Source of the DNA: DHVE2 group archaeon
GTDB taxonomy: Archaea > Thermoplasmatota > Thermoplasmata > Thermoplasmatales > Aciduliprofundaceae
Assembly (NCBI GenBank): GCA_015520975.1
Contig: WAOZ01000007.1
Span: forward strand, 1 to 29,748
Direction: 5' to 3'
DNA: 29,748 bases
In this document: piece after piece, positions 1-29,748 of the stretch
How the letters are laid out: the number at the start of each line of letters is the position of its first letter
Numbering within the stretch: the stretch's first letter is position 1
Notes under the pieces: generated by a model
The model's input: only the letters and a program-made list of their open reading frames with translations
Database searches by the model: none
Told to the model about the DNA's origin: nothing
Position numbers and translations under genes: made by a program

Positions 1-346
1 CGTATACTCTCATACGCACAGCTTTTGGGACCTCTTCATCATCAAAAAAACTTCCAGAGGTGAAAATCTTAACTATTTTCTGTCCGGTGTATTTAGACGA
101 GGCATAATCAACTTGCGAAATGAGATCCTCTTCCGAAATCGCGGGATTGGTATCGTTGTAGTATCCGCACATGGAACATCCGGATATCTTCGCCCATCTG
201 CAACCGGTGGTTCTCATAATGAACACGAACGCATCTGTGATTTTTCCATCCAATCTATCCTTTTCGTTCCATATGGCGATGGCATCTCTTCTGTGATTTC
301 GCTTTGATTTTTCTCGGAGCTCTCTTATCAAAGGGATTATTTGCAT
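1..346 (-). CDS. Archaeosine biosynthesis radical SAM protein RaSEA (TIGR01210 family), N-terminal part; runs off the window start
   Basis: Not in the ORF track. Manual minus-strand translation from ATG at 346 gives MQIIPLIRELREKSKRNHRRDAIAIWNEKDRLDGKITDAFVFIMRTTGCRWAKISGCSMCGYYNDTNP...IVKIFTSGSFFDDEEVP. It carries the GCxW...GCxMCGY cysteine motif and KIFTSGSF typical of this family, and has no stop before base 1. Confidence 0.85.
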   Translation of the reverse strand, partial: MQIIPLIRELREKSKRNHRRDAIAIWNEKDRLDGKITDAFVFIMRTTGCRWAKISGCSMCGYYNDTNPAISEEDLISQVDYASSKYTGQKIVKIFTSGSFFDDEEVPKAVRMRVY

Positions 347-482
347 ACAGCATCATAAATGGAGGATTGAATAAAAAAGTACCTGTGAATACGACGAATT
401 GTGAAAATTTTAGATACAGATATTTAAATTTTTTGCAAAAGAATCAGAAAAATAAAAATAGTTTGTTTTGTATGAGGGTCGC

Positions 483-3400
483 ATGGCTGGTAGAAAAGGC
501 TATTGGAAAAGGGCATTTGTGCCAGTGATAGTTCTGTTGTTGCTCACAGGGTATCTCATGGTCATCAATGGGGGCGCAGTGAAAACAGCACAGGAAACAC
601 CCCGCGAAAAAGCCATAGATAACATAATATCTGCGATTCATGCGCATCCTCTTACACCACAGGAGGCTGTGAAACTTGAAGCCACGATAGGTGTCAGGCA
701 GCCGGGATATGATTACAACAAGATAATAGATGGTCATGGCACAGGGTACGCACCTCCAAGCAAAAAAGAGTGGGATATGATGATTGGAAAGGTTATGGTT
801 GTTGACGGAGTAAGTTTACCAAAGGCAACCAAGGCGAGTCTTGATCTCTCTCAGGATCCTTGGTTCCCGCCCATCGGCAATCAGGGAGCACAGGGCTCCT
901 GCGCCGCGTGGGCTATGACTTATTATGCCTATACATATGAAGAGGCAAAGGATAATAACTGGGCTGCGGATACCGGGAATCCTGCATATATTATGAGTCC
1001 TGCGTGGACATATAACAAAGTTAACGGAGGTACGGATTCAGGTTCGTTTATGGCATGGAACGGACTGGTTATAACGAACTGGGGCGCGGCCACGCTCGCC
1101 ACAATGCCTTATAACCCGTCAAATCCCACATACTGGGGCAGTGAGGCGGCAATGAGAGAGGCGCCGCTGCATCGTGCGGCCGAGGTTTATATGATACCTT
1201 ACAACGCCTCAAACCCCACATGGATAATAAATGTGATAAAGAGCTTGCTTGCACAGGGCATACCGGTCACATTCGCAATGGATGCCGATCTGTTCACATC
1301 TGCGTTCTCTGACGGGAATTACATAATTTCATCCGCAGAGTATCCTGCATATTCAATACCGAATCACGGACAGACCATAGTGGGCTACGATGATTCAATA
1401 AGCGATGACGGCGATGTGGGTGCATTCAGAGTAGCAAACTCCTGGGGAACAAACTGGGGTGATAACGGCTTTTACTGGATGACCTATAAAGCTTTTGAAA
1501 ATGCCTCACTGGGCAATTATTCGGCGGTGACATTCATAGTAGATAGACCTTCCTACGATCCGCAGTTGCTTGGAATTATACATTTCAACAGCCCGCCGGA
1601 AAGGGATGTTAATATAACATTCGGCATCGGCAATCCAGCATCGCCTTTAAAAATCAAACCTCTCTATTACAAGGTTAATGACAACGACGCCAATGCCAGC
1701 AATCTGACCATGCCCACATTCATAGCGTATGATTTAACGGACTTTGCATCGGAGTATGCCAACGGCACGATACGATTCTTCGTGAAAATATCGGCCAGCG
1801 GTATTTACAACGGTGTGTTATCCTCGTTCAGGGTTGAAAATTATTCGACGGGATATGTGCCTAAAGCGCCCACGCAGATTTCGCCGCAGTCGCCGGATGT
1901 GCCTGCAACCACACCTTGTACCGCGAATGTATACTTTGCGAAGTATCCGGCTGTGAGTAAGAATGTGGCGCTGGATAATCAAAATCTCACATTCATTAAT
2001 ATAAACACGACGGACGCGTACTGGGTGAGTGTTGATAGAACTTACTATGTAGCAAACGGCACAAACAATTATTCAATGCAGAGCGGTGATATAGCCGACA
2101 GAGGAAAGAGTGGAATGGGCGTGATAGTCACAGGTCCGGGCAAACTCACATTCTACTGGAGCATATCCTCAGAAGCGGGCCATGATTTCCTGTATGTGTA
2201 CCTTGACTCCACAGAAAAAGGCAACATAAGCGGCACAGTCAACTGGACCCGACATACGGTATGGGTAGGATTAGGAACGCACACAGTTAAATGGATCTAT
2301 GAGAAAGATAACACCAACAGCGTTGGAACCGATGCGGCGTGGGTGGATTATGTTGTATGGACCCCCACGAACGATACCGTCCCATCTCCACCGCAGAATG
2401 TGAGCGCGGTTGCGGGAGACGGGTACATAAATGTGACCTGGGATCCGCCCGCGGATAATGGTGGCGCGAATATAACCGCGTACAATATCTACAGAGGCAC
2501 GGCGTCAGGCAGCGAGCAGCTGATAGCAACCGTGGATAGGAATACCACATATTACAACGATACTGCCGTGACAAAGGGCATCAGATACTACTATTACATA
2601 ACGGCGGAGAATTATGTGGGCGAGAGCAACGCAAGCGCGGAGGTATCCGCAGTATGTCTCGGTCCGCCATCAGCACCGCAGAATCTCGTTGCCAATGGCG
2701 GTGTGGGCTTTGTGAATCTCACTTGGGATGCACCGCTGAACGATGGCGGAACCGCCATAACGGAGTACAGGATATACCGCGGCAATTCCAGCGTTAATGA
2801 GACACTGTACGCCACGGTTGACGGCAACACGCTTTATTACAACGATACCAATGTATCAAAGGGTGTGGATTATTACTACTATGTGACGGCGGTGAACTCC
2901 GTGGGTGAGAGCAATGCAAGCAATGAAGCCAGTGCCGTTGTGCTCGGCGTGCCGGATGCGCCAGAAAATCTCACGGCTCATGCAGGCGTGTACTATGTGT
3001 ACCTCCACTGGAACGCACCTGCCAATACTGGTGGTACATCGATCACCGAATACAGAATATACAGAGGCACAGCGGCAGGTAATGAGACGCTTCTCGCAAC
3101 GGTAACCGGAAGTATCAACTACTACAACGATACCAGCGTTGATGGTGGAATCACTTATTACTACTATGTGACGGCGGTGAACTCCGTGGGTGAGAGTGTG
3201 GCCAGTGCGGAAATATCTGCGCTGCCCATCGGTAAACCCGGCGCGCCCGTGAATGTGACAGTTAAAGCGGGAGATGGATATGTTGAACTGAACTGGTTAC
3301 CACCCGCCAATGATGGTGGAACTGCCATAACGGAGTACAGGATATACCGCGGCACATCGCCTGGCAATGAGACGCTTATAGCCACCGTTAACGGCACTGT

Positions 3401-3743
3401 AACAACATACAAGGATAAGTCTGTCAAGAATGGAGTCACATATTACTATTACATCACGGCAGTGAACAAAGTCGGCGAGAGTTCTGCAAGCGAGGAAGTC
3501 AAAGCAACACCGAAGAGCTCGTTCCCGATAAACTTCGGCAGTGGTGCAACGCTGCCAATACTTCTGATAATCCTGGCAATAATTGTGCTGGTAATAATCG
3601 TTGCAGTGCTTAAAAGGAAAAAGGGAAACAAGGGTGTTGCAGAGAGTCAGCCCGAAGAAGAACATCAGGAAACGGAATCTGAAGAGCAGCAAACAGGTGA
3701 GGAAACACCCTCAACTGAAACCCAAGAAGAGGAAGAAATATAA
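483..3743 (+). CDS. Membrane-anchored papain-family (C1A) cysteine protease with a beta-sandwich domain, four fibronectin type III domains, a C-terminal TM helix and an acidic tail
   Basis: Catalytic motifs GNQGAQGSCAAWA (Gln/Cys), NHGQTIVGY (His) and ANSWG (Asn). N-terminal signal-like segment. Four PxxPxN...W..P...Y.IYRG...YYYY.TA.N.VGES FN3 units. Hydrophobic LPILLIILAIIVLVIIVAVL followed by KRKK and a Glu-rich tail. ATG 483 (GAGGG upstream) is preferred over 468. Confidence 0.92.
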   Translation: MAGRKGYWKRAFVPVIVLLLLTGYLMVINGGAVKTAQETPREKAIDNIISAIHAHPLTPQEAVKLEATIGVRQPGYDYNKIIDGHGTGYAPPSKKEWDMMIGKVMVVDGVSLPKATKASLDLSQDPWFPPIGNQGAQGSCAAWAMTYYAYTYEEAKDNNWAADTGNPAYIMSPAWTYNKVNGGTDSGSFMAWNGLVITNWGAATLATMPYNPSNPTYWGSEAAMREAPLHRAAEVYMIPYNASNPTWIINVIKSLLAQGIPVTFAMDADLFTSAFSDGNYIISSAEYPAYSIPNHGQTIVGYDDSISDDGDVGAFRVANSWGTNWGDNGFYWMTYKAFENASLGNYSAVTFIVDRPSYDPQLLGIIHFNSPPERDVNITFGIGNPASPLKIKPLYYKVNDNDANASNLTMPTFIAYDLTDFASEYANGTIRFFVKISASGIYNGVLSSFRVENYSTGYVPKAPTQISPQSPDVPATTPCTANVYFAKYPAVSKNVALDNQNLTFININTTDAYWVSVDRTYYVANGTNNYSMQSGDIADRGKSGMGVIVTGPGKLTFYWSISSEAGHDFLYVYLDSTEKGNISGTVNWTRHTVWVGLGTHTVKWIYEKDNTNSVGTDAAWVDYVVWTPTNDTVPSPPQNVSAVAGDGYINVTWDPPADNGGANITAYNIYRGTASGSEQLIATVDRNTTYYNDTAVTKGIRYYYYITAENYVGESNASAEVSAVCLGPPSAPQNLVANGGVGFVNLTWDAPLNDGGTAITEYRIYRGNSSVNETLYATVDGNTLYYNDTNVSKGVDYYYYVTAVNSVGESNASNEASAVVLGVPDAPENLTAHAGVYYVYLHWNAPANTGGTSITEYRIYRGTAAGNETLLATVTGSINYYNDTSVDGGITYYYYVTAVNSVGESVASAEISALPIGKPGAPVNVTVKAGDGYVELNWLPPANDGGTAITEYRIYRGTSPGNETLIATVNGTVTTYKDKSVKNGVTYYYYITAVNKVGESSASEEVKATPKSSFPINFGSGATLPILLIILAIIVLVIIVAVLKRKKGNKGVAESQPEEEHQETESEEQQTGEETPSTETQEEEEI
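2754..3354 (+). repeat. Exact intragenic direct repeats between FN3-coding units: 31 bp (2754-2784 = 3324-3354) and 42 bp (2870-2911 = 3155-3196)
   Basis: gccataacggagtacaggatataccgcggca occurs twice, 570 bp apart. ttattactactatgtgacggcggtgaactccgtgggtgagag occurs twice, 285 bp apart. Both spacings are multiples of the 95-codon FN3 unit. Confidence 0.9.
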
Positions 3744-3786
3744 ATTTTCCACTTTTTATTTTTTCGTCAATTGTCTTATTCTTTTA
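3744..3786 (+). terminator. Probable archaeal oligo-T terminator of the protease gene
   Basis: Several T-runs (ttttcc, tttttatttttt, cttttac) lie directly after the stop codon. Confidence 0.55.
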
Positions 3787-3791
3787 CGATG

Positions 3792-3836
3792 AAAGCAAAA
3801 GTTATATAGAGATAAGGATATAACCTTCGCAGGTGA
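3792..3836 (+). promoter_or_regulatory. BRE/TATA promoter and RBS of the HMG-CoA synthase-thiolase operon
   Basis: Purine-rich aaagcaaaag followed by ttatata (3802-3808). AGGTGA at 3831-3836 precedes ATG 3841. Confidence 0.6.
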
Positions 3837-3840
3837 GAGT

Positions 3841-4887
3841 ATGGTTGGAATAGTTACATACGGCAGCTATATACCTGTGTACAGAATAAAAAGTGAGGAA
3901 ATAGCAAGGATGTGGGGTGACCGGGAGGATTACCCTGCGAAAGGCCTAAAGATTCTGAGCAAATCCGTTCCCGCATACGATGAGGATGCAGCCACAATTG
4001 CTGTTGAAGCGACGAGAAACGCGCTTCGAAGGAAGCACATACCCGGTGAGAAGATAGGTGCTATATTTGTGGGAAGCGAATCACATCCTTACGCAGTTAA
4101 GCCCACGGCATCGCTTCTCGCGGAAGTTTTCGGTGCTTATAATGCACATGCAGCGGATCTTGAGTTTGCGTGTAAAGCCGGTACTGCTGCGATGCAGATT
4201 GTTTACAGCATGGTGAAAGCCGGAATGATAGAGTACGGACTTGCGGTGGGCACCGACACCTCCCAGGGCCAGCCCGGTGATGCACTTGATTATTCTGCAT
4301 CTGCCGGTGGTACGGCGTATATAATTGGAGACAGAGATGTTATTGCTGAGATCAATCACACGGTATCTTTTGTTACTGACACGCCCGATTTCTGGCGCAG
4401 AGAGGGACAGAGATACCCGTCACACGGTGGCAGATTCACAGGAGAACCAGCATATTTCAAGCATGTTATGACCGCCGCTAGAATGTTGATGTCCAAGGCT
4501 GGAACAGAGCCCAAAGATTACGATTATGTAGTATTTCATCAGCCAAACGGTAAATTTCCGCTTCGTGTGGGTAAGCGTTTGGGTTTCACAAAGGAACAGA
4601 TAGAACCGGGATTGCTGACGCCGTATATTGGAAACACATACTCGGGTGCCACGCCAACTGGATTGTCTGCGGTGCTGGATATTGCAAAACCGGGTGACAG
4701 AATCCTTGCAGTATCGTTTGGCAGTGGTGCGGGTAGTGATGCTTTTGACATCACCGTTACTGATGAGATTGAGAAGTTCAATCGTGATGCAGCACCAACC
4801 GTGCGTAAAATGATAGAGCATGCAAGGTATGTGGACTATGCGACATATCTCAAATTCAGACGTATGATAGTGGAGGTGGATGAATGA
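3841..4887 (+). CDS. Hydroxymethylglutaryl-CoA synthase (archaeal type)
   Basis: Motifs [23 protein letters not shown] (catalytic Cys), HQPNGKFP and IGNTYSG. First gene of the known archaeal HMGCS-thiolase-DUF35 cluster. Confidence 0.95.
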
Positions 4888-6050
4888 GGGAAGTGGCTAT
4901 AATCGGCGCTGGTGAAACCAAATACGGTGAGCACTGGGAAAAATCTCTCCGAGACCTTGCTGTGGAAGCGGGATTGAAGGCTATAGAGGATTCCAATATT
5001 TATGCCGAAGATATTCAGGCTATTTTCGGAGGAAACATGAGCGCTGGAAGTTTCGTAGGTCAGGATCATGTTGGCGCGCTGATAGCTGATTTTGCAGGAC
5101 TGGCAGAAACCAAAATACCTGCGATGCGCGTTGAAGCAGCATGTGCAAGTGGCGCAGCCGCACTTCATGCGGGATACTTGGCGGTTGCGTCAGGTATGTA
5201 CGATCTGGTACTGGTTGGCGGCGTGGAAAAAATGACAGATTTGCCCGGGAACATGGCCACGGATATACTCGCAGGTGCCGCGGACAGAGAGTGGGAAGTG
5301 TTCTTGGGTGCGACATTCCCTGCGCTGGGAGCCATGATGGCCAGAAGATATATGCACGAATACGGTTTAAAAATCGAGCAGCTTGCATTGTTGCCCGTGA
5401 TAGCGCACGAGCACGGTAGCAGAAACCCCGACGCTCATTTGAGAAACAAGATAACAGTGGATACCGTATTGAACGCGCCCATGGTGGCGGATCCTTTAAC
5501 AATCATGCACTGTTCTCCCGTTAGCGATGGCGCGGCGGCTGTGGTGCTTGCACCTGCGGAACTGGCTAAAAAATACACGGATGCACCCATTAAGATTTCC
5601 GCATCGGCGGTGGCCAACGATTACATCTCCCTGCATTCTAGACCCTCTCTGACTACGCAGGTGGCCACTGTGGAGGCTGGAAAAAGGGCATACAAGATGG
5701 CCAATAAAGAACCCAAAGACATAGATTTTGTTGAACTGCACGATGCGTTTTCAATAATCGCGCTGGAAGCCCTGGAAGATCTGGGCTTTGCCAAAAAAGG
5801 AGAGGGCATAAAACTCGCAGAGGAAGGCGAACTCAATCTGGGTGGCAAGTTACCGTACAATCCTTCTGGAGGTTTGAAGGCCAAGGGCCATCCCGTGGGA
5901 GCCACAGGCGTTGGACAGGTTGTGGAAATTGTGAAGCAGTTGAGAAACGAAGCGGAAGGAAGACAGGTTGACGGCGCAGAGGTTGCACTTGCTCACAATG
6001 TCGGTGGCACAGCGACCACGACAGTTGTTCACATACTGGAGGTGATGTGA
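4884..6050 (+). CDS. Acetoacetyl-CoA thiolase (acetyl-CoA C-acetyltransferase)
   Basis: Motifs VEAACASG (Cys), VELHDAF and [14 protein letters not shown] (His). ATGA overlap with HMG-CoA synthase. Confidence 0.95.
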
Positions 6051-6051
6051 T

Positions 6052-6468
6052 ATGGTGGTACCCCGTTTCTGGAGAGAGAGAAGACACAGATATAATCTGA
6101 TTGGCACAAAATGCCCCGTATGCAACACGGTTTATTTCCCTCCGCGTAATGTCTGTCCCAAATGCGGTAGAGATAGCGTTGGCAAGATGGAAGAATTCGC
6201 ACTAAGCGGAAAGGGCAAAATATATTCCTACACCGTGGTACATCAGAATGTGCTGGGCTATAAATACCAGAAACCGTACATTATGGCGATTGTTGAGACC
6301 TCCGAGGGACCGAAACTCACGGCGCAGATTGTTGATGTTGATCCAGAGGAAGTCTACATAGGAATGCCCGTCCGCGCGGTTTTCAGGAGAATAAGCGAAG
6401 ACGGCAAAGCAGGCATAATCCAGTATGGTTACAAATTTGTGCCAGACTGGGATGCGCTTGACAAATGA
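6052..6468 (+). CDS. DUF35 Zn-ribbon/OB-fold scaffold protein of the thiolase-HMG-CoA synthase complex
   Basis: CPVC...FPPRNVCPKC Zn ribbon, G.IYSYTVVH and an OB-fold C-terminus ending YGYKF. Directly follows the thiolase. Confidence 0.93.
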   Translation: MVVPRFWRERRHRYNLIGTKCPVCNTVYFPPRNVCPKCGRDSVGKMEEFALSGKGKIYSYTVVHQNVLGYKYQKPYIMAIVETSEGPKLTAQIVDVDPEEVYIGMPVRAVFRRISEDGKAGIIQYGYKFVPDWDALDK

Positions 6469-6475
6469 ACTGCGC

Positions 6476-6494
6476 AAAAATTTTTATATTTATT
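6476..6494 (+). promoter_or_regulatory. Putative BRE/TATA box for a leaderless transcript starting near 6511
   Basis: aaaaatttttatatttatt lies about 25 nt upstream of ATG 6511, with no RBS. The T-run may also serve as terminator for the upstream operon. Confidence 0.45.
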
Positions 6495-6510
6495 CGTAAA
6501 TTAACTTTTT

Positions 6511-7166
6511 ATGCTTGATATAATCGGTTTGCTGCTTGCGCTGGGAGGTGCAGGGATTTATGGTCTGTATGTTTTCATGGTGTCCAGAGAATACAATGTG
6601 GACTCTTCAAAAACCAGTGTGTTTATAAGTATAGGATTCACAGGTTTTGTGTACACACTGCTTATCTATATTCTGGCAATAGCTAACAAAGATTACATTC
6701 CCAAGATATACGTGACTGGCTCGTGTTATCCATGGGTCTGGTAACAATGGGAGTAGCAATAGGAAGAGTATTTTTTGTAAAGAAAGCTCTGTGCCATCTG
6801 AGCGATAACAAATATTTTTTCAGTAAAATGACCATTTATCTGAACAATCCTGAGACTTTTATGATATACACCCTAATGATGAGTGTACTCGCTGTACAAT
6901 ATTTTGAACAGCCTGAACAGGCAGATTTCATATCATCCGCATCCGTTATCGTGCCCGGGATTTTAACAATGGCGGCATTCGCTTTTATCGGCGGTTTGGT
7001 GTATGGCATTCTTATGCGTTCTGCATTAAGCAGGTCGGATGAGGATGGAATCCCATATCCCAAGGATTTTAAAAGGCACCTTCTTTTTATCTCTCCCGGT
7101 TTAGCAGTGGGTGTGATTGGAGTGCTGCTCGGATTGCTCATCTACGCTGGGGCAATATCTATTTAA
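6511..7166 (+). pseudogene. Frameshift-split membrane protein (ORFs 6511-6744 and 6723-7166) resembling a triplicated A/V-type ATPase proteolipid (subunit c/K)
   Basis: The two ORFs overlap in frames +1 and +3; adding one base near 6723 joins them into about 218 aa with about six hydrophobic helices. The middle hairpin GSVLSMGLVTMGVAIGRVFFVKKALCHLSDNKYFFSKMTIYLNNPETFMIYTLMMSVL resembles the NtpK hairpin with its PET carboxylate. May be a real pseudogene or a sequencing error. Confidence 0.55.
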
Positions 7167-7206
7167 AGTTTTTGGAACATTTTTATCTATTTCTTTTTCA
7201 AATCCG

Positions 7207-7244
7207 TTTAAATTTAAATTAACAGTTAAGATTGATTGAGGTGA
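7207..7244 (+). promoter_or_regulatory. TATA-like element and RBS for the 749-aa repeat protein
   Basis: tttaaatttaaatt at about 7207-7220. GAGGTGA at 7238-7244, 7 nt before ATG 7252. Confidence 0.55.
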
Positions 7245-7251
7245 TGCAAAT

Positions 7252-9501
7252 ATGAATGGAAGGGCAAAAAAGATAGTGATGGTGGCGATGGTCGTGGTGC
7301 TCGTGGTGAGCTCTCTTGCCATTCTCGCCGCCATCAGAAAAACCATGGAAGCGGAAAACCCGACACAGGTAATTAAGACTGCGCTGGATGTTAAGAACCC
7401 GGTCTCGGTTATTGATAAAAACGGAGATGGGAAAGCTGATTACGCAGAGAACCTGAATGTTGACGCAAGCGAGAGTGAGGCGCAGGCGCTTGTAGATACC
7501 AACTCAGACGGCACACCGGATTCTTTAGAGACTGCGGAAAGTAATGCGATTTATGTGAACATAGACAACAGCACAAAAGCGCTCTCCGCATCTGAATTTT
7601 CGTCGAAATCAAAGGCTGCCAATGTCTCCGATAATGGCAATGAAACGCTGGTCAATCCGCCGAATATGCTGGATATGCGTGCGCTTGGAGATGTTTTTCC
7701 GGGTTATGCTGATCAGATAGCAATGAGCGTGAAGGAGCACAGAGGTATGATAAACATAGTGCATTTCATTCGCAGGGCTGCCTATGATTTACCCAAACCC
7801 GATATGGCATGGATAAGGGAGAATGTGCAGGTGGCCAAGAGAATAGATCCCCATATGTATTTCGGTGAGGATGGCTTTAATGGCACATCTTACAATTACA
7901 CGGCGATAAGGCATATTGAGAGAGTGGATAAAAACCACGATGGCAACCCCGAGTTTTTCAAAGAGGTCACATACTCAAACCTCACGCAGGATCTGAACGG
8001 TGATGGCACGCCGCAGATTATAATAATTCACTATTCGCTGAGAGTATATTACGACAACGATAGCGACGGCAACCCAGAATATGGAAGATGGATAAAGGTA
8101 TTTGCGTATCTTGTGGATGAAAACGAGGATGGATACTATGAAAAGAAAGTTGTGCTGGCCACGGGAGGCGAGTACAGAGATGATAACAGCGACGGCAACA
8201 GAGAGGTATTCAAGGCGTTTGCGATAGGCAACCAGACCGTTGATATGAACGAGAACAAAAAGTACGAGTTCCATCTGATTATGAAGGGCTTTGTGGTCAA
8301 ATATGATAACAATAGTAATGGAAATCCCGAAGAGGTGAAGGCATTTTTCGGGGTCAGGGCGATACTCAACGAAAATGAGGATGAATATCCAGAGTATGAC
8401 GGTGTAAGTGTAACCGGATACATTCTGACCGATGCTAACGATGACGGCAACCCCGAGAACGAAAAATTCGTGCACTGGCGCTATGCAAAGGCGGATGAAA
8501 ACAGCAACGGCAAATATGAGGATGTCAGAGGTCTGGCGGCATATGCAACATACTACGATAACAACAGCGACGGCAATCCAGAATACGAAATATGTGCTCT
8601 TAAAGGTATATCTTACAGAGATGTGAACGAGAACGGAGTACCCGAGAACGGGGCGCGCGGATTTGCCTACTGCAAAGTCAGAGACGAGAACGACGATGGA
8701 CACAACGAATCGGTGCTGTTCCGCCTTGCGTTCGTGAACGGCACGGACAACGACGAGAACAGTGTTTATGAGATTGCGAGAAAGATGTACATATCTTACA
8801 CCTGCTACGACAACAACAGTGACGGCAACCCGGAATACCGGGATTTCCTGGCAGCTGGCTGGTTTGTCAGGGATACAAATCAGGATAAAGACTGGGAACA
8901 CGCGGGCATACTCTATATGCATTTCCTGATGCGTGATAATAACAGCGACGGCAACCCGGAAGTGCTCACGAGCAGAATATTTTACAGGGAGGTCTGGGAC
9001 GAAAATCAGGATGGCATTTACGAGCATGAGCGGGGAATGGCCGAGATCGGCTGGAGATTCGATAACAACAGCAACGGAGTATTTGAGAAGGGAGAACTGA
9101 AACTTTTCGGCTACTCCGCATACAGAAACTCAACCACGAACAATATCACCCACATAACACTCGTGGTGATTCTCGGCAATTTCACCAACAGCAACGACAC
9201 AGGATTCAACGAGTGGGAAAATTACACGAAGTTCGTCGTGGTTAAAGACGACGCCGATGGAGACGGAAACCCCGAGTATGTGCATGTGTGGGTGCTGAAG
9301 CATCAGCAATTCGTGAACGAAACGGGACTGGTGAACATTACCATACGGGGTGTGTACTGGTATGTTGACAACAACGACAACGGTCTCAGAGACCAGTGGA
9401 TGATAAAAGGTGTGAAGATAATACGCATAGACACGAATATGGATGGTATCTGGGACGAGGAAACGGAAACAACCATTTATCGCACGGGCTCGGATGAATG
9501 A
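7252..9501 (+). CDS. Secreted or N-terminally anchored acidic repeat protein with about 25 Dx[DN]xDG-type putative Ca2+-binding loops; function unknown
   Basis: Basic-then-hydrophobic N-terminus (MNGRAKKIVMVAMVVVLVVSSLAILAA), a good RBS, and no C-terminal anchor. Loops such as DNNSDGNPE and DENEDGYYE alternate with 12-residue beta-like segments. Confidence 0.85.
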   Translation: MNGRAKKIVMVAMVVVLVVSSLAILAAIRKTMEAENPTQVIKTALDVKNPVSVIDKNGDGKADYAENLNVDASESEAQALVDTNSDGTPDSLETAESNAIYVNIDNSTKALSASEFSSKSKAANVSDNGNETLVNPPNMLDMRALGDVFPGYADQIAMSVKEHRGMINIVHFIRRAAYDLPKPDMAWIRENVQVAKRIDPHMYFGEDGFNGTSYNYTAIRHIERVDKNHDGNPEFFKEVTYSNLTQDLNGDGTPQIIIIHYSLRVYYDNDSDGNPEYGRWIKVFAYLVDENEDGYYEKKVVLATGGEYRDDNSDGNREVFKAFAIGNQTVDMNENKKYEFHLIMKGFVVKYDNNSNGNPEEVKAFFGVRAILNENEDEYPEYDGVSVTGYILTDANDDGNPENEKFVHWRYAKADENSNGKYEDVRGLAAYATYYDNNSDGNPEYEICALKGISYRDVNENGVPENGARGFAYCKVRDENDDGHNESVLFRLAFVNGTDNDENSVYEIARKMYISYTCYDNNSDGNPEYRDFLAAGWFVRDTNQDKDWEHAGILYMHFLMRDNNSDGNPEVLTSRIFYREVWDENQDGIYEHERGMAEIGWRFDNNSNGVFEKGELKLFGYSAYRNSTTNNITHITLVVILGNFTNSNDTGFNEWENYTKFVVVKDDADGDGNPEYVHVWVLKHQQFVNETGLVNITIRGVYWYVDNNDNGLRDQWMIKGVKIIRIDTNMDGIWDEETETTIYRTGSDE
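7927..9123 (+). repeat. 19 tandem 63-bp (21-codon) degenerate repeat units
   Basis: The first loop Asp codon is at 7927 (DKNHDGNPE) and the last at 9061 (DNNSNGVFE). The difference, 1134 bp, equals 18 x 63, and every intermediate loop is spaced exactly 21 aa apart. The DNA motif aacagcgacggcaac recurs. Confidence 0.9.
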
Positions 9502-9550
9502 TTTCTCCCTCCACTTTTTTGTGATAAAACATAAATCCAAGTCTACCATT

Positions 9551-10033
9551 ATGGGTTCTGTGAAATTTGTGGCAGACCACATGCTTGGGAAACTTGCGAA
9601 GTATCTGAGATTTATGGGCTACGATGTTTTCTATCCCGATGGAAAAATGAGCGATGAAGATATAATCTCCATTGCAAAAAAGGAGGGCAGGATCATTCTA
9701 ACCCGCGATAAGGAGCTTGCAAAAATAAGCGGAGGAGTGTATATAGAGGGCGACGATTTCAGAGTTCAACTCAGGCAGGTGGTGAAACAGTTCAATTTAG
9801 ATATGAGCAACGCTTTGACCAGATGTTCAATATGCAATGCTGTGCTTGAAGAGGTAAAGGATAAGAGCATTGTAAAGGGCCGTGTTCCAGATTATGTTTA
9901 TTCCACACACTCGGAATTTTACATCTGCCCGAAATGCGGCCGCATATACTGGTGGGGTACGCACACCGAAAAAATAGAGAATACGCTGCGCAATGTATTG
10001 GAAATGGAAAACGGTGGAAAGCATGAAAATTGA
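9551..10033 (+). CDS. Mut7-C RNase domain protein (DUF82; PIN-like fold with Zn ribbon)
   Basis: Motifs FVADHMLGKLAKYLRFMGYD, ILTRD, RCSICN and ICPKCGRIYWWGTH. ATG 9551 is chosen because the ORF-track extension from 9443 overlaps the previous gene. Confidence 0.9.
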   Translation: MGSVKFVADHMLGKLAKYLRFMGYDVFYPDGKMSDEDIISIAKKEGRIILTRDKELAKISGGVYIEGDDFRVQLRQVVKQFNLDMSNALTRCSICNAVLEEVKDKSIVKGRVPDYVYSTHSEFYICPKCGRIYWWGTHTEKIENTLRNVLEMENGGKHEN

Positions 10034-11009
10034 AGTTTTGGAAAAAAATGAAATTCGCATCAAAATAGATAATCTGGATGATTTGTGGTATCTCAGCACG
10101 ATTCTTGCACCCGGAGATCTGGTATTCGGAACTGTTTTTCGAAAAGAAGAGCGAAGCGGGGATATGGTGCGTTCAAAAAAGACCACTAGGAAAAAGATAA
10201 GGGTTGGTATAAATGTGGAACGCACAGAGTTTCAGGAATTTTCTGATAGACTTCGTGTGATGGGAGTCATTGTTGCCGGACCTGAGGAATATATAGGGCA
10301 GCATCAAACGATAAATGTCGGTGTGGGTGATGAAATATCCGTTGTGAAAGAATGGAGCAGAAGCGATATGCAGTTGCTTGAAGATGCTGTGAAAAATGCA
10401 CAGAGGCCCATGGTGTACTTTCTTGCCATAGAGCACGGATTAGCGGTGCTTGCCGTACTGCGCTCCTACGGTGTGCAGGAACTGATCACCTTGAGAAAAA
10501 GAGGCGATGAAGACGAGGAATTTTTCGGCGAGGTGCTTGCAGCGCTGGAGAATACCAGAACTGAAGACGCGCCTCTTGTAATCCTGGGACCGGGATTTTA
10601 CAAAGAAAATTTTGTCAAATTTGCAAAGGAGCGCTTGAAGAATTATACAATCGCGCAGGCATCTCACGGGGATATGCGTGGGATTTATGAGGTTCTGAAA
10701 TCAGGAGTACTTGAAAGGATACTGAAAGAGCACAGGGTATCCGTTGAGGAAAAACTCGTCGGTAAGCTTCTTGAGGAAATAAAAAAAGAGGGACTGTATG
10801 CTTACGGTGTTAGGGATGTGAAAAGATATGTGGAGATGGGGGCAGTGGAGCATCTCCTCGTGGCGGATAAGACATACCGCAGATATGCGGACATACTTGA
10901 AATGGCACAGCAAACCGGGGCCAAAATACACATTATAAGCACGACGCACGAGGCAGGTCGCATTCTTTACAATTTAGGAGGTGTTGCCGCGCTCCTTAGA
11001 TTCAAATAG
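10023..11009 (+). CDS. pelA: Protein pelota homolog (aPelota/Dom34), ribosome rescue factor
   Basis: Motifs DNLDDLWYLSTIL.PGD.V, EFQEFSDRLRV.G.I, HQTINV, ILGPGF.K, GAVEHLLV.D and GGVAALLRF. ATG at 10023. Confidence 0.93.
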   Translation: MKIEVLEKNEIRIKIDNLDDLWYLSTILAPGDLVFGTVFRKEERSGDMVRSKKTTRKKIRVGINVERTEFQEFSDRLRVMGVIVAGPEEYIGQHQTINVGVGDEISVVKEWSRSDMQLLEDAVKNAQRPMVYFLAIEHGLAVLAVLRSYGVQELITLRKRGDEDEEFFGEVLAALENTRTEDAPLVILGPGFYKENFVKFAKERLKNYTIAQASHGDMRGIYEVLKSGVLERILKEHRVSVEEKLVGKLLEEIKKEGLYAYGVRDVKRYVEMGAVEHLLVADKTYRRYADILEMAQQTGAKIHIISTTHEAGRILYNLGGVAALLRFK

Positions 11010-11468
11010 AATGTAGATTATTATTCCCACGGTGGCGACGAGTGCTGCCAGAACACCCCAGAATCCGTATACCGCAGGATAGTTCATAAGTATGGTTGTG
11101 GAGAAAACCCCAAGCAGTATGGCAGTAAGCGTGTGCATTATTGTATCTCTGTGCACCATGCCGAATCTTTTATGGAATCTGACCAGCGTGATGTGGAGAA
11201 TTATTAGTGTGAGATAAAAATACGCCTGAGCGATGGTTTCGAGTGAATAGGGATTCATATACGCGAGTGAAAAAATCACAGCAAGAATTGCGGGGAAAGA
11301 GTATATGTAAATCAGAATCTCGTCCTCTATCAGTTTGTAAAGTATGTAAAATCCGAATGAGATGAGAACCATGACGGCAGAGAGAACCCAGAGCTGTCTG
11401 TAAATTAAAGGTGTGGAGATATACACAACGAAAAGCGGCAGATCCCGGATAAAGGCTTTCATCTTCAT
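10974..11468 (-). CDS. Hypothetical multi-pass membrane protein, last gene of the MoxR operon
   Basis: About six hydrophobic segments. ATG 11468 follows GAAGGTGA and overlaps the DUF58 stop codon. The 3' end overlaps pelota convergently by 36 bp. Confidence 0.7.
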   Translation of the reverse strand: MKMKAFIRDLPLFVVYISTPLIYRQLWVLSAVMVLISFGFYILYKLIEDEILIYIYSFPAILAVIFSLAYMNPYSLETIAQAYFYLTLIILHITLVRFHKRFGMVHRDTIMHTLTAILLGVFSTTILMNYPAVYGFWGVLAALVATVGIIIYILFESKERGNTS

Positions 11469-12646
11469 TTCATCACCTTCAGCACGGCAGTGAGAGGATA
11501 CTCTATGTTCCAATCAACCACTCTGGCGTAAAGCCTCAATCTTCTTAATCTGACCTCTCTTTCAGCCCGCAGTATTCTGGTTGCAAAGTCATTTTTATCG
11601 GAGATCATCGATGGCGAGATCACGAGTATATCGTAGCCCCTTGCAAGAAGCTCCACCACGGCATCGTCGGTATCCCACGCCAGCAGAGGGGATATGAGTA
11701 TAACGAATGAATTTGGGGGAAAGAACCGAGAAACAATGAATTTTCCGTACTCAAATGGCAACCTGGCGATTTTTCCGCTCCTGACTCTGAGCAACCTGTC
11801 AAGGATCAGGTAAAGTGCTCTTTTTCCATATGTCGGGTAAACCCAATCAACGGTATTGCCGAGCAGCACCAATCCCACACGATTCTTAGTTTTTGAAAGA
11901 TATGTGGTTATCGTTGCGGCAGCTCTAACTGATGCTTCCAGAATCTTTTCGTATTCTTCATCGCTTTTAAAAAATCTTCGCACATCAAGAAGAATAACTG
12001 TATCTCCTGTTCTCTCGCTCTCGTACTCGTTGACCATCAGTTTATTTCTCCGTGCGGTTGCTTTCCAGTTTATTCTTCGCATACTATCCCCGGGATAGTA
12101 CTCTCTGATGTCTGCAAATTCAAGACCTATGCCTTTTCTTCTCGAAGGATAATCGCCGAGCAAGCTTCTCGTTTTTCTGGGTCTTATGCTGAATTTGCGC
12201 ATGTATTCTATTCTCGGATATATTCTAAGTTCTGCCGGTTGATGGATGTTCTTTGTGCTGTACTCCATACCCAAAAGATCCTCCGAATAAATTTTAATGC
12301 TCTTGAAATTCACAAGGTCAAAATGCGCAAGTTTTTTCCGGATTTTACGCTCGCACAAATCCTTGCAGTAGCCCTTCAGAGAGTTGAATTCGTCAGACAC
12401 GCTGTAATACCCGTTTCCTGTTATACAATATGTGAACTCGCATTCATCTCCCTCAACAAAACGCTCTTCGGGAAATTTGCGCTCCACTTTGTGCTCTTTG
12501 TATGGCATAATGGAAGAAAGAACGAGGAGCCAAACGATAGGTACGGCCATAATAAATGCCAGCGGCATCTTGAATAATGCACCGATACCTGCGAGAGATG
12601 CGATATAAACCACCATAGCGTAGAAATGGAGTGTGCGCATTGTCAC
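11465..12646 (-). CDS. DUF58 domain protein (MoxR-associated, VWA-like) with N-terminal TM segments
   Basis: Motifs G.GLEFADIREYYPGDSMRRINWKATAR..KLMVNEYESER and VILLDV. GTGA overlap with moxR. Confidence 0.92.
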   Translation of the reverse strand: MTMRTLHFYAMVVYIASLAGIGALFKMPLAFIMAVPIVWLLVLSSIMPYKEHKVERKFPEERFVEGDECEFTYCITGNGYYSVSDEFNSLKGYCKDLCERKIRKKLAHFDLVNFKSIKIYSEDLLGMEYSTKNIHQPAELRIYPRIEYMRKFSIRPRKTRSLLGDYPSRRKGIGLEFADIREYYPGDSMRRINWKATARRNKLMVNEYESERTGDTVILLDVRRFFKSDEEYEKILEASVRAAATITTYLSKTKNRVGLVLLGNTVDWVYPTYGKRALYLILDRLLRVRSGKIARLPFEYGKFIVSRFFPPNSFVILISPLLAWDTDDAVVELLARGYDILVISPSMISDKNDFATRILRAEREVRLRRLRLYARVVDWNIEYPLTAVLKVMK

Positions 12647-13581
12647 ACCTTTGGTACGGCCACCTTTTTGAGCACCTCGTTCAGCACATCCATAGGTCTA
12701 ACGCCTCTTAACCATGGCTCGGGTTTCAGTATTATCCTGTGAACGAGCGCTATTCGAGCGACTGTTTTAACATCGTCGGGGATCACGAAATCTCTACCCT
12801 CCAAAAGTGCACGGGCTCTTGCGAGTTTTAGAATGGCTATGCTGCCGCGAGGACTTGCTCCAACTTCAACCTGCACATGCGATCTTGTTGCCCTCACGAT
12901 GCTTACAATGTAGTTGAGGATATCATCGTCCACGAAAACATCTTCCACCTTTTTTCTGATGGCCAGAACATCCTCTTTTGTTATTATTCTCTCAAGTTCT
13001 ATTTCATCCTGTTTCCACGCCATTCTGCGGCGCAGAATCTCAATTTCATCCTCTTTGCTGGGATAGCCGATGCTCAATTTAACCAGGAATCTGTCCAACT
13101 GTGCTTCCGGTAATGGATATGTTCCTTCGTATTCTATGGGGTTCTGCGTTGCGATCACTATGAAAGGCTCCTCAAGTTTGTAGGTCTCACCCTCTACAGT
13201 AACCTGTTTTTCCTGCATGGCTTCAAGAAGAGCCGCCTGTGTTTTCGGAGGACTCCTATTTATTTCATCCGCCAGAAGGATATTGGTGAATACTGGGCCC
13301 TTCAGGAATTTGAACTCGCCAGTGCGCCTGTCAAATATGTATGCGCCGGTTATATCTGCGGGCATAAGGTCCGGAGTGAACTGCACCCTTTTGAAATCGC
13401 AGCCAATTACCTGCGCAAATGACCTCACTATGAGCGTTTTTGCAAGACCGGGGTTATCCTCAAACAGTATATGTCCGCCAGCGATTATGGTGTACAGAAC
13501 TTCTCTCAGAACATCATCCTTTCCGACGATTACCTTTTTCACCTCATCTATAACCCTTTCCATTTTTTCACCAAGATTCAT
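12643..13581 (-). CDS. moxR: MoxR family AAA+ ATPase
   Basis: Motifs GGHILFEDNPGLAKT (Walker A), RVQFTPDLMPADITG, LLADEINRSPPKTQAALLEAMQE, IATQNPIEYEGTYPLPEAQLDRF and GASPRG. Confidence 0.95.
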   Translation of the reverse strand: MNLGEKMERVIDEVKKVIVGKDDVLREVLYTIIAGGHILFEDNPGLAKTLIVRSFAQVIGCDFKRVQFTPDLMPADITGAYIFDRRTGEFKFLKGPVFTNILLADEINRSPPKTQAALLEAMQEKQVTVEGETYKLEEPFIVIATQNPIEYEGTYPLPEAQLDRFLVKLSIGYPSKEDEIEILRRRMAWKQDEIELERIITKEDVLAIRKKVEDVFVDDDILNYIVSIVRATRSHVQVEVGASPRGSIAILKLARARALLEGRDFVIPDDVKTVARIALVHRIILKPEPWLRGVRPMDVLNEVLKKVAVPKV

Positions 13582-14066
13582 CCTATCGCCTCCATAATTT
13601 CCTTAACCTCCTTCACGAACTGATCTTTTGGAAGTTTTAATCTGAGCTCGTGTCTTCTGCGGTACATTTCGGCCGCGGTTTTCGCGTATTTGCCTATGAA
13701 CCTTTCAAGATATTTCTCATTTTCCATGTTTCTTCGAATTTCGTTCTCCGCCACACCGTATTTGATACTTATGTCTACCACAAGCGCGTTGATGAGCCTT
13801 AGCTCCACATCTCTCTGCGCCACGGGGTTCTCTTTGAGCGCCTTCGCAACGGTTTTTCTGAACTGCGCGATGTCCTTGCCTATTGCCATACCTTTTAGCT
13901 CTGGGGGGACCGATTTGGGAGCGAAACGCATTGAAAATATTAGCGGAAGCATAAGAAGTGATATAACCGCTACCAGATACAGAAACATCTCAATGGAGAA
14001 AAATGCGATTATGAAGAGCGCTGCGATGATTGAAATGTACACGAAAACATCATTTTTCAAGCCCAT
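13578..14066 (-). CDS. Hypothetical protein with two N-terminal TM helices, in the MoxR operon
   Basis: Overlaps both neighbours on the same strand. Hydrophobic N-terminus followed by a charged helical domain. Confidence 0.75.
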   Translation of the reverse strand: MGLKNDVFVYISIIAALFIIAFFSIEMFLYLVAVISLLMLPLIFSMRFAPKSVPPELKGMAIGKDIAQFRKTVAKALKENPVAQRDVELRLINALVVDISIKYGVAENEIRRNMENEKYLERFIGKYAKTAAEMYRRRHELRLKLPKDQFVKEVKEIMEAIG

Positions 14067-14877
14067 CTCGTATCGCCTCCAGAGCTCTCAGCGCCTGCTG
14101 TCTTTCAGATTCATCCATCTCATGCGTGCTGTATCTGGCTTTTTCAAATAGCGCTGTTAATGTGTTAACCGGTTTCTCATTGAGGTTGAGTTTCTCCAGA
14201 GCAAAGTCTCTGAATTCTCTCGGTGTGAAATATTTTTCTGCCCTCACGCCCCGCGTTCTCATAAGTTTCTCCATCTCTTTGTATGCTGCAAGTATGGCGC
14301 CACGGGCATCCTTTCCTATCTTTACCTGATATATGGCCTCCTCCACGAATTCTTTTACCGTCCTGTACTCTTCAGTTTCTGTCTTTCTTCTTTCGATTTT
14401 AAATGCTCGTACAAGTGAATATGCGAAAACTATGCCAAGAATGGCTGCGAATATTAACGAAAATACAGTGGTGGATAGAGAGCCATAACTGGTCGCGCCG
14501 CCAGAAGTACTTGAAGAACCGCCCACACCAGAAAATATATTGAATCTGTTCGCTAAAAATATTATGAGTCCGAAAATACCCATGTATATTACCACTGAGA
14601 AAAATCCACTTAAAGCGTCTGATGTGATTTCCTTTCTGTAAAACAGTATGCTCACAACGGCTCCGCCAATCAAAATAAACACGAATATCTGGAGAATGAG
14701 CATTATATCCAGACCTGGTGATGTTCCTGCGGGTGCAGGTGTGGGCGCAACGCCGGACTCTGATGAAGGTGTGATGGGCGGAATGACCTCTATATTGATG
14801 TTCGAAATGGCAACTGACAGAGATACGAGCAACCATATCAGGAGTATGGATAGCATTGAAGTTTTGTTGATCTTCAC
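14050..14877 (-). CDS. DUF4129 domain-containing membrane protein
   Basis: Signal segment plus three TM helices. C-terminal AILAAYKEMEKLMRTRGV...TPREF...LTALFEKARYS.H matches the DUF4129 pattern. First gene of the MoxR/DUF58 operon. Confidence 0.85.
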   Translation of the reverse strand: MKINKTSMLSILLIWLLVSLSVAISNINIEVIPPITPSSESGVAPTPAPAGTSPGLDIMLILQIFVFILIGGAVVSILFYRKEITSDALSGFFSVVIYMGIFGLIIFLANRFNIFSGVGGSSSTSGGATSYGSLSTTVFSLIFAAILGIVFAYSLVRAFKIERRKTETEEYRTVKEFVEEAIYQVKIGKDARGAILAAYKEMEKLMRTRGVRAEKYFTPREFRDFALEKLNLNEKPVNTLTALFEKARYSTHEMDESERQQALRALEAIRDGLEK

Positions 14878-14899
14878 GCCATATCACATGCGCTCTACC

Positions 14900-15012
14900 A
14901 ATATAAATGTTAGGTGCGCCTGAAGAGATTTAGTGGAGATGCGGCGTACGGTCTTTTTACACAACATTTTTATCCATGCTTTAAAAGGTGCGATACTCGA
15001 AACCTTTAAATT
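14900..15012. promoter_or_regulatory. Divergent promoter region between the DUF4129 operon and the metallophosphoesterase gene
   Basis: The minus strand has tttatatt (plus 14900-14907) about 25 nt upstream of ATG 14877. The plus strand has ctttaaat at about 15004-15011, about 25 nt upstream of ATG 15037. Confidence 0.5.
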
Positions 15013-15036
15013 CCAGAAATGCATAAATTTCAAAAT

Positions 15037-17535
15037 ATGAGGAGAATTATTGCGTTTGCTTTTATTGTGGTGATTGCGATTACGCTAGTCATATCTGCGG
15101 TTAATGTAGCACCGCACACAGAGAGCAACATCACTACGAGGGGCTTCGGGTACAGAACCGTTGAAATAAGTGTTTACATAAAGTATTTTATCTGTGACCA
15201 GAGTCTAGATCCCATTCTTAACAATCCGGATCCTTACTTCGTGGTCTTCGTAAATGACCAGGAGATAAAGAGTCCCGTTTGGAACGGCTCATACGATTTC
15301 GCACCGAACTGGTGGGCGAATTTCACCCTAACCGTTAGAGATAACTTTGTATGGATAGAAATAGCATCTTGGGACGATGACTCGCTTCTCACAGGAAGAG
15401 ATGATTTGATTGACATAGATCCTGGACCGGGATTTGCGCTGGATCTCGTATATGACCTTAACACGCATACCTGGAGCGGAGATGTGGATGGAAACTGCGC
15501 ATTCGGAAATAACCTGACTGACTGGGGCGATATCTGGTTCGAAATATACAGCACACCCGACCTAGAAAATTCGGAGCCCATACCGGTTTCGTTGCCCTAC
15601 AGCGGATGCGGACGGGTGGATGACTCACCCATCTATGTTGGGACCACATATAAGGACACTTTCACAGATTCCTACGATAATTATTCATTCTACCTTTCAA
15701 CAGCACAGAATGTAAGTGTGTATCTGCAGCCGGAGGATACCCTCGATGCAGCACTCTATCTCTATAACCAGAGCGGGACTTTAATCGCTTCCAGCGATGC
15801 GAACGGTTCTGGAGGTATTGAAACATTAAGCGTTTATAATATTCCTTCAGGATATTACATTCTTCAGGTATACGATGTCTCCGGATACGGGTTCTATCAC
15901 CTTGCAATAAATACCGCGGCAAGATACTTCTTGAATGCATCGCTTTTGAATATAACCACGAATCATGCAAGTGTTCTAAATGTCGGTAAAACGGACATCA
16001 CTGTTCGCATGATGGGATTCAATGTGTATGTGAATTTAACAAATCCCACGAACAGGAGCGGAATAGTGAGAATAAATGTGGTGAATCTCGATCCCGATTA
16101 TGTAATTACAAACTGCGAAAACTGCACGCACAGGGGTAATTACTCTCTGTACATAGTGCTGCCTCTCAACGCTTCGGATACCCGCAGCGTGCACATATAT
16201 CCATGGTATGTTCCATCAGGGGATTTCTGGGTTTTTGTACTCGGCGATAACAGACCAGGATGTGGAGTTTATGACAATCCCTACACTCCCTCGCCCGAGT
16301 ACACCCTTTTCACTTATTATCAGACTAATGTTATAAGAGCGCCGTTTGGGGTGGACAACGGCGACCTCGTTGCCGGATTCGGTGGTGCACTCGTAACCGA
16401 ATATGACTCGGTGCCGCAGAGTGCACTTGACTATGTTTACGATACAGAGTATAATCGCTTCTATATGCTCACTGGCCTGAGCGATACATTCTATTTCACC
16501 ACCGTGGGAAATCACGATGTTTCAAGGCACGATTATCAACCCCAGCACGCAGGAGAGAAGATATACGAAACATATCTGGGCGCACTTTACTACTCTTTCA
16601 ATTATTCCAATACCCATTTCGTGTTTCCAGATCCCTATCAGGACGGTTACTGGGCCAACGGAACGCCGTGGTGGTACGCCGCAGGATCTGCAAGATACGG
16701 GGGCTATATTTACGGCAAACAGCTCACATGGCTGAAAAACGATTTGAGGGTCGCTAACGCATCCGGCATACCGAATAAAATAGTGATACTTCATATGCCC
16801 TTGCACACACCGCCGAATAAAAACGATACCCGCGACGATTCCTTCATAAATTACACCAACAGGCTTCAAGTTATGAACCTCTTTAAAGAGTACGGTGTGA
16901 ATTATCTGATAGTCGCACATCTTCACAATTACACATTCTATTACACGGATTTATACTACAACACAACGACGGGTAAATACAATCTCACGGCCACATACTA
17001 TCCAGAAGGGAATTTCAGCATACCCACGCTTCTAACGGGAGGTGCCGGTGCGCATAATAATTACGAGTGGATTGTGCCAGATATAGAGGGCAGTTATCAT
17101 TTTGTGCTTTTGCACATCAACGGCACCAATATAACCTACAGGGTATACAAGTATGAGAACCTCACAGATGCCAACGGCAATCCACTCACCTATGTTTCCT
17201 ATGCAGGGCCGAACAACGGCACGCTTACGGATGAGGTGGGTGTAATCAAAAACGGTGCGCTTTATTCGTTCCCCTACATAAGGATGAAGTTCTATATGAG
17301 CAATGAATATACGAATTACATCGCGTATTCAAATACCACAAACACCTATGAGACCGTGCATCAGCATAGATTTTCCAATTACACGGTAGTTTATGTGGAT
17401 TCCTGGGTTGCGGCCTATCAGACCAAATATGTGGAAGTGTATCCAAATCCGGTTCCAGAGATCTCTCCGGCGCTTGTACCTTTGCTGATTCTCCTTGCCA
17501 TGCTTTCAGCTATTCTGGTCCGCAAAAGAGATTAA
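15037..17535 (+). CDS. Cell-surface calcineurin-like metallophosphoesterase with N-terminal C2-like and PPC domains and a PEF-CTERM-like C-terminal anchor
   Basis: Signal peptide [21 protein letters not shown]. Phosphoesterase motifs GDNR, NGDLV, VGNHD, HMPLH, AHLH and TGGAG. PPC-like segment D.YSFYL...VSV.L....DAALYLY...G.YIL.V. C-terminal [27 protein letters not shown]. Confidence 0.85.
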
Positions 17536-17558
17536 ATATCTTATTCACATTCTTTTTT

Positions 17559-18032
17559 ATGCGACCTTCATGGGACGAATATTTTATGCGGTTAGCGTAT
17601 CTGGTTTCCACCAGAGCCACTTGTACAAGACGGAAAGTGGGGGCGGTTATAGTTAAAGATAAACGGGTTCTCGCCACCGGTTATAATGGCCCGCCCAAGG
17701 GACTTGCGCACTGTGATATAACAGGATGCATAAGGGAGGAGCTGAATGTGCCCAGCGGACAGAGGCATGAACTATGCCGTGGACTCCATGCAGAACAGAA
17801 CGCCATAATACAGGCTGCTGTGCATGGTGTATCCATAAAGGGTGCAACGATATATGTGACCAATCACCCTTGCGTGGTCTGCTCAAAAATGATAATAAAC
17901 GCGGAGATGGCGGAGATTGTGTATGCGGAAGGTTATCCGGATGAACTTGCGGAGCTCATACTTCTTGAAAGCGGTATAAAAGTAAGGAAGTACGAGTTGA
18001 AAGATGAAGTGAAAGAGAGGATGCTTGTTTAA
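17559..18032 (+). CDS. dCMP deaminase (ComEB family Zn-dependent deaminase)
   Basis: Motifs [36 protein letters not shown] and [12 protein letters not shown]. Confidence 0.92.
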
Positions 18033-19036
18033 AGCTCTATCACCTGCACCATTCCGTCTATTTTCCCGTGTTTCAGGCGAACCATCGCATCGGGCACATC
18101 TTCGAATCGTATGATCTCTTTTTCTATGCTGAGGTTGAGTCTGTTTGCGATTTTAAGAAACTCTTCTCCGTAATCTCTTCGCACCTGATACACCGTTTTT
18201 ATTTTTCGCCCCCAGAGATTTGCTGTGTAATTTTTAATGGTGATTGTGCTCATTGAAACCGCACCCAGCACCAGCGTGGCCGCGGGGACAGTGTTTTCCA
18301 GAGCCCTTTCAACAAGATTGCCTGCGGTGGGGAAGAATATGAACGCATCGACCTTGTGCGGAAAATCATCAACAGCCAGGTTGCCGATCCAGTCAGCGCC
18401 ATACTCTCTGGCTATTTTTTTATGTGCTTCGCTTCTGGTGCTTATGTAAACCTCAATGTCCATACTTTTTGCGATGCGAAGAAGATAATACGCTGTGGGA
18501 CCAAAACCCAGCATACCCAGCCTCTCACCGCTTTCAATTCCAGAGAGCTTAAACGCCAGGTATCCGGTGATTCCCGGGCACATCATGGGTGCGAGTTCTT
18601 CCGATGGCAAGGCTATATTTCTCAAATCGAATGCGAAATCCTCATGAATAAGAGTGTATTCGGCAAATCCGCCATCAACCTCGTATCCCGTGCGCTTTAT
18701 GTTCGGGCAGAAATTTTCCTCACCTCTTTTGCAGTATTTACATTCTCCGCAGGTCCAGTTCAGCCACGAGATTCCGACCCTGTCACCAACCCTGTATTTT
18801 GAGACCTTGCTCCCGACAGCGTCAACAACGCCAACAATCTCATGTCCCGGTATGATGGGGATCTTTTTCAGAGGTATATCTCCTTCTGCAATATGCAGAT
18901 CGGTTCGGCAGATACCGGAATGGGTTATCTTAACTCTTATCTGATGCTCATCAGGCTCAGGGTTCGGAAAATGCTCTTCTTTCAACGGCCCCTGCTCTAT
19001 GGCCATCTGCTTGTATATTGCCCAGGCTTTCATCAT
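18029..19036 (-). CDS. Zinc-dependent alcohol dehydrogenase (AdhP-like MDR family)
   Basis: Motifs [15 protein letters not shown] and [15 protein letters not shown] (structural Zn), plus DGGFAEY and [11 protein letters not shown]. Start placed at ATG 19036 (MMKAWAI); the ORF extends to 19090. Confidence 0.9.
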
Positions 19037-19142
19037 AAGCCCATATATGGCTGACCCATTAATATTTGTTTTGACACGCCAATTACCCATTTCTGTGCAG
19101 GAAAGGTTTTAACGGGGTTCGCAATGTACCCCTTGATAGAAA

Positions 19143-19367
19143 ATGTGTCTGGCAATTCCCGGTAAAGTTGTTGAAATCAGAGGAAATACGGCCATAGTGG
19201 ATTACAACGGTATTCGTAAGGAGGCAAGAATAGATTTTGTAAAGGATGTCAGAGTCGGTGATTATGTTATAGTTCATACAGGATTTGCCATTGAAAAAAT
19301 CGATGAGGACGAGGCAATAAAAAGCTTGAAGGCGTGGGATGAGGTGCTCCGCGATGAGAACGAATGA
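19143..19367 (+). CDS. hypC: Hydrogenase maturation chaperone HypC
   Basis: Motifs MCLAIPGKV and VRVGDYVIVHTGFAI. Confidence 0.97.
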   Translation: MCLAIPGKVVEIRGNTAIVDYNGIRKEARIDFVKDVRVGDYVIVHTGFAIEKIDEDEAIKSLKAWDEVLRDENE

Positions 19368-20472
19368 TATACTGAGTGCTTACAGAAGCCGAGATATAGC
19401 ACGAAGAATCCTGCAGAGTATAAAAAAAGAAGCGGAGAAACTTTCAAGGCCTGTTAAATTTATGCATGTGTGCGGTACGCATGAGGATACGGTTACACGC
19501 GGCGGTATTCGTTCTTTACTTCCTAACAATGTGAGTATTGTTGCAGGTCCTGGTTGCCCTGTATGCATCACGCCCGTTGAGGATATTGTTAAGATGATGG
19601 AAATAATGCGCCTTGCCAAAGAGAGCGGGGAGAAAATAACCCTTACCACATTTGGGGATATGTATCGCATACCAACACCGCGGGGAAGTTTCGCGGATAT
19701 GAGGGCGCAGGGCCATGATGTGAGGATAGTGTACTCGATCTTCGATGCTTATAAAATATCACTGAAAGAAAAAAACCTCGTTGTGCATTTCTCACCCGGA
19801 TTTGAGACTACAACTGCACCTACCGCAGGGATTCTTGAAAGTGTTGAAAATGACGGTGTGGAGAATTTCAAGATATATTCTGTGCATCGTTTAACACCCC
19901 CAGCCGTTGAGGCGCTGATAAAAGCAGGCACATCTTTTGATGGATTGATAGACCCGGGCCATGTATCTACGATAATCGGCGTGCGTGGATGGGAATATAT
20001 AACAAGGAAGTATGGGGTTCCGCAGGTTGTGGCTGGATTCGAGCCTGTTGATATGCTTGCGGCAATATACACGCTTCTAAAAATGATTAATGATGGGGAA
20101 GTAGATATAAAAAATGAATACACACGGGTTGTGAAATATCAGGGAAACACAGCGGCGCAGGAGGCAATATATAAATTTTTCAGAGTTTCGGACGCGAAAT
20201 GGCGCGCGCTGGGTATAATCCCCAATAGCGGGTTGGAGCTCAGAGAAAAGTATAACTGGATAGATATAAGAAGCAGGTACAATCCTCCAACGCCGAGCCT
20301 CCCTGATCTTGAAAAAGGATGCATCTGCGGTGCGGTGCTGCGGGGATATGCATTGCCAACAGAGTGTAAATTGTTCGGAAAAGTATGCACACCTGAAACA
20401 CCTGTGGGTCCGTGTATGGTATCATACGAAGGCACCTGTCACATATTTTACAAATACGGTGCACTGATATGA
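19354..20472 (+). CDS. hypD: Hydrogenase maturation protein HypD
   Basis: Motifs CGTHE, GPGCPVC, GFETT and PGHVS, with a C-terminal Fe-S motif CICG...C..FGK.CTP...VGPCMVSYEGTC. ATG 19354 follows GAGGTG. Confidence 0.97.
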   Translation: MRTNDILSAYRSRDIARRILQSIKKEAEKLSRPVKFMHVCGTHEDTVTRGGIRSLLPNNVSIVAGPGCPVCITPVEDIVKMMEIMRLAKESGEKITLTTFGDMYRIPTPRGSFADMRAQGHDVRIVYSIFDAYKISLKEKNLVVHFSPGFETTTAPTAGILESVENDGVENFKIYSVHRLTPPAVEALIKAGTSFDGLIDPGHVSTIIGVRGWEYITRKYGVPQVVAGFEPVDMLAAIYTLLKMINDGEVDIKNEYTRVVKYQGNTAAQEAIYKFFRVSDAKWRALGIIPNSGLELREKYNWIDIRSRYNPPTPSLPDLEKGCICGAVLRGYALPTECKLFGKVCTPETPVGPCMVSYEGTCHIFYKYGALI

Positions 20473-22769
20473 GCGCATTAAAAATCCATGTGAGAGGAAT
20501 CGTGCAGGGTGTGGGATTCAGACCTTTCGTGTACCGTATAGCAACGAGATACGGGTTAAAGGGATTTGTGAAGAATCTGGGCGATGCGGGAGTGGAAATA
20601 GTGGTTGAGGGGGAGGCCCATGCCATTAACTGCTTTTTGAAAGCGCTTGAAAATGAAAGTCCCCCACTTGCAGATATACATGATTTAGACATTGTGAAAA
20701 TACCTCCGCAGGGTTTTGAGGAGTTTGTAATTGAGCAGAGTGAGAAGGGCTCTGGTGCCGGGAAATCGATAATACCACCCGATGTGTCCATATGCGATAA
20801 TTGTATCAAAGAACTTTTCGACCCTACCAATCCGAGATATATGTATCCATTTATTGTTTGCACCGATTGCGGCCCGAGATTCTCCATAATCGCCGACCTT
20901 CCCTACGACAGGGAAAACACCACAATGGCGGAATTCGAAATGTGCGATTTTTGCCGCTCCGAGTACGAAGACCCGCATAACAGGAGATACCATGCTGAGC
21001 CTGTGTGCTGTGAAAAATGCGGTCCGAGATATACTCTTTACGATAGCGATGGTGTCGCAATGTCTAAGGACCCGATAAAAAAAGCAGCGCAGTTAATCGA
21101 TGAGGGTTATATTGTGGCTATAAAGGGTGTGGGTGGTATACATCTTGCCTGCGATGCCACCAACGATTTAGCGGTTAAACGCCTTAGAAAACTGCTGAAA
21201 AGACCGCAGCAGCCATTTGCCGTTATGGTTAGAGATATAAATACAGTGCAATCCATCGCTTATTTATCCGAATATGAGAGCGAAGAACTTCAGTCTTACA
21301 GAAAACCCATCGTGCTGTTAAGAAAGAAAAAAAGTGCGTTGTCAGAGTATGTTGCTCCTGGACTGCACACTGTCGGAATAATGCTACCTTACGCCGGGGT
21401 GCATCTTCTGCTGTTTCATTATTCTAAAACCGATGCGTATGTTATGACCTCCGCGAACATGCCCGGATTGCCTATGATAATAGATAACGAGACGGCGTTA
21501 AGCGAGCTCAAAGATATTGCGGATTTCCTTTTGCTTCACAACAGGAAAATACTGAACCGCGTGGACGATAGCGTCGTCAGATTTGTAGATAATAAGAGGG
21601 CAGTTATAAGAAGAAGCAGGGGTTTTGTGCCCTTGCCGCTGCCCTTTCCTTCGAATTCGAGATATCTGGCTGTGGGCGCCGAACTTATGAACTCTTTTTC
21701 CATAACCAAGCAGGGTTTTATTTATCCGAGCCAGTATATTGGAAACACCACGCACATAGAGACAGTGGAGTTTATGAAAAGCGCATTGAAGCATTTTCAG
21801 AGACTGATGAAACTGGATAGGTTCGACGCGGTGGTTTCTGATCTGCATCCGAATTATAACACCACAAAATTTGCGGAAGAGTTTGAAGGAGAGGTTATTA
21901 AAGTGCAGCATCATTTTGCACATATCGCGAGTGTTATGCTGGAAAAGAGTGTTCCTGAGGCGATTGGCATAGCGATGGACGGTGTTGGATACGGACTGGA
22001 CGGCGCCGTTTGGGGCGGTGAGATACTCGCACTGGGTGAAGGTCTTGCGAAGCGTCTGGCACACATTGATTATTTTCCTCTTCCGGGCGGAGATCTTTCA
22101 GCGTATTACCCCATTCGCTCTTTAATCGGTTTGTTATCCAGATATAAAAGAGAGGATGAAATAATGGAGTTCATAAAAAAGAATGTTGATGATTACACGC
22201 ATTCATTACCCCGTGGCCAGCCGGAGCTGGAAATTGCCATTATGCAGGTTGTTCGTGAACTCAACGCACCTTTATCATCCTCAACCGGCAGAGTTCTTGA
22301 TGCGGTTGCCGCATTAACAGGTGCCGCATTTGAGAGAACATATGAAGGAGAACCCGCCATGAAACTTGAATCTCTGGCCAGTGGAGCATGTGAATCTCCG
22401 ATTTTTGATATACCCGTGAAAGATGGCAGAATTGAATTTTACAGTATACTGGACGAGCTTGCAGAGTTGCCACCACATAAGGCAGCATTGAGTGCGCATC
22501 TATCACTTGCCGAATCATTTTCGAATCTGGCCATAGAGACTGCGGACGCGTTATCTATTAAAAATGTGGTGTTAAACGGTGGGGTTGCGTATAACGAGAT
22601 AATATCCTCTCATATAAGAAAAAAGGTGGAATCTGCGGGACTGAATTTTTATGTTTCATCTGAGATACCCCGTGGTGATAACGGTTTATCTGTGGGGCAG
22701 GCTTACCTGCTTGCTCTCTATCATTCAGGCTCGGTTAAAATAAAAGATATTGGAGAGGTGGTTAAATGA
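20469..22769 (+). CDS. hypF: Carbamoyltransferase HypF
   Basis: Acylphosphatase domain GIVQGVGFRPF, two Zn fingers (CDNC...CTDCGPRF; CDFC...CEKCGP), YrdC-like AIKGVGGIHLACDA, and Kae1-like VQHHFAH, DGVGYG and GDNGLSVGQ. ATGA overlap with hypD gives start 20469. Confidence 0.97.
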   Translation: MSALKIHVRGIVQGVGFRPFVYRIATRYGLKGFVKNLGDAGVEIVVEGEAHAINCFLKALENESPPLADIHDLDIVKIPPQGFEEFVIEQSEKGSGAGKSIIPPDVSICDNCIKELFDPTNPRYMYPFIVCTDCGPRFSIIADLPYDRENTTMAEFEMCDFCRSEYEDPHNRRYHAEPVCCEKCGPRYTLYDSDGVAMSKDPIKKAAQLIDEGYIVAIKGVGGIHLACDATNDLAVKRLRKLLKRPQQPFAVMVRDINTVQSIAYLSEYESEELQSYRKPIVLLRKKKSALSEYVAPGLHTVGIMLPYAGVHLLLFHYSKTDAYVMTSANMPGLPMIIDNETALSELKDIADFLLLHNRKILNRVDDSVVRFVDNKRAVIRRSRGFVPLPLPFPSNSRYLAVGAELMNSFSITKQGFIYPSQYIGNTTHIETVEFMKSALKHFQRLMKLDRFDAVVSDLHPNYNTTKFAEEFEGEVIKVQHHFAHIASVMLEKSVPEAIGIAMDGVGYGLDGAVWGGEILALGEGLAKRLAHIDYFPLPGGDLSAYYPIRSLIGLLSRYKREDEIMEFIKKNVDDYTHSLPRGQPELEIAIMQVVRELNAPLSSSTGRVLDAVAALTGAAFERTYEGEPAMKLESLASGACESPIFDIPVKDGRIEFYSILDELAELPPHKAALSAHLSLAESFSNLAIETADALSIKNVVLNGGVAYNEIISSHIRKKVESAGLNFYVSSEIPRGDNGLSVGQAYLLALYHSGSVKIKDIGEVVK

Positions 22770-23776
22770 AAATCAAAATGGAGCACGGTGCAGGCGGAGA
22801 AATTATGGAACGGTTCATTAAAGAGATTATACTTGAGAATATCCACTTGAGAAACGCTGGTGGCATCGGGCTGGACGAACTCGATGACGGTGCGACTGTA
22901 CCTGTGGGTGAGGGACATCTGGTATTCACTATTGACGGACACACCGTAAAGCCCCTTTTCTTTCCCGGAGGTGATATAGGTAAACTCTCAGTATCCGGTA
23001 CGGTTAATGACCTTGCAGTCATGGGCGCAAAACCTCTGGCTCTTGCCAATGCCCTGATTCTTGAGGCTGGAACGGATGCGGATATGGTGAAAAAAATAAT
23101 TGCATCTATGGATGAAGTATCCAGAGAGGTGCCTGTGCCTATAATTGCGGGTGATACTAAGGTTGTTGATGATAAAATAGGAGTCGTAATAGCCACCGCT
23201 GGCATAGGCATGGCAGAGCATCCCATATCTGACGCCGGCTCAAAACCCGGAGACGCTGTGATTGTGAGCGGTACCGTGGGACAGCACGGAATGGCGATAA
23301 TATGCGCTCGCGAATCAATCAAATTCGAATCCGAGATAAAAAGTGATGTGGGCCCGGTGTGGAATATCGTTAAATCAGTTGCGGACGCGGTGGGATGGGA
23401 GCATATCCACGCGATGAAAGACCCCACGCGTGGCGGTATAAGCATGGCACTCAACGAAATGGCGCGGAAAAGCGGTTATGGCGTTGAGATCAAAGAGGAA
23501 GATATCCCTGTTTCACCCGAAGTGAGAGCCGCCGGAGAGATGCTGGGCATATCGCCATTCGATGTGGCCTGCGAGGGAAGAGTGGTTATGGTGGTTGACA
23601 AAGATTTCGCCGAAGATGCCCTCTATGCGATCCAAAAACAACCCAACGGAAAGGATGCGGCAATCATAGGTAAAATCACAGAAACCTACCCCAAAAAAGT
23701 GGTTCTTGAAACGGTTATCGGTGGCAAAAGGTTTTTGGAGCCGCCCATAGGGGATCCTGTGCCAAGGGTATGCTGA
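22766..23776 (+). CDS. hypE: Carbamoyl dehydratase HypE
   Basis: Motifs HGAGG, DGHTVKPLFFPGGDIGKLSVSGTVNDLAVMGA and KDPTRGG, with C-terminal PRVC. Confidence 0.97.
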   Translation: MKIKMEHGAGGEIMERFIKEIILENIHLRNAGGIGLDELDDGATVPVGEGHLVFTIDGHTVKPLFFPGGDIGKLSVSGTVNDLAVMGAKPLALANALILEAGTDADMVKKIIASMDEVSREVPVPIIAGDTKVVDDKIGVVIATAGIGMAEHPISDAGSKPGDAVIVSGTVGQHGMAIICARESIKFESEIKSDVGPVWNIVKSVADAVGWEHIHAMKDPTRGGISMALNEMARKSGYGVEIKEEDIPVSPEVRAAGEMLGISPFDVACEGRVVMVVDKDFAEDALYAIQKQPNGKDAAIIGKITETYPKKVVLETVIGGKRFLEPPIGDPVPRVC

Positions 23777-23837
23777 GCAGGGCGTCTTAACGGACCAATC
23801 AAAACATATACATACCTACACGCAATATGGGTAAACT

Positions 23838-24224
23838 ATGAGAATAGCAATTCCCAGCAAGAACGCCGATGGTTTGGAAAGTGAAGTGGAAGAGCATTTT
23901 GGCAGAGCGAGATATTACACGATAATAGAAATTGAAAACAGAAAAATCAAACAGGTGGAGGTTGTTGAATACCCGTATGAGACCCATAATCCGGGAGACA
24001 TTCCAGAATTCCTGCACGAACACGGCGTGGATACGGTTATTTCTTACGGGATGGGACGCCGGGCGCAGATGTTTTTCAGGGAATTGGGAATTGAAACCAT
24101 TACAGGCGCCAGCGGTAAAATAGGTGAACTGATAAATCGTTTTCTGAGCAACACACTGAATGTGGATGAATTCTGGAGAGAGCACGGAGATTTTGGAAAG
24201 CACGAGGGAGATGTAAATGCATGA
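23838..24224 (+). CDS. NifB/NifX family (dinitrogenase Fe-Mo cofactor biosynthesis domain) protein
   Basis: Pattern MRIAIPS...VEEHFGRARYY.I...GVDTVISYGMGRRAQMFFRELGI. Confidence 0.88.
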   Translation: MRIAIPSKNADGLESEVEEHFGRARYYTIIEIENRKIKQVEVVEYPYETHNPGDIPEFLHEHGVDTVISYGMGRRAQMFFRELGIETITGASGKIGELINRFLSNTLNVDEFWREHGDFGKHEGDVNA

Positions 24225-24627
24225 ATGGGCTCTTGCCGACGGTATAGTGAGAACGGTGCAGGATTTTGCCAGAAAATATAATGCCACGCGCGTAAACGAG
24301 GTGAAAATAGTTCTGGGAGAGCTACAGGATGTTGATCCGGAGATACTGAAATTTGCTCTTGAAGAAACGAAAAAAGGCACCGTTATGGAAGATGCAAATC
24401 TTGTATTCGTGGAGGAAAAGGCGGTATTCGAATGCAAGAACTGTGGCCACAGATGGTATCTGGATGATGTGAGAGACATCTTGGACGATAAAATCAAAGA
24501 AGATGTACATTTTGTACCTGAGGTGGCGCATGCATTCATATCCTGCCCTAACTGCAAAAGCAGAGATTTTGAGATACTTGAAGGGCGCGGTGTGTATATA
24601 GATTCAATAACCATAGAGGAGGATTGA
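24217..24627 (+). CDS. hypA: Hydrogenase nickel incorporation protein HypA
   Basis: N-terminal MHE, GELQDVD, CKNC...CPNC Zn finger with a long spacer containing HFVPEV, and GRGVYIDSI. Confidence 0.95.
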   Translation: MHEWALADGIVRTVQDFARKYNATRVNEVKIVLGELQDVDPEILKFALEETKKGTVMEDANLVFVEEKAVFECKNCGHRWYLDDVRDILDDKIKEDVHFVPEVAHAFISCPNCKSRDFEILEGRGVYIDSITIEED

Positions 24628-25355
24628 TCACCATGGATCCGCGCATTGCTGCTATAAGGGCCAGAACCGAATACATAAAAAGAATAATTCCCGTGGCGAG
24701 TGGAAAAGGTGGTGTCGGTAAATCTCTTGTTTCCACGGGACTGGCGCTTGCGCTCAAAGAAAAAGGATTCAAAGTTGGGCTTATGGATATGGATTTTAAC
24801 GGTGCCAGCGATCACATAATTCTTGGCGCCTCGGTGGATGAGTTTCCCGAGGAAGAAAAAGGTGTGGTGCCTCCCGAAATTCACGGCCTGAGATTTATGA
24901 GCATCGTGTACTACACGCAGAACAATCCCACTCCGCTTAGAGGTGCAGAGATTTCAAACGCGCTTATAGAACTTTTAGCCATAACGCGCTGGGGAGATTT
25001 GGATTATTTAATCATAGATACTCCGCCGGGTATGAGCGATACTTTTCTAGATATCCTGCGATTTCTGAGCAGAGGTGAATTTTTAATCGTCACAACACCC
25101 TCACCGCTGAGTTACAATGTAGTGGACAAACTGATTGCGCTTTTAAAAGAGAGGAATCACAAAATAGTTGGAATAGTGGAGAATATGAAAAGAGGTGAAG
25201 TTATCAAGGTTACAAATCCTGCGGCGAAGTACAACATTCCCGTTTTGGTGGAAATACCTGTGGTGAATGAGATCGACGAGGTCATAGGAGATCCGGGAAA
25301 ACTTATGCACTCAGTTTTCGGCGAAAGGATGAAGAGTCTATGCGATAAAATTTGA
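24624..25355 (+). CDS. hypB: Mrp/MinD-family ATPase, Thermococcales-type ATP-dependent HypB
   Basis: Deviant Walker A SGKGGVGKS, plus DMDFNGASDH, PLRGAEIS and IIDTPPG. No CPxC after ENM, unlike Fe-S carrier Mrp/ApbC proteins. Coupled to hypA. The start could also be ATG 24633. Confidence 0.8.
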   Translation: MITMDPRIAAIRARTEYIKRIIPVASGKGGVGKSLVSTGLALALKEKGFKVGLMDMDFNGASDHIILGASVDEFPEEEKGVVPPEIHGLRFMSIVYYTQNNPTPLRGAEISNALIELLAITRWGDLDYLIIDTPPGMSDTFLDILRFLSRGEFLIVTTPSPLSYNVVDKLIALLKERNHKIVGIVENMKRGEVIKVTNPAAKYNIPVLVEIPVVNEIDEVIGDPGKLMHSVFGERMKSLCDKI

Positions 25356-25373
25356 ATATTTTTGATGAAATCT

Positions 25374-25399
25374 TAACCTTTTTATTTCAATTTCCATTA
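25374..25399 (+). terminator. Possible oligo-T terminator of the hyp cluster
   Basis: The T-rich tract ccttttttatttcaatttcc lies shortly after the hypB stop. Confidence 0.4.
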
Positions 25400-25408
25400 A
25401 ACAGAATC

Positions 25409-26341
25409 ATGAAGTTACTTACCACCTTTTGCAGAGGTATGGACTTTCTCAGAAAATACCTTCCAGAACTCGAAATCAGGTGTTTGAAGAACGCGGATAT
25501 TGAGTTTATAAAATCTGCCGAAATTGCGCTGGTGTTTCACTGGAAAGAGTTCGAAAAGCAACTTCCTCAGATGAAAAATCTCAGGATGATACAATCATTA
25601 ACAGCGGGTGTGGACCATTTCAATTTTTCAGTAATTCCAGATGATGTTGTTGTATGCTCAAATTCTGGTGCGAATGCGGACGGGGTTGCGGAGCATGCCG
25701 TGGCATTGGTAATGGCTGCGGCTAAAAAAATTGTGTGGCGTGACCGACAGATGCGCGATGGCAAATTTCCGCAAATGGAGGAGAGCATTCTCATTAAAGG
25801 AAAAAATGTGCTTGTAGTTGGACTTGGCCATGTGGGTCAGAGATGTGCAAGTATATTCAGGTGTATGGGAGCAAATGTCTTCGGTGTAAACAGAACAGGT
25901 AAATGCGCTCTGGAGGGTATAGTGGTTGAGAAAATAGATCATTTGGAGGATCTGTTACCGAAAATGGATATAGTTATACTTGCGCTTCCTTTAACCAAAG
26001 ATACCCGTAATCTCTTTGACAAAAACAAATTTTCAATTATGAAAGATAGCGCGATATTCGTCAATGTTGCGCGGGGGAAAATCGTTGTTGAAAAAGATCT
26101 GTACGAACATCTTGTGAATAATCCTCGATTTATAGCAGCGCTCGATGTGTGGTGGAAATATGGTGAAGAATTTCATCAAAATTATCCGTTCGAGAAACTG
26201 CAAAATGTCATACTAAGTCCTCACTGTGCGGGAAGTTATGAGGGCTGGTTTGAGAGCCTGTTGAGATCCGCGGTGGAAAACATAAAAGCGTATCTCAGTG
26301 GAAACCCAAAAAATATTGTGGATAAAAAAGAGTATCTATGA
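25409..26341 (+). CDS. D-isomer-specific 2-hydroxyacid dehydrogenase
   Basis: Motifs AGVDH, NADGVAEHA, VVGLGHVG (Rossmann), LPLTKDTRNL, VNVARG, ALDVW and SPHCAG. Start at ATG 25409 (MKLLTT) is preferred over 25352. Confidence 0.92.
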   Translation: MKLLTTFCRGMDFLRKYLPELEIRCLKNADIEFIKSAEIALVFHWKEFEKQLPQMKNLRMIQSLTAGVDHFNFSVIPDDVVVCSNSGANADGVAEHAVALVMAAAKKIVWRDRQMRDGKFPQMEESILIKGKNVLVVGLGHVGQRCASIFRCMGANVFGVNRTGKCALEGIVVEKIDHLEDLLPKMDIVILALPLTKDTRNLFDKNKFSIMKDSAIFVNVARGKIVVEKDLYEHLVNNPRFIAALDVWWKYGEEFHQNYPFEKLQNVILSPHCAGSYEGWFESLLRSAVENIKAYLSGNPKNIVDKKEYL

Positions 26342-26662
26342 GGTGATTTTCAAAATAAAATTGTAGGACTTAAGAACGCCGATGACGAAAAATATATCGC
26401 ACAGAAGGAAGAAAATGCCGCCAGTTGCTCCGAATATCATGGATGGCAAATCTGCAGCTATTACATTTTTGAATAATATGGCCAGGCCTATTAAAGCGAA
26501 TCCCAGGCCACCCATTATAAACGCTATGGCGATGTATAGGATGATTTCCAACTCTTTTAGATGAGGTATTTTGAACCAGAATCTTATGAACTTCTGACCA
26601 CCGTAGAGCATGCCTGACGATGCAAGCCAGAAAAGCACAACCGCCAGAAACGAGACAAACAT
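26336..26662 (-). CDS. Small hypothetical membrane protein (about 3 TM)
   Basis: Hydrophobic 108-aa ORF with RBS GGAGGTG upstream. Starts 3 nt after the stop of the preceding small membrane gene. Confidence 0.7.
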   Translation of the reverse strand: MFVSFLAVVLFWLASSGMLYGGQKFIRFWFKIPHLKELEIILYIAIAFIMGGLGFALIGLAILFKNVIAADLPSMIFGATGGIFFLLCDIFFVIGVLKSYNFILKITS

Positions 26663-26665
26663 GAC

Positions 26666-26971
26666 TCACACCTCCAGAAACTCTCTGAGCACACTAATGG
26701 CCACATTTACAAATCTTATCAAATAGGATGCGAGGAGAATGCCGAGAACGCCTTCTATTATTTCAGCAGCCCATGAAAAGTATAGGGTTCTGTTGAGCAT
26801 TCCCAAAACTGAAAGTGCAGCAAGCACAGCAGATACCATCATCAGTGCCTTCGTGAACGAGACCCAGATTGAGCCGCTCCGAGAGATTTTAGAATGCAAT
26901 CTGTATATCATAAAGAACGCAATGCACGAGGCAACGAGCCCTATTATGGTACCAAACACCCCTGGTTCCAT
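26666..26971 (-). CDS. Small hypothetical membrane protein (about 3 TM)
   Basis: Hydrophobic 101-aa ORF. TATA-like tttttaac on the minus strand about 25 nt upstream. Confidence 0.7.
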   Translation of the reverse strand: MEPGVFGTIIGLVASCIAFFMIYRLHSKISRSGSIWVSFTKALMMVSAVLAALSVLGMLNRTLYFSWAAEIIEGVLGILLASYLIRFVNVAISVLREFLEV

Positions 26972-27005
26972 GTTTTAGAATGTAAGCAGAAATCAGTTAA
27001 AAAAT

Positions 27006-27623
27006 TTATTCATATTTTTTCCAGAGATCCTCAAAATAACTTTCGTAAACGCTGGCAACTTCTTTACTCTCAATCAGAGCATTTGCCTCGTGGTTATACT
27101 CCAGTGCGCTGGTGCTCCAGTTGGTTGAGCCTACGATTACTATGCTACCATCTATGATTATGAGTTTGTCATGCGTTGTTTCATTACTCCAGTCAAACTC
27201 AACCTGCACACCTTTCGATGTGAAATAATCTTTCCAGTTCTGCGCAGCTTCAACAAGGGCATCGTTTACAAAACCGTAGCCCCGCCCATCGTCCATTATC
27301 ACACGAACATCCACGCCTCTTTTAGCCGCATCGGCAAGAGTCCGCCCAAGCAGGGATACCTCATGATTGTCCGTATCGGGGTCCCCGTACCACAGTATTT
27401 CGTAAATAACCATATGAATGCTTTTCTGAGCGCTTTCGATTTTCTGAATTGCTACAGGATAATAATCTCTGTCATTGAGTGGGATTATTTTCGTATTGTT
27501 TGAGTTTATCTCGGTTATTGTTATTCCTGTGGTGCCTGTTCTGGCATTCATCATCTCCGCGGACATAAAGCCTGCGGTAAAAGCAAGAATCACAGTTAAT
27601 GCAAACAGCGCACGATTGTTCAT
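27006..27623 (-). CDS. Membrane-anchored phospholipase D-family protein with a single HKD motif (Nuc-like nuclease)
   Basis: HDKLIIIDGSIVIVGSTNWS...NHE (HxKxxxxD plus GSxN), A.KRGVDVRVI.D, and an N-terminal signal or TM segment. Confidence 0.9.
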   Translation of the reverse strand: MNNRALFALTVILAFTAGFMSAEMMNARTGTTGITITEINSNNTKIIPLNDRDYYPVAIQKIESAQKSIHMVIYEILWYGDPDTDNHEVSLLGRTLADAAKRGVDVRVIMDDGRGYGFVNDALVEAAQNWKDYFTSKGVQVEFDWSNETTHDKLIIIDGSIVIVGSTNWSTSALEYNHEANALIESKEVASVYESYFEDLWKKYE

Positions 27624-27649
27624 GGCGTACCCTATGATAAACGCATTAT

Positions 27650-28528
27650 TTAATGTTGTTCTTTAACGAAGAGTGTGTATGTGCCGTAGTGTTCATCATA
27701 TTTGAAAAAGCCTGTGAGGGTGCAGTATCCATCGCTTTGAATTGCTGTTCTGGAAAAACATTTCAAAGTGTAATTTCCGTTTGAGAGCCAGTATAAATAG
27801 CCGTAAAATCTGCGGTATCTGAGCACTTTTCCGTAGATGCAGATGTATTTCCCCTCATATTGTGGGATTTTTGCGATGCTAATATTTTCAGCTATATCTT
27901 TGTACGACAGTGAAACTTTATCCACGCGGAGAGTGCCGTTTTTCACAAAACCATAGAAATACGCTCTGTTCTCTCCGTTGTAACCGCCGGGAACATATAA
28001 CCATGCTGCCTTAATCCCATCTGTGATTTCTATCTGGCTTCCATTGACGAGCTCTTTAGAACGGGTAATTTTTCCCGCAACGGTTATGAGCAATCCTCTG
28101 TAATAATAGGGATTTTTCAGCAGTATCTGAAGTGTGAGTTTTAGAGATTTGCTCGCAACGATGATGTCTTTTTTATTTTTCACAATTATTTCAGGAGAGT
28201 TGTGATAGCTCTGAACATACCCAACTAAATTCACGGTGCATCCCGGAGCAATATTTGTGTGGAATTCCAGATAAGCGTAGGCATTTAAAGTGAAATTTGT
28301 ATCGGTAATTTCCAAAAGCATACCGTTGGTGGTGTTATGGTAATATAGCACGAGCGCACGCAGATTCACATAATCTCCAATATGATTGGAAAGCTCATTC
28401 ATACTAATTTTTTCAGGGGTTATAGTGTACTGCGCCACATACACGCCTGCAGTTCCGAGAATGGCTACCACTGCTATGATGAGAACAGCTTTTTCCGAAA
28501 CATCTGCCGCCTCCATCTCAACGGGCAT
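27650..28528 (-). CDS. Membrane-anchored protein with about three OB-fold-like domains
   Basis: N-terminal hydrophobic AVLIIAVVAILGTAGVYVA. Three segments of pattern G..V...G.V, including VNLVGYVQSYHNSPEI typical of exported OB folds. The start codon is uncertain (see findings). Confidence 0.7.
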   Translation of the reverse strand: MPVEMEAADVSEKAVLIIAVVAILGTAGVYVAQYTITPEKISMNELSNHIGDYVNLRALVLYYHNTTNGMLLEITDTNFTLNAYAYLEFHTNIAPGCTVNLVGYVQSYHNSPEIIVKNKKDIIVASKSLKLTLQILLKNPYYYRGLLITVAGKITRSKELVNGSQIEITDGIKAAWLYVPGGYNGENRAYFYGFVKNGTLRVDKVSLSYKDIAENISIAKIPQYEGKYICIYGKVLRYRRFYGYLYWLSNGNYTLKCFSRTAIQSDGYCTLTGFFKYDEHYGTYTLFVKEQH

Positions 28529-28632
28529 AGAAGTGCCATAGATAAAATTTGCCGTTGTTGATCAAAGCATTTCAGCGGAAGGAAATCAGTGAAAGGCAAA
28601 ATCCTTATTTACTTTCCATCAATTTCGCATTT

Positions 28633-29748
28633 ATGGTAACCATAGTGGAAAAAATACTGCAGATGCACTCTAATGAGAAGGTGGAGCCCGGTAAGATTGT
28701 GTGGATAGATCTGGACATCATAACTGCCAGAGAATTTGGTGGCCCCAATGTTGTAAAACACCTGTATTCAAATTTTGAAGGCAACTATGTTGCAAAAAAG
28801 GAGTCAACATTTTTCACATTCGATCTGAGCGTGCCTGCAAAGACGCTTAAATATGCCCTTGCGCAGGATGTTTGCAGGAAATTTGCAAAGAAGACGGGAA
28901 TCAGAGTTTTCGACATAAATCAGGGAATCGGCACGCATGTTCTCATCGATAACGGAATAGTCAGGCCCGGTATGACCGCGGTTGGAACAGATTCACACTA
29001 CAACATACTCGGTGCCATAGGTGTTTTCGGTCAGGGGATGGGTGATAAGGATATCGCATTCGCGTTCAAAACAGGAAAAACATGGTTTGAAGTGCCCGAA
29101 ACGATGAAAGTTGTTGTTGAAGGCCAGATTGACTATCCTGCCACGGCAAGAGATATCACATTCGCCGTGATGAGAGAGCTCGGACCGGCCGGTGCACTTG
29201 GTCTGGCCATAGAGTATTACGGAGACGCGATCGAAAGCCTTTCCATAGATGGCAGGATAACACTGGGATCCCAGACAACCGAGATGGGTGGCATAGTGGG
29301 ATTCACTCCCATGGACGAAAAACTAATACGCTTTTATGAAGAGAAGGGCATATATGTGAAACCTATATTTCCAGACAAAGATGCGGATTATGTCAAGGAA
29401 GTGAATATCGATGTCAACAACCTTGAGCCTCTTATGGCCGAACCGCCGAATCCATGCAACATCAAACCAGTTTCTGAATTTGAAGGTATGGAAATCGATG
29501 GCGCTTTTATAGGCTCATGCACCAACGGAAGATACGAGGATCTGCTCATAGCTGCAAAAATACTTAAGGGTAATAAGGTGAAGGTACCTTTAACAATAAC
29601 TCCCACGACCCGTGCGGTATGGATGAAAGCAATTGAGAACGGTCTGTGGAGGATATTCGCCGAAGCGGGAGCAGTGCTCACCAATCCCGGATGCGGTGGC
29701 TGCGCGGAGGGAATGCCCGGATTGATAGGTGAGGAGATATTCCTGAGC
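28633..29748 (+). CDS. Aconitase-family 3-isopropylmalate dehydratase/homoaconitase-like large subunit, partial (runs off the window end)
   Basis: Not in the ORF track. Manual translation from ATG 28633 is open for 372 codons: MVTIVEKILQMHSNEKVEPGKIV...GTDSHYNILGAIG...EMGG...FIGSCTNGRYEDL...NPGCGGCAEG. It contains DSH and the three [4Fe-4S] Cys ligands. Confidence 0.92.
   Translation, partial: MVTIVEKILQMHSNEKVEPGKIVWIDLDIITAREFGGPNVVKHLYSNFEGNYVAKKESTFFTFDLSVPAKTLKYALAQDVCRKFAKKTGIRVFDINQGIGTHVLIDNGIVRPGMTAVGTDSHYNILGAIGVFGQGMGDKDIAFAFKTGKTWFEVPETMKVVVEGQIDYPATARDITFAVMRELGPAGALGLAIEYYGDAIESLSIDGRITLGSQTTEMGGIVGFTPMDEKLIRFYEEKGIYVKPIFPDKDADYVKEVNIDVNNLEPLMAEPPNPCNIKPVSEFEGMEIDGAFIGSCTNGRYEDLLIAAKILKGNKVKVPLTITPTTRAVWMKAIENGLWRIFAEAGAVLTNPGCGGCAEGMPGLIGEEIFLS

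Follow-up and report, generated by a model that had tools for sequence, protein, structure and literature searches.

The window, by which we mean the whole 29,748-nucleotide stretch of DNA that was analysed, carries at positions 6511-7166 of the plus strand a gene for a small membrane protein, which is called the orphan below. The gene appears in the window as two overlapping open reading frames, ORF 1 (6511-6744, frame 1, 77 amino acids) and ORF 2 (frame 3, open from 6687, with the first start codon at 6723 and the end at 7166). Joining the two frames into a single protein of 218 amino acids requires one extra base: the window reads 'attcccaagat', with CCC in the place where CCCC is needed ('att ccc caa gat'). 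The features of the locus are listed in Table 1.

Table 1. Features of the orphan proteolipid-like gene and its flanks (positions in the window)
Positions	Strand	Feature	Basis
6476..6494	+	Putative archaeal promoter approximately 20-30 nt 5' of the ATG: BRE-like 'aaaa' (purine-rich), then TATA-like 'atttttatatttatt'	Sequence; similar elements in homologues
6511..6702	+	Codons 1-64 (frame 1), the 5' part of the gene, with hairpin 1 (helices 1, 2) and near-invariant Tyr48 at 6652-6654	Sequence, alignment, model
6700..6702	+	C-run one C short (CCC instead of CCCC), source of the apparent frameshift	Vent-run contigs, homologue readthrough
6703..6917	+	Hairpin 2, residues 65-136, frame 3, c-subunit-like; Gly85-Arg86 at 6762-6767 (helix 3), Pro114-Glu115-Thr116 at 6849-6857 (helix 4)	PF00137, hhalign, hmmsearch
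6918..7163	+	Hairpin 3, residues 137-218, c-subunit-like, Leu198 at the carboxylate position; Gly166 and Gly204 conserved	hhalign, PF00137 in the L018 homologue, alignment
7164..7166	+	Stop codon TAA	Sequence
7167..7200	+	T-rich tract past the stop ('agtttttggaacatttttatctatttctttttc'), possible oligo-T archaeal terminator	Sequence only, inferred

The additional C was found behind position 6699 in the contigs of all four public hydrothermal-vent metagenome runs (from three studies) that were compared over 6400-7300, and it was the sole difference in length between these contigs and the window in that interval. Four homologues obtained by a search with ORF 2 (P0001-P0004; 99, 86, 79 and 78% identical) are intact proteins of 212-218 amino acids, which cross the junction without a break (...NKDYIPQDIRDWLV...) and give IPQDIRDW there. 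Since the vent-run contigs carry the C and the homologues are unbroken, the frame break is an assembly error or a rare variant or allele, and the natural gene encodes 218 amino acids. The original prediction, made from the letters of the window, had already joined the frames and read three helical hairpins from them; all peptides that it quoted are present, and the joined reading agrees with the intact homologues and with the predicted structure (see below). A second deviation was seen at 6728, where the window has A and all four public runs have T, which changes Leu to Phe, the residue present in the homologues. The T at 6728 and the C missing at 6700-6702 suggest local consensus errors in the assembly, or a minor strain.

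The promoter-like element upstream of the gene has counterparts in the family: an A-rich or TTTTAT-like element approximately 20-35 nt 5' of the start codon was recognized, by eye and unscored, in most of the 22 members inspected. The position of the BRE/TATA-like element would imply a leaderless mRNA, or one with a very short leader, and fits independent transcription; a promoter of its own had been suggested for the gene in the original prediction. The prediction that there are no ATPase genes nearby also held, since a Pfam scan of the 20 larger ORFs of the 29.7-kb window detected none, and none adjoined the homologues in the neighbourhoods examined. The genes on the 5' side, on the same strand, encode an HMG-CoA synthase, a thiolase and a DUF35 protein, and a Ca-repeat surface protein is encoded on the 3' side. 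Synteny was seen only between close relatives in genus g2 (LeuRS, a glycosyltransferase, LPG_synthase_TM, DUF2070 and DUF72); beyond close relatives there were no conserved neighbours, and nothing was kept in f21, which is another family. A functional assignment based on an operon was rejected, because the neighbours are conserved in close relatives only. A family member occupies the equivalent slot 3' of the HMG-CoA synthase, thiolase and DUF35 genes in a genome from a different genus (L020:1207-4469, G015:C118; the comparison was with positions 3841-7166 of the window). These three flanking gene products are 82-86% identical to those of the window, whereas the orphan is just 26% identical, a difference that points either to an unusually rapid divergence of the orphan or to a fixed site at which one paralogue has taken the place of another.

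The similarity of the orphan to the proteolipid (c or K) subunits of rotary ATPases was evaluated with several profile methods. Pfam family PF00137 (ATP-synt_C) matched hairpin 2 of the window ORF with an E-value of 1e-4 and with scores (22.6-23.0 bits in hmmscan, 25.4 bits in a six-frame search of the genome) lying around the gathering cut-off of 24 bits; P0001 scored 18.9 bits. The same family matched 13 of the 23 members of alignment A2 at E<=0.1 (best E-value 2.3e-7), on hairpin 3 in the L018 homologue, and a precomputed PF00137 match is on record for the f21 members. NCBIfam model NF004913, which describes triple-hairpin K subunits, covered residues 13-211 with an E-value of 7e-6 and 25.4 bits, below its equivalog cut-off of 211, and the K equivalog model NF011483 scored 13.6 bits, below its cut-off of 188. 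When the family profile was compared with the PDB, the best matches were the c'' subunits of V-ATPases (E 5e-6 to 1e-5; PDB 7UW9, 6M0R and 5TJ5), which aligned over hairpins 2 and 3 with the Glu of the family on the Glu of the first c'' hairpin, followed by the Thermus thermophilus K subunit. The profile also matched the multi-hairpin K proteins of related archaea, down to approximately E 1e-12.

The three hairpins are not equally close to the canonical ones. In hhalign comparisons with the hairpins of the canonical K subunits of the lineage (described below), hairpin 2 was aligned with a probability of 96.2% (E 2.7e-9) and hairpin 3 with 94.1% (E 1.3e-7), hairpin 1 with just 19% (E 0.0012). 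Within the protein, hairpins 2 and 3 matched each other with 92% and hairpins 1 and 2 with 77% probability, and in hmmsearch, profiles of the single hairpins built from alignment A3 (33 sequences) reached up to 25.6, 50.7 and 34.9 bits against K hairpins for hairpins 1, 2 and 3, respectively. All three hairpins are homologous to the proteolipid hairpins of A/V-type ATPases, hairpin 1 being the most diverged, and the original identification of a triplicated c-subunit-like protein is borne out. Glu115 ('NPET', helix 4) is the sole Glu that occupies a carboxylate position; it hardly varies across the family and falls on the Glu of K, NtpK and c'' in the alignments of hairpin 2. The equivalent residues are Phe43 in hairpin 1 and Leu198 in hairpin 3, with Gln, His, Met, Val or Ala at the latter position in other subfamilies. 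The distribution of the carboxylates is therefore as originally described, with a c-subunit-like hairpin 2 that has the PET glutamate between two c-like hairpins that lack it. Pfam and PDB profile searches gave no similarity to channel families above chance. The designed helical-repeat proteins that were the sole PDB profile matches obtained from four close homologues were taken as spurious. In the ESM Atlas no neighbour was informative (best score 0.76), and PADLOC and PHROGs gave no match for five family members.

An AlphaFold2 model computed from the 23-sequence alignment A2 has six helices in three hairpins (pLDDT 93.2, pTM 0.89); the model made from the four close homologues alone was unusable (pLDDT 49). 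The hairpin fold of the model superposes on solved c and K subunits. In VIA-align the best natural folds were the yeast c subunit (Z 13.2, rmsd 2.8 A over 142 residues), the double-hairpin, Na+-binding NtpK of the Enterococcus hirae V-type ATPase (PDB 2BL2; Z 12.3, rmsd 3.0 A over 144 residues), c'' (Z 12.0) and the c1 subunit of Acetobacterium woodii (PDB 4BEM_J; Z 10.2); the best match of the entire six-helix array was a designed flat helix-turn-helix repeat (Z 14.3). Foldseek placed proteolipids in all the top ranks, with NtpK first, though the E-values (0.008-0.1) are modest. Five independent profile and fold methods agree, and the resemblance to c subunits clearly exceeds chance.

Relatives of the orphan form a patchily distributed family of the Thermoplasmatota, with proteins of approximately 200-250 amino acids and without an established name; the source annotation of one member is 'hypothetical protein [Thermoplasmata archaeon]'. 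Among 1.84 billion sequences, 12 representatives were found at E<=1e-3, and relatives with 22-33% identity were present in 13 of 61 related genomes. The genome of the window itself has a second paralogue (G000:C5:993-1625); two paralogues per genome are common, and in G020 they form a tandem pair. A profile search of 301 genomes of the class identified orphans of approximately 240-270 amino acids in f21 (E 1e-22 to 1e-13) and in f24, and sporadic further members were found in f50 and f72 in a sample of the phylum. A search for related loci in genome contigs found no relative. The family tree left the relationships between subfamilies unresolved. For unsaturated pairs dN/dS was 0.10-0.24, and the family is under purifying selection. 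These values bear on the possibility that the locus is a decaying pseudogene or an assembly artefact whose resemblance to c subunits is due to chance. The window copy is indeed frameshifted, and its single-sequence Pfam score is slightly below the cut-off, but the contigs of the four vent runs are free of the frameshift, homologues are intact in many genomes, dN/dS is low, and the five methods converge on proteolipid homology. We regard this possibility as largely refuted and hardly credible.

Two weak matches, G044:C1:1287975-1288277 (E 6e-6) and G032:C41:43978-44289 (E 3e-5), cover residues ~32-137 with 29-30% identity. Both are in genomes of Thermoplasma size, each within a 178-amino-acid frame that has one in-frame stop, and they may be decayed or recoded distant relatives.

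In alignment A3 the near-invariant residues are Tyr48 (helix 2), Gly85 (helix 3), Glu115 and Ile119 (helix 4), Gly166 and Gly204. Position 86 is occupied by Arg in 29 and by Lys in two of the 33 sequences, the exceptions being a Tyr in one paralogue, which has Gln for Glu115 as well, and a Glu in one distant member (L049). The signature of the family can be written as N-x-G-R (helix 3) ... E-[T/P/N]-x-x-I (helix 4). Mapping placed the best conserved residues, Tyr48, Gly85-Arg86 and Glu115, all on one former ion site. In the tandem pair L019:3654-4286 and L019:4350-4967 (G020:C125), the second copy has Arg replaced by Tyr and Glu by Gln, the sole coupled double loss seen in the family.

The ion site of E. 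hirae NtpK is formed by Gln110 and Glu139 together with Thr64, Gln65 and Leu61 of helix 2 (PMC2359735), and the K subunit of the genome studied here matches NtpK residue for residue, its Gln corresponding to Gln110 and its Glu to Glu139. The geometry of the orphan site is NtpK-like, with a helix 3 residue 29 positions ahead of the helix 4 Glu and with a Thr/Tyr contribution from helix 2; the orphan differs in having Arg86 in the place of Gln110 and in its extra N-terminal hairpin. Several observations bear on the equivalence of Arg86 and the liganding Gln. The hhalign alignment pairs the IGR of the family with the canonical IGQ, with low per-column confidence there. The spacing between Arg86 and Glu115 is 29 residues; Gln and Glu are equally far apart in NtpK and in the two complete hairpins of the K encoded by this genome. 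The model has Arg86 14 residues ahead of the hairpin turn and Glu115 15 residues past it, which puts the two at equal membrane depth, and Tyr48 corresponds to the canonical Tyr of the preceding outer helix, five residues past the carboxylate position. From the alignment, the spacing and the equal depth we infer that Arg86 substitutes for the ion-liganding Gln and that its guanidinium fills the former ion pocket, paired with Glu115. At the sequence level the orphan is without the free Gln/Glu pair of ion ligands, the Gln position being Arg86. The single retained carboxylate is thus probably neutralised by the conserved Arg, and the protein is probably a non-translocating derivative. The Arg was not mentioned in the original prediction, nor were the assembly error behind the frameshift and the multi-hairpin canonical K of the lineage. 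In the literature searched we found no account of proteolipid paralogues encoded apart from the ATPase genes, and none of an ion site with an Arg.

These features can be accommodated in a reading to which we give about even chances, namely that the orphan is a structural, self-assembling proteolipid paralogue with an arginine-plugged ion site, which does not shuttle ions. The locus encodes an intact six-transmembrane K/c paralogue of 218 amino acids with three c-type hairpins, which lies outside the ATPase operon and would be transcribed alone. With Arg86 at the position of the liganding Gln (IGQG), at the same depth as Glu115, and with Tyr48 contributed by the neighbouring outer helix, the guanidinium would act as a tethered cation in the former Na+/H+ pocket and neutralise Glu115, and a site plugged in this way would not support ion shuttling. 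The packing of c subunits, with Gly-rich inner helices (1, 3 and 5) and outer helices (2, 4 and 6), would be retained, and the hairpins could form a structural sheet or ring in the membrane. Self-assembly, or co-assembly with a paralogue, would be most likely, over completion of an ATPase rotor. As to the three roles suggested in the original prediction, Arg86, as read from the alignments, argues against an ion leak and against an alternative rotor and is compatible with a scaffold. If the Arg plug is real, an Arg86 to Gln replacement is expected to restore Na+ or DCCD reactivity.

Strong conservation of Arg, Glu and Tyr could also mean a working site instead of a plugged one. Protons or ions might pass or be sensed at the triad, or it might hold a small anion or a lipid head group, and the protein would be an ATPase-independent channel, leak or sensor. 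The clustering of the most conserved residues of the family at one site, beyond the needs of a relic, and the occurrence of several paralogues per genome, including tandem pairs, are in line with such a function. On the other hand, a Glu in the membrane core would carry ions poorly if a neighbouring Arg neutralised it, no other part of the protein offers a polar pathway, with Phe (hairpin 1) and Leu or Gln (hairpin 3) at the carboxylate positions, and similarity to channel families did not rise above chance. On balance we consider a functional site of this kind improbable.

As a further point, the original prediction had asked for a separate canonical K gene, and this was found on contig C191 (G000:C191:1-551, L001), followed by atpE (PF01991) and atpC (PF01992). 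The start of the contig cuts this K, of which three or more hairpins are present, including two complete ones that have PET or SET motifs. The ATPase gene cluster of the genome is thus represented by K, E and C on C191, and the orphan is encoded outside it. In the lineage, the canonical K is a polyprotein in which a signal peptide and an N-terminal domain of approximately 110 amino acids, located outside the cytoplasm, precede several hairpins. Four hairpins (with Q, E, E and E) were found in G001 (L028) and G012, six in G004 (L027), and twelve in G193, G137 and G187 (L053-L055), in which one chain of 1118-1129 amino acids has 12 PF00137 stretches; Thermoplasma-like relatives have a single-hairpin K of 80-88 amino acids. 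The first hairpin of each K repeat unit has PQT for PET and IGVG for IGQG. Pfam had no match for the N-terminal domain of the 12-hairpin K, in spite of its WDFGD motif (f21). A ring of 12 hairpins is plausible from these sequences, since 12 = 1x12 = 2x6 = 3x4; that the 12-hairpin chain fills a whole ring is our assumption. The literature searched contained no description of a ring made from one 12-hairpin chain that is fused to an external domain. Multiplied K subunits occur in other archaea, with a triple-hairpin form in Methanococcales (NF004913) and a 13-hairpin form in Methanopyrus kandleri.

The orphan shares with the K subunits of archaeal A1Ao ATP synthases the hairpin repeats, the outer-helix pattern P-E-T ... 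I-Y/F ... L-L, the Gly-rich inner helices, the inferred N-out/C-out topology, the basic cytoplasmic loops and the loss of carboxylates in some hairpins. It differs from them in its location outside the ATPase operon, its own promoter-like element, the presence of Glu in one of three hairpins and the Arg in the place of the liganding Gln. Two other proteolipids are instructive for comparison. The V-ATPase c'' subunit (Vma16) likewise has additional transmembrane material at its N-terminus, and its one key carboxylate lies on a hairpin that is not terminal; unlike the orphan it has five helices, is a stoichiometric member of the V0 ring and is without an Arg at the site. The resemblance between the layouts of c'' and the orphan is probably convergent. 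The A. woodii c1 subunit, which belongs to a hybrid F/V ring and has two hairpins but a single ion site, provides a precedent for silent hairpins amid active ones; its gene is part of the atp operon, however, and at its silent site the carboxylate is simply absent, with no Arg plug.

These comparisons raise the possibility that the orphan, like c'' or the A. woodii c1, belongs to the rotor ring of the A-ATPase as a minor subunit that does not translocate ions; it would be placed there amid the multi-hairpin K polypeptides and lower the ion/ATP ratio or help ring assembly. The homology to K across all three hairpins is consistent with this role, as are the rank of the c'' subunits as the best PDB sequence matches, the presence of the orphan mainly in those sampled lineages that have a multi-hairpin K polyprotein, and the established existence of hybrid rings that include silent hairpins (bioRxiv 10.64898/2026.10.01.756066). 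However, ATPase genes were absent from beside the orphan in every neighbourhood examined, its cytoplasmic loops have diverged from those of K, and its score with the K equivalog model was 25 bits against the cut-off of 211. Furthermore, the orphan was not found in any of five g5 and four g3 genomes searched, which belong to the window's own family and have similar K subunits, and the three genomes with a 12-hairpin K (G193, G137 and G187) also have the orphan. The coexistence with a 12-hairpin single-chain K argues against a role of the orphan as a stoichiometric ring-filler. Taking these observations together, membership in the rotor appears rather unlikely.

The orphan might also form a ring of its own that is independent of the ATPase, for example from four chains of three hairpins, giving 12 as in the single-chain K of the relatives, with the sites locked by the Arg-Glu-Tyr triad. 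We hold such an assembly to be unlikely; if true, it would mean that the proteolipid ring fold has been put to a new use in the cells of Thermoplasmatota, as a pore, a lipid-filled plug or a scaffold. Proteolipid rings are highly conserved membrane machines that have been studied nearly always as ATPase rotors. In the orphan family the c-subunit fold would have been recruited outside the ATPase operon, and a plugged pocket, as proposed in the structural reading preferred here, would be a natural 'ion-bound, locked' state of this fold. The rotor genes of the lineage are unusual as well, with 4, 6 or 12 hairpins per chain and a secreted N-terminal domain. The K hairpins on C191 (L001:3-551) have the full Na+-type ligand set, IGQG ... 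P/S-E-T together with T-Q on the preceding outer helix, as in NtpK, and judged from these motifs the A-ATPase of the vent archaeon represented by the window may be Na+-coupled.
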